This document shows positions 1-64,000 of a DNA stretch of 64,000 nt, in pieces. Position 1 is the first letter of the stretch; each line of letters opens with the position of its first letter. The notes beneath the pieces are model-generated. The model was not told the origin of the DNA and did no database searches. It was given only the letters and a program-made list of their open reading frames with translations. The stretch is from an uncultured Acidimicrobiaceae bacterium (GTDB taxonomy: Bacteria; Actinomycetota; Acidimicrobiia; Acidimicrobiales; RAAP-2). Position numbers and translations under genes: made by a program. Location of the stretch: positions 35,731 through 99,730 of the forward strand of contig CAWFQI010000005.1 of the NCBI GenBank assembly GCA_963817985.1. Direction: 5' to 3'.

Positions 1-651
1 GGAATGGGGCGGGTGGACCACATCACGGTGCTCGAAACAGTCGACGTCTCCTGTCATCACTCGGTGGACACCTGGAAGAACGTGGGCTACGGACGATCGG
101 TGGACGACCCGGAGGTCCCCGGCCTCCTGGAGACTGGCTGCACCGTCTTTGCGGACTCGATCTACCTGATGGCGGACTGCTTCGACCTCACCATTGACGA
201 GATCGTGTTCGAGTGCGAACTCGGTGCCTGCACAGAGGAAACCGATCTGGGCTGGTGGACGCTGCCGAAGGGGTCGGTAGGGGCCAGCCTGGCCAAGTTC
301 AAGGGCATGTCGGGTGGTGAGCCGAAGATCGAGGTACACCTCGAATGGCAGATGGCCCCGAAGACCGAACCGAGCTGGGAGGTCCAGGGCTGCTACATCA
401 CCACGGTCGAAGGCGATCCCACCATCGTGAACCGTCACATGATCTTCCCAGCCACCGGCATGCCGCACGGGTCCTGGACGCCGGAGTACTTCGCATCGGT
501 GGGGATGACCATCACCGGGATGCCCGCCCTCAACGCCATCCGGTGGGTGTGTGAGGCGAAACCGGGCCTGATCACCAGTGCGGATCTCCCCCTCCGCGCT
601 TTCGTAGGCCGATTCGCCGACACCGCCACGTCAACAGCCTCAGGCAGTTAG
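1..651 (+). CDS. DapB-like / NAD(P)H-dependent amine dehydrogenase family protein, C-terminal fragment (N-terminus lies upstream of the window)
   Basis: The frame is open from nt 1 (ORF track 4..651). The 215-aa C-terminal part resembles the non-Rossmann domain of dihydrodipicolinate-reductase-like proteins. Strong GC3 bias. Stop TAG 649-651, and the next gene starts 3 nt later. Confidence 0.5.
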   Translation, partial: GMGRVDHITVLETVDVSCHHSVDTWKNVGYGRSVDDPEVPGLLETGCTVFADSIYLMADCFDLTIDEIVFECELGACTEETDLGWWTLPKGSVGASLAKFKGMSGGEPKIEVHLEWQMAPKTEPSWEVQGCYITTVEGDPTIVNRHMIFPATGMPHGSWTPEYFASVGMTITGMPALNAIRWVCEAKPGLITSADLPLRAFVGRFADTATSTASGS

Positions 652-654
652 TCC

Positions 655-1605
655 GTGGGCTCCCGTTACCCGTTCCCCGCTGCGCCCAACGGCTGGTTCA
701 GCGTGGCCGCCGGCGGGGACCTCGCACCGGGCGATGTGCGGCCGCTGACCTACCTCGGGCGGGAGCTCGTGCTCTTTCGGGGTGAGGATGGAGCAGCCCG
801 GGTCTTCGACGCCTACTGTCCCCACCTCGGGGCTCATCTGGGCATCGGTGGGCGGGTGCGTGGAGAAGGGCTCGCCTGTCCGTTCCACGGGTGGTGTTTC
901 GATGGTGGAGGCCAGCTTGTCGAGGTCCCTGGGCTCGAACGCACCCCGAGGGCCAGTGCCAACGCGTGGCCGTTGTGCGAGCGCAACGGTCGTATCTTCG
1001 TCTGGAACCACGCAGAGGGCCTGCCTCCCCATTACGAGGTGACCAGCTACCGATCGGATGAATCCGAGTGGACACCGTGGCGGTCCAACTCCTACCGGGT
1101 ACACGTCCATGTCCAGGACCTCACCGAGAACATCATTGATCGATCGCACTTTTCGGCGGTCCATGACATGGCGGCACCCGACCGCGACCACTTCGAAGTC
1201 CGCTTCGAGGGCCCGTCCATGATTGTGGAACAGAGCCTCAAGGTCACCGCCGTGGACGTCGCCGGGTACGAGATCCAAACCACCTCGACCAGCTGTGGAC
1301 CCGGCATCGTGGCCGTCGAGGTCAGCCAGGACCCCATCGAAATGCTGACCTACATCACCCAGACGCCCATCGACGAAGAGCTTACGGAGATCAACCTCTG
1401 TTTCTCGATGAAGGCGCTGCCTGATGAGCAGGCCACCGAGTCGATCAGTGCGCTGAACGACCGGATCACCAACGAGCAGTTCACCCAGGACGTGCCGATA
1501 TGGGAGAACAAGATCTATCGGGACCGTCCGATGCTCACCACGAGCGATGGCCCGGTGGCGCAGTATCGGCGGTGGTTTCGACAGTTTTATTCCGATGCAA
1601 CCTGA
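655..1605 (+). CDS. Rieske (2Fe-2S) domain oxygenase, KshA/aromatic-ring-hydroxylase-like
   Basis: CPHLGAHLG...CPFHGWCF is the CxH-X17-CxxH Rieske motif, followed by an oxygenase-type C-terminal domain. 316 aa. GTG start directly after the preceding stop. Confidence 0.85.
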   Translation: MGSRYPFPAAPNGWFSVAAGGDLAPGDVRPLTYLGRELVLFRGEDGAARVFDAYCPHLGAHLGIGGRVRGEGLACPFHGWCFDGGGQLVEVPGLERTPRASANAWPLCERNGRIFVWNHAEGLPPHYEVTSYRSDESEWTPWRSNSYRVHVHVQDLTENIIDRSHFSAVHDMAAPDRDHFEVRFEGPSMIVEQSLKVTAVDVAGYEIQTTSTSCGPGIVAVEVSQDPIEMLTYITQTPIDEELTEINLCFSMKALPDEQATESISALNDRITNEQFTQDVPIWENKIYRDRPMLTTSDGPVAQYRRWFRQFYSDAT

Positions 1606-1630
1606 TCAACCGATCAGGAGTTTGCTGCAC

Positions 1631-3349
1631 CTAGGAGCGAAGGACTGTACCCGGACCCCGTTCCAGACGTTCGAACACCGATTGGCCATCGACCCGAATC
1701 GGCACTCCGTTTACCAGTGTGTGAACCATTCCCACTGGTGCGTCCGCGGTGAGCCGTTCACCTCCGGCGGGAAAGTCCACAACCCGGCGGATTGGGCCAG
1801 GTGCCACCGTGTCGGGATCGAATACCACCAGGTCTGCTGCCATCCCGACCTCGATTCGGCCCCGGTCGTCCAGGCCGTAGACACGGGCCGGCTCCGCCGT
1901 CAGCTTGTGAATCGCGCGTTCCAGACTCATCACCTCACGATCCCGGACCCACGTGCCCAGTAGGTCTGTAGCAAAACAGGCGTCGCACAGCTGACTGACA
2001 TGGGCACCGGAGTCGGCCAGGCCCAAAAGGACGTCGTCTCTCGGCAGCAGGTAGGCGATGCCTTCCTCGTTATTGTTGGCCAGTACAGACCAAAAGCGCG
2101 TCGTGAGGTTGTCGACCAGGGAGAGATCGAGCAGGACATCGAGAGGGGTCACGCCCTGTTCCTCCGCCAGCTGGACCACCGAGCGACCGATGAGGTCTGG
2201 CCTTGACGACGATTCGGCAACCGACAATGAGGCTGGGTTGAACAGGCTGAACGAACCGGAGTCAATTTGCGACTGAGTCGCCGACCGCCACGCGGCGTCA
2301 CGGTAGGCCATCAAGCGTTCCTCCACCGGGGAGTCCATGAGAGCTGCGAAATTTGGGAAGGTATTCAGCGAGAAGGGTTCGGCCAAGTTCATCTGGAACA
2401 CCAACGGCCGACAGGATACTTGGGGCCACACCTCCACCCCTGAGGCCCTGGCCGTGGCGTGCTCGGCCATGACTCCCTCGTGGTAGTCAGATCCTGCGAA
2501 CGTGAGAAGAGCGGTCCAGGTGAAGGGGCGCCCGATATGGCGCTGCAGATCAAACATCTGAACGTGCGACATCACTCCGCCTGGCAAGAGTGCCGCGACT
2601 CCTCGGTCTTGCGTGCGCAGGGGTTCGAGGAGCGCACTCAGCTCTTCGAAGTCAGCGACCCGTGACGGCACGGGTCGCCCATGATCACCGTTATGGGTCG
2701 GGGACCAACTGGAGGCGAATCCGATAGCGCCCGCTTCGAGTGCCTCATCAACAATGTGAACCATGGCGGCAAGCTCGTTCTCGGTGGCCGACCGCTCGTA
2801 GGCGTCCCTGCCCATGACATAGAGCCGGACTGCGGTGTGTCCGACGTAGCAGCCATAGTTAAGAGCCACCCCCCGCCGCTCGACTGCGTCCAGGTACTGG
2901 GGGAAGGATTTGAAGTCCTCCCAAGGAACGCCTGCCATCAACGTGTCAAAGCTCATGTCCTCAACGTGTTGGAGCGTCCGAACAAGCGTCTCGACTCCAT
3001 CACTCTGGACTGGCGCAATCGAGAACCCACAATTGCCTGCCACTACAGTCGTCACGCCGTGCTGAGAAGAGGGAGTCAGCTGAGGGTCCCAGAAGACCTG
3101 GGCGTCGTAGTGGGTATGAATGTCGATGAAGCCAGGCGACACGACGTGACCAGATGCAGCCAGCTCATGCGACCCTTTGAGCCCCGTTCCGATTTCTACA
3201 ATGACACCGTCCCGCGTTCGTATGTCGGCCACTCGGCTTGGAGCCCCGCTGCCGTCGATGAGCGTCCCCCCTCGAACGACGATCTCTTCGCTGGTCCGGA
3301 TACTCACGTTCACCTCGTCGGGGTTGATTGTTGACCTCGGCTTTGACAA
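1631..3349 (-). CDS. N-acyl-D-amino-acid deacylase (D-aminoacylase) family amidohydrolase
   Basis: 572 aa. N-terminal VVRGGTLIDGSG and the GFIDIHTHYD HxH metal motif are typical of the D-aminoacylase/amidohydrolase-3 fold. The start is uncertain (TTG 3349 or internal GTGs). Paralogue at 52595-54337. Confidence 0.8.
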   Translation of the reverse strand: MSKPRSTINPDEVNVSIRTSEEIVVRGGTLIDGSGAPSRVADIRTRDGVIVEIGTGLKGSHELAASGHVVSPGFIDIHTHYDAQVFWDPQLTPSSQHGVTTVVAGNCGFSIAPVQSDGVETLVRTLQHVEDMSFDTLMAGVPWEDFKSFPQYLDAVERRGVALNYGCYVGHTAVRLYVMGRDAYERSATENELAAMVHIVDEALEAGAIGFASSWSPTHNGDHGRPVPSRVADFEELSALLEPLRTQDRGVAALLPGGVMSHVQMFDLQRHIGRPFTWTALLTFAGSDYHEGVMAEHATARASGVEVWPQVSCRPLVFQMNLAEPFSLNTFPNFAALMDSPVEERLMAYRDAAWRSATQSQIDSGSFSLFNPASLSVAESSSRPDLIGRSVVQLAEEQGVTPLDVLLDLSLVDNLTTRFWSVLANNNEEGIAYLLPRDDVLLGLADSGAHVSQLCDACFATDLLGTWVRDREVMSLERAIHKLTAEPARVYGLDDRGRIEVGMAADLVVFDPDTVAPGPIRRVVDFPAGGERLTADAPVGMVHTLVNGVPIRVDGQSVFERLERGPGTVLRS

Positions 3350-3464
3350 TTCCGATTCCTCAAGCCGACGTGAGACAGCTGCCCACTCAGTCAGCCTTCC
3401 GAGAATATCCCCATGATCGGCGTGTCAGCAGGGGATCGAGCGAGCGACGATCTGAGGCACACAC

Positions 3465-4136
3465 CTAGCTGGCCCTGGTGGAACCCGATGCACGTCCAAA
3501 TCGAGCTCCGACCATCAGGCCGATACCACCACCCACCACCGACCCGACGATGACGTCGCCGGGGTAGTGAACGCCGGAATGAACTCGAGAGTAAGCCACG
3601 GCGGCTGCCACTACTCGGAGCGGAAAGGAGAGCGGTGGGATCTGACAGCCGACCGCCGTCGCAAATGCGAATCCAGATGCAGAGTGACCAGACGGAAATG
3701 ATGGCGACTTCGGCATCCGGGTGTGTCGGGAGCTGATCATTCCAGCGGCGATTCGGTCGGGGCGCTCCCGTTCGTGGAGGTTCTTGAGGGCGAGATTGAC
3801 TACAGCAGAAGAAGCCAAAATGGATGTCAATCCGGCGACGGCCGCTCGTCGGCCACGAGGGCCACCGAGGATCACCAAAGCCCCTGCCGCACCCACCCAG
3901 ACGACGGAGTAGTTGGCGGAGTTGGAAAGACGCCGCAACGGCACGTCGAGGCTCGGAGTTGGGGTTGAGGCCACCGCCCGGTAGACAGCCTGATCAACCT
4001 GCGATAGCTCGCGCAAGAGGGACTTCAACGTCGGGGTCGTTCCGGGATGATCACTGCTGACAACCTCGGTGCCGACATCCTCAACCGACGTCGGTGGTTC
4101 GATGTGCTCCGGTTGATCATCCACACATGCCATCAT
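3465..4136 (-). CDS. PAP2 superfamily phosphatase (membrane)
   Basis: Carries the three PAP2 motifs: KNLHERERP (Kx6RP), PSGHSASG and SRVHSGVHYPGDV. I moved the start to ATG-ATG at 4136 (MMACVDD...) so it no longer overlaps the divergent SulP gene. The ORF track extends to 4217. Confidence 0.75.
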   Translation of the reverse strand: MMACVDDQPEHIEPPTSVEDVGTEVVSSDHPGTTPTLKSLLRELSQVDQAVYRAVASTPTPSLDVPLRRLSNSANYSVVWVGAAGALVILGGPRGRRAAVAGLTSILASSAVVNLALKNLHERERPDRIAAGMISSRHTRMPKSPSFPSGHSASGFAFATAVGCQIPPLSFPLRVVAAAVAYSRVHSGVHYPGDVIVGSVVGGGIGLMVGARFGRASGSTRAS

Positions 4137-4207
4137 GGTACGCCCAGCTGACCGTTGCCGGGTCGCCTGACTCCAGGTGTTCAGAGTGCAGATTGAAGGC
4201 GTTCGAA

Positions 4208-5929
4208 ATGCTGGCATGGGTGCCTGGCCTCCGCACCGTTACCACCTACCAACGTGGCTGGCTGGCCAAGGATCTGGTCGCTGGTGTCGTGCTGACCGCG
4301 ATCTTGGTCCCCCAGGGGATGGCCTATGCCGAACTGGCTGGGCTGCCTCCCATCACCGGCCTGTACACGTCGGTCTTGTGTCTGGCCGGGTATGCGGTCA
4401 TGGGCCCATCGCGCATCCTCGTCCTGGGGCCAGACTCCTCACTCGGCCCCATGATCGCGGCCACCATTCTGCCTCTGGTCGGGGCAGACGGAAGCGCAGC
4501 CCGGGCTGTCGAGCTCGCGTCGATGTTGGCGATTCTGGTGGGCGCAGTCATGATCCTTGCCGGGATGGCCAAGCTGGGATTCGTAGCCGACCTGCTCTCC
4601 AAACCGACCCAGATCGGATACATGACCGGGCTCGCCTTGACCATTTTGGTGGGACAGCTCCCAAAGCTCTTCGGATTCTCCGTCGACTCCGACACGCTGA
4701 TTGGGGACATCACGGGATTCATCAGAGGGCTCACGTCAGGCGAGACGGTACTGGCGGCAATCGGGATTGGACTCTTTGCGCTCGCCGTGATCCTTATCTT
4801 CCAGCATTGGCTTCCGCGAGTGCCAGGGGTGCTCGTGGCCGTGGTGCTCTCGATTGTTGCCGCAGTTGTGTTCGATCTGGGCAATCACGGAGTCTCGCTA
4901 GTCGGCACCCTTCCCCGGGGGCTTCCCCCGTTTACCATCCCGCGGGTCTCGGCTTCCGACTTCGGCCTCCTCATCGCCGGAGCCCTCGGAATCGCGCTCG
5001 TGGCCCTCACCGACACCATCTCCACGTCGTCAGCGTTCGCCGCTCGCAGCGGTGACGAGGTGCAACCTAATCAGGAGATGATCGGCATCGGAACCGCCAA
5101 TATCGCAGCAGGTCTCTTCCAGGGCTTCCCTGTGAGCACTAGTGGCTCACGAACGGCGGTGGCGGAGCAGTCTGGGGCAAAGACCCAGGTCAGCGGGCTC
5201 GTCGGCGCCGCGGTGATCCTGGTAATGCTCGTCGCCGTTCCCGGGCTGTTTCGCAACCTCCCTCAGCCCACACTGGCGGCGGTGGTGATGGCGGCAGCCT
5301 TCTCTCTTGCCGATATCGGCGGCATGCGGCGGCTTTGGCTTGTGCGTCGAACCGAATTCGCCCTTTCGATAGCGGCATTCCTGGGGGTGGCGCTCCTCGG
5401 CGTGCTCCCTGGGATCGGCATCGCCGTCGGCCTGTCCATCCTCAACGTGTTCCGCCGGTCCTGGTGGCCGTACAGTGCCACGCTGGGACAGGTGCAAGGA
5501 ATACCGGGGTATCACGATGTCCGGACCTATCCGCAGGCCAAGCAAATTGACGGATTGGCCATCCTCCGATTCGACGGGCCCCTCTTCTTTGCCAACGCTC
5601 GAGCGTTTCGGGAACAGGTACGTTCACTCGCCTCAGCGGAACCACGGCCGCGCTGGATCATTATTGCCGGCGAACCGATCACCGACGTCGACACCACGGC
5701 GGCCGACGTGCTTGAGGACCTCGACCAGGATCTCAACAGCAGAGGGATCTCACTAGTGTTCGCAGAGCTGAACGGACCCGTGCGAGAGAAGATCCAGCGG
5801 TATGAGCTGACCCGGACTATCGATCCGGCTCACTTCTTTCCAACGTTAGAGACGGCGGTCGATGCGTACCTTCGACTGCCAGATCCGGTCGGAGAGTCTG
5901 CGTCCAGTTCGATCGAAACAAGGGAGTAA
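4208..5929 (+). CDS. SulP family inorganic anion (sulfate) permease with C-terminal STAS domain
   Basis: Multi-TM SulP core followed by a STAS-like tail (LAILRFDGPLFFANA...). I placed the start at ATG 4208 (MLAWVPGLRT...), which is M39 of ORF 4094..5929. Confidence 0.85.
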   Translation: MLAWVPGLRTVTTYQRGWLAKDLVAGVVLTAILVPQGMAYAELAGLPPITGLYTSVLCLAGYAVMGPSRILVLGPDSSLGPMIAATILPLVGADGSAARAVELASMLAILVGAVMILAGMAKLGFVADLLSKPTQIGYMTGLALTILVGQLPKLFGFSVDSDTLIGDITGFIRGLTSGETVLAAIGIGLFALAVILIFQHWLPRVPGVLVAVVLSIVAAVVFDLGNHGVSLVGTLPRGLPPFTIPRVSASDFGLLIAGALGIALVALTDTISTSSAFAARSGDEVQPNQEMIGIGTANIAAGLFQGFPVSTSGSRTAVAEQSGAKTQVSGLVGAAVILVMLVAVPGLFRNLPQPTLAAVVMAAAFSLADIGGMRRLWLVRRTEFALSIAAFLGVALLGVLPGIGIAVGLSILNVFRRSWWPYSATLGQVQGIPGYHDVRTYPQAKQIDGLAILRFDGPLFFANARAFREQVRSLASAEPRPRWIIIAGEPITDVDTTAADVLEDLDQDLNSRGISLVFAELNGPVREKIQRYELTRTIDPAHFFPTLETAVDAYLRLPDPVGESASSSIETRE

Positions 5930-5933
5930 CGCC

Positions 5934-7302
5934 ATGACTGAGAGCCGTCAGCGGCCGATCCATCGCATCCTCGCAGTTGTGGCTTTGGCGTCACTCGTTG
6001 GCGCGATAGTCGTCCTGTTCGTCGGAAGCGTGGCCAACCTGGGCCCCCTCGTGCTCCTCATCGTTGGGCTCGTCGTGGCCGTGCTCGGTGGCTGGGACTC
6101 ATTGACTCGCCGAGGCGTGGTGAGGGTCGTCTCCCTCGTCGTGTTGCTAGTCGGAATTGGAGTTCTTATCGCCGGATTGATCATCGCGGACTTCAGCCTC
6201 CTCAGGACCACGGCCTTGTTGGTACTCGCGTTGCTCTCAGCAGTCTTGGCTCGTTTTGCGCTAGGCAAAGGTGCGCCCCCCAATCAGGCGGGCCAGGAAG
6301 CAACGAGAACTTCCTACCTTCACCCAGTGCTCATCATGAACTTGAAGTCCGGTGGTGGCAAGGCCGAACGGTTCCATCTCGAAGAAGAGTGCCGGCACCG
6401 GAACATCGAGCCGATCGTCCTCCGTCCTGGAGACGACATGCTGCAACTGGCTGCCGATGCCATCGGCCGGGGTGCCGACATCATCGGGATGGCCGGTGGC
6501 GACGGCTCCCAGGCCCTGGTGGCCACGGTGGCCATCCGTCACGACGTTCCCCTCGTGGTCGTGCCGGCCGGCACCCGGAACCACTTTGCCCTCGATCTTG
6601 GATTGGATCGGGACGACGTGGTCGGTGCTCTCGATGCTTTCGCTGACGGGATCGAGCGTCGAATCGACCTGGCGTCTGTCAACGGAAGGGTCTTCGTCAA
6701 CAATGCGACACTCGGCCTTTACGCCGAGATCGTTCAATCGCCGGAGTACCGAGATGCAAAGCGCAAGACGGCCATGGCCATGTTGCCAGACCTCCTGGGT
6801 CCGGATGCACCCGGAGCGGAGCTTCGCTTCACCGGCCCGGAGGGATCCGCCCATTCGTCTGCTGATCTGGTGCTGGTATCGAACAATCCCTATGAACTGC
6901 ATCGGTTCGCTGGACGCGGGAACTCGGGCCCGGATGGACGAAGGGGTGCTCGGGGTCGCTATCGCCACGATCGACAGTGCTGATGACGCCGCCAAATTTG
7001 TCTCGTTCGAGCTCACCGGTCAGCTGCAACGCCTTCCCGGTTGGCTGGAGTGGACGGCCGGACGATTCGAGGTCGATGCCGGCGGGCCGGTCGCCATCGG
7101 AGTCGATGGCGAGGCTTTGACGATGGATCCTCCGCTCGTCTTCGAAACGATGCCGGGGGTCCTACGTGTCCGTATCCCTCGCCATGCCCCGGGAAGGTCG
7201 CCGGCAGAGCGGGCCATTCACCTCGTAACCCGAAGCACCATCGTCGGCCTCGCTCGCGTGGCTAGCGGCAGGGAGGTCGAAACGGTGAACGGGCATCAGT
7301 AG
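5934..7302 (+). pseudogene. Diacylglycerol/lipid kinase family protein with N-terminal TM segments, split by a frameshift near 6915-6921
   Basis: ATG 5934 is preceded by AAGGGAG. The catalytic-domain motif GADIIGMAGGDGSQ lies in frame 3 and ends at 6983. The conserved C-terminal half (GTRARMDEGVLGVAIATI...GVDGEAL...LRVRIP) continues in frame 1 to 7302. Removing one G from GGG 6918-6920 joins ...FAGRG to TRARMDEGVLGV. Confidence 0.8.
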
Positions 7303-7465
7303 GGTCGCCGAGAACCTGGACAGGAGCGCTCAACGCTTGGGAGCGGAACCTGATGCCGTGCCCAGCCCAGTCTGAGGCTGGATCTCTAACCGGTCCGGGT
7401 ACGAACCAATACCGCTGCCAGACCCCTCCATACTCTCGCGACGGTTAGCCAGGTTTGGCCCGAAG

Positions 7466-8122
7466 TCAGCAGATCGGAAACCTGATATCGACGATTCCGT
7501 GCTCCGTGTGTGAAGTGACGACGGGAAACCCCGAGTTCAAGAACACGTCGATCATCCCGCGATTCTCTGCCAGTGTCTGAGCCACGAAGCATGTGAGTCC
7601 ATTGGCAATCGCCGCGTCGGCCAATCGGGCCAACAGCAGCGACCCAACGCCTTGGTGCTGGATTTCATCGGCGACAACGAAGGCCACCTCCGCCTCAGTG
7701 GTTTCAGGAAGTCGTTCGTAACGTCCCACAGCAATCATGCGGCCACCGTCCTCTCCGATGAGGGCCAACCGGTCCTTGTAATCGACGTGAGTAAAGCGAT
7801 CTATCTCAGCCTCGGAGAGTCTTGGATGCGTGAAAAAAAAGCGAAGGTAGACCGAGTGTGCCGAGAGTTCGCTGTGAAACTGGCGGAGGCTACCGGCGTC
7901 GTCGGGACGAATCGGTCTCAGATGCAGGAGGTGGCCAGCATTCGTCCGCGCATCACACTCCAACTCCGATGGATAGAGATTGCTTGCCATTGAGAACGAC
8001 CACCGGTCGAGATCAGGTCCGGACATGGTCCCGCCGGCTACGACTTCCGGGAATTGCATAGGGGGCGATGCGGCACTCGTGGCGGCCCCGACTGAGGTCT
8101 CCTGCGCCCAGCCGACATCCAT
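7466..8122 (-). CDS. GNAT family N-acetyltransferase
   Basis: Acetyl-CoA-binding motif region ...VADEIQHQGVGSLLLARLADAA... The ATG at 8122 abuts the TGA (8123-8125) of the upstream USP gene. An alternative start is M33 at 8026. Confidence 0.8.
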   Translation of the reverse strand: MDVGWAQETSVGAATSAASPPMQFPEVVAGGTMSGPDLDRWSFSMASNLYPSELECDARTNAGHLLHLRPIRPDDAGSLRQFHSELSAHSVYLRFFFTHPRLSEAEIDRFTHVDYKDRLALIGEDGGRMIAVGRYERLPETTEAEVAFVVADEIQHQGVGSLLLARLADAAIANGLTCFVAQTLAENRGMIDVFLNSGFPVVTSHTEHGIVDIRFPIC

Positions 8123-9157
8123 TCACCGCAAACCGCCCATCGGCGACGAGGCCGACCCCTTTTCCCAAACGGGGTCCGCGGTATCGCTTCCACGGCCATC
8201 TGACGTGTCATTGGAGGTGGACGTGTCCGGGGAGACCGATGGCCTTGTGACGACCACGACCCCACGGCCGTGTCGCGCGCACTGATGGGCTACGCATCCC
8301 AAGAGGGCGTCACTGAAATTCCCGTGCCCTCTCGAACCCACGACCAGAAGATCTGCGTCTCGTGAACTGCCGAGCAACACCGGGACAGTAGCGCCCAGGT
8401 GGGCTGTAGCTGCAAACGGGACGTCAGGGCCCCATCTGTCATGGAACTCGACCGCGCCGTCGACAATTTCCTGGCCAGACGCCTCGAAGCCTTCTGGCGG
8501 ACCCAGGATGTAAGCACCGATAGGCGGGTACTGCCATGCATAGATTGCCTCTACGGCTGCGCTACGGACTCTTGCCTCGTTCAGTGCCCAGCGCAGCGCC
8601 TGAGAGGACCCGAATGATCCGTCGATCCCAACGACAATCTTTCGCCCAAGGCGCTCGTCGGGATCCTCTGAAACTACGACGACCGGGCAGTGCGAATACT
8701 GGATGCACTGATCGCTGACCGAGCCCAGGAGGAGTTCCTTGAATCCGCCAAGGCCGCGAGCCCCCACTACGAGGAGCTGTGCTGATCGGCTAGCCACGGT
8801 GAGCGCAAGAGCGGGTGGCCACTTCACCACTTCAGTTCGGGCCACCACCGAAGGGTGGCGCGTCACTACAAGCCCGTAGGCATCGTCGACGATCGCATTT
8901 CCAGCCGATATTTTCCCGTCTTCTGCTTCGTACCAAGCAGGAAGGTGGTCGGGCTTGCCGATCTGTGCGAAGAGCAACAACAAGAACGCATCACGGCGAT
9001 CCGCCTCGTCGCACGCCCACTTGAGAGCAGAGTGGGAATGTTCAGAGCCGTCGATGCCCACCACAATGGTGTTCGTGGCCCTACCGTTCTGGCTGGTCAG
9101 CCTGGTGCGAGGTGTCTTCTCTCCCATTTCGGACTGCTTCCGACTACCGGGGAACAC
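8123..9157 (-). CDS. Universal stress protein, tandem USP domains
   Basis: Two USP repeats, each with IVVGIDGS... and ...LLVVG(A/S)RG(L/H)G...G(S/C)V(S/A).... An alternative start is M11 at 9127. Confidence 0.85.
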   Translation of the reverse strand: MFPGSRKQSEMGEKTPRTRLTSQNGRATNTIVVGIDGSEHSHSALKWACDEADRRDAFLLLLFAQIGKPDHLPAWYEAEDGKISAGNAIVDDAYGLVVTRHPSVVARTEVVKWPPALALTVASRSAQLLVVGARGLGGFKELLLGSVSDQCIQYSHCPVVVVSEDPDERLGRKIVVGIDGSFGSSQALRWALNEARVRSAAVEAIYAWQYPPIGAYILGPPEGFEASGQEIVDGAVEFHDRWGPDVPFAATAHLGATVPVLLGSSRDADLLVVGSRGHGNFSDALLGCVAHQCARHGRGVVVVTRPSVSPDTSTSNDTSDGRGSDTADPVWEKGSASSPMGGLR

Positions 9158-9296
9158 TCACTGCGACGTCGCGCCGCCGCAGCCGCTCGAGCTTCCGCAA
9201 GATCATGCCGACATCATCGCTGGCAAGGGGCTGAAGACGACCCGGGAAGGCGCCAAAGGCCTTCTCCTCGTATCTGTGGCCTATCGAGTACTTCAT
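9144..9296 (-). CDS. Small hypothetical protein (50 aa), first gene of the USP-GNAT operon
   Basis: ATG 9296 (MKYSIGHRYEEKAF...) is preceded by AAGGAGA with a 5-nt spacer. It is co-directional with the USP gene and overlaps or abuts its start. No recognisable domain. Confidence 0.5.
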   Translation of the reverse strand: MKYSIGHRYEEKAFGAFPGRLQPLASDDVGMILRKLERLRRRDVAVSVPR

Positions 9297-9367
9297 CGAA
9301 TTCTCCTTGTCCCGACGCCTCGTGGATCCCGCCCCTCCATTGGACGTCACAAGGATCTGTTCAGGTA

Positions 9368-9381
9368 GGGCCATAGGTCCC
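9368..9381 (-). promoter_or_regulatory. DosR/DevR-like 14-bp box (GGGACCTATGGCCC on the minus strand)
   Basis: Lies 71 nt upstream of the small-ORF start at 9296. Matches the GGGACYTWTGRCCC pattern shared with 12773-12786 and 13562-13575, and 11/14 positions of the core of the M. tuberculosis DosR consensus GGGACTWWAGTCCC. Confidence 0.45.
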
Positions 9382-9673
9382 CGATCCCCGAAGGTACGCA
9401 CGACTTAGAGCCTGGGGCAGAGCACAACAGCTGGAGTACAACGGTACTTTGGAGCATCGTTGCTAGCTGCAATGAGGAGTGGTCCTCTACTCGGCCGGGG
9501 AGCTGAGGGAGCGACTACAACTTGCCGTACCGGTGGACCGAGCGACACGCTACAGGCGAGCTGACCCACCGTCTCACCCAAGTGGACTCAAGGGCCACGT
9601 TTATCCCACTGGTCTGACTGCATCTGAGAGCTCAGGCGAAGGCCCACCGGTCACCGCCGACGCCCACCGTCTC

Positions 9674-10348
9674 TCAGGTACCAGCCGCGTCGCGGCGCTG
9701 CTCATGGGCGGCGCGTTCGGCCACTCTGGTTGCGTAACTTGCCGCTTGGGTCCGTCGTTCCATACCAAGCTTGGCCAAGAGGTTCGAGACGTAGTTCTTG
9801 ACGGTCTTCTCGGCCAGGAAGAGAGTGGCAGCGATTTGTCGGTTCGTCTGGCCTTCAGCCACCAGGTCGAGAATGCGACGTTCTTGAGGAGTAAGGGAAG
9901 CCATGAGCGGGTCCTCGACAGGGCCATTATGCATCTGCTTGGTAATCCGATCCACCAGCGACGGATCGAGCAGGGACTGTCCGGCAGCCACTCGCCGAAC
10001 GTCATCCACCAAGCTGCTCCCTCCCACCTGCTTCAGGACGTAGCCCGATGCGCCTGCCATTACCGCAGCAAACAGCGCCTCATCATCAGCGTAAGACGTG
10101 AGCATGATGCAGGAGATAGCCGGTTGGCTCGAGCGAATGTCCCGACACACCTCGATTCCACTGCCGTCAGGAAGCCGAACGTCCAAAAGAGCGACATCAG
10201 GGCGGGTCGGGGGGATACGGTCCAAAGCCTCAGCTGCAGTTGACGCTTCGCCAACGACAACAAGGTCGTCCTCGGACTCCAGAAGTGACCGAAGGCCCGT
10301 GCGGACGATCTCATGATCGTCAAGAAGGAAGATTCTTACACTGGGCAC
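9674..10348 (-). CDS. NarL/LuxR-family response regulator (DevR/DosR-like)
   Basis: Receiver domain (IFLLDDHEIV...ALLDVRLPDGSG) plus a LuxR HTH (LTPQERRILDLVAEGQTNRQIAATLFLAEKTVKNYVSNLLAKLG). I placed the start at GTG 10348, which is preceded by AAGGGAG. The ORF track extends to 10483. Confidence 0.85.
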   Translation of the reverse strand: MPSVRIFLLDDHEIVRTGLRSLLESEDDLVVVGEASTAAEALDRIPPTRPDVALLDVRLPDGSGIEVCRDIRSSQPAISCIMLTSYADDEALFAAVMAGASGYVLKQVGGSSLVDDVRRVAAGQSLLDPSLVDRITKQMHNGPVEDPLMASLTPQERRILDLVAEGQTNRQIAATLFLAEKTVKNYVSNLLAKLGMERRTQAASYATRVAERAAHEQRRDAAGT

Positions 10349-10471
10349 ACCCACTCCCTTCTGCTCATCCCGCCCACTGGTGATCCTGGTCGGAGCATTT
10401 TCCGTGCTGAGGTAGGGTGTCGTGACGGCCTGGACAAGGCTAGTAGCCTTCTGCTCCTCCTGTGAGGCATC

Positions 10472-11608
10472 GTGCCCTACCACTCGATAGAGGATCCAGC
10501 CAAGCTTCGTCGGGTCCTCGAGGCGACCCTACTGCTCGAGGCAGATCTCGATCTGCCCACCCTGCTCCGCCACATAGTCGACGAAGCCCAGTCCATGACC
10601 AGTGCACGATACGGGGCGCTCGGCGTTCTCGACGAGCACGGGACCGCTCTCTCGGAGTTCATTACGGTGGGAATGGATGCAGAGGAAGAGGTGGTCATCG
10701 GAGTCCGGCCAACCGGGCGCGGCGTGCTGGGACTTCTCATCTCCGACCCGAGGCCGATGCGGTCCGCGCACCTGCAGACCCACGAATCGAGTTACGGATT
10801 CCCTCAGGGCCACCCGCCAATGACCTCCTTCCTCGGCGTTCCCATCACCGTCCGGGGGAAGGTCTACGGCAACCTCTATCTCACCGACAAGGTCGGTTGG
10901 TCGGAGTTCACCGGCGATGACGAGGCCTTGATCGAGGCGTTGGCCGTTACGGCTGGCATCGCCATCGAGAACGCACGCCTCCACACTCGAGTGCAGGAGG
11001 TGGCGGTGTACGAGGAGCGGGACCGTCTGGCCCGAGATCTCCACGACACAGTGATCCAACGACTGTTCGCCATCGGTCTGGCACTGCAAAGTATGACGTC
11101 GACGACGGACGGCGAACGGAATGCGGAGCGATTGGCCAAGACCATCACGGATGTCGACGACACTATCCGTCAGGTTCGCACCAGCATCTTCGAACTCGGT
11201 TCGGACGGGCTGGGACAGGGAACCAGGGATCAGGTTCTTGCCCTCGTAAAAGAACTCAGATCGGTCGTCGGGTTCGATATCCGGGTGTCGCTCGATGGCC
11301 CCATCGATACCGCCGTTCCCGACATGGTGAGAGAAAATCTCCTTGCGGTGATCCGCGAGGCCGTGACCAATATCGGCCGTCATGCCAGGGCCTCAGCTGC
11401 CTCCGTGAGCGTCGATCTGACCGATAGACAGTGCCGTCTACAGGTGGTGGACAACGGTCAGGGACTCGCTGGGACCCAGTTGGACGATGGTGGCCTCGGA
11501 CTCGGCAACCTCAGACGCCGAGCCGAAAAGCTTCACGGGCAGTGCACCTTCGATTGCCCCGATGGCGGTGGGACCAGGCTGGTGTGGCTCGTCCCGATCG
11601 ATCAGTAG
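10472..11608 (+). CDS. GAF-domain sensor histidine kinase (HisKA_3 / HATPase_c, DevS/DosT-like but with a single GAF domain)
   Basis: GAF region (LLRHIVDEAQSMTSARYGALGVL...VPITVRGKVYGNLYLTDK), an H-box RDRLARDLHDTVIQRLF, and a C-terminal ATPase with G-box DNGQGL...GGLGLGNL. It is divergent from the regulator. Confidence 0.85.
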   Translation: MPYHSIEDPAKLRRVLEATLLLEADLDLPTLLRHIVDEAQSMTSARYGALGVLDEHGTALSEFITVGMDAEEEVVIGVRPTGRGVLGLLISDPRPMRSAHLQTHESSYGFPQGHPPMTSFLGVPITVRGKVYGNLYLTDKVGWSEFTGDDEALIEALAVTAGIAIENARLHTRVQEVAVYEERDRLARDLHDTVIQRLFAIGLALQSMTSTTDGERNAERLAKTITDVDDTIRQVRTSIFELGSDGLGQGTRDQVLALVKELRSVVGFDIRVSLDGPIDTAVPDMVRENLLAVIREAVTNIGRHARASAASVSVDLTDRQCRLQVVDNGQGLAGTQLDDGGLGLGNLRRRAEKLHGQCTFDCPDGGGTRLVWLVPIDQ

Positions 11609-11774
11609 CCTCCGGCGGTGGCAGGACAGGGCGGTTATCGGACCGGCAGCATGTTTCTTTGAGATCGTGCTCGTCTCAGCCTCGAACGGTTGGCGGGCCT
11701 GAGGGCGGTTTTGATGAGCACACGCGCTACAGATTGTCGGCGCGACAGACCCGAAGTAGCTACATTCGGTGTCA

Positions 11775-12773
11775 ATGCGCGCATGGGTAGTGGATACACC
11801 CGGCCCGGTCGATACCAACCCTCTACGGAGAGTCGAGCGGGACATCCCGGAACCGGGACCTGGACAGTTGCGTGTGCACGTCCGCACCTGCGGGGTGTGT
11901 CGGACCGATCTCCATCTGGCCGAGGGGGACCTCAGGCCCAAGCACAGCCGGGTGGTCCCCGGTCACGAAGTTGTCGGGATCGTCGAAAATCTGGGCGCGA
12001 TGTGTGTCCGCTTCAGGGTCGGAGATCGTGTGGGAGTGCCCTGGCTCGCCCAGACGTGCGGAACGTGCCACTTCTGTGTCGATGGAAGGGAGAATCTCTG
12101 CCTCAACCCACTGTTCACCGGATGGGACCTCGATGGCGGGTATGCCGAGTTCGTCATTGTCGAGGAGGAGTTTGCTTACCCGATCCCAGAGGTCTTCGAC
12201 GATGAACAGGCTGCGCCCCTGCTGTGTGCGGGAATAATCGGCTACCGGGCCCTTCGACGATCCCGACTTCCACCCGGCGGTCGGCTGGGGATCTATGGAT
12301 TCGGCGGTTCCGCGCATTTGACCGCCCAGATCGCCATGGCTGAAGGAGCGCGCGTCCACGTCATGACCCGAGCGCCCGAAGCGCGGGATCTTGCCCTTCA
12401 GCTTGGCGTGACAAGCGCCGCAGGTGCCGACGACCCGCCCCCAGAACCACTCGACGCTGCGATTCTCTTTGCACCAGTCGGCACGCTGGTACTCCCCGCA
12501 TTGTCAGCACTCGAGCGTGGAGGAGTGCTCGCCGTAGCGGGGATACATCTCAGCGACATTCCGAGTCTCAACTACCAGGAGCACCTTTTTGAGGAACGGT
12601 CGCTTTGCAGTGTGACCGCAAATACCCGCCGGGATGGCGAAGAGTTCCTTCGAGCGGCTGCCCAGGTGCCAGTGCACGTGTCCACGGTGCCCTACCCCTT
12701 TGACGAGGCGGATCGGGCCCTGTCCGATCTGGCTCACGACCGGGTGACGGGGGCTGCAGTCCTGGTCAACTAG
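11775..12773 (+). CDS. Zinc-dependent alcohol dehydrogenase (MDR family)
   Basis: MRAWVV N-terminus, [15 protein letters not shown] and GHEVVG zinc motifs, and an [10 protein letters not shown] Rossmann motif. The ORF track starts at GTG 11769. Confidence 0.85.
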
Positions 12774-12786
12774 GGACCTTTGACCC
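12773..12786 (+). promoter_or_regulatory. DosR/DevR-like 14-bp box (GGGACCTTTGACCC)
   Basis: Overlaps the last base of the ADH stop codon and lies 36 nt upstream of the PPOX-like ATG at 12823. Same orientation relative to the downstream gene as the other boxes. Confidence 0.45.
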
Positions 12787-12822
12787 TGACCATTCCGCTC
12801 GTGGGGGTTCACTATCCTCCGG

Positions 12823-13266
12823 ATGGGACGTGGTACCGATACGGAGATGGGCAGGCTGTCGCGCCAGGAGTGCCTGACCCGACTGGCCTCGACAGAGCTG
12901 GGGCGCATCGGCGTAACCGTGCATGCCCTTCCCGTAATTCTCCCCGTGCATTTCGCAGTGGTGGACGAGCTGATCCAGTTCGGTACCACCAGGAACACGC
13001 GAGTTGACACCGCGACGAGCGGTGCGGTCATCGCCTTTCAAGCTGATGGTTACGACTCGGTAGCTGACACCTGGTGGACGGTATTGCTCCAGGGGATAGC
13101 TGCTCCAGTGGACCTCCGTGAGGCCGTCGACGGTACCGATCTTCCGACGTCGAAGATTTGGTCCGTCGCCCCGGGCGACACCCAGGTCTTCCGACTCAGC
13201 TCAGACAATATGTTCGGGCGAGCGTTCCCAGGATTCGTGCGCCCATTCCCAGTCCAGCGCACCTAA
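12823..13266 (+). CDS. Pyridoxamine 5'-phosphate oxidase (PPOX) family / flavin- or F420-binding split-barrel protein
   Basis: N-terminus ...MGRLSRQECLTRLASTELGRIGV... and its ~140-aa length are typical of the PPOX-like family. An alternative start is M9 at 12847. Confidence 0.7.
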   Translation: MGRGTDTEMGRLSRQECLTRLASTELGRIGVTVHALPVILPVHFAVVDELIQFGTTRNTRVDTATSGAVIAFQADGYDSVADTWWTVLLQGIAAPVDLREAVDGTDLPTSKIWSVAPGDTQVFRLSSDNMFGRAFPGFVRPFPVQRT

Positions 13267-13561
13267 ACCTCCTGGAACACAACCTCCGCGGCTCGATGCA
13301 ACGCACCGGCAGAGGGACCGGAGTCGGGGAGTCTCTAGCTGACCCTGGAGTTGATGCAACAGGAGAACCGTGCATCTCGATCTCCTCCGGGCGAATGCGG
13401 ATGACGATCGCCGGCCGACGTCATCTACCTCCACTGGCTGATCGATCACTTCACGTCACCATGAAACGTGGGGGTGAGCTCGATCATGGCGACCGATCAG
13501 AAGAATCGGATCACCGAACTTACGGCGGCTTCGTTGGTGAGGTCAGATCGCGTCCGGTAGA

Positions 13562-13575
13562 GGGACTTTTGGCCC
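13562..13575 (+). promoter_or_regulatory. DosR/DevR-like 14-bp box (GGGACTTTTGGCCC)
   Basis: Lies 31 nt upstream of ATG 13607. Matches 12/14 positions of the GGGACTWWAGTCCC core. Confidence 0.45.
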
Positions 13576-13606
13576 TACTGCCCCTGTGGCTTCGTCCTCA
13601 TCATGA

Positions 13607-14221
13607 ATGGTGAAGGTGCTGGAGACGGGAGAGAACGTGGATTCGAAGATGACGAAGGCGGTTGCCTCGCCCACCATTGGACATCGCTCCGACGTTGGCG
13701 TGGCTACGTCGGAGGGTGGGACGCCCGAAGCAGCCTTCAGCGCCGCTCTCGACGGCCTGGCCGCAACGGGAGCCAGCGTCGACATGCGAGAGTTGGTGGA
13801 GCTCATCGTCCAACACGGGGCAGAGGAGGGCGCCCTGCTTGCCACCTATGGCACGCTCGCCACCGAGTCACCGGATGAAAGCGTGCGGTACCTCATCAAC
13901 CTGATCCTCGAGGACGAGCACCGGCACCATCGGCTGCTCGCTGAACTCGGCAACGCCATGGCCTGGGGAGTGGCGTCGGAGGCTCCGTCGCCGGCGGTTC
14001 CTAGACTGCCGAGGGCTATCGATGGTGCGCTGCTGGAGCAGACGAAGCTTCTGCGAAACTCGGAGGAGGCCGACTATCGGGCACTCCAAGGCCTAAGGCG
14101 ACGATTGAGGCCCTTCGCCGACACCACACTGTGGGTGCTGGTGGTGGACCTCATGCTGCTCGACACCAAGAAGCACGCCACCATTCTGCGGTTCCTCGAA
14201 CGACGTCGGAATAATCGTTGA
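13607..14221 (+). CDS. Hypothetical protein, possibly ferritin-like (EDEHRHH motif)
   Basis: 204-aa ORF with good GC3 and helical repeats containing LILEDEHRHHRLLAELG. Coding status is fairly secure, the product is not. Confidence 0.55.
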   Translation: MVKVLETGENVDSKMTKAVASPTIGHRSDVGVATSEGGTPEAAFSAALDGLAATGASVDMRELVELIVQHGAEEGALLATYGTLATESPDESVRYLINLILEDEHRHHRLLAELGNAMAWGVASEAPSPAVPRLPRAIDGALLEQTKLLRNSEEADYRALQGLRRRLRPFADTTLWVLVVDLMLLDTKKHATILRFLERRRNNR

Positions 14222-14371
14222 CCAGGTAGCTACCTCGCCCAACGACGACCTCGGATACGGCGCCTATGCATGGACTAGAGGCTCAACGCGACGATCGTTC
14301 GGTCCTCGACTGTCCGTTGCCCGGCGGGGGACATCACTTCTACCTACCGTGCCTGGCAGCGAAGTTCTTCA

Positions 14372-14758
14372 ATGCCGGTGTCACCTCAAACCAGAATGGA
14401 GTGTCGAATGGCTGAGGAGTTTCGTGATGACAAGCAGTTGCTCGTCATGGCCGATGTGCCGGGCCTGGGACCAGACCAGATCTCAGTCTCGATCACCGCA
14501 GACATCCTTCATATCTCCGCGCAACGAACCAGTCGAGTGGACGTACGGGGATCGGACCTTCGCAACGGGAGGTTCGTACGGGACATCCGGCTTCCTCCGG
14601 GAACCGACGAGTGGAGCGTCACTGCCACGTATGCCGACGGGGTGCTCGAGATTAGGGCTCCCATGAGGGACCCCGGCGGAATCAGTCGAGTAGTACCCGT
14701 TCAGTGTGATCAGAAGTCTCGCACCACAGACTCCGGCCTGACCCTTAGCGACGGATAG
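14372..14758 (+). CDS. Hsp20/alpha-crystallin family small heat-shock protein (very short N-terminal arm)
   Basis: The alpha-crystallin domain ...DDKQLLVMADVPGLGPDQISVSI...GRFVRDIRLPPGTDEWSVTATYADGVLEIRAP aligns by eye with M. tuberculosis HspX from about residue 38 onward. Possible starts are 14372, 14396 or 14408; the last has GGAG 7 nt upstream. Confidence 0.8.
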   Translation: MPVSPQTRMECRMAEEFRDDKQLLVMADVPGLGPDQISVSITADILHISAQRTSRVDVRGSDLRNGRFVRDIRLPPGTDEWSVTATYADGVLEIRAPMRDPGGISRVVPVQCDQKSRTTDSGLTLSDG

Positions 14759-15008
14759 GGACTCTCGTTGCGGAGATTCGCGGCGACACGAGATGGCCGT
14801 GATTCATGTGCCCCGGCACCGGTGCTTGCGGTGCAAGTTCAGGCGCCGTCGGACGGCCGCTGATGATTGCTTCTAGAGCGCTCCCGAAGTGCACCCCGTC
14901 GCTGTGGGCCAAATGGTGAGATTGAGGGCCCAAACCTCCCCGGTGCAGTTGGAATCGACAGATGGGGCAGGTAGGAGGAATCGGCTGGCTGGGCACGGTC
15001 TCACGATT

Positions 15009-15022
15009 GTGACCTTAGGCCC
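15009..15022 (+). promoter_or_regulatory. Weaker DosR-like box (GTGACCTTAGGCCC)
   Basis: Lies 77 nt upstream of ATG 15100. It differs from the three stronger boxes at three positions. Confidence 0.25.
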
Positions 15023-15099
15023 TAGGACCACGTACTGACTCAGCGCAGGATAGGGAAAAGCGTGTGCCAGTGAGGCAGCGCTCAATCAAGGAGCAGAAC

Positions 15100-15723
15100 A
15101 TGAACCGAAAGCTATTCGACGTGCTGGCCAGTGTCATCGGCGTAGCCATGGTGGTGGTCCTCGTCGTGGCGGGCGGACTGCTCATGTGGGGCTACAGCTT
15201 CGCCAACTCAAACGTTCACAATCAGTTGGCCCAGCAGCAGATCACCTTTCCACCAGCGGCGGCCTTCGCCCACCCCGTCGCCGGTAGTGAGATCACTCCC
15301 TCGATGGTCGGCACGGTAAGCAAGTATGCCGGTCAACCTCTGACGACGGGGGCCCAGGCCGAGGTCTACGCCAACGACTTCATCGCCGTGCACTTGGCCG
15401 AGATCGGAGGAGGTAAAACCTACGCCCAGCTGAGTGCCGCGGCCATGGCTCTGCCCAAGGGTTCTGCGGCCTACACGGCGGCCGAGGCCAAGGTCCAGTC
15501 TGTCTTCCAGGGGACCACGCTTCGTGGACTTCTTCTCGAGGCCTACGCCTTCGGGACCTTTGCCACCATCGCCCTGGTCGCCGGAATCGCCGCCTTCGTC
15601 TTGGCTGCTCTCATCGCACTCCTGGCAGGCTTCGGCTTCTGGCACGCTCGTCGGACCGACGAAGCCAAGGAGTTGGCGGTCCACACTAACGCCGCCGACG
15701 CCAAGGTCCTGGCCCCCGCCTGA
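15100..15723 (+). CDS. Hypothetical membrane protein (N- and C-terminal TM helices)
   Basis: ATG 15100 is preceded by AAGGAG. Has an N-terminal TM helix (VLASVIGVAMVVVLVVAGGLLMW) and a C-terminal TM helix. Confidence 0.7.
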   Translation: MNRKLFDVLASVIGVAMVVVLVVAGGLLMWGYSFANSNVHNQLAQQQITFPPAAAFAHPVAGSEITPSMVGTVSKYAGQPLTTGAQAEVYANDFIAVHLAEIGGGKTYAQLSAAAMALPKGSAAYTAAEAKVQSVFQGTTLRGLLLEAYAFGTFATIALVAGIAAFVLAALIALLAGFGFWHARRTDEAKELAVHTNAADAKVLAPA

Positions 15724-15751
15724 GCCAGGACTCTCACCCCTTAGCGACCCT

Positions 15752-15783
15752 CCACCCGGCCCAGCTTTCTGCGGGCCGGGTGG
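15752..15783. terminator. GC-rich hairpin between convergent genes (11-bp perfect stem, no U-tail)
   Basis: CCACCCGGCCC (15752-15762), a 10-nt loop, then GGGCCGGGTGG (15773-15783). Lies between the end of the + gene at 15723 and the end of the - gene at 15931. Confidence 0.45.
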
Positions 15784-15930
15784 ATCGCGTCGCCGGCCGA
15801 GATCGAGCAGCACATGCGTCTCGATATCCGCTTGGCTGTGCGTTTCCTCGCGCAGGAGTGAGGTTGGTCGTTCCGCCTCGCCGTGGGCCGGAACGGGATT
15901 CGCCGCTACCCCGTCCGCGACGTTGCAGCA

Positions 15931-17274
15931 CTAAGGCAGATACTCGATGACTACCTCTCGGCGGATGGTGGTGATTACGTCGGCCAACTCGGTGTGGTCA
16001 CTCACCCGGCCACGAACACAGACCACATGGGATTCGGTGCCGTCCTTCCACGAGACGGAAGTGCCGGGACCCCTGTTGGTGCTCACGCTCTCCACAACAG
16101 CCAAGGCCGCGATCCCATCGAGTCCACCAACCGCGGCCACACGTTCCGCTGCCATCGGAGGCTGCAGCATCAACCAGAACCCCACGCCTTCGCACTCGAC
16201 CAGGTCGTCGAACACAACGGGTATCCCGGCAGCAATCAGGCACGACGTCTGGAAGAGGTTGACCGTGGAGACACTGCCGAGCACGAACGGGGGTCTGCCG
16301 CCCAAGCGCCCATTCACCTCGATGACCCTCAGGTCATCCGGAGTGACCTTGATCTCGGTGTGGATCACCGCATCGAGAATGCCCAGAGCCTTGATTGCAC
16401 TATCGACCAGTTCGAGGGCATGGGGTTGCATGGACGGCGGAACAAGCGCAGGAATGAAGTTTCCGGTCTCTCGGAACGGCTCCGCCAACGGAAACCGCCC
16501 GGTGAACGCCACATGGCTGATCCGACCGGCACTGACCACACTCTCCACGGAGAAGTAGCTGGCTGTCCAGGCCTCGTGGTCGGATCCGTCAAGCAGATAC
16601 TCTTCGAGCAGGAAACCGCCTTCGCTGGTCTCCTCGGTGAGAACGGCGTGAAGTTCCTCGGCTGACACCAGGTGCCGGATATTCCTGCTCCCGCTTCCCT
16701 CCGCTGGTTTGAGGACCAGTGGGAAGCTGACTCGGTCGCACAAGTCATCGATGGCCTCGGTGGAGAGATCGGTCTCTACCGGCCAAAAGGCTGGACCAGG
16801 AACGCCCGCTCGATCAAGGCACTCACGCTGGAGTCGTTTGTCCACCAACACTCGAGCCACCTCCGGGGTGTGGTAGCGCAAGCCAAGACGCTCGGCCAGA
16901 GCAGCCGCGGTCTCCACCAGATCGTCCACGTAGGTCACAATGCCCTCAGGTCGATGCGGAGCCAGTATGCCGGCCGCGGCATCGTGATCCAGACCGGCTA
17001 GATCGGCCACAGTCCCTAGCCGGTGCAGTAGGCGGAGGGTCGTCGCGTCGTACTCTGATCCATCGATCACCCACAGCAGCTCTGCTGCTTCCCCGACCTG
17101 TGCAAAGAGGTCCAGCGGAAAGAATGAGCGCGGATGATGAAGGACTGCCACCCGGGGGCGAGGCGCCGGCGTCTGCGGATTGGGTGCCGAAACATTCTCG
17201 GTGGACGTGCGTGGATCACCCTTCACGTTCGTTGCGGGCTCCTCTACCGAACCCTCGGCCTCCTGGATGTCCAT
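15931..17274 (-). CDS. ATP-grasp domain protein (L-amino-acid-ligase-like)
   Basis: The central region ...FPLVLKPAEGSGSRNI...FLLEEYL...IHTEIKVTPDDLRVIEVNGRLGG is typical of ATP-grasp ligases. I placed the start at ATG 17274 (MDIQEAEG...). The ORF track extends to 17403. Confidence 0.75.
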   Translation of the reverse strand: MDIQEAEGSVEEPATNVKGDPRTSTENVSAPNPQTPAPRPRVAVLHHPRSFFPLDLFAQVGEAAELLWVIDGSEYDATTLRLLHRLGTVADLAGLDHDAAAGILAPHRPEGIVTYVDDLVETAAALAERLGLRYHTPEVARVLVDKRLQRECLDRAGVPGPAFWPVETDLSTEAIDDLCDRVSFPLVLKPAEGSGSRNIRHLVSAEELHAVLTEETSEGGFLLEEYLLDGSDHEAWTASYFSVESVVSAGRISHVAFTGRFPLAEPFRETGNFIPALVPPSMQPHALELVDSAIKALGILDAVIHTEIKVTPDDLRVIEVNGRLGGRPPFVLGSVSTVNLFQTSCLIAAGIPVVFDDLVECEGVGFWLMLQPPMAAERVAAVGGLDGIAALAVVESVSTNRGPGTSVSWKDGTESHVVCVRGRVSDHTELADVITTIRREVVIEYLP

Positions 17275-17720
17275 CCCTGCATATCGACATTCTGAGCGTG
17301 CGGGTTGAACCGAATCCCCGATGGCAGCTGGATTTCCTCGGAGAACCCAGCGATCCCGTCCCGCTGCCACCGACCGCGTGTCTGGAACGCCCGACGAGAG
17401 CAAGCGGAGCGTCAGTCCGTTTTTGACGCATCACCCCACTTCACAGCCCTATTCTGGTTGAAATTTGGCTGGCCTAAGAGAGTTCGCGACGTTGCCGCAG
17501 CGTCCAGACCCGTGGCGGACTGTCATCGGGCCGGGTTTCAAGGTCGTAGCGGTACGTCGGACCCCAGGGACTCCACTCCTACGACCGGCACATCCAATTC
17601 AGCTGGCCGGTCGGCGACCTTCCGGACTCGGTCGGCCGACTGTAGGAAAGGATCGCAGACCGTGCGATCTGAGCGTTTGGGCGTCATGTCCGCGTCATGT
17701 TGTGCGACTAGACAAGGGTC

Positions 17721-18389
17721 GTGCGAGTACTCATCGCTGAAGACGATGAGGGGCTGCGGTCCGTGCTCCGCCGCGGGCTCCAAGAGCATGGCTACGTCGT
17801 CGATGCCGTGGCCAGCGGCCAGCTGGCCCTCCGCTACCTGGAAACCTACGAGTACGAGGTGGCCATCGTCGACTGGCGGATGCCCGAGGTCAGCGGCCTC
17901 GAGCTAATTCAACGATTGCGCCGCCGTGGGTCGGCTCTTCCCATCTTGATGCTCACCGCCCGCGATGCCGCAAGCGACCGAGTCGTTGGACTCGACGAGG
18001 GGGCCGACGACTATCTTGTCAAGCCGTTCGACTTCACGGAACTCCTGGCGAGAGTGCGGGCATTGCAGCGCCGAGGAGAGTCTCTGCAATCGAGAGTTGT
18101 TGAAGTGGCCGACCTAACGCTGGATACCACCACCCGCGAGGTGCGCGTCGGAAAACACGATCCGCACCTAACCGCCACCGAACTCTCGCTGCTGGAGATT
18201 CTGATCCGACGCTCGCCTGCCGTTGTGTCTCGCCGTTCGATCGCACTAGCAGTTTGGGACGAGGAGGCCGACGCGCTCGGCTCCAACACACTGGATGTTC
18301 ACCTTGCCAGGCTGCGAGGAAAAATCGCCGCGAGCGGTGCCAAAATCGAATCAGTACGGGGCCTGGGCTACCGGGTGGTCCCGACGTGA
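17721..18389 (+). CDS. OmpR/PhoB-family response regulator
   Basis: Receiver domain (MRVLIAEDDEGL...VDWRMPEVSG...YLVKPF) plus a winged-helix domain (...LTATELSLLEIL...VRGLGYRV). Confidence 0.9.
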   Translation: MRVLIAEDDEGLRSVLRRGLQEHGYVVDAVASGQLALRYLETYEYEVAIVDWRMPEVSGLELIQRLRRRGSALPILMLTARDAASDRVVGLDEGADDYLVKPFDFTELLARVRALQRRGESLQSRVVEVADLTLDTTTREVRVGKHDPHLTATELSLLEILIRRSPAVVSRRSIALAVWDEEADALGSNTLDVHLARLRGKIAASGAKIESVRGLGYRVVPT

Positions 18390-19699
18390 GGATCCATTCG
18401 CTGAGGCGCTCCTACGTCGCCCACGCCTTGCGAGTAGCCGTCGTGGTCACTGTCATCATCGGAGCCTTGTACATATGCGTGGTGGTCAGCTTCGACGCAG
18501 TCGACCGTCACCGGCTTGTCACTCAGGTCGACGCTCGACTCACACAGCGGCTTCATCGGGCCACCCATCAGCCGTCTGCCGCAGGCTCGATCGACAACTA
18601 CGACAATGACCATGACGTGGATGACGCTCCCGTGTTCTTGTGGCGCGTGACCCAATCGGGTGGTCCGGTCGCCCTGACTCCGGGAGCACCCGCACTGCAG
18701 TGGTCCGCCTGGTCCCCGTCCACAAGATCGATTGAGGGACGATTTGGATCCGAACACTTTCGACTCCAGTCCGAGAGGGTGGGCGAGCAGTGGTTCGTTG
18801 TCGGCCAGAGTTTGGCAAATGAGGACCGGGTCGCATCAGATCTCACCGCTCTTGAGGTCATCGCGGGTCCACTTCTCATGATCGCGGTGTTCTTCGGGAC
18901 TCTGCTCATCGGCCTCAAGGCGGCTGGGCCCGTCGAGCTCGCCCGGCGCCGTCAGCTCGAGTTCACTGCCGATGCGTCCCATGAACTCCGCACCCCTCTG
19001 AGCGTCATCGAGGCTGAAGTGAGCCTCTCTTTGAGCGGCGAACGAAGTAGCTCGGAGTACCGGTCGACGTTGGAACGGGTAAATGCCGAGAGCATGCGTC
19101 TGCGTGACATTGTCGAAGACCTCCTATGGCTTTCACGCTTCGATTCGGAGCCCCCACCACCCGGAAACGAACCCGTCGATGTGTCATCAATCGCCTCGGC
19201 ATGCGCTGACCGCTTCCAAGCCGTAGCACAGCACCGTGGCATCGACCTTTCCGTCTATGGATATGACCGAGGTCGACCGTGGATCAACGCACCACCTGAG
19301 TGGATTGACCGATTGGTGGCGGTGCTGGTCGACAACGCCTGTCGCTATGCCGGAACCGGAGGGGTGGTTCGGATCGCGGTGACCGTGGCTGGCGGTCGGG
19401 TCAGCCTGAGCGTCGACGACAGTGGTCCTGGAATCGCCCCGGACGAACGACCCTCACTCTTTGATCGTTTTCATCGAGCGACCGACGAAGGCGGCGGTGC
19501 CGGACTGGGTCTGGCCATTGCCGATGCGGTGGTCCAAGCAACCTCAGGAGAATGGATAGTCGGAGAGGCTGACCTGGGTGGTGCACACATGGAGGTCCGT
19601 TGGCACCGATCTTCTGACGCCAAAGACCCGGGTGACCGGAAAGCGCCTGCTTCTCCATCGGGTATGGCAGAGCGCACGGTGGACACAACGATTGGATAA
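18386..19699 (+). CDS. Sensor histidine kinase (HisKA/HATPase_c), partner of the OmpR-type regulator
   Basis: GTG 18386 overlaps the regulator stop (GTGA). Two TM segments, an H-box FTADASHELRTPLSVI, and ATPase N/G boxes (DNACRY...DDSGPGI...GGAGLGLAI). Confidence 0.85.
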   Translation: MRIHSLRRSYVAHALRVAVVVTVIIGALYICVVVSFDAVDRHRLVTQVDARLTQRLHRATHQPSAAGSIDNYDNDHDVDDAPVFLWRVTQSGGPVALTPGAPALQWSAWSPSTRSIEGRFGSEHFRLQSERVGEQWFVVGQSLANEDRVASDLTALEVIAGPLLMIAVFFGTLLIGLKAAGPVELARRRQLEFTADASHELRTPLSVIEAEVSLSLSGERSSSEYRSTLERVNAESMRLRDIVEDLLWLSRFDSEPPPPGNEPVDVSSIASACADRFQAVAQHRGIDLSVYGYDRGRPWINAPPEWIDRLVAVLVDNACRYAGTGGVVRIAVTVAGGRVSLSVDDSGPGIAPDERPSLFDRFHRATDEGGGAGLGLAIADAVVQATSGEWIVGEADLGGAHMEVRWHRSSDAKDPGDRKAPASPSGMAERTVDTTIG

Positions 19700-19895
19700 G
19701 CCTCGCTCGATTCGGTCTCATCAGACCTGTCGGACAGCATCCAGATAGATTCCCCCCGTGTGGTCAAGGGGTAAAGACAACTGCACGGGTCCGGCACCGG
19801 GATCATTGTTGTCATCTTGGCGTAATTGTCCGCTCCTATTCTTGGCATAGCTTGCGAACGCACCAATTCTGACCCATCAGCCGAGAAGGAGACCG

Positions 19896-20393
19896 TTGGC
19901 ACTCGACACCATCATCGACCGCTCATTGGAGTTGGCCAGGGTCGACTTCGCCCCTACCCATCGACAGCCATCCCCAGCCCGTGTCCTCCTGGCCACTGCA
20001 GTCTCACTCATTGGTTCCCTGGCCGCCGACGCCGCAATTGTCGCCATAGGAGTGGCGGTTTTTCCGTCAACGAAGGGCTACGGGCACTTCCAGTTCAGCG
20101 ACTACGCCAAGCTGACAATCATCGGTGTCGTCATCGCCTGCGTTGCGTGGCCGATTGTGACTCGCGTGTCGTCTGAACCACGGTGGCTCTTTTTCAGATT
20201 GGCCATCATCGTGACACTTGTGCTCCTCCTCCCCGACCTGTACATCTTGAAGCAGGGTCAACCCGGCAAGGCAGTCGCCGTTCTCATGGTCATGCATCTG
20301 GCCATCGCTCTCGTGACTTACAACGCCCTTGTCCACCTGGCCCCGGTCCGACCGTCGACTCATGGCAGCCCAGCCGACGAGGCGACGTCGTAG
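19896..20393 (+). CDS. Hypothetical integral membrane protein (4 predicted TM helices)
   Basis: TTG start preceded by GAAGGAGA. 165 aa and hydrophobic throughout. Confidence 0.65.
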   Translation: MALDTIIDRSLELARVDFAPTHRQPSPARVLLATAVSLIGSLAADAAIVAIGVAVFPSTKGYGHFQFSDYAKLTIIGVVIACVAWPIVTRVSSEPRWLFFRLAIIVTLVLLLPDLYILKQGQPGKAVAVLMVMHLAIALVTYNALVHLAPVRPSTHGSPADEATS

Positions 20394-20405
20394 GGCCCAC
20401 TCAAC

Positions 20406-21692
20406 TCAGCCAGTCGTGGCCGACATGGTGATGAAGTCCCGTGCCCACCACGGCTGGAAGTAACGGCCAGGAGTCCCGGTCATGCCAGGCAGGAGCTCGG
20501 TCCCGTTTGCGGGGGTGGCCTGACCATTCGGCAACGAAGGTTGGTACGTACTCAGGTTGACCCAGTCGGTGTTGATATCCAGCTCCATGGCTCGGATCGC
20601 TCCGGCCCGAACCAGGAGATCGGCGAGATCGGTGATGTTCAGTCCGGGTCCCGCTACGTAGACCAATGCTCCGGTGGCCGTCACTCCCAGGCCGGAGCGC
20701 CAAACGTAGACCCGATTTCCCAATGTGGCACCCCATCGGGTCGTATCCGATGCGTCCAAGCCGGGAACCGGTTGACCGCCGTCGACGACCAAATCAAGGT
20801 TCTGTCGTACCGACACCACATTTGGGGTCATCGTTTCGTCCCGGCCCCACATGCCCACCGATGACGTTCCGTTGGCGAAGACTACGAATGAGGCCGCTCC
20901 ACTGCGGAGGGGGAACACCGTGCGATTGTCGGTGAAGTAGCCCCCGTTCGCCGCTGACATGAGGAATCCGGCATTGAAGGCAGCCACCAGGCTCGTCGCA
21001 GCAGCCCCAGCGATCGGGGCAGAGTGGGTGAAGGGTCCACCGCCAGGTATCTGGCTCCCTGAGTACAAGGCTGCCTTGAGAAGCTTGGTGTCCATCCAGG
21101 CCACGCCGGCCACATAGCTTGTGTGAACGAGGTCCGGCCGAAGCGTGGTCTCATAGATGGCAGGCAGGCCCCCAACCAGGCGACCGGCCGGTGACCATTG
21201 TCCCTCGCCGGGTAGCGCCGGGCTGACAGGGGGAACAATCGGCGTGGGAGCCGGAAGGTGTGCAAGTGTCGATGGAGCTGCGACCGGCTTGGACGCTGGT
21301 CTGCGGATGGCGCCGGCCGGAGGCTTGCCGCCCACCGGAGGAGGGTGGTGGCTGTACCACTCAGATTCAACCCAGTTGACGACGCTGGAAGCTCCGTGTT
21401 CCCGAGCCCATTCGGCGAACCGAGAGCTGATCGAGGAGCCTAGGGAAGGATCGGTGAGCGCGCCACCGAGCGACACGGCCAGCCAAATCAACAATCCAGC
21501 CATGACAGCGGCAACCGTCACCTTCAACCGTCGGCGGCGATAGAGGCTTCGATGTTTGGGGCCCTGCCGACCTGTCGTGGAGGCTGATCGGGGTCGTCCT
21601 CGGTATCGGTCGTCGAAGTCCCGGGCATCAGGTTCCCCGTCTTGTGAGCCGGACCTATGGTCGACGGTCGGCTCCCGGTTGATCACGGGCAC
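20406..21692 (-). CDS. Phosphodiester glycosidase (DUF2233-like) family protein with an N-terminal membrane anchor
   Basis: Basic cytoplasmic tail, one TM helix, a Pro-rich linker, then ...NAGFLMSAANGGYFTDNRTVFPLRSG...AMELDIN... as in the NAGPA-like domain. Confidence 0.65.
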   Translation of the reverse strand: MPVINREPTVDHRSGSQDGEPDARDFDDRYRGRPRSASTTGRQGPKHRSLYRRRRLKVTVAAVMAGLLIWLAVSLGGALTDPSLGSSISSRFAEWAREHGASSVVNWVESEWYSHHPPPVGGKPPAGAIRRPASKPVAAPSTLAHLPAPTPIVPPVSPALPGEGQWSPAGRLVGGLPAIYETTLRPDLVHTSYVAGVAWMDTKLLKAALYSGSQIPGGGPFTHSAPIAGAAATSLVAAFNAGFLMSAANGGYFTDNRTVFPLRSGAASFVVFANGTSSVGMWGRDETMTPNVVSVRQNLDLVVDGGQPVPGLDASDTTRWGATLGNRVYVWRSGLGVTATGALVYVAGPGLNITDLADLLVRAGAIRAMELDINTDWVNLSTYQPSLPNGQATPANGTELLPGMTGTPGRYFQPWWARDFITMSATTG

Positions 21693-21943
21693 TGTGTGGT
21701 CACAGGGGTCAATACGTCCGGAGTCAGGGTGCTAAACGCCCGAGAAGCCCGGACTCGTCCATTTCCTGTGCGAGTCACAGCCTGGTCTCGTCATCGCACA
21801 GCGTCCTGCATTTCGGCGTCACGCGTCGATCGTAGGGGCGCTTCATGACGGCAACGTGAAGGTAGTCAACGGACACACCATGATCAATCGAATTTCGAAA
21901 CGTTGTCATGATCCCTTAAGTGTCCGGCCCGTAGGGTCGAAGG

Positions 21944-23344
21944 GTGGCACCCGTAACCCCCCACGTCGCCCGCCCATTGACGCAGCCGACTCGGCACGAC
22001 GATTCTACGCAGCGGTATCAACAAAGACGCGATACTCAACCGGCAATCGTGGACCTACTCCTCACGGTGACAGGCCTTGGGTTCGGCATCATCCTGGGGC
22101 TTGCTGTCACGGGTGAGAGTCGGGGATCCATCGCTGCTCCTGGTGGTCTTCTCTTAGCTGGGGGCCGCTTCTCGGGACTCGCCGGTGCCTATCTCCTCTT
22201 GATCATGGTGGCGCTGGTTGCACGACTTCCTTGGCTCGAGCGGGCAGTGGGTCAAGACCGGTTGGTGCGCTGGCACCGACGAATCGCCCCCTGGGCTCTG
22301 GCCCTGATTGGTCTGCATATCGTATTGACCACCTTGGGATACGCCCGACTAGCGAGGTCGGGAGCGCTCCATCAGTTCTGGCAGTTCCTGGCCTCGTACC
22401 CGGACATGCTGGCGGCAGCGGTGGCCTCAGGCCTGTTGATCATGGGCGGGATCACTTCCGTCAGGATTGCTCGCCGCAAACTCAAATACGAGACCTGGTG
22501 GGTCGTCCACCTCTACCTGTACCTAGCCCTGGCTCTGTCACTTGCTCACCAGATAGTCACCGGAGTCGCATTTATCGGACACCCGCTCACCCGTACAGTC
22601 TGGATTGGCATTTGGGTCGCTACCGCCGGAATGGTCCTCGTGTTCCGGGTCATGTTGCCGGTCATGAGAAGTCTGCGTCATCAGTTGCGCGTTGAGTCCG
22701 TCACGCAGGTCGCACCCGGTGTTGTCTCAATCGTGTGCAAAGGGCGAAAGATCTCGCGGCTCGCCGCCTCTGGCGGGCAGTTCTTCCAATGGCGCTTCAT
22801 GACCCGAGAGCTCTGGTGGCACGCCCATCCCTACTCCCTTTCGGCGCTTCCTCAGCCGCCCTACGTCCGGGTCACCGTTAAGGGTCTGGGCGATCAGAGT
22901 CGCGCCTTGGCCCATCTCACTCGTGGAACACGCGTATTCGTTGAGGGCCCCTACGGAACCTTCACCCGACACGCCCGCACCTCCGACCTCGTCGTACTGA
23001 TCGGGGCTGGAGTCGGTATCACGCCTTTGCGTGCTCTCCTGGAGGATCTCCCACCTTCAGTCGACGTAGAGGTGGTGGTCCGTGCGTCGACCGTTACTGA
23101 TTTGGTGCACCGTGATGAGATAGCCGAGCTAGTCCAACTGCGTGGTGGTCGCCTGCACGAAGTGGTGGGACCTCGAAGTCAGGTTCGCTTCGGTGCCTCC
23201 GCTCTCCTGCAGCTCATACCGGATATCGCTCGCCGCGACCTCTACATCTGTGGTCCCGAGGGCTTCAACGAGCTTGTGGCCACCGCCGCATCGAGGCTTC
23301 ATATCCCCCCTGAGAACATCCACCAGGAGAGGTTTTCCTTCTGA
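21944..23344 (+). CDS. Ferric-reductase-like transmembrane protein fused to an FAD/NAD(P)-binding (FNR-like) domain (NOX/FRE-like)
   Basis: Six-TM FRD region with conserved His residues, an HPYSLS flavin motif and a GAGVGITP nucleotide motif. The stop TGA shares one base with the next ATG (23344). Confidence 0.8.
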   Translation: MAPVTPHVARPLTQPTRHDDSTQRYQQRRDTQPAIVDLLLTVTGLGFGIILGLAVTGESRGSIAAPGGLLLAGGRFSGLAGAYLLLIMVALVARLPWLERAVGQDRLVRWHRRIAPWALALIGLHIVLTTLGYARLARSGALHQFWQFLASYPDMLAAAVASGLLIMGGITSVRIARRKLKYETWWVVHLYLYLALALSLAHQIVTGVAFIGHPLTRTVWIGIWVATAGMVLVFRVMLPVMRSLRHQLRVESVTQVAPGVVSIVCKGRKISRLAASGGQFFQWRFMTRELWWHAHPYSLSALPQPPYVRVTVKGLGDQSRALAHLTRGTRVFVEGPYGTFTRHARTSDLVVLIGAGVGITPLRALLEDLPPSVDVEVVVRASTVTDLVHRDEIAELVQLRGGRLHEVVGPRSQVRFGASALLQLIPDIARRDLYICGPEGFNELVATAASRLHIPPENIHQERFSF

Positions 23345-23871
23345 TGAAGCGCGCGTGGATGGTATCCGGCGCCACTGCACTTGGCCTTGTCGGCGTGCTT
23401 GCCTTCCATACGACGCCGGCTCGGTTGAACCTTGGCGGGCTATCGGCTCCGTCGGCGAGCACGTCTGTCCCCCCAGCCGCCGGCACCGGCGGCTCACCTC
23501 CACCAACGATCGCGGCACCCTCTTCACCGACTGGGCCTCGGGCCAGTGGAACAGCGGGGTCTACACCGGCGACCACCACGGCACCCACTTCCCCCCGGAC
23601 AGCCACCGGCGTGCCGGTGAACTACAGCTGGGGTGTCCTTTCAGTCAGTGTGACAAAGGAAGGCAACACCATCACCAAGGTGGGAATCGCTTCTGTGGAC
23701 GACCAGGGAAACCCGCGGTCCCAGTCCATCGACCAGCAGTCCATCCCCATTCTCGAACAGCAAGCCATAGCTGCCCAGAGTGCCGACATTCAGGGGGTTT
23801 CCGGGGCCAGCTACACCAGCGCGGGATTCCGGCAGTCATTGCAGTCGGCGCTCAGCAAGCTGAACTCGTGA
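23344..23871 (+). CDS. Exported FMN-binding (FMN_bind) domain protein
   Basis: Signal/anchor MKRAWMVSGATALGLVGVLAF, a Pro/Ser/Thr-rich linker, then an FMN_bind domain with the flavinylation-type motif GVSGASYTS. Confidence 0.75.
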   Translation: MKRAWMVSGATALGLVGVLAFHTTPARLNLGGLSAPSASTSVPPAAGTGGSPPPTIAAPSSPTGPRASGTAGSTPATTTAPTSPRTATGVPVNYSWGVLSVSVTKEGNTITKVGIASVDDQGNPRSQSIDQQSIPILEQQAIAAQSADIQGVSGASYTSAGFRQSLQSALSKLNS

Positions 23872-24710
23872 TGCTAGACCCCCGACCCCCCAGCAGAACA
23901 TGTTCTCCACAAGCGCATGTGATGCGCCAGGTCGAAGTAATGGGAACCGTGGTTGTCATCGACGTCTTCGCCGAAGGCGGCACCTCTGATCTCGTGCTGC
24001 ACCGCCTGGTGGACGGAGCAGCGCGGTCCCTGCACCAGGCTGATGAACTCTTCAGCACATGGATGCCGAACAGCCCGATGAGCAAGCTACGACGAGCCGA
24101 GATCGATATCGGCCAGGTCCCCCTCGAATTGATCGACGTCTTGCGCCAGTGCGCTGTCGCCAAAGAACTCACACATGGTTGGTTCGATCCCTGGGCCTTA
24201 CCCGGTGGCGTGGACCCAACCGGGTACGTAAAAGGGTGGGCTGCTCAACGCGCTCTCGGATTGCTAAAGGAGCCACCAGTCACAGGAGCAATCGTCAATG
24301 CCGCTGGAGATATTGCGAGCTTCGGCGGATTATCTGGAGGCGGAGTTGGTCAGAGGTTTCGCTTCGGCATCATCAACCCATTCGCCCGTCGTCAGATTCT
24401 GTGCGTTGTATCCGGCACCGACATGCTCGCCACCTCGGCGACCTACGAGCGTGGGCCACACCTGTTCGATCCCCACGCCGGGCTGACGACCACCAGGGTC
24501 GCATCGGCGAGCGTCAGCGGTCCTGACCTTGGGTTAGCCGATGCCCTAGCCACCGCCGTGGCTGTGGCGGGCGAAGAAGGCCTCGACATGGTGGCGAGCA
24601 TCGATGGGTTCGAAGCAATGATTGTCGGATTTGACCGCGCCATGAGCCACACGGCGGGATTCCCGCTTGTCCGCTCGTCCGCGGCGTCGGATTCGGTGCG
24701 AGCACCGTGA
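23871..24710 (+). CDS. apbE: FAD:protein FMN transferase (ApbE family)
   Basis: ATG 23871 shares one base with the preceding TGA. Carries ApbE motifs MGTVV, DPTGYVKGWAAQ and TSATYERG. The part of ORF 23142..24710 upstream of 23871 overlaps the two preceding genes and I discarded it. Confidence 0.8.
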   Translation: MLDPRPPSRTCSPQAHVMRQVEVMGTVVVIDVFAEGGTSDLVLHRLVDGAARSLHQADELFSTWMPNSPMSKLRRAEIDIGQVPLELIDVLRQCAVAKELTHGWFDPWALPGGVDPTGYVKGWAAQRALGLLKEPPVTGAIVNAAGDIASFGGLSGGGVGQRFRFGIINPFARRQILCVVSGTDMLATSATYERGPHLFDPHAGLTTTRVASASVSGPDLGLADALATAVAVAGEEGLDMVASIDGFEAMIVGFDRAMSHTAGFPLVRSSAASDSVRAP

Positions 24711-24996
24711 ACTGCGACGGTCTGCCCTCGCCAAACTTGCCCATACTCCCCTTCGTCTCTCACCGCTCGACGATGAAATGGAGACACAACAGTCCTGCAT
24801 CGTCCAGTGCCGGTCAATAAGCGGCCGAATGGCGAACCCGGGCTCTTAATTGATTCCGGGCAGTGGAGATTCTGCTTAGGGAACACGCTGGGCAGTAATC
24901 AAACCCTAGATCCCGTCAAACCGTGGTGGGTCGGGGCTCGGAGCCACGCCGCGGATCAACGAGCATGCGCCCGGGTCGATTGCCTATAATCCCGAC

Positions 24997-25025
24997 TTGA
25001 TTAGTCAGCTTTTCTTCCTTACAAT
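24997..25025 (+). promoter_or_regulatory. Sigma-70/SigA-like promoter TTGATT-N17-TACAAT
   Basis: -35 TTGATT at 24997-25002, a 17-nt spacer, and -10 TACAAT at 25020-25025. Sits in a locally AT-richer intergenic patch. The predicted start site, about 7 nt after the -10, coincides with the A of ATG 25032. Confidence 0.5.
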
Positions 25026-25031
25026 CGAGGC

Positions 25032-25106
25032 ATGAGGTACGAGTGGAACGTGAACGACACGTGGGAAGAGCAGACCCGCCTCACCTTGGACGAGCACTGT
25101 CCTTGA
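25032..25106 (+). CDS. Candidate leaderless small ORF (24 aa, MRYEWNVNDTWEEQTRLTLDEHCP)
   Basis: The ATG lies at the predicted transcription start and has no SD. Stop TGA 25104-25106. Lies upstream of the cupin gene. Speculative. Confidence 0.3.
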   Translation: MRYEWNVNDTWEEQTRLTLDEHCP

Positions 25107-25151
25107 CTACTGAGCAGCCTCAACGCTGCGATAGAAGTCCTCTCCAACCTC

Positions 25152-25811
25152 GTGCCAGCCGCGGAGATCCCCATCGTGCCCCTGACCATCGTCAAGTCAA
25201 CCGACCACCCAAACCCTTCAGTTGGTCCGTCGAGTCGCGCTGCCCACCCGGCGAACCACGGTGCATCAAGCCTCTCCGAGCCCAGCCTCGCCCGGGCGCT
25301 CACCTTCGACGCTCTGCGGGCGATAGCCGCCGGTCTCGCCCAAGTGTTGCGACCCGTGCCCCTCGGTGCGGAGGATCCGTCCCTACCCCGTTCACTGCGA
25401 CTGCTCGCCACCGCCTCCTATGACGTGTGGCTCATCACCTGGCCCGATGGATCGGGTCTCGAACCGCACGACCACGGCGGAGTGCGGAGCGTGTTGCATG
25501 TCATCGGAGGCGAGCTGGTCGAGATCGGCGCCGACTACGTGGACCGGCACCCTCCTCGAGCCCGAATTCTTCGACAAGGGGACGCCGTGTTGGCCAAGCC
25601 GTCTTTCGTCCACGACCTGGCCAATCGTTCGGGAGCAGATGCCACCACGCTCCATGTGTACTCACCGCCATTAGCGGAGATCTCGTTCTTTACTCTCCAC
25701 ACCGACAGCGACTGCGAGCGGTTGCGGACCAAGGCAGTGACTGAACAGGTCCCTCAAGCCAGCTCCCACGACTCGGCTGCAATCCGACCACACCCCCTTG
25801 AGGTGATCTGA
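25152..25811 (+). CDS. Cupin-fold, cysteine-dioxygenase-type-I-like protein
   Basis: ...YDVWLITWPDGSGLEPHDHGGVRSVLHVIGGELVE...LHVYSPPL resembles the metal-binding cupin core of bacterial CDO homologues. The start is uncertain (GTG 25152 or downstream). Confidence 0.6.
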   Translation: MPAAEIPIVPLTIVKSTDHPNPSVGPSSRAAHPANHGASSLSEPSLARALTFDALRAIAAGLAQVLRPVPLGAEDPSLPRSLRLLATASYDVWLITWPDGSGLEPHDHGGVRSVLHVIGGELVEIGADYVDRHPPRARILRQGDAVLAKPSFVHDLANRSGADATTLHVYSPPLAEISFFTLHTDSDCERLRTKAVTEQVPQASSHDSAAIRPHPLEVI

Positions 25812-26112
25812 GTCCGGCGGAACCTCTGAATCACCAGAGCTCGAAGGGCAGCCGTGAAGCGCCCTATCGAAGATGTGCTCCCACTGCCGGCCGATAGTCC
25901 CCCTTTTCGTTCGGCAGTGGGGGTCATCGTCTCTACATCCATCATCCGTAGACTCGGGGGATCGCCTCCCGTATGCAAGCACACGCCAGTCGGACCACCC
26001 GCCGGATCGCCCACGGCCGATGCGTTCGTTCTCCCACTGCCAGAACCCCTGAGCCCAGGATTTCCCCGAGGGGCCTCGCCGGGCCATCAGAGACCCATCA
26101 AGGTGACCCGAC

Positions 26113-27471
26113 GTGACTCCCGGGAGAGAACCGAACAATCCCATCTCGGCTGAGCACCTAAGTCCGGGGCGGAGCGCGGTTGCCGAGGTAGCGGTGTTGG
26201 CCAGCGATCTGATCCGGATCGACACCACCAACACTGGCGACCCCGACACCCTGGTAGGTGAGCGCAAGGCTGCAGAGTATGTGGCGACCAAGCTCACCGA
26301 TGCGGGCTACGAACCAACCTATGTGGAGTCGGGCGCCAAGGGACGCGGCAACGTCATCGTCCGACTCCCCGGTGCGGACCCGGACCGAGGAGCGCTTCTG
26401 GTCCATGGGCACCTGGACGTCGTCCCGGCGGATCCTTCGGAGTGGTCTCGACACCCATTCTCCGGCGACATCGCCGATGGGTATCTATGGGGTAGGGGGG
26501 CTATTGACATGAAGCACATGGTGGCCATGGCCCTGGCGCTGGCCCGACAGTTCCGTCGCGATGGGACCGTACCTCCCCGCGACTTGATCTTCGCCTTCTT
26601 GGCCGACGAGGAGGCCGGCGGGTTCTCCGGAGCCAAGTGGCTGGTCGAGCACCGTCCGGAGCTGTTCGAAGGGGCCACCGAAGCGATCAGCGAGGTGGGA
26701 GGGTTCTCGGTCACCCTGGACGACGACGTGAGGGCGTACCTGATTCAGACAGCAGAGAAGGGGATCCGGTGGCTTCGGCTCCGCACGGAAGGAACGGCGG
26801 GGCACGGGTCGATGGTGCACAACGACAATGCCGTCACCATCTTGGCTGCAGCAGTCAGTCGACTCGGTCAGCACCAGTTTCCCCTCACGTTGACCGGACC
26901 CGTCCGAGACTTCCTGACGGGCGTGGGCGAGCTCACTGGCATTCCCTTCAACCCCGACCATCCCGAGGACGCCGTCGCCCGGCTCGGAGGCTTGGCCCGG
27001 ATGGTTGGCGCCACGTTGCGCGACACGGCCAATGTGACCATGTTCCATGCCGGCTACAAGATGAACGTAATACCCTCGTCGGCTGAGGCCAGTGTGGACT
27101 GTCGGATCCTGCCTGGCCGGGAAGAGGCTTTCGAACGGGAACTGGCCGCGATCCTTGGCCCTGGTGTGGAGTGGGAGTGGGACAGCCTCCCTTCGGTCGA
27201 GACAAACTTCGACGGGGCCCTAGTCAATCGGATGACGGCGGCGATCTTGGCTGAGGACGCTAACGCTCATCTGCTGCCTTACATGCTCTCAGGCGGCACT
27301 GACGCCAAATCGTTCCAGTCACTCGGCATCCGGAACTTCGGATTCGCGCCGCTCAAGCTTCCGCCTGATCTGGACTTCACTGCCCTTTTTCACGGTGTCG
27401 ATGAGCGGGTGCCGGTCGAGTCGCTCGAATTCGGTGTCCGAGTCCTTGGGCGTTTCCTGCTCGACTGCTGA
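26113..27471 (+). CDS. M20/M25/M40 family metallopeptidase (dipeptidase/deacylase-like)
   Basis: ...LLVHGHLDVVPA...WGRGAIDMKH...FLADEEAGG... are the metal ligands and catalytic pattern of the M20 family. Confidence 0.85.
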   Translation: MTPGREPNNPISAEHLSPGRSAVAEVAVLASDLIRIDTTNTGDPDTLVGERKAAEYVATKLTDAGYEPTYVESGAKGRGNVIVRLPGADPDRGALLVHGHLDVVPADPSEWSRHPFSGDIADGYLWGRGAIDMKHMVAMALALARQFRRDGTVPPRDLIFAFLADEEAGGFSGAKWLVEHRPELFEGATEAISEVGGFSVTLDDDVRAYLIQTAEKGIRWLRLRTEGTAGHGSMVHNDNAVTILAAAVSRLGQHQFPLTLTGPVRDFLTGVGELTGIPFNPDHPEDAVARLGGLARMVGATLRDTANVTMFHAGYKMNVIPSSAEASVDCRILPGREEAFERELAAILGPGVEWEWDSLPSVETNFDGALVNRMTAAILAEDANAHLLPYMLSGGTDAKSFQSLGIRNFGFAPLKLPPDLDFTALFHGVDERVPVESLEFGVRVLGRFLLDC

Positions 27472-27600
27472 GCCACCTCCTACATCGCCCCACATCCGAC
27501 GCAATGGGCTCCTCCGGCATAGCGGGACCCAGCAGAATCACGTAACGCGATTGGGTTGATTTGCTGAACGGGATCCGACAGGCCACTCACTCAGTGGAGT

Positions 27601-28719
27601 TCACCGCGGGGAGGCGGCTTGGGACCCAACCGGTGCGGTAAGAAGTGGGAGGTCGGGTAAGGGTCCGATCAGCCACAGATGCTCCCGGTTGGCGGTCCAA
27701 CGGTCCAGCAGCCGGGAACCCGCGACGTAGACGAATGCCGCGTACGACCAGCCTACGAACTCGTCGATCACGAAGTGCTCACCGGTATAGACCAACGTGA
27801 ATGCCATGGCCACCACGTACGAGACCAAGACAGCCCGGACCCGAGGACCGGACCGCCCCCAGAAGAACAGGAGCAGAAGCATGGGATACGCGGCGTGCAG
27901 TGAGGGCATGGCGGCGATGTTGTTGTCGAATTCGTTGCCCCCAGTAAAGAGGGCGGCAGCACCGTGGATCCCGACGTGGTTCCACATGACCGGAATGATC
28001 CGGGTGATCGGCGCGATGTGATGCGTCTCGCTAGCCAGCCATGGCGGCATGGCTGGATAGAGGACATAGGTGAGATATCCGAGAAACGTCAGGGACACGA
28101 ACAGAAACATGTAGCGACGGAACTCGAGGTGGTCACGCCTCCACAGAATGGCCAAAACGACGAAACTGACGAAGAAGTGGCTCATATACACAATCCAGGC
28201 TGCATAGTCCCAGACGTGGAGGTTGTTGGGATTGAACAACCACCGCTGGAGCGTCACGGTTGGCACCCTGCCGTCGCCGATGATCGTGTCGAAGGCCACC
28301 TGAGGGCGGACGAATGGTCCCCACAACACGCGACTGGCGTAACCACGGAGCAACGCGTAGAAGCTGAGGACGAGGTAGAAGGGCAACCAATCCCGCAAGA
28401 CACCCATCTTCGACCGGTCCGAGTTGCCCAGGCAGGATACGAACAGGACGGCCGTGAGCCACAGAAGGATGTCGTCCTCACTGTAGGGAACGCCGAGGAA
28501 GGCTACGTAGAGGACGAACGCCACCGCCAAGACCGACCAGCCGATCACCAGTCGCTGGCGTGGAGTCAGCTTGCTCACAAGTGGTCGGCCGCGTCCAAGA
28601 TCAATGGTGTTGGCCGGATCGTCGAGAGCGAGACCCGGAGACGAACTCCTGGCTCGACCGGTCTGGGCGGCCGAGTCCGACAGGTTGGCTGTCGGCGGCG
28701 GGTCAGCACTCTCGCTCAT
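27601..28719 (-). CDS. PAP2_3-type membrane protein (inositol-phosphorylceramide-synthase/Aur1-like phosphotransferase fold)
   Basis: Polytopic. The C-terminal motif region ...AAMPSLHAAYPMLLLLFF...YTGEHFVIDE... matches the PAP2 C-terminal family. Confidence 0.6.
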   Translation of the reverse strand: MSESADPPPTANLSDSAAQTGRARSSSPGLALDDPANTIDLGRGRPLVSKLTPRQRLVIGWSVLAVAFVLYVAFLGVPYSEDDILLWLTAVLFVSCLGNSDRSKMGVLRDWLPFYLVLSFYALLRGYASRVLWGPFVRPQVAFDTIIGDGRVPTVTLQRWLFNPNNLHVWDYAAWIVYMSHFFVSFVVLAILWRRDHLEFRRYMFLFVSLTFLGYLTYVLYPAMPPWLASETHHIAPITRIIPVMWNHVGIHGAAALFTGGNEFDNNIAAMPSLHAAYPMLLLLFFWGRSGPRVRAVLVSYVVAMAFTLVYTGEHFVIDEFVGWSYAAFVYVAGSRLLDRWTANREHLWLIGPLPDLPLLTAPVGSQAASPR

Positions 28720-28871
28720 TCGACTCCCGCCTCCGGCGTTTCCCTAGTAAAGTAATAGATCTTATCGTGATTCGTGACTCCCCACCAAACCTGGCCGGGC
28801 ATCACGCCGTTGTTCTCGACCGAGCGGCTCGGGGCGGAATCGGTTCCCGAGCACGCCGGGGAGCTCACACG

Positions 28872-30506
28872 GTGGCCCGGAAGTGGTCAGAAATACTGTT
28901 GGTAGCTGTCGCAATCTGTTTCATCGCCCTCGGTCTCCATGAAGCGTTGTCCGATGCCCCCACCTTCGACGAGCCAGTGTACGTAGCTTCAGGTTTGGCC
29001 GGCATCCTCCACCACGACGTCAACCTCAACGACGAGCACCCTCCGCTTCCGAAATTATTGGCGGCGCTACCCGTTCTGCTCGTCCATCCGGTGATCCCGA
29101 TGGACGGGAACTGGACGAGCAACAACGAACGCACCTACAGCGCGACATTCCTCCAGGCCCAACTGCGGGCCGGCAAGCTCCAATCCGTTACGTTCGCTTC
29201 GCGCCTGGTACCCCTGGTTGAAGTGGTGGCGCTGGCTTTCGTGCTCCGCTCTATCGGTCGTGACCTGTTCGGGCGGGTCGCAGGGACGGTGGCCGGGCTC
29301 TTGTGGCTGCTGTCACCGTTCGTCCTCGGGCTCGGCCATCTGGACTCGATGGATATCGCGTTCGCGCTCGCCGTGGGGTTCTGGGCTTGGGCCCTGTTGA
29401 GATGGACCAGGCACCCTGGCACAGGCACCGCCGCAGTGGCCGGTCTCGCCTCAGGGCTTGCTGTCCTCTCCGACGTCACCGGCCTACTGCTAGCCGGCCT
29501 CGCAGGTCTGGCCATTGCTGGCATCGGGTGGCGCCGATCGGGCCGTAGCGGCATCTATCAGTCGATCGCCGCTCTGGCGGTCGCCTGGGCTTCGGTATGG
29601 ATCGTCTACGCCATAGTGGATTTTCACACCCTCGTGGTGCCGACAGTGATTCTCCCGTTGCCCTACCTGCACGGCCTGAGTTACCTGGCTCACAACGACA
29701 CCATCCCCGGTCCTGGCTACCTGCTCGGACAGGCATGGACAGGTGGTCGCTGGTGGTACTGGCCCGGGAGCCTGTTGGTCAAGACCGTGCCCACCACCTT
29801 GCTCTTCTTGGTTATCGGACCGATCGCCATTCTGTTCACCGAGCGGTCCACCCGCTGGCGGGCCGGACTGGTGCTGGTGCTTCCCGCCGCCCTACTACTC
29901 GGATTCACGCTGTTCACACCCCGGGACATCGGGCTCCGATACCTGCTTCCGGTTGTCGCCTTGGGGTTAGTGGCAGCGAGCTCCATCGTCTCGGTGGCCC
30001 GTCAACACGTGGTCGGCTCGGTTCTCCTTGTCGTGGTCGTAGCCGTGGCTGGTCTGGCTACCGCCTTGTCCGTTCCTGAGTCGCTCTCCTGGGTGAGCCC
30101 CCCATTCGCCCCCGGCTACCGCGCCGTCACCAACTCGGACGTTGACTGGGGTCAGGGGCTCTACCAACTGCAGAGTTGGGCGCGAGGAAAGCACCCCTGG
30201 GTGGCGTACTTCGGCCCGCGTGGCATAGGAGTCGGCGACGTTCCTGGTGCCCGCCCGCTCATTGGTACGGCGCCGGCCCGGATCAGGGGCTGGGTCGCCG
30301 TATCGGACACCGATCTGACAAGCGCCAACTCCCAGCCGCTTGCCTGGCTGCGCAGCTACTGCCCGGTAGGTCAGCTCGGGGGATCCGTCCTCGTGTACCG
30401 ATTTGACCATCAGCCGACCGGCCGTCCTGGTCCCACGGTTCCTGAAGCCGAGTGCCCCCACTCGAAAGACCACTTCAGCTTCGATGCCTCCGCAGCACGA
30501 GCCTGA
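28872..30506 (+). CDS. GT-C fold (ArnT/PMT-like, family 39-type) polyprenyl-phosphate-dependent glycosyltransferase
   Basis: I placed the start at GTG 28872 (VARKWSEILLVAV...). An early loop DEPVYVASG, more than 10 TM helices and a C-terminal soluble domain. The ORF track start 28560 overlaps the divergent gene. Confidence 0.65.
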   Translation: MARKWSEILLVAVAICFIALGLHEALSDAPTFDEPVYVASGLAGILHHDVNLNDEHPPLPKLLAALPVLLVHPVIPMDGNWTSNNERTYSATFLQAQLRAGKLQSVTFASRLVPLVEVVALAFVLRSIGRDLFGRVAGTVAGLLWLLSPFVLGLGHLDSMDIAFALAVGFWAWALLRWTRHPGTGTAAVAGLASGLAVLSDVTGLLLAGLAGLAIAGIGWRRSGRSGIYQSIAALAVAWASVWIVYAIVDFHTLVVPTVILPLPYLHGLSYLAHNDTIPGPGYLLGQAWTGGRWWYWPGSLLVKTVPTTLLFLVIGPIAILFTERSTRWRAGLVLVLPAALLLGFTLFTPRDIGLRYLLPVVALGLVAASSIVSVARQHVVGSVLLVVVVAVAGLATALSVPESLSWVSPPFAPGYRAVTNSDVDWGQGLYQLQSWARGKHPWVAYFGPRGIGVGDVPGARPLIGTAPARIRGWVAVSDTDLTSANSQPLAWLRSYCPVGQLGGSVLVYRFDHQPTGRPGPTVPEAECPHSKDHFSFDASAARA

Positions 30507-30600
30507 ACACCTGCACAGATTATTCCAAGGTGCTATTCTTGATTAAATCAGTCGGGTTTATAGGCATTAAGTCCGTTGCAGGCTTGGAGAGAGGTCGCTC

Positions 30601-31077
30601 GTGCAAGTCATCACCGAAGAGAAGCAGGTCGAGACGCTCTTTGCCACCCTGGCGGCCAACCGGCTTGACGAGTTCCTTGCGGGCTGTTCCGACCAGCTAC
30701 TGATCACCTTGTGGGGCACCAGCCCCTTGAGCAACACGATCCCCCCCGCCCTACTCGCTACCTGGTGGGAGGGATTCCACCGTCTCGCCGAAGGCACGCT
30801 GGTGACCGAAGTGGTTCTGACCCTGCCCGACGAACGGTCCCACATGGTCATCCTCCGCCATCGGTTCACCCGAGAAGGCACCGTGCGCGGATTCGACACG
30901 GTCAACTTCTGCACGCTCCGAGACGGAGCACTGGCCAGCTGGTTCTCGAGGCCGCTCGATCGACAGGAGTACGTCGAGGCCTGGGGCCTCCACGGGGTCG
31001 GGTCGACCCAGAGGCGCTCACTGACTTGGTCCCGCGCCGATTCGCCGACCATCTCCAACCATCTGGAACGCAAGTGA
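30601..31077 (+). CDS. SnoaL/NTF2-like fold protein
   Basis: 158 aa, GTG start, high GC3. The sequence pattern (...LFATLAANRLDEFL...FCTLRDGALASWF...) is typical of NTF2-like proteins. Confidence 0.6.
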   Translation: MQVITEEKQVETLFATLAANRLDEFLAGCSDQLLITLWGTSPLSNTIPPALLATWWEGFHRLAEGTLVTEVVLTLPDERSHMVILRHRFTREGTVRGFDTVNFCTLRDGALASWFSRPLDRQEYVEAWGLHGVGSTQRRSLTWSRADSPTISNHLERK

Positions 31078-31235
31078 CCGAAGCCTGGGCTGGTAAGCCC
31101 ACCATGAAAGACCGACTCTCGACGGTCCGATTCATCGTGTTGGGCACTGGGTTTACCGTTGCACTGGTGGTCACCGTGGGCATCGAAGATGCCGGGCGTG
31201 CAGCGCTCGGCCTGATCAAGAAGCGACCCGACTGA
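31074..31235 (+). CDS. Small hydrophobic protein (53 aa), possibly translationally coupled
   Basis: GTG 31074 overlaps the preceding TGA (GTGA). Contains one TM helix, VRFIVLGTGFTVALVVTVGI. An alternative start is ATG 31104. Confidence 0.35.
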   Translation: MTEAWAGKPTMKDRLSTVRFIVLGTGFTVALVVTVGIEDAGRAALGLIKKRPD

Positions 31236-31501
31236 CCACTCAACGCCGCCCACCGACGAATCCGTCCATCCCCGGGTGACCGGTTCCTGTCGAGGGCAGC
31301 ACCGGATGCGATATTGGTGCTCACCTGGCCTGCGTGTTGGGCTGCCGAGCTCGCCACAAGTTGAGTTCAGGAGCCTCGCCGGTGTGCGATTCCCGACTAA
31401 GCCGATCGGAATTGCAGTGATCGTACGTCCACAGATAGCCTGACGGACAGCGCACCTTCGAGAGATGCCGCTTCCGGTCCGAATCGAACGGAGCAACCAC
31501 C

Positions 31502-32704
31502 GTGCCGACGTCCTCTTTTCACTTGGCTGTCGCCCTCGACGGGGCCGGGTGGCACCCCGCCGCCTGGCGAGCCGAGGAGGCTCGGCCGGGTGCACTCTTC
31601 ACCCCGGGCTACTGGGCTGACCTCGCACGCGAAGCCGAACATGGGCTGCTCGACTTCGTAACGATCGATGACTCCCTGACGCTGCAGTCGTCCCGCCGTG
31701 GCGAGCCCGATCGCGTCGATCAGGTGCGCGGGCGTCTGGATGCCGTGCTCGTCGCCGCACGAGTAGCGCCCGTCACGTCTCACGTCGGGATCGTGCCGGT
31801 GGCCACGACAACGCACACCGAGCCGTTCCACGTTTCCAAAGCCATTGCCACGCTTGACTTCGTGAGTACCGGACGGGCCGGGGTGCAGGTGCGGGTCGCT
31901 GGAACCCGTCTCGAAGCGGAACAGTTCGGGCGGCGGGTGGTACCCGAGATCGACTTCACCGCCGACAAGGTGAACGATCCCGTCGTCGGCCAACTGATAG
32001 CGGAGCGTTTCGACGAGGCTGCCGACTTCGTCGAAGTCGTGCGGCGCCTCTGGGACAGCTGGGAGGATGATGCCGAGGTCCGTGACGTAACTACCGGACG
32101 GTTCATCGACAGGGACAAACTGCACTACATCGACTTCGAGGGTGAGTGGTTCTCTGTGCGGGGGCCATCCATCACGCCTCGGCCACCACAGGGCCAACCG
32201 CTGGTGACCGCCCTCGCTCACGTCCCGACCGCCTACCGGTTGGCGGCCCGGCAGGCCGACGCGGTGTTCATAACACCCCACGACGTGGATGAGATTCCAA
32301 GCATCGTGGCCGACATTCGGGCCCAGGAGGTTGCCGTTGCCCGCCAACTGGATCCGCTAAGGATTTTCGCAGACCTCGTCGTCTTCCTCGACGACGAGCC
32401 GGGTGCCGCCTTCAGCCGCAAGAATGACCTGGACGCACTCGACGGTGCGCCGATGCGTTCGGACGCCTCCATCTTCAGTGGGACTCCAACCGAACTCGCC
32501 GATCTGCTGCTGTCGTGGGCGACTGAAGGGCTTACCGGATTCCGGCTGCGACCGGGCACGCAGCCACATGACCTTGAGGAAGTCACCCGCCGACTGGTGC
32601 CGCTGCTCCAGCAGCGGGCCGAGTTCCGGGAGTGCTACCAGGACGTCACGCTGCGAGAGCGACTCGGGCTGGGCCGCCCGGCCAACCGCTATGCGACGCT
32701 CTGA
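31502..32704 (+). CDS. LLM-class (luciferase-like) flavin-dependent monooxygenase
   Basis: 400 aa. N-terminus FHLAVALDGAGWHPAAWR and TIM-barrel LLM signatures (...ATLDFVSTGRAG...). Confidence 0.8.
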   Translation: MPTSSFHLAVALDGAGWHPAAWRAEEARPGALFTPGYWADLAREAEHGLLDFVTIDDSLTLQSSRRGEPDRVDQVRGRLDAVLVAARVAPVTSHVGIVPVATTTHTEPFHVSKAIATLDFVSTGRAGVQVRVAGTRLEAEQFGRRVVPEIDFTADKVNDPVVGQLIAERFDEAADFVEVVRRLWDSWEDDAEVRDVTTGRFIDRDKLHYIDFEGEWFSVRGPSITPRPPQGQPLVTALAHVPTAYRLAARQADAVFITPHDVDEIPSIVADIRAQEVAVARQLDPLRIFADLVVFLDDEPGAAFSRKNDLDALDGAPMRSDASIFSGTPTELADLLLSWATEGLTGFRLRPGTQPHDLEEVTRRLVPLLQQRAEFRECYQDVTLRERLGLGRPANRYATL

Positions 32705-32760
32705 CCGACAGTGGTGACAACGGAAGTACGAAGGTCTTCAGGAGTGACAGGAGCACGATC

Positions 32761-34149
32761 GTGAGTACACGGGTCAAACAGATCCATCTCGCCGCACACT
32801 TCCCCGGGGTCAACAACACGACCGTATGGAGCGATCCTGATGCAGGCAGTCATATCGACTTCTCCTCGTTCGCTCACCTGGCGCAGGCCGCCGAACGGGC
32901 CAAGTTCGACTTCTTCTTCCTGGCCGAGGGCCTTCGCCTGCGAGAGCAGCGTGGCCAGATTCACGACCTCGACGTCGTCGGCCGCCCCGACACCTTCACC
33001 GTCCTCGCCGCTCTGGCCGCCGTCACGGATCGCCTCGGGCTCGCTGGCACCATCAACTCGACGTTCAACGAGCCGTTCGAAGTGGCCCGACAGTTTGCTT
33101 CGCTGGACCATCTCTCTGGAGGCCGCGCGGCATGGAACGTGGTCACCTCCTGGGACGAGTTCACCGGTGAGAACTTCCGGAGGGGTGGGTTCCTGCCCCA
33201 GAACGAGCGCTACGCCCGGGCCAAGGAGTTTCTCCAGACTGCCCGGGAGCTCTGGGACTCCTGGGCCGACGACGCGATCACTGCCGATCCTGCCAGCGGC
33301 AGATTTCTGAACGACCCTCGACCCGGGGTGTTCGCACACCACGGTTCACAGTTCGACATCACCGGCCAGTTCATCACGCCCCGTCCCCCCCAGGGCCATC
33401 CGGTCATCTTCCAAGCCGGCGACTCCGACGAGGGGCGAGAGTTCGCAGCGTCTACTGCCGACGCCATCTTCTCCCGCCATGCGACGTTGGAGGCGGGCCA
33501 GCAGTTCTACGTCGACGTCAAGCGACGGCTCTCCCGCTACGGCCGCTCACCGGACGAGCTCAAGATCCTCCCGGCCGCCACCTTTGTCCTGGGTGACACC
33601 GAATCCGACGCAGAGGAGAAGGCCGCACTCGTGCGACGCCAGCAGGTCAGCGGGCCGACGGCCATCTTGTTCCTCGAGCACGTATGGAACCGCGACCTGA
33701 GCGCCTACGACCCCGACGGCCCCCTTCCGGAAATCGACCCTGACCCCGGTGAGCATGTGATCGCCAAAGGCCGGGCCAGCGTGCGGATGTATAGGGATCC
33801 CCTTCAGACCGCCCGCGAGTGGCGTGAACTGGCCGAAGCCAAACATCTGTCGATTCGCGACCTCATGATCGAGGTGACCGCCCGCCAGTCATTCATCGGG
33901 ACACCCTCTCAAGTCGCCAGGGCAATCGACGAGTACGTCCAAGAAGACGCCGCCGACGGATTCATCCTCGTTCCCCATGTCACACCGGGTGGCCTCGACG
34001 AGTTCGCCGACAAGGTGGTTCCCATCCTCCAGGATCAGGGTCACTACCGCAGCGAGTACCGCGGGGCCACCTTGCGCGACCATCTCGACCTTCCCCCCGC
34101 CCGGCGCGTCGCTGACGGGTCGACATTCCGATCCGGAACAGACGGATGA
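32761..34149 (+). CDS. NtaA/SnaA/DszA-type FMN-dependent monooxygenase (LLM class)
   Basis: GTG 32761 after AGGAG. N-terminus KQIHLAAHFPGVNNTTVWSDP... and ...SLDHLSGGRAAWNVVTS... are typical of the family. The stop overlaps the next ATG (ATGA at 34146). Confidence 0.85.
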   Translation: MSTRVKQIHLAAHFPGVNNTTVWSDPDAGSHIDFSSFAHLAQAAERAKFDFFFLAEGLRLREQRGQIHDLDVVGRPDTFTVLAALAAVTDRLGLAGTINSTFNEPFEVARQFASLDHLSGGRAAWNVVTSWDEFTGENFRRGGFLPQNERYARAKEFLQTARELWDSWADDAITADPASGRFLNDPRPGVFAHHGSQFDITGQFITPRPPQGHPVIFQAGDSDEGREFAASTADAIFSRHATLEAGQQFYVDVKRRLSRYGRSPDELKILPAATFVLGDTESDAEEKAALVRRQQVSGPTAILFLEHVWNRDLSAYDPDGPLPEIDPDPGEHVIAKGRASVRMYRDPLQTAREWRELAEAKHLSIRDLMIEVTARQSFIGTPSQVARAIDEYVQEDAADGFILVPHVTPGGLDEFADKVVPILQDQGHYRSEYRGATLRDHLDLPPARRVADGSTFRSGTDG

Positions 34150-35350
34150 CGTCCGAGCGGGTCCCGCTCGATGTCCTCGACCTTGTTCCGATCTCCTCGG
34201 GCTCGAGTCCAGGGGAGGCACTACGCAACACCGTGGACCTGGCACAGCAGACCGAAAGCTTCGGTTATCGGCGGTACTGGTTCGCCGAACACCATCTCAA
34301 TCCCGGCGTGGCCGGATCCTCGCCCGCTGTCTTGACTGCCCTGGTGGCCGCGGCAACCCAGCACATTCGGCTCGGCTCAGGCGGAGTCCAGAGCGGTCAT
34401 CGCACTGCGCTCTCCGTGGTTGAGGAGTTCGGCCTCATCGACGCACTCCACCCTGGTCGGCTCGATCTGGGTCTGGGCCGTTCGGGCGGCCGTGACTTTC
34501 TCAAAGGACAGAGCCGGCCGACGGATACACCCAGGAGCGATGGTCGACCAGACGGGTCATCAAGCACGGCAGATCGCGAGCGGGTGGCCAGATGTCTCCC
34601 TCCGCCGTGACCGAGCGCCACTACACAGCCAACGGGCTCTTGATCCCCGAACGCCAGAACCTTGCAGCACTGGCCCGCTCCCCTCGTATCAAACTCACCG
34701 CAGAACTCCTGCAACAGGCGGGCGCTCACACCGGCGACTACGCGGAGCTAGTTCGTGACATCGTTGGCCTGCTGCGTGGCACCTATCGTTCGCCCGACGG
34801 TCTCGACCCCCGACCGGTACCGGGTCGAGGAGCCCAGGTGCAGCTATGGGTCCTGGGCAGCAGCGGCGGTGAGAGCGCATCGGTCGCCGGTGAACTCGGT
34901 CTGCGATTTGCCGCCAACTACCACGTCAGCCCAGCCACAGTTCTGGAAGCGATCGACGGCTACCGCGCCGCCTTCGTTCCGTCGCCCGACCTCGACCAAC
35001 CCTATGTGGTGGTCTCAGCCGACGTGGTCGTGGGGGCCGACGACAGGACAGCCCGTGACCTGTCGGCCGGCTACGGGCTGTGGGTGCGCAGTATCCGACG
35101 TGGCGAAGGAGCCATCGAGTTCCCCACAGCCCAGGAGGCCGCAAGCCATCACTGGACCGATGAGGACCGGGCGCTCGTGGCCGACAGAGTCGACACCCAA
35201 TTTGTGGGGTCACCCGAGACAGTTGTAGCCGGCCTCGAACGCCTGCAAGAGGCGACCGGTGCCAACGAACTGGTCATCACGACGATCACCCATGACCACG
35301 CCGATCGAGTGCGCTCCTACCAACTGCTGGCCAAGCAGTGGCTTGACTGA
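34146..35350 (+). pseudogene. LLM-class flavin-dependent oxidoreductase (luciferase-like, group 1/MsnO8-like) split into two frames
   Basis: The N-terminal half (YRRYWFAEHHLNPGVAGSSP...GRLDLGLGRSGG) is in frame 0 and ends at 34610. The C-terminal half (...LWVLGSSGGESASVAGELGLRFAANYH...) is in frame 2, which is open only from 34496 (TGA 34493-34495). GC3 favours frame 2 from about 34510. Confidence 0.75.
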
Positions 35351-35500
35351 CGGCACGGCAAGCCGGATTCCTCCCGCCTCGTCCGATCACAGCTCGCCCG
35401 GCGAATCTGTGCCATGGGAACCGACAACCGTTCGACTGTCGGCGGGGTCCGGTCTCGGTCTCGGTCGAGGGTCGGGCGTGCGAGTCCCTCGCCTGGAGAC

Positions 35501-37042
35501 CTAAGCCAAGCCCACCCGCTCAAGTACATCAGACGGTGCGTGAACACTGCGAAGCTCCCCGGCCAGCGCATCGGCAAACTCGGTTTCGGTAGAGCTGCCA
35601 ACCTGATTCTCCGACTCATCGGGGTCCGAATCCACGTCAAAGAGGCACGACGAGGTAGACGATCCCATTGCGGCCCAAAAGGGCAGCGGATCCCCCGGCT
35701 CAAAGGGTTGTCGGATGACAGGGACATCCGTACCTGGCATGAACCGCAGTTCCGCACGTCGATCCGGACGCGGGAGCAGGCGGAGTCCGGGAAACGCGTG
35801 GACCGGCATGGTCGACCACCGGTTGGACCACATAGAGATGGGAAAGTTCGATTCGCCAGAACCCCGCAGATACCGCCGGTGGCCATCGGTGACCCCAACG
35901 TGGCTGCCCCAGTACCCGAACAGGGCCAGATCTCGAATGGACGTCGAACGACCATCAACGAGGGGAAGGAGTGACCGTCCGTGCGTAGGGTGGTCTACAT
36001 CAACATCGAAGAAATCGGCGATCGTCGCGTGTAAATCCACCGAGGTGGTGAGGGCGCCTATGTCTCGGGGGGCGGCGCCGGGCCAACGAATCATGAGGGG
36101 GATCCTGCCCAGTTCGCTGTAGACCGGCGCTGACGGCTTACCGAAGAGGTCATGTTCGCCGAGATAGTGCCCGTGGTCGGTGCACAGGACCACCGCGGTT
36201 GAGTCGGTGAGCCCGGCATCGTCGATGGCATCGAGAAGACGACCGAGCCAGTGGTCGATCATGGTGAGTTTCGAGCCATAGTTCGCTCGGATCTGCTGGC
36301 CTTGACGAGCCGAGAGCTGACCGCTGCTCACCGCATCGACGAGGTAGGGCGGCCAGATCTGGAGTGGCCCTTGCCAGTCCGGGTCGTAGCGCCCTGCATA
36401 GGGCTCGGGAGTGTCGAAGGGCTCGTGAGGATCAAACTCGTCTACGAACAAGAAAAACCGGTCGTGGTGTGGTGCCGCGGTCCGCACCCATTCAGCAGCT
36501 GCCGCCATTGTCTTGGGGCCCGGGAAGTCCTCCTCTTTGCGGAAGTAGGTACGTGAGTCGTCGTAGTACATGTGCATGCGGCCAGGTTCGGCCGGTAGAG
36601 CCGGCGCTCCGATCCATGTGGGATCGGGTCGGGTGCGCCACGGGTCGTTTTCGTGTCCCCTCTGGTAGTCCCAAGCCGTAAATTCGGTGTGGTAGTTCTC
36701 ACCACCTGTCTCGAACAGGTGAGGGTGATCCGACACCAACATCGCCGTCACCCCGCTCAGGCGGAGGGCACGGGTGATGGCCTCTTCCCATACCTCGATG
36801 GAGCCCCAGGGCCGCCACAAGAAATCGAGCGCGCCGACCAGGATGTCATGGCGGGCCGGCATGCACGGCAGTGAACCGACATGGTGACGCTGGAAGCGCA
36901 GCGCCGAACGTCCGAATTCGGCCAACACCGGAGTCTCGAACTCCGAACCACCGTACGGCTCGAGCAGGTGGCGATTGAGGCTGTCGAGGAGCACCACCAC
37001 CAGGTTCTTTGGACGAGCGCCCTGTGGATCGATCTCTGTCAT
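35501..37042 (-). CDS. Sulfatase (Cys-type, formylglycine-dependent) family hydrolase
   Basis: N-terminus NLVVVLLDSLN and the CxPxR signature in GSLPCMPARHD. 513 aa. Confidence 0.85.
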   Translation of the reverse strand: MTEIDPQGARPKNLVVVLLDSLNRHLLEPYGGSEFETPVLAEFGRSALRFQRHHVGSLPCMPARHDILVGALDFLWRPWGSIEVWEEAITRALRLSGVTAMLVSDHPHLFETGGENYHTEFTAWDYQRGHENDPWRTRPDPTWIGAPALPAEPGRMHMYYDDSRTYFRKEEDFPGPKTMAAAAEWVRTAAPHHDRFFLFVDEFDPHEPFDTPEPYAGRYDPDWQGPLQIWPPYLVDAVSSGQLSARQGQQIRANYGSKLTMIDHWLGRLLDAIDDAGLTDSTAVVLCTDHGHYLGEHDLFGKPSAPVYSELGRIPLMIRWPGAAPRDIGALTTSVDLHATIADFFDVDVDHPTHGRSLLPLVDGRSTSIRDLALFGYWGSHVGVTDGHRRYLRGSGESNFPISMWSNRWSTMPVHAFPGLRLLPRPDRRAELRFMPGTDVPVIRQPFEPGDPLPFWAAMGSSTSSCLFDVDSDPDESENQVGSSTETEFADALAGELRSVHAPSDVLERVGLA

Positions 37043-37431
37043 GCCACCTTCACCGTCATTGCGCTCCGTGCTTTCGTACCCCGCTTCGAATCGCCCACGC
37101 CGGGGAAGGATCCGTATCGGTGGAGTCTACGGACCGGACGGACGATACGGAGCCTCTGGATCGGGGCACGACCAAGTGCGCCTACCCCTGGTCGGCTGCC
37201 GGTCGTGGGTCAGCCGCCTCGCTCTTGGCTGGGTGGACGTGCATCGGCGATAGAGCGAAGCGAGAAGCAGGGAGCCACTGACACCTATCCCCTGGGAGAG
37301 GCGGAGACGCTGCCGGCCAAACGCTCACGCGAGTATCACTACGGCGACCACGGTGCTCACCCCCGCTTCCCAGTACACGACCCAGGCGCACGCCAAGAAG
37401 GACGGCCACCCAAAGGGCGCCGCACGGCCAA

Positions 37432-37659
37432 TCAGTCCTCAGGAAGTGCAGCAAACTCCCGTTTGGTCTTCTTGTACCAACCCATGCCAGAGATGGGCTT
37501 TCGCCACCTCCCCTTCATCGCCTTGAGTGCAGGCTCGTGCAGGGCGTCACCGCCCGCCACCACCTCCCGCAAGTGGCGGTCTTCGGCCTTGATCACCTCA
37601 TCAGCAGTGTTTCCCTGAAGAGGGAGGTCACATGGCCCACCCAACTGTCTGCAGGTCAT
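37432..37659 (-). CDS. DUF1059-like small metal-binding protein
   Basis: I placed the start at ATG 37659 (MTCRQLGGPCDLPLQGNTADEV...), which matches the N-terminal pattern of DUF1059. The ORF track extends to 37869. Confidence 0.6.
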   Translation of the reverse strand: MTCRQLGGPCDLPLQGNTADEVIKAEDRHLREVVAGGDALHEPALKAMKGRWRKPISGMGWYKKTKREFAALPED

Positions 37660-37717
37660 CGTCTTCACAAGATCTGCTCCTCTTTCCGCCGGTGCGAACC
37701 ACCGGCTGTCACAAACC

Positions 37718-38119
37718 TCAACGTCGCTCCTGAATGCGGACCAGATTCCCTGAGGGATCCCGAAATGCACAGTCGCGAACTCCCCAAGGCTGAGATGCCG
37801 GCTCCTGAAGGACCTCCGCACCCGACGCCTGAACCTTGTCGAACGTGGCATCGAGATCGTCGGAGGCAAAGATGGCGGCTTGGAGCGATCCCTGTGTCAC
37901 GAGGGCCAGGAGGGCGTCCCCTTCAGCTTCGGAGCGCCCGCCGTGTGGCTGGGAGAGCACGACGTCGACGTCCTGACCTTGGGCGCCAACGGTGACCCAA
38001 CGGAATTCGCCCGCTTTGACGTCATTGCGGACCTCGAGGCCGAGGGCATCTCGATAGAAGCCGAGCGCGACATCAGGGTCGTGGACGGGGATGAACATGG
38101 TGGAAACGGTGACTGGCAT
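37718..38119 (-). CDS. VOC (glyoxalase/bleomycin-resistance/dioxygenase) family protein
   Basis: 133 aa with paired beta-alpha-beta-beta-beta modules (...IPVHDPDVALGFYRDALGLEV...). Confidence 0.8.
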   Translation of the reverse strand: MPVTVSTMFIPVHDPDVALGFYRDALGLEVRNDVKAGEFRWVTVGAQGQDVDVVLSQPHGGRSEAEGDALLALVTQGSLQAAIFASDDLDATFDKVQASGAEVLQEPASQPWGVRDCAFRDPSGNLVRIQERR

Positions 38120-38190
38120 AGGCCAATGGTAGAAGTCCTCATCGGCTGTTTGCTTCTCCGATCGTGCTTAGTACGGGAGGGCTCGGGCGA

Positions 38191-38601
38191 TCAGGCCACC
38201 GCTGCAGCACGTCGAGGCCGCGTCACTACCATGCTCACACACGACGGGATGAACTCGCTGTCTCGATGATCACGTGCGCGGTACCGCGATGGGGTCTCAC
38301 CGACAATCTCGGTGAAGCGTGAACTGAACGAGCCGAGTGATGTGCAGCCGACGGCGATGCACGCATCGGTCACCGACATCCCGGTGCGGAGAAAGGCCTT
38401 GGCCCGTTCCATTCTCCGAGTCATGAGATAGGCATAGGGCGATTCTCCATAGGTGGCCCGGAACTTCCGCGAAAAGTGCGCTGGCGACATGTGGGCAGCA
38501 CTGGATATTGCCGGCACATCGAGCGGTTGCGCGTAGTTCCGGTCCATGAAGTCACGCGCCCGACGAAGGTGGGCAAGATCAGCCATCTCCTCGGAGGTCA
38601 T
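38191..38601 (-). CDS. AraC-family transcriptional regulator (HTH domain only)
   Basis: ...PLDVPAISSAAHMSPAHFSRKFRATYGESPYAYLMTRRMERAKAFL...VTDACIAVGCTSLGSFSSRF is a double AraC HTH. I placed the start at M38 (38601). Lies immediately upstream of the VOC gene. Confidence 0.8.
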   Translation of the reverse strand: MTSEEMADLAHLRRARDFMDRNYAQPLDVPAISSAAHMSPAHFSRKFRATYGESPYAYLMTRRMERAKAFLRTGMSVTDACIAVGCTSLGSFSSRFTEIVGETPSRYRARDHRDSEFIPSCVSMVVTRPRRAAAVA

Positions 38602-38741
38602 ATAGGCGATGGTAGGGGGACCCGACGTTCCAGGAGAAATCGCCCCGGGGATCGCAACGTAGGCCCAGGCAAGACCTGCCTCGGTAAGGGCCGGCTCCGT
38701 CGCCGGTAGCATCCTCTCCTTATGCCGAAACGGTTGACCAC

Positions 38742-39545
38742 GTGACCGACGTCTCCGGTCCCGGAACCTCAGTCCCGAGCCGGCTCGGGGTTACGGCGCG
38801 GTTCACCGACAACGAGCTCGTTCTCGAGCTCAGGCCGCAGCCGGAAGCTCTGCATTGTGGCGTCGTCCGCGCCAGCGTCCTCTCGTTCGTCATCGACGTT
38901 GTAGCCGGTATCCCCCTGGATCAGGATGCGCAGGCGTGGACGCTCACCTCGGACATGTCCGTGCGAATGCGACCGATCCCCGCGCCCCCTCGCATCGATG
39001 CCACCAGCCGGATCGTGCGCCAGGGACGACGATCGGCCACCTGCCTCGTGGAGTTGCTATCCGATGTGGGGGCGCCCGTTGCCACGGGCGCCATCGGATT
39101 CGCCAAGGTTCCCCGCAAGGAGACCGATCCACCCAAGCCCAATGTCCCACTCGGACAGACCCCGGTCATCTTCCGTGACTCGACTGCTCTCGATAAGCCG
39201 TTGCGTGAAGAAGCGGGCATCGTAGTGATCGATCCCACTGAGGGCATCGTGGAGGTCGAGGTCACAGCAGACCTCCGCAATCCCGCCGGAACTATGCAGG
39301 GAGCCATGGTGGCCCTGCTGGCCGAAGCAGCTGCCGAGGATCTGCTGACCACACGGTTCGGGGCGCCTGTAGTCGTGACCGACCTCGATATCCGCTATCT
39401 CCGAAAGACTGAATTGGGGCCGGTGCGCTCGCAGAGCAGGCTGCTCGGGAGCGGACCCGATTCATCGGTCGAGGTACGTCTCATCGACACCTCCACCGAT
39501 TCGGTCACCTCGTTGGTCTACGCCCGCGGGGTACCGGGCCCCTAA
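38742..39545 (+). CDS. Hotdog-fold (PaaI-like) thioesterase, double-domain
   Basis: Two PaaI-like segments (...LHCGVVRASVLSFVIDVVAG... and ...GTMQGAMVALLAEAAAED...). GTG start. Confidence 0.55.
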   Translation: MTDVSGPGTSVPSRLGVTARFTDNELVLELRPQPEALHCGVVRASVLSFVIDVVAGIPLDQDAQAWTLTSDMSVRMRPIPAPPRIDATSRIVRQGRRSATCLVELLSDVGAPVATGAIGFAKVPRKETDPPKPNVPLGQTPVIFRDSTALDKPLREEAGIVVIDPTEGIVEVEVTADLRNPAGTMQGAMVALLAEAAAEDLLTTRFGAPVVVTDLDIRYLRKTELGPVRSQSRLLGSGPDSSVEVRLIDTSTDSVTSLVYARGVPGP

Positions 39546-39599
39546 CCGGTGGAGGCTGGATGACCCACTCGCACACGAGTGGGCAGCTCCTGACTGGCA

Positions 39600-40112
39600 C
39601 TACCGAAGAATCTCCACCAGCAGCACCCACCCGTTGATGGACGCCGCCACGAAGGCCAGGAGCACCGCGGCGAGCACCCAGTAGAGGCCGCCTCCCCCGC
39701 CAGCCAGGAGGCTCAGTCCGCCGGCGACGGCGGCCAGACTCGGGAGGAGGAGCACTATGAGGTGTCTGAATCTCGGCGACTCCTGCTCGCCAGCTGCCGG
39801 CTTCCTCGGAGTGATCCGCACGGCCTGGGCCGCCACCACCACTCCGGTGGCCGCGATCTCCACGCCGAGCACTCGATTTCCCTGCGCCGGGGCCAGGGCG
39901 AACCCGGAAATGAGGAGCGCGCTCAAGAGGACACCGAGCGTTCCGGCGGCCCTGCCAGGAAGGTAGGGGAACTTGAGAATCTGTTGGAGATTGATCGAGA
40001 CGGCAACAAACAGGAGACCGGTGAACGCGGCCGAGGCGCCGATGGTCCCGACGAAGAAGTCGTGCCAAGCCAGTGGGTGGTACGCAGCCATCCGCAAAGG
40101 ATGACATCCCAA
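39600..40112 (-). CDS. Hypothetical integral membrane protein
   Basis: Five hydrophobic helices. An alternative start is M8 at 40091. Confidence 0.6.
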   Translation of the reverse strand: MGCHPLRMAAYHPLAWHDFFVGTIGASAAFTGLLFVAVSINLQQILKFPYLPGRAAGTLGVLLSALLISGFALAPAQGNRVLGVEIAATGVVVAAQAVRITPRKPAAGEQESPRFRHLIVLLLPSLAAVAGGLSLLAGGGGGLYWVLAAVLLAFVAASINGWVLLVEILR

Positions 40113-40148
40113 CCTCTCGTCTCGCCGGTTCCGGGACTCCTTGGCTCG

Positions 40149-40619
40149 TCAGCCTGCCTCGGGCTGGTACAGCGCCGACATCGCCTCTCTGAGGCCGGAA
40201 CCCACGATCTCGATCCGAACCCCGAGGCCGTTGCGGTGGTAGGAAAACGACACGGGCGCCTGATCACCGGCGCGCCCGCAGAGCTGCAGAGGACACCCCG
40301 ATCCGGCCAGGCGGGCCCCGTCGACCTCCAAGTCCTCGCTCCAGACCCCGATGTGGTGGAGATTCGAGGACTCATTGCAGACCCAGAGTGACCCTGGGAC
40401 CTCCTCGATCAGCTCGAGATGGGGATCGTCTGTCGAGTAGCACATCGTGGTGGGCAGCTCGACATCGTTACCGGCGGCATCGCGGTAGGCAACGCTGTCG
40501 AGGTGGAGTGTCGGTCCCCAGGTCACGCCCAGCTGCTCACTCAACTCCACCTGTGCTGCGGGTAGGTCCGGCACCACGATCCCGACGTGGAAGTACGGCA
40601 CCAGCGGTTTCGGGCTCAT
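40149..40619 (-). CDS. VOC family protein (glyoxalase-like)
   Basis: N-terminus ...FHVGIVVPDLPAAQVELSEQLG... and a second module with HHIGVW. Confidence 0.75.
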   Translation of the reverse strand: MSPKPLVPYFHVGIVVPDLPAAQVELSEQLGVTWGPTLHLDSVAYRDAAGNDVELPTTMCYSTDDPHLELIEEVPGSLWVCNESSNLHHIGVWSEDLEVDGARLAGSGCPLQLCGRAGDQAPVSFSYHRNGLGVRIEIVGSGLREAMSALYQPEAG

Positions 40620-40835
40620 CGGCTACACCCAGGAGCGATCACGGGTACCTCGCACAAGGACCGAGGGGACCATCTGGGATCCGAAGGAGCGGATGACACC
40701 GTGTTTGACCGAGCAGGCACCGCCGCTCACGGTACTCGCTGCCCGCACGACACGACGGCGACTCGGGCGTCGCCGCAAAACGGGGTTCCTCAGTGTGCGT
40801 GGCGGGACCGACGAGTCGGGAAGTACAATGAACTC

Positions 40836-40901
40836 GTGCGTTCTTATTGGTGGTTTAACGGGCCGGCCCAGGACGGGCCTCGGAGCGGCATCCCGCACTG
40901 A
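40836..40901 (+). CDS. Aromatic-rich leader peptide (21 aa, VRSYWWFNGPAQDGPRSGIPH)
   Basis: GTG 40836. Consecutive TAT-TGG-TGG-TTT codons at 40845-40856. Stop TGA 40899-40901. Followed by a terminator hairpin and then the DAHP synthase gene. Confidence 0.55.
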   Translation: MRSYWWFNGPAQDGPRSGIPH

Positions 40902-40927
40902 GCGCACACCCATCCAGGACCGGCTCC

Positions 40928-40962
40928 AAGGCAGAGGCTCACCGCCTCTGCCTTTTGCTTTG
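40928..40962 (+). terminator. Intrinsic terminator (attenuator) upstream of DAHP synthase
   Basis: AAGGCAGAGGC (40928-40938), loop tcacc, then GCCTCTGCCTT (40944-40954). The T-tract TTTTGCTTT (40953-40961) begins within the last two stem bases. The stem is 9 bp of perfect G/C-rich pairing plus 2 A-T pairs. Confidence 0.7.
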
Positions 40963-41054
40963 CCCCTTATCAAGGCAAGCCGGTCACCTCCCGGGTCGAT
41001 CGGATTGCGGGAAGGAACATCGTGGTACCAGGCATTACCGCACACGGGTGGCGG

Positions 41055-42131
41055 ATGACCGAACGTCGCCCACTCGTCTTACCGGGGGATGTGCGTGGCG
41101 CGCTGCCCATCGGGCCTCGTAGCCACGCGGTCGTCCAGGCCGCCCGGCGATCGGCCGCCTCGATCCTGCACGGCACCGACGACCGCTTACTGGTCATCGT
41201 CGGTCCCTGCTCGATCCATGATCCGGTGGCGGCGCTCGACTACGCACGACGGCTGTCCGACGTCGCCCACGACCTCGCCGACGAGCTCGTGATCGTGATG
41301 CGCACCTACTTCGAGAAACCGCGCACCACGGTGGGCTGGAAAGGACTCCTCACCGATCCGGGGATGGACGATACGTACCTCGTCAACGAGGGGATCGTGG
41401 CCGCGCGCCATCTCCTCATGGACATTCTCGACATGGGACTTGCGGTTGGGGGCGAGTTCGTCGATCCCCTGGCGGCGCCATTCCTCGCTGACGCCATGAG
41501 TTGGGGATCAGTAGGGGCACGAACCTCACAGAGCCCGATTCACCGCCAGCTGGCCAGCGCCCTGCCCATGCCCATCGGCTTCAAGAACGCCACCAGCGGC
41601 GAGGTGGGCGTGGCCATCGACGCAGCGCGGGCCGCAGCGATTCCACAGCTCGCCCTCAGCCTCACCGACGAAGGTCGGGCCGCCACCTTCGACACGGCCG
41701 GAAACCCGGACGGACACGTGGTGCTTCGGGGTGGCAGCGGTGGCCCCAACTTCGATGCTGCCACCGTTGAGCACACGCACTCCACCATGGTCAGTGCGGG
41801 CCTGGCCGGCGGTGTGATCATCGACGCCAGCCACGACAACAGCGGAAAGGACCACCGGAAGCAGACCACCGTGGCCGCCCAGGTCTCTGCGGCCGTAGCC
41901 CGGGCTGAACCTGGGTTCGCCGGAATCATGCTCGAGAGCTTTCTCGTCGCCGGCCGACAGAGCGCCCTACCGGGCCGACCAACGGCTCTGACCTTCGGAC
42001 AGAGTGTCACCGACGCCTGCATGGGCTGGGAGGACACGACCGCCACCCTCGAGCGGTTGGCTCGTGCCGCGGTCATGCGTCGACGAGCCAAATCGGGCCG
42101 GGCTCCGGTCACCTGTGCGGTGGCCCACTGA
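41055..42131 (+). CDS. 3-deoxy-7-phosphoheptulonate (DAHP) synthase, class I (AroF/G/H type)
   Basis: ...GTDDRLLVIVGPCSIHDP...YFEKPRTTVGWKGL...DP... matches E. coli AroG-type signatures. Start at ATG 41055 or GTG 41022. Confidence 0.9.
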   Translation: MTERRPLVLPGDVRGALPIGPRSHAVVQAARRSAASILHGTDDRLLVIVGPCSIHDPVAALDYARRLSDVAHDLADELVIVMRTYFEKPRTTVGWKGLLTDPGMDDTYLVNEGIVAARHLLMDILDMGLAVGGEFVDPLAAPFLADAMSWGSVGARTSQSPIHRQLASALPMPIGFKNATSGEVGVAIDAARAAAIPQLALSLTDEGRAATFDTAGNPDGHVVLRGGSGGPNFDAATVEHTHSTMVSAGLAGGVIIDASHDNSGKDHRKQTTVAAQVSAAVARAEPGFAGIMLESFLVAGRQSALPGRPTALTFGQSVTDACMGWEDTTATLERLARAAVMRRRAKSGRAPVTCAVAH

Positions 42132-42347
42132 GGCTCACAGCACGGGTCGGCCCCGGCCCGGCGGTCGTCTGGCAGGCCCTCGCCCCGGCACCCGGATCCG
42201 AAGGGCCCACCGGGCTCCCCCCGATGGGCCCTCGTAGGGAGTGATGGGTGGGCTTGAGCCCCTGGCCCGCCAGGGAGCCCAGTGATTCTCTCCGCGCTAT
42301 CGTGCTCACGTTCTTCACGATCCACAGGCAAGGACCAAGGGGGCCCG

Positions 42348-42884
42348 ATGACTCGATTCGTCGAAAGCACGATCACGTTCCCGTACAAGCGGTCGCTCGG
42401 CCCGGTCGTCGGCGCCTTCATGACCGCACTGACCGAGAAGCAGATCCTCGGGATCCGCTCGGGCGAGTCGGTGCTCGTACCCCCCATGGAATGGGACCCA
42501 GCTACCGGAGCTGAGCTGCCCCATGAGTTCGTGGAGGTGGGACCGGCGGGCACGGTCGAATCGTGGACCTGGGTACCGGTTCCCTCAATCCAGCACCCCC
42601 TGGACCATCCTTTCGCCTTCGCCCTCATCCGGCTCGACGGGGCGACCACGCCCCTGCTCCATGCCGTCGATGGGGACAACCCTGGAGCGATGGCCGAGGG
42701 GATGCGGGTCGCTCCCCGCTGGCGAGGCGCTCGAGAGGGCCGCATCGACGACATCATCTGTTTCGTCCCTGGCGAGATTCCCGTGGTCGAGGGTGAGGAC
42801 ACCGGTGGCGCCGGCCGAGCCGGTGACCCGCATGGACTATCTGGCCTCGATCACCTATCGGAATCCGGTTCCCGAGGCCGCTGA
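42348..42884 (+). CDS. DUF35 OB-fold protein (N-terminal module); may be fused to the next ORF
   Basis: ATG 42348 after AAGGGGG. ...FPYKRSLGPVVGAFMTALTEKQILG...FAFALIRLDGATT... is an OB-fold acyl-CoA-associated domain. The tail after about 42810 looks like out-of-frame read-through. Confidence 0.65.
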   Translation: MTRFVESTITFPYKRSLGPVVGAFMTALTEKQILGIRSGESVLVPPMEWDPATGAELPHEFVEVGPAGTVESWTWVPVPSIQHPLDHPFAFALIRLDGATTPLLHAVDGDNPGAMAEGMRVAPRWRGAREGRIDDIICFVPGEIPVVEGEDTGGAGRAGDPHGLSGLDHLSESGSRGR

Positions 42885-43335
42885 CCGGGCTACTGCAGCA
42901 TCGAAGGAGCACCGGCTCCTCGGGTTGCGCTGTCCGGTCTGCTCCCGGGTGTACGCGGGCGGAAGGGGCTACTGCCCGATCGACGCCATCGAGCTGGGTC
43001 CTGAGTGCGAAGAAGACCTTCCCCACACCGGAACGATCACCAACTTCGCCATCGTGACCCCGGTGCCGTACCCCGGACAGACCGAGACGGAGCCGTTCGT
43101 GCGAGCGTTCGTCCTTCTCGACGGCACCGACGTCATCATCCCCTACACGCCGGTGATCGAGCTGCCAGCAGATCAGGTGCGGGTCGGTCAGCGGGTCGAC
43201 GCCGTGTGGGCGTCGCCGGCCGAGGAGACCGACGAAGGAGGAGGCATGGGCGGCAACTTCGGCTCGCTGCTCGGGTGGATACCCAACGGCGAACCTGACC
43301 ACAACGACCCCGATCTCGTGAACCGGATCTTCTGA
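42832..43335 (+). CDS. DUF35 Zn-ribbon + OB-fold protein (C-terminal module)
   Basis: MDYLASITYRNPVPE...LRCPVCSRVYAGGRGYCPID (rubredoxin-like ribbon) followed by an OB fold. The frame is open upstream to 42523. It is either an independent start (ATG 42832 or GTG 42823) or a continuation of 42348 after a +1 shift near 42810. Confidence 0.65.
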   Translation: MDYLASITYRNPVPEAADRATAASKEHRLLGLRCPVCSRVYAGGRGYCPIDAIELGPECEEDLPHTGTITNFAIVTPVPYPGQTETEPFVRAFVLLDGTDVIIPYTPVIELPADQVRVGQRVDAVWASPAEETDEGGGMGGNFGSLLGWIPNGEPDHNDPDLVNRIF

Positions 43336-43337
43336 TC

Positions 43338-44366
43338 ATGAGCGCACCCTCACCCGATATCGCCGTCATCGGCTGGGCCCACACCCCCATGGTCCGCCAC
43401 ACCGACAAATCCGAGACGCAGCTGCTCATGGAGGCCATCACCGACGCCATCTCGCCTCTGGGGCTGACCCGGGCCGACATCGACTTCACCTGCCTCGGGA
43501 GTTGCGACTACATCACCGGCCAGGCCTTCTCCTTTGTCTCCAATCTGGATGCCATCGGCGCCTGGCCGCCCAAGCGGGACTCCCACGTCGAGATGGACGG
43601 GGCCTGGGCCCTCTATGAAGCGTGGCTACGGCTGCAGGAGGGCGATATCGAGATCGCCGTGGTCACCGGATCGGGGCGCTCGTCCACCGGCGATCCCGCA
43701 CTCATCTACCCGATGGAGATGGATCCCTACTTTCTGGCCCCATTGGGCGCCGACCCCTTGACCTTCGCGGCCCTGCAGGCCCGGGCGGTGATCGCCTCGG
43801 GCCTGGCCGACGAGCGCTCGATGGCCGAGGTAGCGGTCCGCTCCCGAGGTACCGGTGACGTCGACTCCCTCCTCGAGGACGAGTTCGTGCGCCAGCCGCT
43901 CCGTCGCCACGACGTGCCGCCCATCACCGACGGAGCCGCCGCCATGGTGCTGGCCACGGGCGACCGGGCGCGTCAGCTGATTGCTCGGCCGGCCTACATC
44001 ACCGGGTTCGACCATCGCACCGAATGTCACAATCCCTCGTTCCGTGCCCTGGATGACTCCCCGTCCACCCGGATTGCCGCTGCGGCCGCCGGACTGGGCG
44101 ACGCCCCCGTCGAGGTCGCCGAGCTCCAGGCCGCATTCACCCACGAGGAGCTGCTCTTGAGGAGCGTCCTCGGACTCGGGGAGGACGTCGCCATCAATCC
44201 GTCCGGCGGAGCCCTCCGGGCCAACCCGATCATGGCCACCGGTCTGTGCCGGATCGGCTTCGCCGCCGATCACATCTTCGGGGGTGGAAACCGGGCCCTC
44301 GCCCACTCGACCTCCGGTCCATGCCTACAACAGAACCTCGTCTGCATTTTGGAGGGTCGATCATGA
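43338..44366 (+). CDS. Thiolase-like (SCP-x/Ltp-type) protein
   Basis: 342 aa with thiolase-fold N- and C-halves. Starts 2 nt after the preceding stop, and its stop overlaps the next ATG (ATGA at 44363). Confidence 0.75.
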   Translation: MSAPSPDIAVIGWAHTPMVRHTDKSETQLLMEAITDAISPLGLTRADIDFTCLGSCDYITGQAFSFVSNLDAIGAWPPKRDSHVEMDGAWALYEAWLRLQEGDIEIAVVTGSGRSSTGDPALIYPMEMDPYFLAPLGADPLTFAALQARAVIASGLADERSMAEVAVRSRGTGDVDSLLEDEFVRQPLRRHDVPPITDGAAAMVLATGDRARQLIARPAYITGFDHRTECHNPSFRALDDSPSTRIAAAAAGLGDAPVEVAELQAAFTHEELLLRSVLGLGEDVAINPSGGALRANPIMATGLCRIGFAADHIFGGGNRALAHSTSGPCLQQNLVCILEGRS

Positions 44367-45529
44367 GCACCTCGCCGGTCGCCGTAGTCGGTGTGGGCCA
44401 GACCCACCACAAGTCCCGACGGCTCGATGTGTCCTTCGGCGGGCTGGTCCGCGAGGCCGTCTTCCGTGCACTCGACGATGCGCACATGACCCTGGCCGAC
44501 ATCGATGCGGTGGTGCTCGGCAAAGCTCCCGACCTCTTCGAGGGGGTGATGAAGCCCGAGCTCTATCTGTCCGATGCCCTCGGGGCGGTGGGCAAGCCCA
44601 TGTTCCGGGTCCACACGGCCGGATCGGTAGGGGGGACGACGGCCATCGTGGCCGCCTCCCACGTCCAGGCGGGCAAGCACCGGACGGTGATGGCGGTGGC
44701 CTTCGAGAAGCAGTCCGAGGGAAACGCCCAGTTCGCCCTGGGCAGTGGCAAGGGAGCATCCCTTGGAGCCGGAGGCGCCTTCGCCCCGTTCATCAGGGCT
44801 TACATCCAGCGAAGTGGGGCCCCTGAGCACATCGGCTGGAAGGTGGCGGTGAAGGATCGGCTCAACGCCCTGAAGAACCCCTACGCCCACTTGAAGATCG
44901 AGGACATCTCCATCGAGAAGGTGAAGGCCTCGCCCATGATGTGGGAGCCGACCCGCTTCCTCGAATCGTGCCCCTCCTCCGACGGAGCGTGCGCCGTGGT
45001 CCTCACCGATGAGGCCGGCGGCAAGGCGGCTGCGGCTGACGGACGGCCCCCGGCGTGGATCCTCGGGTCGTCCTCCCGATCCGAGCCTCCGAGCTTTCCT
45101 GGGCGTGACCCGGTCCGGCCCGCCGCCGCCCTCCAGTGTGCAGCCGACGTCTACGCTGACGCCGGGATCACCGATCCACGCGGTCAGATCGACATGGCCG
45201 AGCTCTACGTCCCGTTCTCCTGGCTCGAGCCCATCTGGCTCGAGGCCTTCGGGCTGGCCGAAGAGGGCGAAGGATGGAAGATGGTCGACGACGGCACCAC
45301 CGAGCTCAGTGGCTCACTCCCCGTCAATGCTTCCGGGGGCGTTCTTTCGAGCAACCCCATCGGGGCGTCCGGCCTCCTCCGGTTCGCCGAAGCGGCCAAC
45401 CAGGTCCGGGGTGCCGCCGGTGAGCACCAGGTGGACGGGGCCAAAGTGGCGATCGGCATGGCCTATGGGGCCAACAACCAGTACTTCAGCACCTGGGCCG
45501 TCGGGAGCTCGTTGCACCCGTTCGAGTGA
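44363..45529 (+). CDS. Thiolase / nonspecific lipid-transfer-protein-type acetyl-CoA acetyltransferase
   Basis: MSTSPVAVVGVGQTHH..., ...ESCPSSDGACAVVL..., ...NASGGVLSSNPIGASG.... I placed the start at M40 of ORF 44246..45529. Confidence 0.8.
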   Translation: MSTSPVAVVGVGQTHHKSRRLDVSFGGLVREAVFRALDDAHMTLADIDAVVLGKAPDLFEGVMKPELYLSDALGAVGKPMFRVHTAGSVGGTTAIVAASHVQAGKHRTVMAVAFEKQSEGNAQFALGSGKGASLGAGGAFAPFIRAYIQRSGAPEHIGWKVAVKDRLNALKNPYAHLKIEDISIEKVKASPMMWEPTRFLESCPSSDGACAVVLTDEAGGKAAAADGRPPAWILGSSSRSEPPSFPGRDPVRPAAALQCAADVYADAGITDPRGQIDMAELYVPFSWLEPIWLEAFGLAEEGEGWKMVDDGTTELSGSLPVNASGGVLSSNPIGASGLLRFAEAANQVRGAAGEHQVDGAKVAIGMAYGANNQYFSTWAVGSSLHPFE

Positions 45530-45611
45530 CGTTACGGCACCAGGTCGGCCGCCTCCCTTGAGGCACCGTGGGTGCCGGACTTGGACCCCGCATCGCACGC
45601 ATGACCGATCG

Positions 45612-45755
45612 GACGGCTGACGGCTGACGGCTGATGGCTGACGGCTGACGGCTGACGGCGTGACAGCTGAGCGGCCTTGACAGCTGACGGCTGACGGCTG
45701 ACGGCTGACGACTGACGGCTGACGGCTGACGGCTGACGGCTGACGGCTGACGGCT
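45612..45755. repeat. Heptanucleotide tandem repeat (GACGGCT)n, about 20 units in two blocks
   Basis: Block 1 (45612-45660) has 7 units, of which 2 are variants. An interrupted spacer runs 45661-45678. Block 2 (45679-45755) has 11 units, of which 2 are variants. An inverted unit GTCAGCC at 45762-45768 overlaps the GH5 stop codon. Confidence 0.95.
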
Positions 45756-45762
45756 GGACGGG

Positions 45763-47391
45763 TCAGCCTGTCGGCGTGATGGTGACGGCCACGGTGGCCG
45801 CACCTGCACTGTTGGTCACAGCCACCCGGTCCGCGCCGGGAGCCGAACGGACGACACCGCCCGAGACCGTGACTTGGTACCCGTGGGGATAGACCATCGA
45901 CACCGGTACGGCGATCACCGTCGGTGCCTCGATGTCTGGGGTGGGCACGTAGTACAGGTGGAACTCCCTCGTGTCAGGATCGAAGGCGAACGAAACCGGT
46001 GTGCCCGCCACCGCCTGGGGGTAGACGCGGGCCAGGGCACTGGCTGCCGGTGACAACGATCCGTCCGACTCGACCAGAGCTTCGGCCGAACTCCCCGTCG
46101 GATCGCGGTAGTACTTCCACTGCCAATAGGTCCAGCCGAGTTGCAGCTCGTCGGCGATCTTGGTCAGGCGTTCCATGAGTGGCTCGCTCGTGGTGGCACC
46201 GAACTCGCTCATGAACCAGGCCGGGCCCTCGGGTTGCTTGACCGTGGCGATGTCCGGTCGCTCCTCGCTGCGTCGCTGCATGGTACGGAGCTCCTGGTCG
46301 GCACAGGCGTTGAGGTCGGTGGGGTTGCCCGTGACCCCGCTGCGCAGCCCGCAATAGTCATGGAAGTTGAAGACCAGATTCTTGAAGTCCATGGGCCCGA
46401 TGTCGTTGGGGTGGCCAGAGCTGGCGAAGATGTCCGGCTCGAAGAAGACCAGCTTCTTCGGAGCAACATTCCGCATGGTGGCAATCAGGCCGACCGCCGG
46501 GTCGGCGGAGGGACAGGTGAGCACGCTTCCGTCGATGATGCTGCGCCCGGGATGAGCCGCCCCCGTGTAGAGACACTCGAGGTGGTCAGCCACCTCCGTC
46601 GATCCAGGGAGGAGGGTCTTGGTGAAGGGCTCGTTGATGGGGTCGAATCCGACCACCCACGGGTTGTTCCGGAAGTGGGAAGCGGCCGCCTTCCACGATC
46701 GGATGTACTCCCCCTGCAGGTCACCGACCACGTCGTTGGTCCAGAAGTTGAGGACCGAAGAGATCAGGGCAGGATCGTTATAGGTGTTCGACCAGCGTCC
46801 CGGCAGCGTCCCGATGGTGTGGCCGTCGCTGCACACCGCCCAGGCCGGTGCCCCTTCGCCTCCGAACTCGGAGCTGTAGACGTCTTCGTGCATGTCGAGC
46901 AACGTGTAGATGTGGTATTTCCCCAGTAGCGCAACGGTTTTGGCCACCCTGGCCAGATAGGCGGTAGCCACGGACTGGTTGTACTGGTGGGGATCGTGGG
47001 GTGCTCCCGGCGTGCACACCTCGGGGCTGTTGGGACCGAGGGTCCCCGGCTCGATGCCCTGCCAGATGATGCCCAGGCGCACCACGTTGAAGCCGAGCGA
47101 GGCCATGCGGGCGGCATCGGCGGCAGTGAAGTTCCACGGCTTGCCGGGATCGGCGTACAGCTCATAGGGGGCCCGCTTGTAGACCGCGTTCACCCCGCGG
47201 AGGAAGACGACGCGGCCATGCTCGTCGGTCATATACGGCCCTCCCAGGGCCTGGAGCGGTCCCGAGACCACGGTGTCGTCGGCAGGGAGGGGTTTGACCC
47301 CGCTCGACGACTCCGACGCGTAACCAACGGTGATCCCCACCAGGGCGATGATGACGGCTAGGCCGACTACGAGACGTCGGGAGACCGGCAT
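45763..47391 (-). CDS. Glycoside hydrolase family 5 protein (endoglycosylceramidase/cellulase-like), membrane-anchored or secreted
   Basis: I placed the start at ATG 47391 (MPVSRRLVVGLAVIIALVG...). Acid/base motif FDPINEPF and nucleophile motif FMSEFG. The 208-aa upstream extension in the ORF track is low-complexity and overlaps the divergent gene. Confidence 0.8.
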   Translation of the reverse strand: MPVSRRLVVGLAVIIALVGITVGYASESSSGVKPLPADDTVVSGPLQALGGPYMTDEHGRVVFLRGVNAVYKRAPYELYADPGKPWNFTAADAARMASLGFNVVRLGIIWQGIEPGTLGPNSPEVCTPGAPHDPHQYNQSVATAYLARVAKTVALLGKYHIYTLLDMHEDVYSSEFGGEGAPAWAVCSDGHTIGTLPGRWSNTYNDPALISSVLNFWTNDVVGDLQGEYIRSWKAAASHFRNNPWVVGFDPINEPFTKTLLPGSTEVADHLECLYTGAAHPGRSIIDGSVLTCPSADPAVGLIATMRNVAPKKLVFFEPDIFASSGHPNDIGPMDFKNLVFNFHDYCGLRSGVTGNPTDLNACADQELRTMQRRSEERPDIATVKQPEGPAWFMSEFGATTSEPLMERLTKIADELQLGWTYWQWKYYRDPTGSSAEALVESDGSLSPAASALARVYPQAVAGTPVSFAFDPDTREFHLYYVPTPDIEAPTVIAVPVSMVYPHGYQVTVSGGVVRSAPGADRVAVTNSAGAATVAVTITPTG

Positions 47392-47497
47392 TGGTGCATA
47401 GTACGACGTGCACCCCCTGATTGGGCCCATCCGACGAGGCCCACCGGTGGGGTAACCGCCCAGGTTGCTGCGCCGGCTCGCACAAGGAGGAACCCCG

Positions 47498-49816
47498 ATG
47501 AGCACAACGGAACCTGACGTCTCCGCCACTACCTCCGCCCCTCCGTCGTCCCGCATCCTCGACGGCCTCCACGTGGTCGACTGCTCCGAGGGACTCGCCG
47601 GCCCGGTCGCTGCGCTGCTCCTGGCCGAAGCGGGTGCCGACGTGGTGAAGGTGGAGCGTCCAGGAGGCGACCCGACGAGGGGGACGCCCGCCTTCCTCAC
47701 CTGGAACCGCAGCAAGCGGAGCGTGGTGGTCGAACTCGACACCGAGGGTGGGCGAGCCGATCTCCACCGCATGCTCGCCGGGGCCGACATCCTGATCCAC
47801 GGCTTCACGCCGACCGAAGCCGACCGACTGGGGCTGAGCGACACGTCGTTGGCCCACACCCATCCCGATCTGATTACGGCGTCGGTGCTGGCGTGGCCGG
47901 AAGGCCACCCGAGTGCTGCGGGTGCCGCCGATGACCTCTTGGTGAGTGCCAGGCTCGGGCTGTGTGACGAACAAGAGGGCCACCGCGAGGGACCGGTGTT
48001 CCTGCGTGCACCCATCGGCAGCTGGTGCGCCGCCTACCTGGTCACGATCGGCATCCTCGCCCGCCTGGTCCAGCGCCACCGGGGCGGGGCCGGAGGGGGA
48101 CCCGTCCACACCAGCCTGGCCCAGGGGGCACTCCTACCGACCATGATGCACTGGGCCCGGGCGGAGCAGCCCGGGCCGATGTTCGAGTTCGGCCTGCCAA
48201 AAGAGCTCCGGCCATCGCTCTTCCGATGTGGTGACGGCATCTGGGTCCATCTCATGCGCTGTGCCGACGCCGACTCCCCGCTCATGAGGGCCGGTCTGGC
48301 CATCTTGGGCGAGGACGGGGTGGCCCGGGCCAATGCCGCGTGTAGCGGGCTCACGATGCCTGGGTTCCCCAACTTCGGTGCCAACCAGGCCGTGTTCGAC
48401 ACCCGGCCCAGCACGGAATGGCTGGATGACTTCTGGGCCCATGACATCCCGGCCCAGGTGGCAGCCCCGTTCGGGGCCATCCTGTCCGACCACCAGGCCC
48501 AGCTCAACGACTATGTGACCCGGGTCAAAGACCCCCTCGGTGAGCTCGTCCAGGCCGGGACACCCTTTGCCACCGAGCCGCCTTCCAGGGTCACCGGACC
48601 CGCCCCCCGACTCGGTCAGCACACTGACGAGGTGCTGGATCACGGGCCACCTTCCCGTCGGTTCCCATCGACACCGGTCGGACCTGGTGTCCGCGCACCT
48701 CTCGAAGGCCTCCGGGTGCTCGACTTGGGAAACTTCCTCGCCGGGCCGCTCAGCCCCATGCTCATGGCCGATCTCGGAGCCGACGTGGTGAAGGTCGAAG
48801 CCACCTCCGGTGACCAGATGCGTCCGATCCAGCGGGTATTCGCCTCGTGCCAACGAGGGAAGCGAGGAGTGGCCCTCGACCTCAAGTCACCCGACGCCGG
48901 GGCGGCGTTGGAGGCTCTGGTCAGTTGGGCCGACGTGGTCCACCACAACCTGCGCCTGCCGGCAGCCCGCCGGCTCGGTATCGACTACGAGCGCGTGCAG
49001 CGCATCCACCCTGACGTCGTCTACTGCCACGCCAGCTCGTACGGGCCGAAGGGTGAGCGGGCTGACTGGCCCGGCTACGACCAGCTTTTCCAGGCGTCGG
49101 CCGGATGGGAGGTCCTCGGTGGCGGCGAGGAGAACGATCCCATGTGGCTCCGGTTCGGCTTCATGGACCACCTCTGCGCCATGGCGTCGACCGTCGCCAC
49201 CCTGCTCGCCGTGTTCCACCGGGACCGCACCGGCACGGGCCAGCAGGTCACGGGCTCGCTTCTCGGCGCCGGCGTGCTGACCAACAGCGAGACCTACCTG
49301 GATGGATCTGGTCGGGCCGCCCCGGTGCCCACCGTGGACCACGAACAGATGGGCACAGCACCCGGTCACCGGCTCTACCGGCTGTCCGATGGATGGATGG
49401 CGCTCCACGCCGTCAGCGAAGCCGAGATGGCCGCGTGCTGCTCGGTCCTCGGCGCACACCGGCCGGACGCGCTCGAAGAGTCACTGGCCGGCAAGGCAAC
49501 TGATCCCACCGTTGAAGCCCTGCGGGCTGTCGGCGTGTCCTGTGAGCGAGTCCGTTTCGACCAGGGCGAGTCCTTCCTCGACGACCCGGTGATGCGCGAG
49601 CTTGGCCTCGTGGCGAGCTATCACCACGCCGAATGGGGCCTGCTCGAACAGGTAGGTGCCTTCTGGGACTTCGGGGAGCTCGAGGTGTCCCTCGACCGGG
49701 CGCCCCCCTCGCTCGGCCAACACACCGTCGAGGTCCTCACCGAGGTGGGTCTCGACCCTTCGGCTATCGACGACCTCCTCGAACGGTCGGTCGTTGTGCA
49801 GTCGCCGTCAGTCTGA
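47498..49816 (+). CDS. Family III CoA-transferase (CaiB/BaiF), tandem two-domain fusion
   Basis: ATG 47498 after AAGGAGG. Two copies of the N-terminal signature: LDGLHVVDCSEGLAGPVAALLLAEAGADVVKVE and LEGLRVLDLGNFLAGPLSPMLMADLGADVVKVE. Confidence 0.85.
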   Translation: MSTTEPDVSATTSAPPSSRILDGLHVVDCSEGLAGPVAALLLAEAGADVVKVERPGGDPTRGTPAFLTWNRSKRSVVVELDTEGGRADLHRMLAGADILIHGFTPTEADRLGLSDTSLAHTHPDLITASVLAWPEGHPSAAGAADDLLVSARLGLCDEQEGHREGPVFLRAPIGSWCAAYLVTIGILARLVQRHRGGAGGGPVHTSLAQGALLPTMMHWARAEQPGPMFEFGLPKELRPSLFRCGDGIWVHLMRCADADSPLMRAGLAILGEDGVARANAACSGLTMPGFPNFGANQAVFDTRPSTEWLDDFWAHDIPAQVAAPFGAILSDHQAQLNDYVTRVKDPLGELVQAGTPFATEPPSRVTGPAPRLGQHTDEVLDHGPPSRRFPSTPVGPGVRAPLEGLRVLDLGNFLAGPLSPMLMADLGADVVKVEATSGDQMRPIQRVFASCQRGKRGVALDLKSPDAGAALEALVSWADVVHHNLRLPAARRLGIDYERVQRIHPDVVYCHASSYGPKGERADWPGYDQLFQASAGWEVLGGGEENDPMWLRFGFMDHLCAMASTVATLLAVFHRDRTGTGQQVTGSLLGAGVLTNSETYLDGSGRAAPVPTVDHEQMGTAPGHRLYRLSDGWMALHAVSEAEMAACCSVLGAHRPDALEESLAGKATDPTVEALRAVGVSCERVRFDQGESFLDDPVMRELGLVASYHHAEWGLLEQVGAFWDFGELEVSLDRAPPSLGQHTVEVLTEVGLDPSAIDDLLERSVVVQSPSV

Positions 49817-51044
49817 TCCGGCCGGAGCCGACAGCGCCTGGACGAGGACGTCAACGTCGCCGAGCGACCGCAGGGTGTCATTCAGGTGGGTGCAGGTCGA
49901 CGTGCCCTTGAACTCCCGGCGGACGTAGTTTCGGAGCTCGGCGACGGGCATACCCGACAGCCGGCCGGCACTGGCCAGGGCACCCGGACACTCCATCCAT
50001 GGCAGTACCTGGGCACGGGCCTCGATGTCCTCCACCCGAGACCCGTCCCGGTCGACGGTTCCGACCACCGAGTACTCATGCACCACGGATTCGTCCCCCG
50101 ACTCGTCCACGTGGCTGTCCCGGAAGTGGGCATCGATGCCGTACCGGTGGTTGGTGCCCTCGGGTGCCGTCACATCCAGCCGGCGGCGGCGGCGCATGCC
50201 GTGGGGAGGGAGCGGCTCCATGACGTGCCAGGCCAGCGGGTCGTCGACGGGCTCGAGCACCGGCGCGGGGAGGCCCGGTCGGGACCGGAATCTCGCCGGT
50301 CTTGCGGATCGACACCATCATGGATCCCTCGTGGGCCCATCCCGCGGAGAGGTCGTCTTGGGCCGCCATCATCCGGGCCAGGTCGGGCAGTTCTCTACCG
50401 CTGGTCGATTGTGGGTGGCGGCTTCGCCGGAAGGTCCCGGCCCGCTGCAGGGCGTAGCCCGAGACCAACGTGGCCCCGGGCAGGTCATCCAACAGGAGGT
50501 GGAGCAGTGTCCCGGCTCGCTGCTCCTCGGGGAAGAGCTCGTTGATCTTCGCCCGGAAGCCCGACCCCACGAAGGTACCGAGCAGCTCCTCCAACCCTTG
50601 AGTATGAGGAGTGGCGACGATCTCGACCAGCTGTCGGCTGGCCCCGTCGATACGGGCCCGAAGCTCCACCTCGGCGAGGACCAAGCCCGCGAGGTCAGGT
50701 CCGGTTCGGAGATCACGCGCGCGGGCCACGACGACCGAGTCCCCGGCCAACCCGTCGGGCCGGGTCGTATCGATGCTGGAGGTCCTACGGACCGAACCGG
50801 GGCATCGGCCGACCGTGGTTCGCACTGGATCGTGCGGACCCGCGGCCTCGGGGAGGAAGACCACTACGGGCGCAGCCGGAACGACGTGGTCGACGGCACC
50901 GACTCCATTCCCGAACCCTATCCCCGGCTGGGCTGACGCCGACCACGTTGGAGGGTCGGGCCTGTCCCACTCGGCGACAGGAGTGGGCCTGGAGCTATCG
51001 TCGCAGCGGTGACTGGCCATTGCGAGGGCTACGGGGGCGGGCAA
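49808..51044 (-). pseudogene. DUF2889-like protein split by a frameshift at a GGGG run (50267-50270)
   Basis: The N-terminal part (...SVRRTSSIDTT...ARARDLRT...LLHLLLDDLPGATLVSGYA...SAGWAHEGSMM...) is in one frame. The C-terminal part (...MRRRRRLDV...HFRDSH...HEYSV...LPWMECPGA...TCTHLNDTLRSL) is in another. The start is uncertain. Confidence 0.7.
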
Positions 51045-51264
51045 GGTCCTCGTAGGTGTGTGGGTAAGGCCACCGACGCGTCAGCGACGAATCTCCGGGT
51101 CCGGCCACCTCCCACCAGTCCCGTCGAGCCCCCCGACCCCATCGTGGGGCCGACGTCGCTCGGGTTGGGGCGTGCAGTCCCCCGTGGCCGGCTTCGAGTA
51201 CATGTCGCCAGCGTCGAGCTAACCACCGCCTGCGCCTTCGGGTTCCACGTACCGGGGGCCCGCT

Positions 51265-52503
51265 GTGCCTGACCCCTCGTCTGAGCGGTCAGGGACAGAC
51301 CTGTCCTGGCCGGCCGGCTTCCTGTGGGGCAGCGGGGCATCCTCGACCCAGTGCGAAGGCGCCGCGCCAGCGTCTGACTGGTGGGCATGGGAGCGTTCGG
51401 GCCATGCCCCGCTGTCCGGTGACGGCAACGGGTTCTCCTCCCGGTACGCCGAGGACTTCACCCTGTTGGCCGGGCTCGGGTTAACCCACCACCGCCTGTC
51501 CCTCGAGTGGGCCCGGCTGGAGCCCGTCGAAGGCACCCACGATGCCCGGGCGGTGTCCCACTACCGGGACGTGCTGACTGCAGCCCGGGAGGCCGGGGTC
51601 ACTCCATGGGTCTGCCTGCACCACTTCACCCTGCCGGCGTGGTTTCTCGACGCGGGCGGCTTCACAATCGAGCACAACCGGACCGATACCTGGCGCCGCC
51701 ACGTGGACTTCGTGGCCGAGACATTCGGTGATCTGGTCGGGGGGTGGCAGCCTGTCAACGAGACCAACTACTACGCCCGGGCCGCCTACGGCGGGCGCGG
51801 TTGGCCCCCCGGCCATGATGATCGCACGGAGGTGGCGCTGGTCCACGAGGCGATCCACCTGGCCGCCGCCGAAGCCGGCCTCCTCCTCGGCCAGACCGGC
51901 GCCCCGGTCGCCTCCATCGCGGGCCTCTCGCCCATCGTGCCCCACGACGACGACCCCGACACGGTGGCCCTCGCCCAAACGCTCTTCGACTACTACTGGG
52001 AGCCAGGTATCGGTCTGTTCCGCGACGGCGTGCTCCGGGTGCCCGGACGCACGCCGGTCGACCGACCCGACCTGGCGGGATCGGTGGACATGATCGGGTT
52101 CTCGTACTACGCGGCCATGGGGGTACGCCACGGCCGGCTGGCCATCCATCCCCCCGACGCACCGGTGTCCCCGCTGGTCTACGGCATCTGGGCCGACGGA
52201 GTGGGGCTGGTGCTCGACCGCCTGCACGCCGAACTCCCGGGCACACCCCTGCTCGTGGCGGAGTACGGCATCGGAACCCACGACGACGCCGAGCGGACCG
52301 CCTACCTCGAACGCGGGCTGGTCGTGGTGAACGAGGCCATCGCCCGCGGTATCGATGTGCGCGGTTTGTTCCACTGGACCGCAGTGGACAACTACGAGTG
52401 GCTCCACGGCTTCGACGTGGCCTTCGGGATCATCGACCCCGACCGCAACGTGCGCCCGAGCGCACAGGTCCTAAAGCGCCAGGCCCTGGCCGAGTCCTCC
52501 TAG
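51265..52503 (+). CDS. Glycoside hydrolase family 1 (beta-glucosidase-like) protein
   Basis: FLWGSGASSTQCEG N-terminus, an acid/base region VNETNYY and a nucleophile region VAEYGIG. These are divergent from the canonical NEP/ENG motifs, but the glutamates are retained. Confidence 0.75.
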   Translation: MPDPSSERSGTDLSWPAGFLWGSGASSTQCEGAAPASDWWAWERSGHAPLSGDGNGFSSRYAEDFTLLAGLGLTHHRLSLEWARLEPVEGTHDARAVSHYRDVLTAAREAGVTPWVCLHHFTLPAWFLDAGGFTIEHNRTDTWRRHVDFVAETFGDLVGGWQPVNETNYYARAAYGGRGWPPGHDDRTEVALVHEAIHLAAAEAGLLLGQTGAPVASIAGLSPIVPHDDDPDTVALAQTLFDYYWEPGIGLFRDGVLRVPGRTPVDRPDLAGSVDMIGFSYYAAMGVRHGRLAIHPPDAPVSPLVYGIWADGVGLVLDRLHAELPGTPLLVAEYGIGTHDDAERTAYLERGLVVVNEAIARGIDVRGLFHWTAVDNYEWLHGFDVAFGIIDPDRNVRPSAQVLKRQALAESS

Positions 52504-52594
52504 GCAACGCCTTCACCCGGTACCGGATGGCGGGTGATCGACTCGACGATCAGTACCACTGCCGACAGCGTCTGATCAGGCCAGTCCACGCCGG

Positions 52595-54337
52595 TCAGGC
52601 CGACCGGCGTCCCCGCACCAACTGACCGGGGAGTGCCCCGGTCGTCTCGTCGTGGTCGATGACCTGGGTTCCGCTGACGAAGGTGGCCACGTAGCCCTCG
52701 GCCCGCTGGACCAACCGTCCGGCGCCGCCGGGGAGGTCGTTGACCTGCTCGGGGTGGACCAGTCGCAGCCGCCCGTGGTCGACCAGGTTGAGATCGGCCT
52801 TCATCCCCGGGGCGATGACCCCCCGGTCCGCGAATCCGTACAGTTCGGCGGGATCGCGGGTCAGCCGACGAACCACTGCCTCCAGTGGCAGGGTGGGCCC
52901 GCGGTGCCGGTCCCGGGCCCAGTGGGTGAGCAGGTAGGTGGTCATGCTGGCGTCGGACACCAGGCCCACATGGGCGCCACCATCACCCAGCCCCTGCACG
53001 GTCGAGGGGTCGAGCATCATCTCGCGGAGGCCGTCGTAGGAACCACCGCCGTAGTTGAGGAGCGGAAGGAGCAGGAACTCGCGGCCGTCGAAGTCGAGGA
53101 GGAGGTCGTAGGCCACCTCCCACGGATCCTTGCCCTGGCGGCGGGCGATCGACGCCACGCTGTCCTCGGGAGCGGGCTCATAGTCGAGGTCGGCGCCGAG
53201 CGGGAAGAGGTTCTCGAACCCACTCCTTCCGAACCGGTCGAGCGCGAACGGCCCGCTGCGGTCGGCCTGCTCACCGAGGATCCTCGACCTGACTTCGGGG
53301 CGCCGCAGTTCGGCCACCCGGCGGTCGAGGGGGAGATCGGCCAGGGCGGCATAGGAGGGTCGGTAGCGGAACGGATTGAGTTTGGACTGGTGTCCCATCA
53401 AGACTCCGAAACAGCGGGATCCGACCTGGGGATGGAGCCGGCCCCCGGCCGCGTTGGCCCGGTGGACGGCATCGAACCAGGGATGCCAGTCCTCAGGTTC
53501 GGGACCACCCTGTTCCATGACGAGAAAGGTCACTGGTTGCCCGCTGGCCCGACCGAGACGGACGATCCACTCGAGCTCCTCGGCCATGGCGCCCCGCCGG
53601 TCGCCGGCCATCTCACCGCCCACCCCGGCCGGGGTCAACTGGAAGACCCCGCCGCCCGCGGCGACCAGCGCGTCCATCATCACCTCGAGCTCGCGCTCGG
53701 GAGCGAACGTTCCCGGAACCGAACCGCCTCCGATGTCTCGGTGGCCTTCTGTCCGGCCCGTGGCGAAGCCGACGGCCCCCGCCGCCACGGCATCGCGGAC
53801 GATGGCTCCCATGGCGGTCAGATCCTCTGCGGTGGCGTCTTGTAGGGCCCGCTCCCCCATCACATAGGAGCGGACGGCCGAGTGGGGGACCTGGGCGGCT
53901 AGATCCATGCTGTGGCCGGTTCGCTCCAGGGCGTCGAGATAGTCGGTAAAGCTCTCCCACTCCCATCGGATGCCCTCGGAGAGCGCGGCACCGGGAATGT
54001 CTTCGACACCCTCCATGATGTCGATGAGCGCCTGGTGGCCGCTGGGGTGGGCGGGGGCGAACCCCACCCCGCAGTTGCCCATGACCGCCGTGGTAACCCC
54101 GTGCCAGCACGACGGCGTGAGGTAGGGATCCCACGTGGCCTGGCCATCGAAGTGGGTGTGGATGTCGACGAAGCCGGGGGTGAGCACGAGACCGTCGGCG
54201 TCGATCGTCCGATGAGCACTGCCGACATCGTGACCGACGGCCACGATGTGCTCGCCCTGGACGGCCACGTCGACCCGCCGGGCCGGGGTGCCGGTGCCGT
54301 CGACCACCTCGGCGCCGCCGATCACCAGGTCATGCAT
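52595..54337 (-). CDS. N-acyl-D-amino-acid deacylase (D-aminoacylase) family amidohydrolase
   Basis: MHDLVIGGAEVVDGTG...GFVDIHTHFDGQ... 580 aa. Paralogue of 1631-3349. Confidence 0.85.
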   Translation of the reverse strand: MHDLVIGGAEVVDGTGTPARRVDVAVQGEHIVAVGHDVGSAHRTIDADGLVLTPGFVDIHTHFDGQATWDPYLTPSCWHGVTTAVMGNCGVGFAPAHPSGHQALIDIMEGVEDIPGAALSEGIRWEWESFTDYLDALERTGHSMDLAAQVPHSAVRSYVMGERALQDATAEDLTAMGAIVRDAVAAGAVGFATGRTEGHRDIGGGSVPGTFAPERELEVMMDALVAAGGGVFQLTPAGVGGEMAGDRRGAMAEELEWIVRLGRASGQPVTFLVMEQGGPEPEDWHPWFDAVHRANAAGGRLHPQVGSRCFGVLMGHQSKLNPFRYRPSYAALADLPLDRRVAELRRPEVRSRILGEQADRSGPFALDRFGRSGFENLFPLGADLDYEPAPEDSVASIARRQGKDPWEVAYDLLLDFDGREFLLLPLLNYGGGSYDGLREMMLDPSTVQGLGDGGAHVGLVSDASMTTYLLTHWARDRHRGPTLPLEAVVRRLTRDPAELYGFADRGVIAPGMKADLNLVDHGRLRLVHPEQVNDLPGGAGRLVQRAEGYVATFVSGTQVIDHDETTGALPGQLVRGRRSA

Positions 54338-54497
54338 ACTCAGGTCCCGAGCGGGCGTCCGAGGTGACAGCGGTCAAAGCGTCGGGCACGGGCACCGTCC
54401 TCTCCGTCGGGGCACGAACGCCCCGCCGGATGTTCACGCTATCGGCGTCGGGACCTGAGGGTCCGCGGCTCCAGCCCGAACCGACCTCGGTGGCCCA

Positions 54498-54534
54498 CGC
54501 GACAGAGGGCGTGACCGCCATGCCCTCTGTCGCG
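54498..54534. promoter_or_regulatory. Perfect 13-bp inverted repeat (CGCGACAGAGGGC-N11-GCCCTCTGTCGCG)
   Basis: Lies in the 339-nt divergent intergenic region between 54337 (-) and 54677 (+). No T-tract follows, so it is more likely an operator or RNA element than a terminator. Confidence 0.4.
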
Positions 54535-54607
54535 CGCTGCCCGGGGCGGCGACTCACCACCGGCTCCCGCCGAGAGGAATCGTCGCGCAGCGGCCAGCGA
54601 AAAGCAC

Positions 54608-54622
54608 GAGAGAATTTCTCTC
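54608..54622. promoter_or_regulatory. 15-bp palindrome GAGAGAA-T-TTCTCTC
   Basis: Perfect 7-bp arms, 55 nt upstream of ATG 54677, in a locally AT-richer stretch. Confidence 0.35.
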
Positions 54623-54676
54623 TGATTATGCGGTAGTACTGTCGCGTAATTGGTTCGAGCGCCCCGAGGAGGCCTC

Positions 54677-55921
54677 ATGACGAGCGAGGAGACACCGGCT
54701 ACCCGGGGCCGCCCGCCCGGGCCCAGCCTGGCCGGGGAGGCGGTGGCCATCTTGGAGCGGAACGCCTTCGCCGCCATGCGGGGACCCAACAGCCGAGGTG
54801 CAGTGCCGCGCAGTGCGTTCCGTGACGTCGACGTCTCGACGGTGGACCGCTCCGTGAAGCGGGCCTTCCCCGACGAACGGGGGCGGACGCCGTTCGACCT
54901 CGCCGCCCACCATCTCTGCAGCATGGATGCCGGAACCGCCACCACGCTGCAGGCCGTCTTCGAGGCCGTCCAGCAGAGCTTCCGGGACGCCGACGAGATC
55001 GGGGAGACGCTCAGGGTCTTCCTGCGGGCCAACTTCGAGGAGGCCTGTAAGGAAAAAGGACTCTTGGGCACCATGATCGTGCAAACAGCCGCGTGCGCCT
55101 ACATCGAGTCACAACCGTCGGTCGCCGCCGATTCCGATCAGTTGCGAGCGGCCCATGAGGTGATCGCCATGCGTCAGCACCTGAGCGCACAGATGATCGA
55201 CTCCTACACGGCGGGGCTGACCACGGCACTCCGTCGGCTCCGCCGTCGCCCGAAGTCGGGCTGCACCATGCAGAGGATCGTCCTGGCCGTGATGGCCAAT
55301 GTCGATGGCTTTCTGCTCTTCCACAAACTCCAGGAAGATCTGGTGGACGCCGACCTCGTCGTCGAAACCCAGTGGAGCATCATCTGGGGCCTGACCGAAC
55401 CCGGCCTCCTCGATCCCCCCGACCGGTTCAACCCTCCCGAGCGAGATCTGGTCGAGGCGGCCCTCGCCGCCTTCGCCGAGCATCGGAAGCCCGGATTACA
55501 GGAGCTGGCGCGTGACTGTGGCGTCCCGATCGAGGACGCCCGAGAGCTCTTCCCCGACGACGACGTCCTGGCCCAACGGTGCATGGACTACGCGGTGGGG
55601 AGCTCGGTCGAGACCGAGGCCATCGCCGTCAACGTTCGAGGGGCCGAGCTGGCTGCCATCCGCGACCTGCTCATCGCCACGACCAAGCAGGCCTCAACGA
55701 CCCCTCTGCTGGTCGAACTCCTCCGCACCAACCGGGACGGTGGCTTCGTCGCCGAGGCGCGCCGCCACATCGCCGAGGCCCTCAGCCAGTCCGACGCCAC
55801 CAGCCTCGACCGGGCGACGGCGGACGGGGTGGCCCTGATGCTCGTGGATGCCGCCCTCCAGGGGCATGCAGGCCAGTCGGTGTGGGAGTCGGGGCTCAAC
55901 GCCTTCGCAATGCACGGCTGA
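54677..55921 (+). CDS. Hypothetical protein (414 aa), no recognisable domain
   Basis: ATG 54677 after GAGGAGG. Good GC3. All-helical by eye. The N-terminal RGRPPG is reminiscent of regulators, but no clear HTH is present. Confidence 0.6.
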   Translation: MTSEETPATRGRPPGPSLAGEAVAILERNAFAAMRGPNSRGAVPRSAFRDVDVSTVDRSVKRAFPDERGRTPFDLAAHHLCSMDAGTATTLQAVFEAVQQSFRDADEIGETLRVFLRANFEEACKEKGLLGTMIVQTAACAYIESQPSVAADSDQLRAAHEVIAMRQHLSAQMIDSYTAGLTTALRRLRRRPKSGCTMQRIVLAVMANVDGFLLFHKLQEDLVDADLVVETQWSIIWGLTEPGLLDPPDRFNPPERDLVEAALAAFAEHRKPGLQELARDCGVPIEDARELFPDDDVLAQRCMDYAVGSSVETEAIAVNVRGAELAAIRDLLIATTKQASTTPLLVELLRTNRDGGFVAEARRHIAEALSQSDATSLDRATADGVALMLVDAALQGHAGQSVWESGLNAFAMHG

Positions 55922-55962
55922 CGGGGACGCCCGTCGGTGGGGCGAACGTCGGTCGACTTCGC

Positions 55963-57561
55963 TCAGGCCTGCTCCGCCTCGGAGGCAGCGATGGCGTCGG
56001 CACGCTCACGAAGTTGGTTCTTGGCCACCTTGTCCAGGGTGGCCTTGGGGAACTCCTCGACCACATAGACGGCCCGGGGCACCTTGAAGTCGGCCAGATT
56101 GGCGGCACACTGCCCGATGATGGCCTTCTCCAGGCGGCTGTCGTCTTCGTCGGCCCCTGGTCCCTTGATGATGAAGGCCACCGGCACCTCGTTGAGCATG
56201 GGGTGGCTCTGGGCCACTACGGCCACGTCGGCCAGGCCGGGCACCTGGCGGCACACGTCCTCGACCTCTCGGGCCGAGACATTCTCGCCCCCCACCTTCA
56301 AGACGTCGCCGTCGCGGTCGCAGTAGACGAAGTTGCCGTCCTCGGTCAGCCGCACGATGTCACCGGTCTTGAACCAGCCGTCGGCCGTGAAGCTCTTGGC
56401 CATGGCCTCGGGGTTGTCGTAGTACTCGTAGAAGAGCTGGATGCCCCGGGTCCCGCGCACCCACAGCTCACCGGGCTGTCCATCCCGACACACCTCGCCG
56501 GTGTCACGGTCCACCAACAGCAGCTCGTAGCCCGGCGTGGGCCTCCCCATCGAGCCCTTGGGAACCATCCGTCCCGGGTTGTCATTGGTGGCGTGGATGA
56601 CCGTCTCGGTCATGCCGTAGGCGGGGACCACCCGGAAGCCGAGCCACTGTTCGAGCTCGGGCACGATGAGCCCGAACACACCGACTTTGACCGAGTGATC
56701 GGGGATGGGCTGGCCGGCCACGGCGTTGTAGACGAAGGGGATGAGGGAGAGGTGCGTGACCCGGTGGGTGGTCACCACCTCCCAGAACCGCGACGAGGAG
56801 AACTTGGGCTGGAGCACCACCGTTCCGCCGACGCCCAGCGTGGTCCAAAACGACCAGCTCTGGGCATTGACGTGGAAGAAGGGCAGGAAGACCAGATAGA
56901 TGTCGTCGTGTCCCATGGAGATGTTCGTCGGGCCCACCCGTCCGGCCCACAGGGCGTTGGCGTGCGTGTGGACGACCGCCTTGGGCTGGGAGGTGGTCCC
57001 TGAGGTGAAGAGGATGCCGACCGGTGCCATGGGGTCGGGGGTGCGGGCCACCAGATCCCCTTCGTTGCCCCGCAGCGAGTCGAACCGATCGGCCGTGGTC
57101 GGCGACGCAGCTGGCTCGCCGCTGTCGTCCTCGGTGACCACGGTCCAGCCCAGGTCGGGGCCCGACGCCTCGACCAGCGAGGCGTACTGGGGTTGGGTGA
57201 TCGCACCCACGCACCCGGTCTTGGCAATGAAGAACTCGAGCTCCGCCTGCACCGAGCGGGTGTTGGTGGTGACACCGACGGCGCCGATGGTCGCACACGC
57301 GTACCAGGCCAGCACCATCTCGGGGCAGTTGTCCGCATGGATGAGGACCTTGTCCCCGACCGAGACCCCCCTACCGGTCAGGCCCACGGCGATCTGGCGA
57401 ACCTCCAGCCAGAACTCGGCGTAGGTCCACTGACGGGTGCCGCCACTGCGGGGCTCCCAGATCAGGAAGGTCTTGTCGGGCTGGGTCTCGGCCCAGTAGG
57501 CCAGCAGCCACGGAATGTCCTGGCCGGCGAACTGGAATGCCGCGGCAGCTTGTTCGTCCAT
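55963..57561 (-). CDS. AMP-dependent acyl-CoA synthetase/ligase (adenylate-forming family)
   Basis: I placed the start at ATG 57561 after GAGGAGAG. Motifs ILFTSGTTSQPKAV, YGMTE, GWFKTGD and a C-terminal ...KVPR.... Confidence 0.85.
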   Translation of the reverse strand: MDEQAAAAFQFAGQDIPWLLAYWAETQPDKTFLIWEPRSGGTRQWTYAEFWLEVRQIAVGLTGRGVSVGDKVLIHADNCPEMVLAWYACATIGAVGVTTNTRSVQAELEFFIAKTGCVGAITQPQYASLVEASGPDLGWTVVTEDDSGEPAASPTTADRFDSLRGNEGDLVARTPDPMAPVGILFTSGTTSQPKAVVHTHANALWAGRVGPTNISMGHDDIYLVFLPFFHVNAQSWSFWTTLGVGGTVVLQPKFSSSRFWEVVTTHRVTHLSLIPFVYNAVAGQPIPDHSVKVGVFGLIVPELEQWLGFRVVPAYGMTETVIHATNDNPGRMVPKGSMGRPTPGYELLLVDRDTGEVCRDGQPGELWVRGTRGIQLFYEYYDNPEAMAKSFTADGWFKTGDIVRLTEDGNFVYCDRDGDVLKVGGENVSAREVEDVCRQVPGLADVAVVAQSHPMLNEVPVAFIIKGPGADEDDSRLEKAIIGQCAANLADFKVPRAVYVVEEFPKATLDKVAKNQLRERADAIAASEAEQA

Positions 57562-57776
57562 CGAATGCTCTCCTCTGCGGCCAGCGATCCCGAAACGCCC
57601 CCTCGGCGGTGCGTCATCTGGCCTGGGTACGTTCCTACCACCCCCCACCTGAGGCCACCAGGCCTGCTCGTGCCGGGTGACCTCACCACGTTCGCAACCG
57701 GGCGTTACCATCGGGAGAACACCGGGATCCGGTCCCCGACTCCGCAGACCCATCCCCTCGAACTGAAGGGACATCC

Positions 57777-58280
57777 ATGTTCCGCCACCTGCTCGTAGCC
57801 ATCGACGACACCCCATCCGCCCCGGTGGCCATCAGCTTCGCCACCGCCCTGGCCAGGGGAGACGAGGCGTCCGTGCACGTCATGCACGCCAACCGACTGG
57901 TGGTCGGCGGCCGGGGATTCACCGAGCTCACCGATCAGGCCGCCACCGCGCTGGTCGACACCGCCGTCCTCCAGCTACTCGAAGAGGGAGTCGGGGCCAC
58001 CGGGTCGGTGTGTCGGACCAGCAGCCTCACCATCGGCCAGGTCATCGCCGATGCCGCCTGGTCCCGGCACTGTGACGCCATCGTCCTCGGATCACACCGT
58101 CCGACCCGTCGGTCCCGCCTGGCCCACCCGTTCGGCCGCGGCACGCGTGAGCGGGTCATCCGGCGCTCCACCCTTCCCGTGCTCACCGCACCCGCACCGC
58201 TGCAGATGTCCGGGGGGCGCAGACGGCGAGGTGCGGTGGCTCGCTCCGAGGCTCTGTCGCGGACGAGCGGGGTCCGCTGA
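57777..58280 (+). CDS. Universal stress protein (single domain)
   Basis: MFRHLLVAIDDTPSA...IVLGSHRP...STLPVLT. Confidence 0.75.
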   Translation: MFRHLLVAIDDTPSAPVAISFATALARGDEASVHVMHANRLVVGGRGFTELTDQAATALVDTAVLQLLEEGVGATGSVCRTSSLTIGQVIADAAWSRHCDAIVLGSHRPTRRSRLAHPFGRGTRERVIRRSTLPVLTAPAPLQMSGGRRRRGAVARSEALSRTSGVR

Positions 58281-58374
58281 GCGACACGCCCGCCACCACC
58301 GGGCCGCGTGGCCTGGACACTCGTTCCGAGGGCACCCGTTGACGGTAGGGAACTGTCGTGTTACGACCCTGTCC

Positions 58375-59103
58375 ATGGAGGACAGGATCACCGCCGGGCT
58401 CTACCTCGAGATGACCGAGGGGCCGTTGGACGAGTACGTCGAAGGACGGGTCGACCACATCCTCGGCCGGTCGGGTGCTGAGCGGGCCACCTGGTGGCGC
58501 AACGTCAAACGCGACCGCGCCGACCTTCCCCGCACGCTGCCCGAGTTCGAATACCTGGCCGTCTACGAGGTGGGCGAGGACTTCAAGGCTCCCGCCGTGC
58601 CCGACGGGATCACTGGGCACCACTTCCGTCACTACCCCCGCCCCGGACAGGGGCGGATCAGCGGTCGACCCACCCTCGGCCTCTCCCTCGTCCTCATCTC
58701 GCCGACCGAGCCTCACCGGGCCCAGGAGCTCCGGGACTGGGGGGACTTCGTCCACATCCGGTACATCGTCGAGGCCAACGTGCCCGGCTACACCATGATC
58801 ACGCCGTACGAGAACGCCACCGGTGGCGACCCGCGCTTCCTCCACTTCTACGAGATGGACACCGATGAACCCGAGGCGGCGTTCCGCTCCATGACCCCTC
58901 TCGTGGAACAACTCCTCAACGACGGGGGCACGCCGATGGCCGACCTCCTCGACGCAGAAGACGACTCACGGGCCGAGCGGTTCGAGGCCGGATCGGGAGG
59001 CCTGACCGAGGCCTTCCGCACCTGGGGATTCCACCCAGCCCTCCGGATCGACTACGTGAACTCGTTCGTCCGGGCCGGCGAGCGAATCGGGCGACGGCCC
59101 TGA
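58375..59103 (+). CDS. Hypothetical protein (242 aa)
   Basis: I placed the start at ATG 58375 (MEDRITAGLYLEMTEG...). High GC3. No domain recognised. Confidence 0.55.
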   Translation: MEDRITAGLYLEMTEGPLDEYVEGRVDHILGRSGAERATWWRNVKRDRADLPRTLPEFEYLAVYEVGEDFKAPAVPDGITGHHFRHYPRPGQGRISGRPTLGLSLVLISPTEPHRAQELRDWGDFVHIRYIVEANVPGYTMITPYENATGGDPRFLHFYEMDTDEPEAAFRSMTPLVEQLLNDGGTPMADLLDAEDDSRAERFEAGSGGLTEAFRTWGFHPALRIDYVNSFVRAGERIGRRP

Positions 59104-59219
59104 CCCATGCCGGAACGCGGCGTCGGGCCCCGGCTACAGCATCTTTTGGCAGTTACTATGACGGTTGTGGCCCACAGAACCCCCGCCCACCTCCCCGCCG
59201 GTGCATCGGTGCGTCGACC

Positions 59220-60041
59220 GTGCAGCTAGTCACCCTGGGTACCGGCAGTCCGATCCCCGACGCCGCCCGGGCCGGTCCGGCCACGCTGGTGCGGGCCGGC
59301 GGGCGCGACTTCCTCTTCGACTGCGGGCGAGGCGTCCTGATGCGGGCGGCCGCGGCGGGAACGGGCCCGGCGATGTTCGCCGCGGTGCTCCTCACCCATC
59401 TGCACAGCGACCACACCACAGACCTCAACGACGTCATCACCATGCGGTGGGTCGCCTCACTCGAGCCCAACCCGCTCCCGCTGATAGGCCCCGACGGGAC
59501 CCGGGGACTGGCCGATCGGACCTTGGCCATGCTGTCCGACGACATCGGCTACCGGGTCTCCCACCACGACGACCTGAACTGGGAGCCGACCTGCTCGGTG
59601 ACCGAGGTCGGTGACGGGGTGGCCTATGACGACGGCACGGTCCGCATCACCGCCGCCCCCACCGACCACGCCCCCGTCCACCCGACGGTGGGCTACCGGA
59701 TCGAAGCGGAGGGAAAGGTGGTGGTGGTGGCGGGCGACACGGTGCCCTGCGAGGGCCTCGACCGCCTCTGTGCCGGCGCCGACGTCTATGTGCAGACCGT
59801 CATCCGCCGGTCCCTGATCGAGCCCATCCCCTTCGCCCGGCTCCAGGACATCCTCGACTACCACTCGTCCATCACCGATGCCGCCGCCACCGCGTCGCGG
59901 GCCGGCGTCGGCACGCTGGTGCTGACCCACCTGGTCCCCGCCCCCGCTCCGGGCTCGGAGCCGGAGTGGGCGGCCGAGGCGCGGGAGGGGTTCGACGGCA
60001 CGGTGGTCGTGGCCCACGATCTGTGGCAGCTCGACCTGTGA
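59220..60041 (+). CDS. MBL-fold metallo-hydrolase (RNase Z/ElaC-like)
   Basis: LLTHLHSDHTTDL (HxHxDH) and downstream His/Asp ligands. GTG start. Confidence 0.8.
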   Translation: MQLVTLGTGSPIPDAARAGPATLVRAGGRDFLFDCGRGVLMRAAAAGTGPAMFAAVLLTHLHSDHTTDLNDVITMRWVASLEPNPLPLIGPDGTRGLADRTLAMLSDDIGYRVSHHDDLNWEPTCSVTEVGDGVAYDDGTVRITAAPTDHAPVHPTVGYRIEAEGKVVVVAGDTVPCEGLDRLCAGADVYVQTVIRRSLIEPIPFARLQDILDYHSSITDAAATASRAGVGTLVLTHLVPAPAPGSEPEWAAEAREGFDGTVVVAHDLWQLDL

Positions 60042-60110
60042 CGTTCCGGCGGCGGGCCGGGCCTCCCGGTCAGCCGCCAGAGCGCCGGGTCCGGTCGTAG
60101 GATCGTTTCC

Positions 60111-60494
60111 ATGTCCGAAGCGCGTGACGCGGTCATCAGCGACATCCACCGGCTGATGGCGTCCGGCCAACTGTTGCGCGACCAGCTCGTAGAGAGTCGG
60201 AAGGGGTTCGAAAAGGGACTCGACCTGTTGGATCGCGACATGCCGCTCAGCCAGGCCCTGGCCGAACTCAACACCGCCGACCGCAGGGAGCGCATGACGG
60301 ACCTTCTGGCCGAGTTCGACGAGTGCCGCCATCGCCTCCGGATCTCCATCACGAAGGCCGGACTCGAAGAGGGCATGAGCATCGGCGACATCGGCCGGGC
60401 ATTCGGCGTGTCCCGTCAGCTCGCCGCCCGCTTCGCCAAAGAGGTACGCGACCAGACCGGGCCTGTCGACCCCCCCGCCCCTACGGCTCCGTAA
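60111..60494 (+). CDS. Hypothetical helix-turn-helix protein
   Basis: The C-terminal ...GMSIGDIGRAFGVSRQLAARFAKE... resembles a sigma-70 region 4 / HTH motif. Confidence 0.5.
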   Translation: MSEARDAVISDIHRLMASGQLLRDQLVESRKGFEKGLDLLDRDMPLSQALAELNTADRRERMTDLLAEFDECRHRLRISITKAGLEEGMSIGDIGRAFGVSRQLAARFAKEVRDQTGPVDPPAPTAP

Positions 60495-60831
60495 CCGTCC
60501 AGCCCCGGCGTCTCAGTTCGGCGGCCAGCTGTGCGCTGGTGATGGCGGCGAGCGGGGAACGAGGGGTCGGTCCGGTGACCGGCCTCCGAGCCACTCGTGG
60601 CCTCGGAGATGTCGCCGGCAGCTCGTCCCGGTCGGCTTCGGTCTCCTGGAGCCGACCGATGAAGGCCTCGGCCTCGTCCCGGGTGAACCTTCCCCCCGCC
60701 TGGCGCTGCGTGAACCCCATGGGGCCGCGGGCGTCCCGGAAGTCGACGTGCCCGGCATCGTGGAGGAGTTGGAGGAGCTCTTGGATCTGGCGGCCGGTGG
60801 CCGGTGGGCCCGTCTGCTGTCCGAACGCCAT
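60481..60831 (-). CDS. Hypothetical protein (116 aa)
   Basis: I placed the start at ATG 60831 (MAFGQQTGPPATGRQIQELLQLL...) after GGGAG. Its 3' end overlaps the convergent HTH gene by 14 nt. Confidence 0.45.
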   Translation of the reverse strand: MAFGQQTGPPATGRQIQELLQLLHDAGHVDFRDARGPMGFTQRQAGGRFTRDEAEAFIGRLQETEADRDELPATSPRPRVARRPVTGPTPRSPLAAITSAQLAAELRRRGWTVTEP

Positions 60832-60886
60832 GGTGCGAGTCTCCCTGATCCGGGCGTCCACGCCGACCATGCCGGCTCGGTACCCG

Positions 60887-61764
60887 TCAGGCCAGGTACT
60901 CGACCTCGCCCGTGGCGGTGATCTCGAACCGCTCGATGCCCGAGCTGACATGGGGATCGTCGGCCGCCATGGCCACGGCGATCTTCTGGCCGCTGTTGCG
61001 CATGACGTCCATCACCAGCTCCACCACCTGGTCGGGGGCGAACCACCGGTGCACCTGGTCGACCAGCGCGGGGCGAGGGAGCCCGGTCCGGTGATCACCG
61101 CGTCGGTCAGGCGCAGGGCGACTTTCTGCGCCTCGGCCAGATCGCTCGACTCGTAGCGCTCGGTGCTGTCGAAGAGGGCCTCGTCGGCCCCGCTCTCGAG
61201 GGCCCGGGCCGAACGCGTCGACTGGCACAGCCGGCAGTTGTGCTGACGGGCCCCTCGCAGCCGCACGAGCTCCGTGGTCACCGGGTCGAGGGCATCCAGG
61301 AGCGCCACCGATCGGGACAGCCGGTCGAAGCCGTCCAACACCGTCATGCCGGTCGCCGGTCCGGTCGCCGGGTCGCGGGCGGGGGCGAGACCCGATCCCA
61401 CCTCGGGGTACTCGGGGAAGAGGCGCTCGAGCACCATGGAGACTCTGCGCCCGAGGTCGAGGACGAACAGCGGGACGACGAGATCGAGCACCTGGGATGA
61501 CCCGACAGCCGTCGCCAACTCGGTGCGGAGGCGGTCATCGACGCCGGCCACATCGATCACGAACTGTTCGGTGAACCCCAGCACCGCCCGCTCCTCGTCG
61601 GAGAACAGCGAGGAGGTCGGCCACTGCCGGAGGTGAGCCCGGCGGGAGGCCCCGACTACCGGGGCGGCCCCGGTCGGGGCCCAGGACTCGGTGTCGTCCC
61701 CGAGGAGCTGGGCGATCCGCAGATCGACCAGCGCCAATCGATCGGCTGTGGGCATCGCCCACAC
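60887..61764 (-). pseudogene. Carboxymuconolactone decarboxylase (AhpD-like) family protein split by a frameshift near 61079-61092
   Basis: The N-terminal 230 aa, including the CRLCQS (CxxC) motif, are in one frame and end at 61012. The conserved C-terminus (...LPRPALVDQVHRWFAPDQVVELVMDVM...) continues in another frame to 60887. Confidence 0.7.
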
Positions 61765-61927
61765 CTCGGCCTGCAGTCCGACCCAGGTCCGACGCCCACC
61801 GGGGGAGCCAGGTAGCCCACGACGTCGGGTCCGGCCGTCGGGGAGGGCGTGGCGGCCGGTTCGGAGGGCACCGCGGGACCGTAACCCGGGACAGGTGACC
61901 GGTCAATGCCCGAGCAGGCGGGGCGCC

Positions 61928-62944
61928 CTAGAGGCGGACGATCACCTTGCCGGTGTTTCCCCCGCTGAACAGCAGGTTGAGGGCGTCACCGGCATGGTCG
62001 AGCCCGTCGACCACGTGCTCACGGTGGTGGATCTTGCCCTCCATCACCCAGCCGGCCATGCGCATCTGGGCCTCGGGGAACCGATCCAGGTAGTCGAGGA
62101 TCAAGAACCCCTCCATCCGGGCACGCTTCACGATGAGATTGAGATAGTTCCGGGGGCCGACCGGGCGGTCCTCGTTGTACTGGGAGATGGCTCCGCACAG
62201 CACCACGCGGGCCTTCATGGCCAGCTGGGCCAGGCACGTGTCGAGGATCGCTCCCCCGACGTTGTCGAAGTAGACGTCGATCCCGTCGGGACAGGCGGCC
62301 CGCAGGCGCGTACCCACGTCGTCGTCCCGGTAGTTGATGGCGTGGTCGAAGCCCAGCTCGTCGGTGAGCCAGGCGCACTTCTCCGCCGAGCCGGCGATGC
62401 CCACCACCGTGCCCGCCCCCTCGATGCGGGCCAGCTGGCCCACCACCGAACCGGTGGCACCGGCCGCACCCGACACCACGACGGTGTCACCGGGTTGGGG
62501 ACGCCCGATGTCGAGCAGCCCGAAGTAGGCGGTCATCCCGGTCACCCCGAGGACGCCGATGGCCACGGTCGGGTCGAGGCCTGCGGGCAGCACGGTCAGC
62601 GACGCGTCGCCCCCGTCGGCCAGGCTGTACTCCTGCCAGCCGAGCATGCCGAAGACGAGGTCACCGGGCTGGTAGCGATCGCTGCGGCTGGACACCACCT
62701 CGCCGACCCCGCCGCTGCGCACCACGTCGCCGATGGCGATGGGGGGAAGGTACCCGGGGGCATCGTCCATCCAGGTGCGGATGGTCGGGTCGATGGAGAG
62801 GTAGCGCGTCCGAACCAGGGCCTCCCCCTCCCCGGGCTCGGGCACCGGGGCCGAGTCGTCCAGGCGGAGGTTCCCCTCGTCGACCAGGCCCTGCGGCCGC
62901 GAGGTGAGGAGGATGCGTCGGTAGGTGTCGGTCACATCCGGCAT
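61928..62944 (-). CDS. NADP-dependent oxidoreductase, MDR superfamily (YncB/alkenal-reductase-like)
   Basis: ...LVRTRYLSIDPTIRTWM... and VVSGAAGATGSVVGQLA (AxxGxxG) are typical of the zinc-free MDR enone reductases. Confidence 0.8.
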   Translation of the reverse strand: MPDVTDTYRRILLTSRPQGLVDEGNLRLDDSAPVPEPGEGEALVRTRYLSIDPTIRTWMDDAPGYLPPIAIGDVVRSGGVGEVVSSRSDRYQPGDLVFGMLGWQEYSLADGGDASLTVLPAGLDPTVAIGVLGVTGMTAYFGLLDIGRPQPGDTVVVSGAAGATGSVVGQLARIEGAGTVVGIAGSAEKCAWLTDELGFDHAINYRDDDVGTRLRAACPDGIDVYFDNVGGAILDTCLAQLAMKARVVLCGAISQYNEDRPVGPRNYLNLIVKRARMEGFLILDYLDRFPEAQMRMAGWVMEGKIHHREHVVDGLDHAGDALNLLFSGGNTGKVIVRL

Positions 62945-62985
62945 TCAAGCAGAGGGAGGAGGACGGCGCCTCCTATGACCGATGG

Positions 62986-64000
62986 TCACAGGAGGCGTCG
63001 GAGCAGTCGTTCCTTGGCCTCGGTGAACGGTGGGTACACGAGCGAGAGGTCGGGGCGCACACCCCGGCGGAGCACCGGCTTGCGATGACTCAGCTCCTCG
63101 AACCCGGCCCGCCCGTGGTAGGCCCCCGAGCCGCTGGCACCCACGCCCCCGAAGGGAAGCTCGGGCACGAGGAAGTGCATCACGGTGTGGTTGACGCACA
63201 CCCCGCCCGACGTGGTGGTGGCGAGAACCCGCCGCTCGGTGTCCTTCGACCCGGTAAACAGGTAGAGGGCCAGCGGCTTGTCCTTGCCGTTGATGATCCC
63301 GGTCGCCTCCTCGAGCGAGTCGACGGTGACGACCGGAAGGATCGGACCGAAGATCTCCTCGCTCATGAGCGCCGAACCCGGGTCGGGGTCGACCACCACC
63401 GTGGGTTGGATCGAGCGGTCGTCGGCGTCGATCCCACCGCCCGTCGCCACCCGGCCACCCGATCCGGCCAGGAGGGAGCGAAGGCGGGCCACGTGCCCGT
63501 CATTGACGATCTGGGTCCGCGTGAGCCGAGGGTCGGGTCCCTGCATCGCTTCGATGGAGCGGACCAGGGCATCCACCAACCGGTCGGCCACCGGCCGCTC
63601 GACGAGAACGTAGTCCGGGGCGATGCAGGTCTGGCCGGCGTTGATGAGCTTGCCCCAGGCGATGCGGCGGGCGGCGATCTCGATGTCGGCATCGCTCGTC
63701 ACCACCACCGGGCTCTTGCCACCCAGCTCGAGGGTGACCGACGCCAGGTGCTCCGCCGCCGCTGCCATCACGACCTTCCCTACCGTGGTGCTCCCGGTGA
63801 AGAACAGATGGTCGAAGGGCAGTTGGAGAAGGTGGGTGGCGACCTCGACCCCGCCCTCGACGACGGCCACCCCGTCGGGATCGAGATACCGGGGGATCAG
63901 GCGGGCCAGGGTGTCGGAGGTGGCCGGGGCCAGCTCCGAGGGCTTCACCACCACGGCGTTGCCTGCGGCCACCGCTGCCACCAGCGGGGACAGGGCCAGC
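62986..64000 (-). CDS. Aldehyde dehydrogenase family protein (class-3-like), N-terminus beyond the window end
   Basis: ...VKPSELAP..., ELGGKSP and GQTCIAPDY (catalytic Cys). The frame is open to nt 64000. Confidence 0.85.
   Translation of the reverse strand, partial: LALSPLVAAVAAGNAVVVKPSELAPATSDTLARLIPRYLDPDGVAVVEGGVEVATHLLQLPFDHLFFTGSTTVGKVVMAAAAEHLASVTLELGGKSPVVVTSDADIEIAARRIAWGKLINAGQTCIAPDYVLVERPVADRLVDALVRSIEAMQGPDPRLTRTQIVNDGHVARLRSLLAGSGGRVATGGGIDADDRSIQPTVVVDPDPGSALMSEEIFGPILPVVTVDSLEEATGIINGKDKPLALYLFTGSKDTERRVLATTTSGGVCVNHTVMHFLVPELPFGGVGASGSGAYHGRAGFEELSHRKPVLRRGVRPDLSLVYPPFTEAKERLLRRLL

Follow-up and report, generated by a model that had tools for sequence, protein, structure and literature searches.

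DAHP synthase catalyzes the step at which carbon is committed to the shikimate pathway, and in the 64,000-nucleotide stretch of actinobacterial DNA analyzed here (the window) a gene for this enzyme is preceded, 120 nt upstream, by a short open reading frame with a run of aromatic codons. Does this leader control the gene, and by what kind of RNA switch? The identity of the gene is given by the NCBIfam profiles TIGR00034 (415 bits) and PRK12755 (429 bits); its exact 369-aa product is present in a public protein collection, and the annotated start is GTG 41022. An initial annotation of the locus had proposed a ribosome-mediated transcription attenuator, consisting of a leader peptide, an intrinsic terminator, and an antiterminator drawn by hand. 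Every coordinate and sequence in that finding agrees with the window. Comparison with related loci suggests that the leader is one member of an actinobacterial family, widespread and related to Corynebacterium aroR, and that its RNA switch differs from the one drawn. The features of the locus are listed in Table 1.

Table 1. Annotated and predicted features of the DAHP synthase leader region (window coordinates)
Feature	Coordinates	Strand	Basis and remarks
-10-like hexamer TACAAT	40824..40829	+	6 nt 5' of leader GTG
Leader ORF (aroR-like), 21 codons + stop	40836..40901	+	GTG 40836 to TGA 40899-40901; encodes VRSYWWFNGPAQDGPRSGIPH
Putative sensor codons TAT TGG TGG TTT (Tyr-Trp-Trp-Phe)	40845..40856	+	TAT and TTT invariant in alignment
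r1 (GGGCCGGCCC), 5' strand of long hairpin	40860..40869	+	starts 4 nt after last aromatic codon
Apical part of long hairpin	40870..40916	+	folding; contains leader stop 40899-40901
r2 (GGACCGGCTCC), putative switch strand, pairs with r1 or r5	40917..40927	+	covariation, folding; adjoins terminator stem
Intrinsic-terminator-like hairpin AAGGCAGAGGC-TCACC-GCCTCTGCCTT (40928-54) + U-rich tail TTGCTTTGCC (40955-64)	40928..40964	+	scan, fold, covariation
Small hairpin GCTTTGCC / GGCAAGC	40957..40980	+	predicted -7.4 kcal/mol; re-uses part of U-tract
r5 (AGCCGGTC), near-copy of r1	40978..40985	+	covariation; complementary to r2 40918-25
Anti-SD-like CCTCCCG	40987..40993	+	can pair with SD; hairpin -12.8 kcal/mol
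r6 (GATCGGATTGC), predicted r5 partner when r1 holds r2	40998..41008	+	fold, clade pairing; helix ends 1 nt before SD
Shine-Dalgarno (SD) GGGAAGGA of DAHP synthase gene	41009..41016	+	5 nt before GTG 41022
Class I (AroF/G/H-type) 3-deoxy-7-phosphoheptulonate synthase, 369 aa	41022..42131	+	TIGR00034, PRK12755

The leader ORF was initially placed upstream of the class I DAHP synthase gene as 21 codons from GTG 40836 to the stop at 40899-40901, with TAT TGG TGG TTT at 40845-40856, and rechecking returned exactly these positions. Since it is conserved in relatives, the leader is not a chance occurrence: its frame, length, and aromatic codons are kept in more than 30 of them. Across eight Acidimicrobiia relatives the ORF retains its 21 codons free of indels, and indels of 1, 2, and 5 nt lie just 3' of the stop codon; homologous ORFs of other clades have 19-29 codons. 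Tyr, Trp, and Phe are each encoded at least once in nearly all leaders of the family; L081 (HWWF), which has no Tyr, is the exception. The TAT and TTT codons are invariant across 26 aligned leaders, and both are the rare synonyms in the window (TAT 43 versus TAC 145; TTT 32 versus TTC 289). Runs of at least four aromatic codons occur three times in the six frames of the window, versus 0.57 +/- 0.8 in shuffled sequences, and YWWF is the sole intergenic one. The WWWW run at 59719 arises when GGTGGTGGTGG, within a 273-aa gene, is read out of frame, and the WWYW run at 29751 is in frame, but within a 682-aa ORF. We infer that the leader ORF is translated.

Two longer frames at the locus were considered as genes and rejected. 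The leader frame is open upstream as far as 40587, giving a 104-aa frame (40587-40901), and nothing 5' of GTG 40836 is conserved in relatives. A 121-aa frame (40693-41058), which spans the terminator, is broken by the 1-, 2-, and 5-nt indels that distinguish the window, L001, and L002.

In each of the 29 leaders examined for spacing, a TAnnnT hexamer precedes the leader start codon by 6-8 nt, and it does so too in Tsukamurella, Mycobacterium avium, and the C. glutamicum-type locus. Because of this box, the leader mRNA is probably leaderless, with its start at about 40836, that is, at the leader GTG itself. Leaderless mRNA did not figure in the initial annotation.

Class I DAHP synthase genes of Acidimicrobiia, Micromonosporaceae, Tsukamurella, and M. 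avium have this leader in front of them. Eight Acidimicrobiia loci, whose DAHP synthases are only 52-65% identical, keep the ORF, its -10 spacing, both r1 and r2, the terminator hairpin, and r5, and the same architecture was found in Micromonosporaceae and other Actinomycetota, at 40 loci or more. The covariance model R1, built without Tsukamurella, M. avium, L048, and L005, reaches 64 bits (E 4e-14) for the Tsukamurella leader and 51 bits (E 8e-11) for that of M. avium, and it also matches the terminator-less leaders L048 and L005 (47 and 42 bits). The family has no Rfam entry: the whole window gave no matches at gathering thresholds, and a search of 40300-41400 at E up to 10 gave nothing relevant, the best hit being an unrelated lncRNA model (18 bits). 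Further, no aro leader is given in Seliverstov 2005 or listed in the S. lividans reannotation, and the supplements of Shell 2015 contain no YWRF or YWWF peptide. Within the literature searched, an aromatic-codon leader on a DAHP synthase gene was known only for C. glutamicum (aroR, Phe-Tyr-Phe).

Between the leader ORF and the gene lies a candidate intrinsic terminator. The hairpin GGCAGAGGC-TCACC-GCCTCTGCC, noticed earlier at 40930-40952, is present exactly so and extends to AAGGCAGAGGC/GCCTCTGCCTT at 40928-40954, followed by TTGCTTTGCC. It had been assigned to a position about 90 nt before the gene start; it does precede the start, at a distance of 67 nt from the annotated GTG 41022. A terminator scan gave 11 pairs, 7 of them G-C, and a 5-nt loop; the hairpin folds with -20.3 kcal/mol, and the 140-nt leader region as a whole with z = -3.1 versus dinucleotide shuffles. 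Thus described, and with its UUUUGCUUUG tail, the predicted terminator is conserved and canonical-looking in the window's clade. U-rich tails follow the covarying stem in most family members, despite their 60-68% G+C, and are weak in L102 and L117. Just downstream, the small hairpin at 40957-40980 appears to be kept in the Acidimicrobiia clade, partly via G-U pairs.

A terminator of this quality, with such tails, is what would be expected of a classical trp/pheA-type transcription attenuator, as initially proposed: stalling at YWWF would cause an antiterminator to form on the 5' arm of the terminator and permit read-through, and r2:r5 would merely stabilize or lock the read-through transcripts. 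The similar aroR leader of C. glutamicum points the same way, with short attenuated transcripts (PMC4046766; PMC11802643 citing Neshat 2014) and an aroF transcript reportedly raised under Phe limitation (review PMC11802643, citing Neshat 2014). We nevertheless consider this explanation unlikely, given the behavior of the antiterminator. The segments drawn for it were as stated (GGCCC 40865-69 and GGGCC 40875-79 as one hairpin; GCCTCGGAGC 40877-86 with GCTCC 40923-27 plus GAGGC 40934-38 as the antiterminator), but the antiterminator pairing is not conserved in relatives, and it is no better than in shuffled sequence. It cannot form in L003, L083, and L096, in L081 and L087, or in any of the other clades. 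It is the minimum-energy fold (-23.9 kcal/mol) in the window only, with r1 masked and the nascent RNA ending at the terminator loop. The terminator together with the inner hairpin (-43.3 kcal/mol) far outweighs it, six bases of the 5' arm are left free to nucleate the terminator, and folding predicts the terminator in all three ribosome states modelled (none bound, stalled, at the stop codon).

A wider search for an antiterminator was likewise negative. Complementarity between the ascending strand and the 5' arm of the terminator is at the shuffled-control level in 31 of 31 leaders (window z -1.3, range -1.8 to +1.3), and so is that between r2 and either the 5' arm or the 3' arm plus U-tract (27-31 leaders tested); no RNA competitor of the terminator was found among the pairings tested. 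An antiterminator that excludes the terminator upon stalling, as in trp/pheA/his-type leaders, was not seen by folding with shuffle controls, a weak negative, since the same approach shows none for the aroR-type leader either. An attenuator of this type would also leave the covariation between r2 and r5 unexplained.

This second pairing of r2 (40918-25), with r5 (40978-85), is a conserved alternative that lies outside the coordinates of the initial annotation, downstream of the terminator. Covariation supports three helices, namely r1:r2 (compensatory changes in 7 of 12 pairs, 91% of cells paired versus 28-53% in slid controls), the terminator hairpin (97.8% of cells paired across 28 leaders, 6 of 11 pairs compensatory), and r2:r5 (compensatory changes in 4 of 8 pairs, 88% of cells paired versus 27-53% in slid controls), with slid controls of 27-53% for the three helices overall, counts that perhaps correspond to 3-5 clade-level changes, that is, to few independent events, and that are set against shuffle controls ignoring relatedness. 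The r2:r5 duplex of the window has an energy of -18.1 kcal/mol, and cognate r2:r5 duplexes are more stable than non-cognate ones (-22.1 versus -18.5 kcal/mol). When r1 holds r2, r5 is predicted to pair with r6 in a hairpin of -17.8 kcal/mol; in nine Acidimicrobiia leaders 91.9% of r5:r6 cells are paired, with 2 compensatory pairs, compared with slid controls of 24-39% that refer to r5:r6 plus a second helix, tested together. The long hairpin 40860-40927 has a folding energy of -37.1 kcal/mol, its inner part alone -18.6, and the apical sequence 40870-40916 differs from clade to clade.

The pairings would be linked to the ribosome through r1. A ribosome stalled on the aromatic codons, whose footprint had initially been put at about 40865-40870, would indeed mask roughly 40860-40870, and this is where the conserved segment r1 lies. 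With r1 masked, r2 moves onto r5 in the predicted fold of 13 of the 13 leaders folded. Covariation or conservation and constrained folding together yield the 1:2 plus 3:4 versus 2:3 pairings of a four-segment relay, with segment 1 inside the stalled-ribosome footprint.

We suggest, with a probability of about 0.5, that the window leader is a ribosome-stalling sensor of charged Tyr-, Trp-, and Phe-tRNA, in which r1:r2 plus r5:r6 alternates with r2:r5. Transcription would start at the GTG of the 21-codon leader ORF. With aromatic amino acids plentiful, the ribosome would pass TAT-TGG-TGG-TTT and leave at the stop codon within the long hairpin; r1 (40860-69) would pair with r2 (40917-27), the terminator (40928-54 plus U-tract) would end most transcripts, and in read-through RNA r5 (40978-85) would pair with r6 (40998-41008) in a helix abutting the SD. 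With any one aromatic tRNA scarce, the ribosome would stall on the aromatic codons and cover r1, the freed r2 would capture r5 once the latter is made, and r6 would be released, so that the translation-initiation region is remodelled and more DAHP synthase is produced. This would be a four-segment relay as in ermC or the mycobacterial poly-Cys leaders, and its loop would enclose an intrinsic terminator that serves as a leaky stop and perhaps as a pause timing the decision. The leaderless start, the stalling, the direction of regulation, and the regulated step (translation initiation, read-through, or both) are what we infer here; the ORF, the hairpin, and the helices exist and are conserved.

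Among the points against the relay, it leaves the conserved terminator with no demonstrated control, and aroR, which has no recognizable r5, is yet reported to respond to Phe limitation. In its favor, the relay persists in leaders where the terminator is reduced or lost: L005 has the hairpin but no U-tract, and L048 has no hairpin.

The initiation region of the gene gives a mixed picture. The SD at 41009-41016 is conserved in L001, L002, and L087, and the anti-SD-like CCTCCCG is found only in the window, L001, and L002. In thermodynamic modelling of the SD and start codon with r5 free or masked, no consistent trend in accessibility emerged except in the terminator-less clade. In the window, sequestering r5 changes the modelled SD accessibility from 0.43 to 0.36. 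In L048 and L005, r5 overlaps an anti-SD, and masking r5 in L005 raises the modelled SD accessibility from 0.15 to 0.65. In the window, release of r6 would let the anti-SD:SD hairpin (-12.8 kcal/mol) form, which on a naive reading means lower translation.

As r5 lies downstream of the terminator, it cannot influence the termination decision. Both read-through and translation initiation could still answer to the stalled ribosome if the transcription step were kinetic, resting for instance on hairpin-dependent pausing or NusA/NusG effects governed by the stacking of r1:r2 on the terminator rather than on an RNA antiterminator. Several observations would fit such dual control: r1:r2 abuts the terminator stem (no more than about 6 nt apart) in all hairpin-bearing members; the terminator, r5, and r6 are conserved together; and the r1:r2 and r2:r5 states of the window are nearly isoenergetic (-89.5 versus -88.8 kcal/mol), so that timing would decide the outcome. 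We regard it as rather improbable, and we know of no precedent for a terminator regulated by stacking alone.

The nearest known system is aroR-aroF of C. glutamicum, an attenuator with a Phe-Tyr-Phe leader (PMC4046766, PMC11802643; see also PMC7356990), so the Corynebacterium precedent mentioned in the initial annotation exists. Both leaders have a short ORF with consecutive aromatic codons (…RFYF… in aroR) directly upstream of an actinobacterial class I DAHP synthase gene. In L161, a locus of the C. glutamicum group, a -10-like box also precedes the start codon by 8 nt, an r1:r2 helix (CGGCUCCGG / CCGGAGUCG) adjoins an intrinsic terminator, and the leader position agrees with the aroR deletion primer in PMC7356990. 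R1 gives L161 10.8 bits (E ~0.002 for 451 nt with filters off) in the correct position and register, and no match with default filters. Unlike the Tyr-Trp-Trp-Phe of the window, the aroR peptide has no Trp codon, no r5 copy is recognizable downstream of the L161 terminator, and aroR is experimentally supported, whereas the window element is known from sequence alone. Homology of the two leaders is probable.

The E. coli trpL and pheL (pheA) leaders share with the window tandem end-product codons in a short ORF, a stop codon within a hairpin, and an intrinsic terminator before the structural gene. They have, however, a well-defined 2:3 antiterminator, where the window leader has none detectable; the conserved competitor of r1:r2 sits beyond the terminator in the window, the mRNA is probably leaderless, and Tyr, Trp, and Phe codons are all found in the one leader. 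In ermC/cat and the mycobacterial poly-Cys attenuators, as predicted here, a ribosome stalls over segment 1, so that segment 2 takes another partner and the initiation region downstream is remodelled; the poly-Cys leaders are also leaderless (bioRxiv 10.1101/834739), as is probable in the window. In contrast to these relays, the predicted off state of the window leader does not clearly sequester the SD, a canonical-looking terminator is nested in the relay loop, and the signal would be amino-acid supply instead of an antibiotic.

More tentatively, and with less than even confidence, we propose that these leaders form an uncatalogued cis-regulatory RNA family throughout Actinomycetota (Acidimicrobiia, Micromonosporaceae, Mycobacteriales including M. 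avium), in which a leaderless Tyr/Trp/Phe ORF drives the r1:r2/r2:r5 relay around a nested terminator that has no RNA antiterminator and is either unregulated or regulated kinetically. If so, this would be a hybrid attenuator architecture undescribed for trp/pheA-type leaders, and it may also explain aroR. To sense the charging of Tyr-, Trp-, and Phe-tRNA with a single 21-codon ORF would be an economical way of controlling the DAHP synthase step globally. The leader is conserved from Acidimicrobiia to M. avium and absent from Rfam. The R1 model could be used to annotate such leaders in many actinobacterial genomes, to flag unannotated small ORFs, and to guide deregulation of aromatic production strains. 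The combination of a conserved decoy, r5, past the terminator with no detectable antiterminator makes the leader a tractable case for studying, in high-G+C bacteria, how transcription and translation are coupled by leaderless, ribosome-sensing leaders.

Finally, the locus might encode a structured RNA that acts independently of leader translation, such as a protein- or metabolite-binding or stability element, with the aromatic codons incidental. The conservation of nucleotide sequence in the hairpin base GGCAG…CUGCC and in r2/r5 across Actinomycetota classes would suit such an element, and yet we find it very improbable: the ORF frame and length, the -10 spacing, and the aromatic codons are kept in every member, the indels of the window's clade avoid the ORF, the unpaired junctions vary by clade, unlike riboswitch aptamers, Rfam has no match, and a separate leader type in Solirubrobacterales is also built on aromatic codons. 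This other type (…RAYFYFWRF[TS]*) was found at about 55 loci. No terminator was seen in 15 such leaders read by eye. Its codon tract pairs, over 8 + 8 bp, with the stretch immediately upstream of the DAHP synthase SD, a likeness to translational attenuation that favors the relay; through this direct pairing the predicted change in SD exposure is clear, as it is in L005, and L145 carries a compensating variant of this pairing.

The leader upstream of the class I DAHP synthase gene (TIGR00034, 415 bits) reveals an uncatalogued leader family that spans the phylum, with a proposed relay of unusual form in which a terminator is nested, and probably extends the aroR-type attenuator leader of Corynebacterium glutamicum (Phe-Tyr-Phe) to Acidimicrobiia, with a putative Tyr-Trp-Trp-Phe sensor. 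The sequences and coordinates of the initial annotation all proved correct on recheck against the window, as did its placement of the aromatic codons in an AT-richer patch (42% G+C locally vs 65% for the whole window). The terminator hairpin (11 pairs in a terminator scan) has a folding energy of -20.3 kcal/mol, and the 140-nt leader region is more stable than 200 of 200 shuffles (z = -3.1). Runs of at least four aromatic codons occur three times in the six frames of the window, vs 0.57 expected; the remaining two lie within genes and were rejected as leader peptides. A 121-aa ORF running through the terminator in another frame is unlikely to be coding, its frame being broken by indels in close relatives; its terminal TGA overlaps ATG 41057.

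Features of the DAHP synthase leader and of compared loci (window positions unless a fetched locus, L-number, is named)
Feature	Position	Remarks
TAnnnT hexamer	40824-29	TACAAT
Leader ORF	40836-40901 (+)	GTG to TGA; product VRSYWWFNGPAQDGPRSGIPH
Aromatic codons	40845-40856	TAT TGG TGG TTT
Helix segment r1	40860-69	begins 4 nt 3' of Phe codon; pairs with r2
Helix segment r2	40917-27	
Terminator hairpin	40928-40954	AAGGCAGAGGC-TCACC-GCCTCTGCCTT, then TTGCTTTGCC
Helix segment r5	40978-85	24 nt 3' of hairpin; near-copy of r1, complementary to r2
Anti-SD	40987-93	
Helix segment r6	40998-41008	
DAHP synthase	41022-42131	start GTG 41022 (publicly recorded product), 5 nt 3' of Shine-Dalgarno (SD) GGGAAGGA
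121-aa ORF	40693-41058 (+)	
WWWW run	59719-59730 (+)	out-of-frame reading of GGTGGTGGTGG within ORF 59220-60041
WWYW run	29751-29762 (+)	in frame within 682-aa ORF (28458-30506)
Leader without terminator	L048 2820-2982	no hairpin between r2 and r5
Leader without terminator	L005 2796-2982	7-bp hairpin without U-tract
Solirubrobacterales leader	L004 2669-2960	
Tsukamurella paurometabola leader	L163 1014-1203	VGMNAYWRFTEAPGGAGGDARMRG; canonical terminator; 5' of class I DAHP synthase
Mycobacterium avium leader	L165 990-1203	VNIGVRAYWRFIEAPGGAGDEASG; canonical terminator; 5' of class I DAHP synthase

With the DAHP synthase protein as query, 80 genomic and 80 metagenomic loci were fetched. The closest relatives are Acidimicrobiaceae and Acidimicrobiales MAGs with DAHP synthase identity of 52-65%, and despite this low protein identity the leader DNA is about 90% identical in the two closest. 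The enzyme is a singleton at 90% clustering; since its nearest relatives reach 65% (genomes) and 58% (JGI metagenomes), the source lineage is poorly sampled. By its closest MAGs, this lineage probably belongs to Acidimicrobiia. The ORF has 21 codons in all eight Acidimicrobiia leaders (peptides include VSTYWWFDQPALEGPRSVIPH, VRSYRWFDQ…, VRCYWWFDEPARDGRRGVTTH, VRCHWWFDE… and VRLYWWFAEP…), with indels of 1, 2 and 5 nt directly 3' of the stop codon. The sole conserved element upstream is the TAnnnT hexamer, 6-7 nt 5' of the GTG. The hexamer lies 6-8 nt from the start codon in 29 of 29 leaders checked, and also in Tsukamurella, M. avium and the C. glutamicum-group locus. This spacing suggests that the leader mRNA is leaderless, the common arrangement for leader peptides in actinobacteria (PMC8079986; bioRxiv 10.1101/834739).

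In Micromonosporaceae and other Actinomycetota, relaxed scans revealed homologous leaders 5' of class I DAHP synthase genes, for instance M.RWYWRFGLALGEPAA.R, VTRWYACFSWPALAPATEA, VTRSYLWFSQPALGAGDSAMT and VVRRYWRFTLALGGAGGRLR. Nearly all contain at least one codon each for Tyr, Trp and Phe (L081, with HWWF, has no Tyr), and the TAT and TTT codons, rare synonyms in the source genome, are invariant in 26 aligned leaders. A covariance model of 26 leaders, with r1:r2 and the hairpin as its structure, matches further Micromonosporaceae loci at 72-107 bits and, outside its training set, T. paurometabola (64 bits, E 4e-14), M. avium (51 bits, E 8e-11) and two terminator-less leaders (47 and 42 bits). 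No family matching this leader was found in Rfam, and neither Seliverstov 2005 (PMC1262725) nor the S. lividans reannotation (PMC8079986) lists an aro leader.

The r1:r2 helix closes a 68-nt hairpin (-37.1 kcal/mol) enclosing the leader stop codon. An unexpected further segment, r5, can also pair with r2. Among 28 leaders, 91% of r1:r2 is paired (28-53% in slid controls) and 7 of its 12 pairs show compensatory changes; the values are 88% (controls 27-53%) and 4 of 8 for r2:r5, and 97.8% and 6 of 11 for the terminator hairpin. The independent events behind these counts are few, roughly 3-5 at clade level. The three segments change jointly by clade (r1/r2/r5 CCGG/CCGG/CCGG vs CTGG/CCAG/CTGG). 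Cognate duplexes average -27.4 vs -20.6 kcal/mol for non-cognate ones in r1:r2, and -22.1 vs -18.5 kcal/mol in r2:r5 (permutation p ~5e-5, a statistic that ignores relatedness). In the window's clade the alternative partner of r5 is r6 (-17.8 kcal/mol, 91.9% paired in nine leaders), in a helix ending 1 nt 5' of the SD.

The initial annotation had proposed that a strand inside the leader ORF sequesters the 5' arm of the terminator. In ViennaRNA folds the terminator forms with the leader free, with a ribosome on the aromatic codons and with one at the stop codon. The proposed antiterminator is the minimum-energy fold in one case alone, the nascent RNA of the window when r1 is masked (-23.9 kcal/mol); it is absent from folds of other clades, and its sequence was not conserved among the leaders compared. 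Complementarity of the ascending strand to the terminator 5' arm does not stand out from shuffled sequence in any of 31 leaders (window z -1.3), and that of r2 to either arm is likewise at shuffled level. The conserved switch thus differs from the specific pairings drawn there; the initial interpretation is supported in part, as a ribosome-mediated aromatic sensor probably related to aroR. The C. glutamicum-group locus encodes MFAARFYFMSGSGAFPRQLAVSRAT* exactly at the position deleted as aroR (PMC7356990). It shares the layout of the window, with an r1:r2 helix adjoining the terminator, but has no recognisable r5, and scores only 10.8 bits with the covariance model, in the correct register. 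Because this leader gives the same results in the antiterminator tests, the negative results leave room for regulated termination.

We favour a four-segment relay, r1:r2 plus r5:r6 alternating with r2:r5, that would link ribosome stalling to the DAHP synthase initiation region, because masking of r1 moves r2 onto r5 in predicted folds (13 of 13 leaders folded), the relay also occurs without a terminator, Solirubrobacterales leaders pair directly, and this picture matches the translational attenuation described for mycobacterial poly-Cys leaderless ORFs (bioRxiv 10.1101/834739). The two global states in the window differ by less than 1 kcal/mol. The terminator nested in the relay loop would serve as a leaky stop and possibly a pause; r5 can act only once termination has been decided. 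In the terminator-less L048 and L005, r5 (CUGGCUCCCGG) shares bases with an anti-SD whose pairing partner is CCCGGGAGGAG, and sequestering r5 is predicted to expose the SD, with L005 accessibility rising from 0.15 to 0.65. Modelled SD accessibility changes in no consistent way in terminator-containing leaders. In the window, freed r6 lets the anti-SD pair with the SD (-12.8 kcal/mol), which, read naively, would have the wrong sign for the relay. L089 looks terminator-less by eye, its contig being cut inside the leader.

About 55 Solirubrobacterales loci (L004, L008, L009 and about 52 others) carry a different leaderless ORF, M.HGTH…RAYFYFWRF[TS]*, some 230-250 nt 5' of the DAHP synthase match. 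Its aromatic codon tract UAUUUCUACUUCUGGCGA can form a direct 8 + 8 bp pairing with UCGCCAGACCAGUAGAAA, which adjoins the 5' side of the SD; L145 has a compensating variant (UGGUAUUGG / CCAUACCAG). None of 15 leaders inspected by eye showed a terminator. This leader looks like a direct translational attenuator.

Finally, the 5'-terminal GUGCGU(U) of the window's leader (40836-40842) is complementary to GCGCAC (40902-40907), just 3' of the leader stop, whose counterpart in L003 is ACGCGC. In the r2:r5 state the minimum-energy fold includes this helix, which would mask the putative leaderless start codon.
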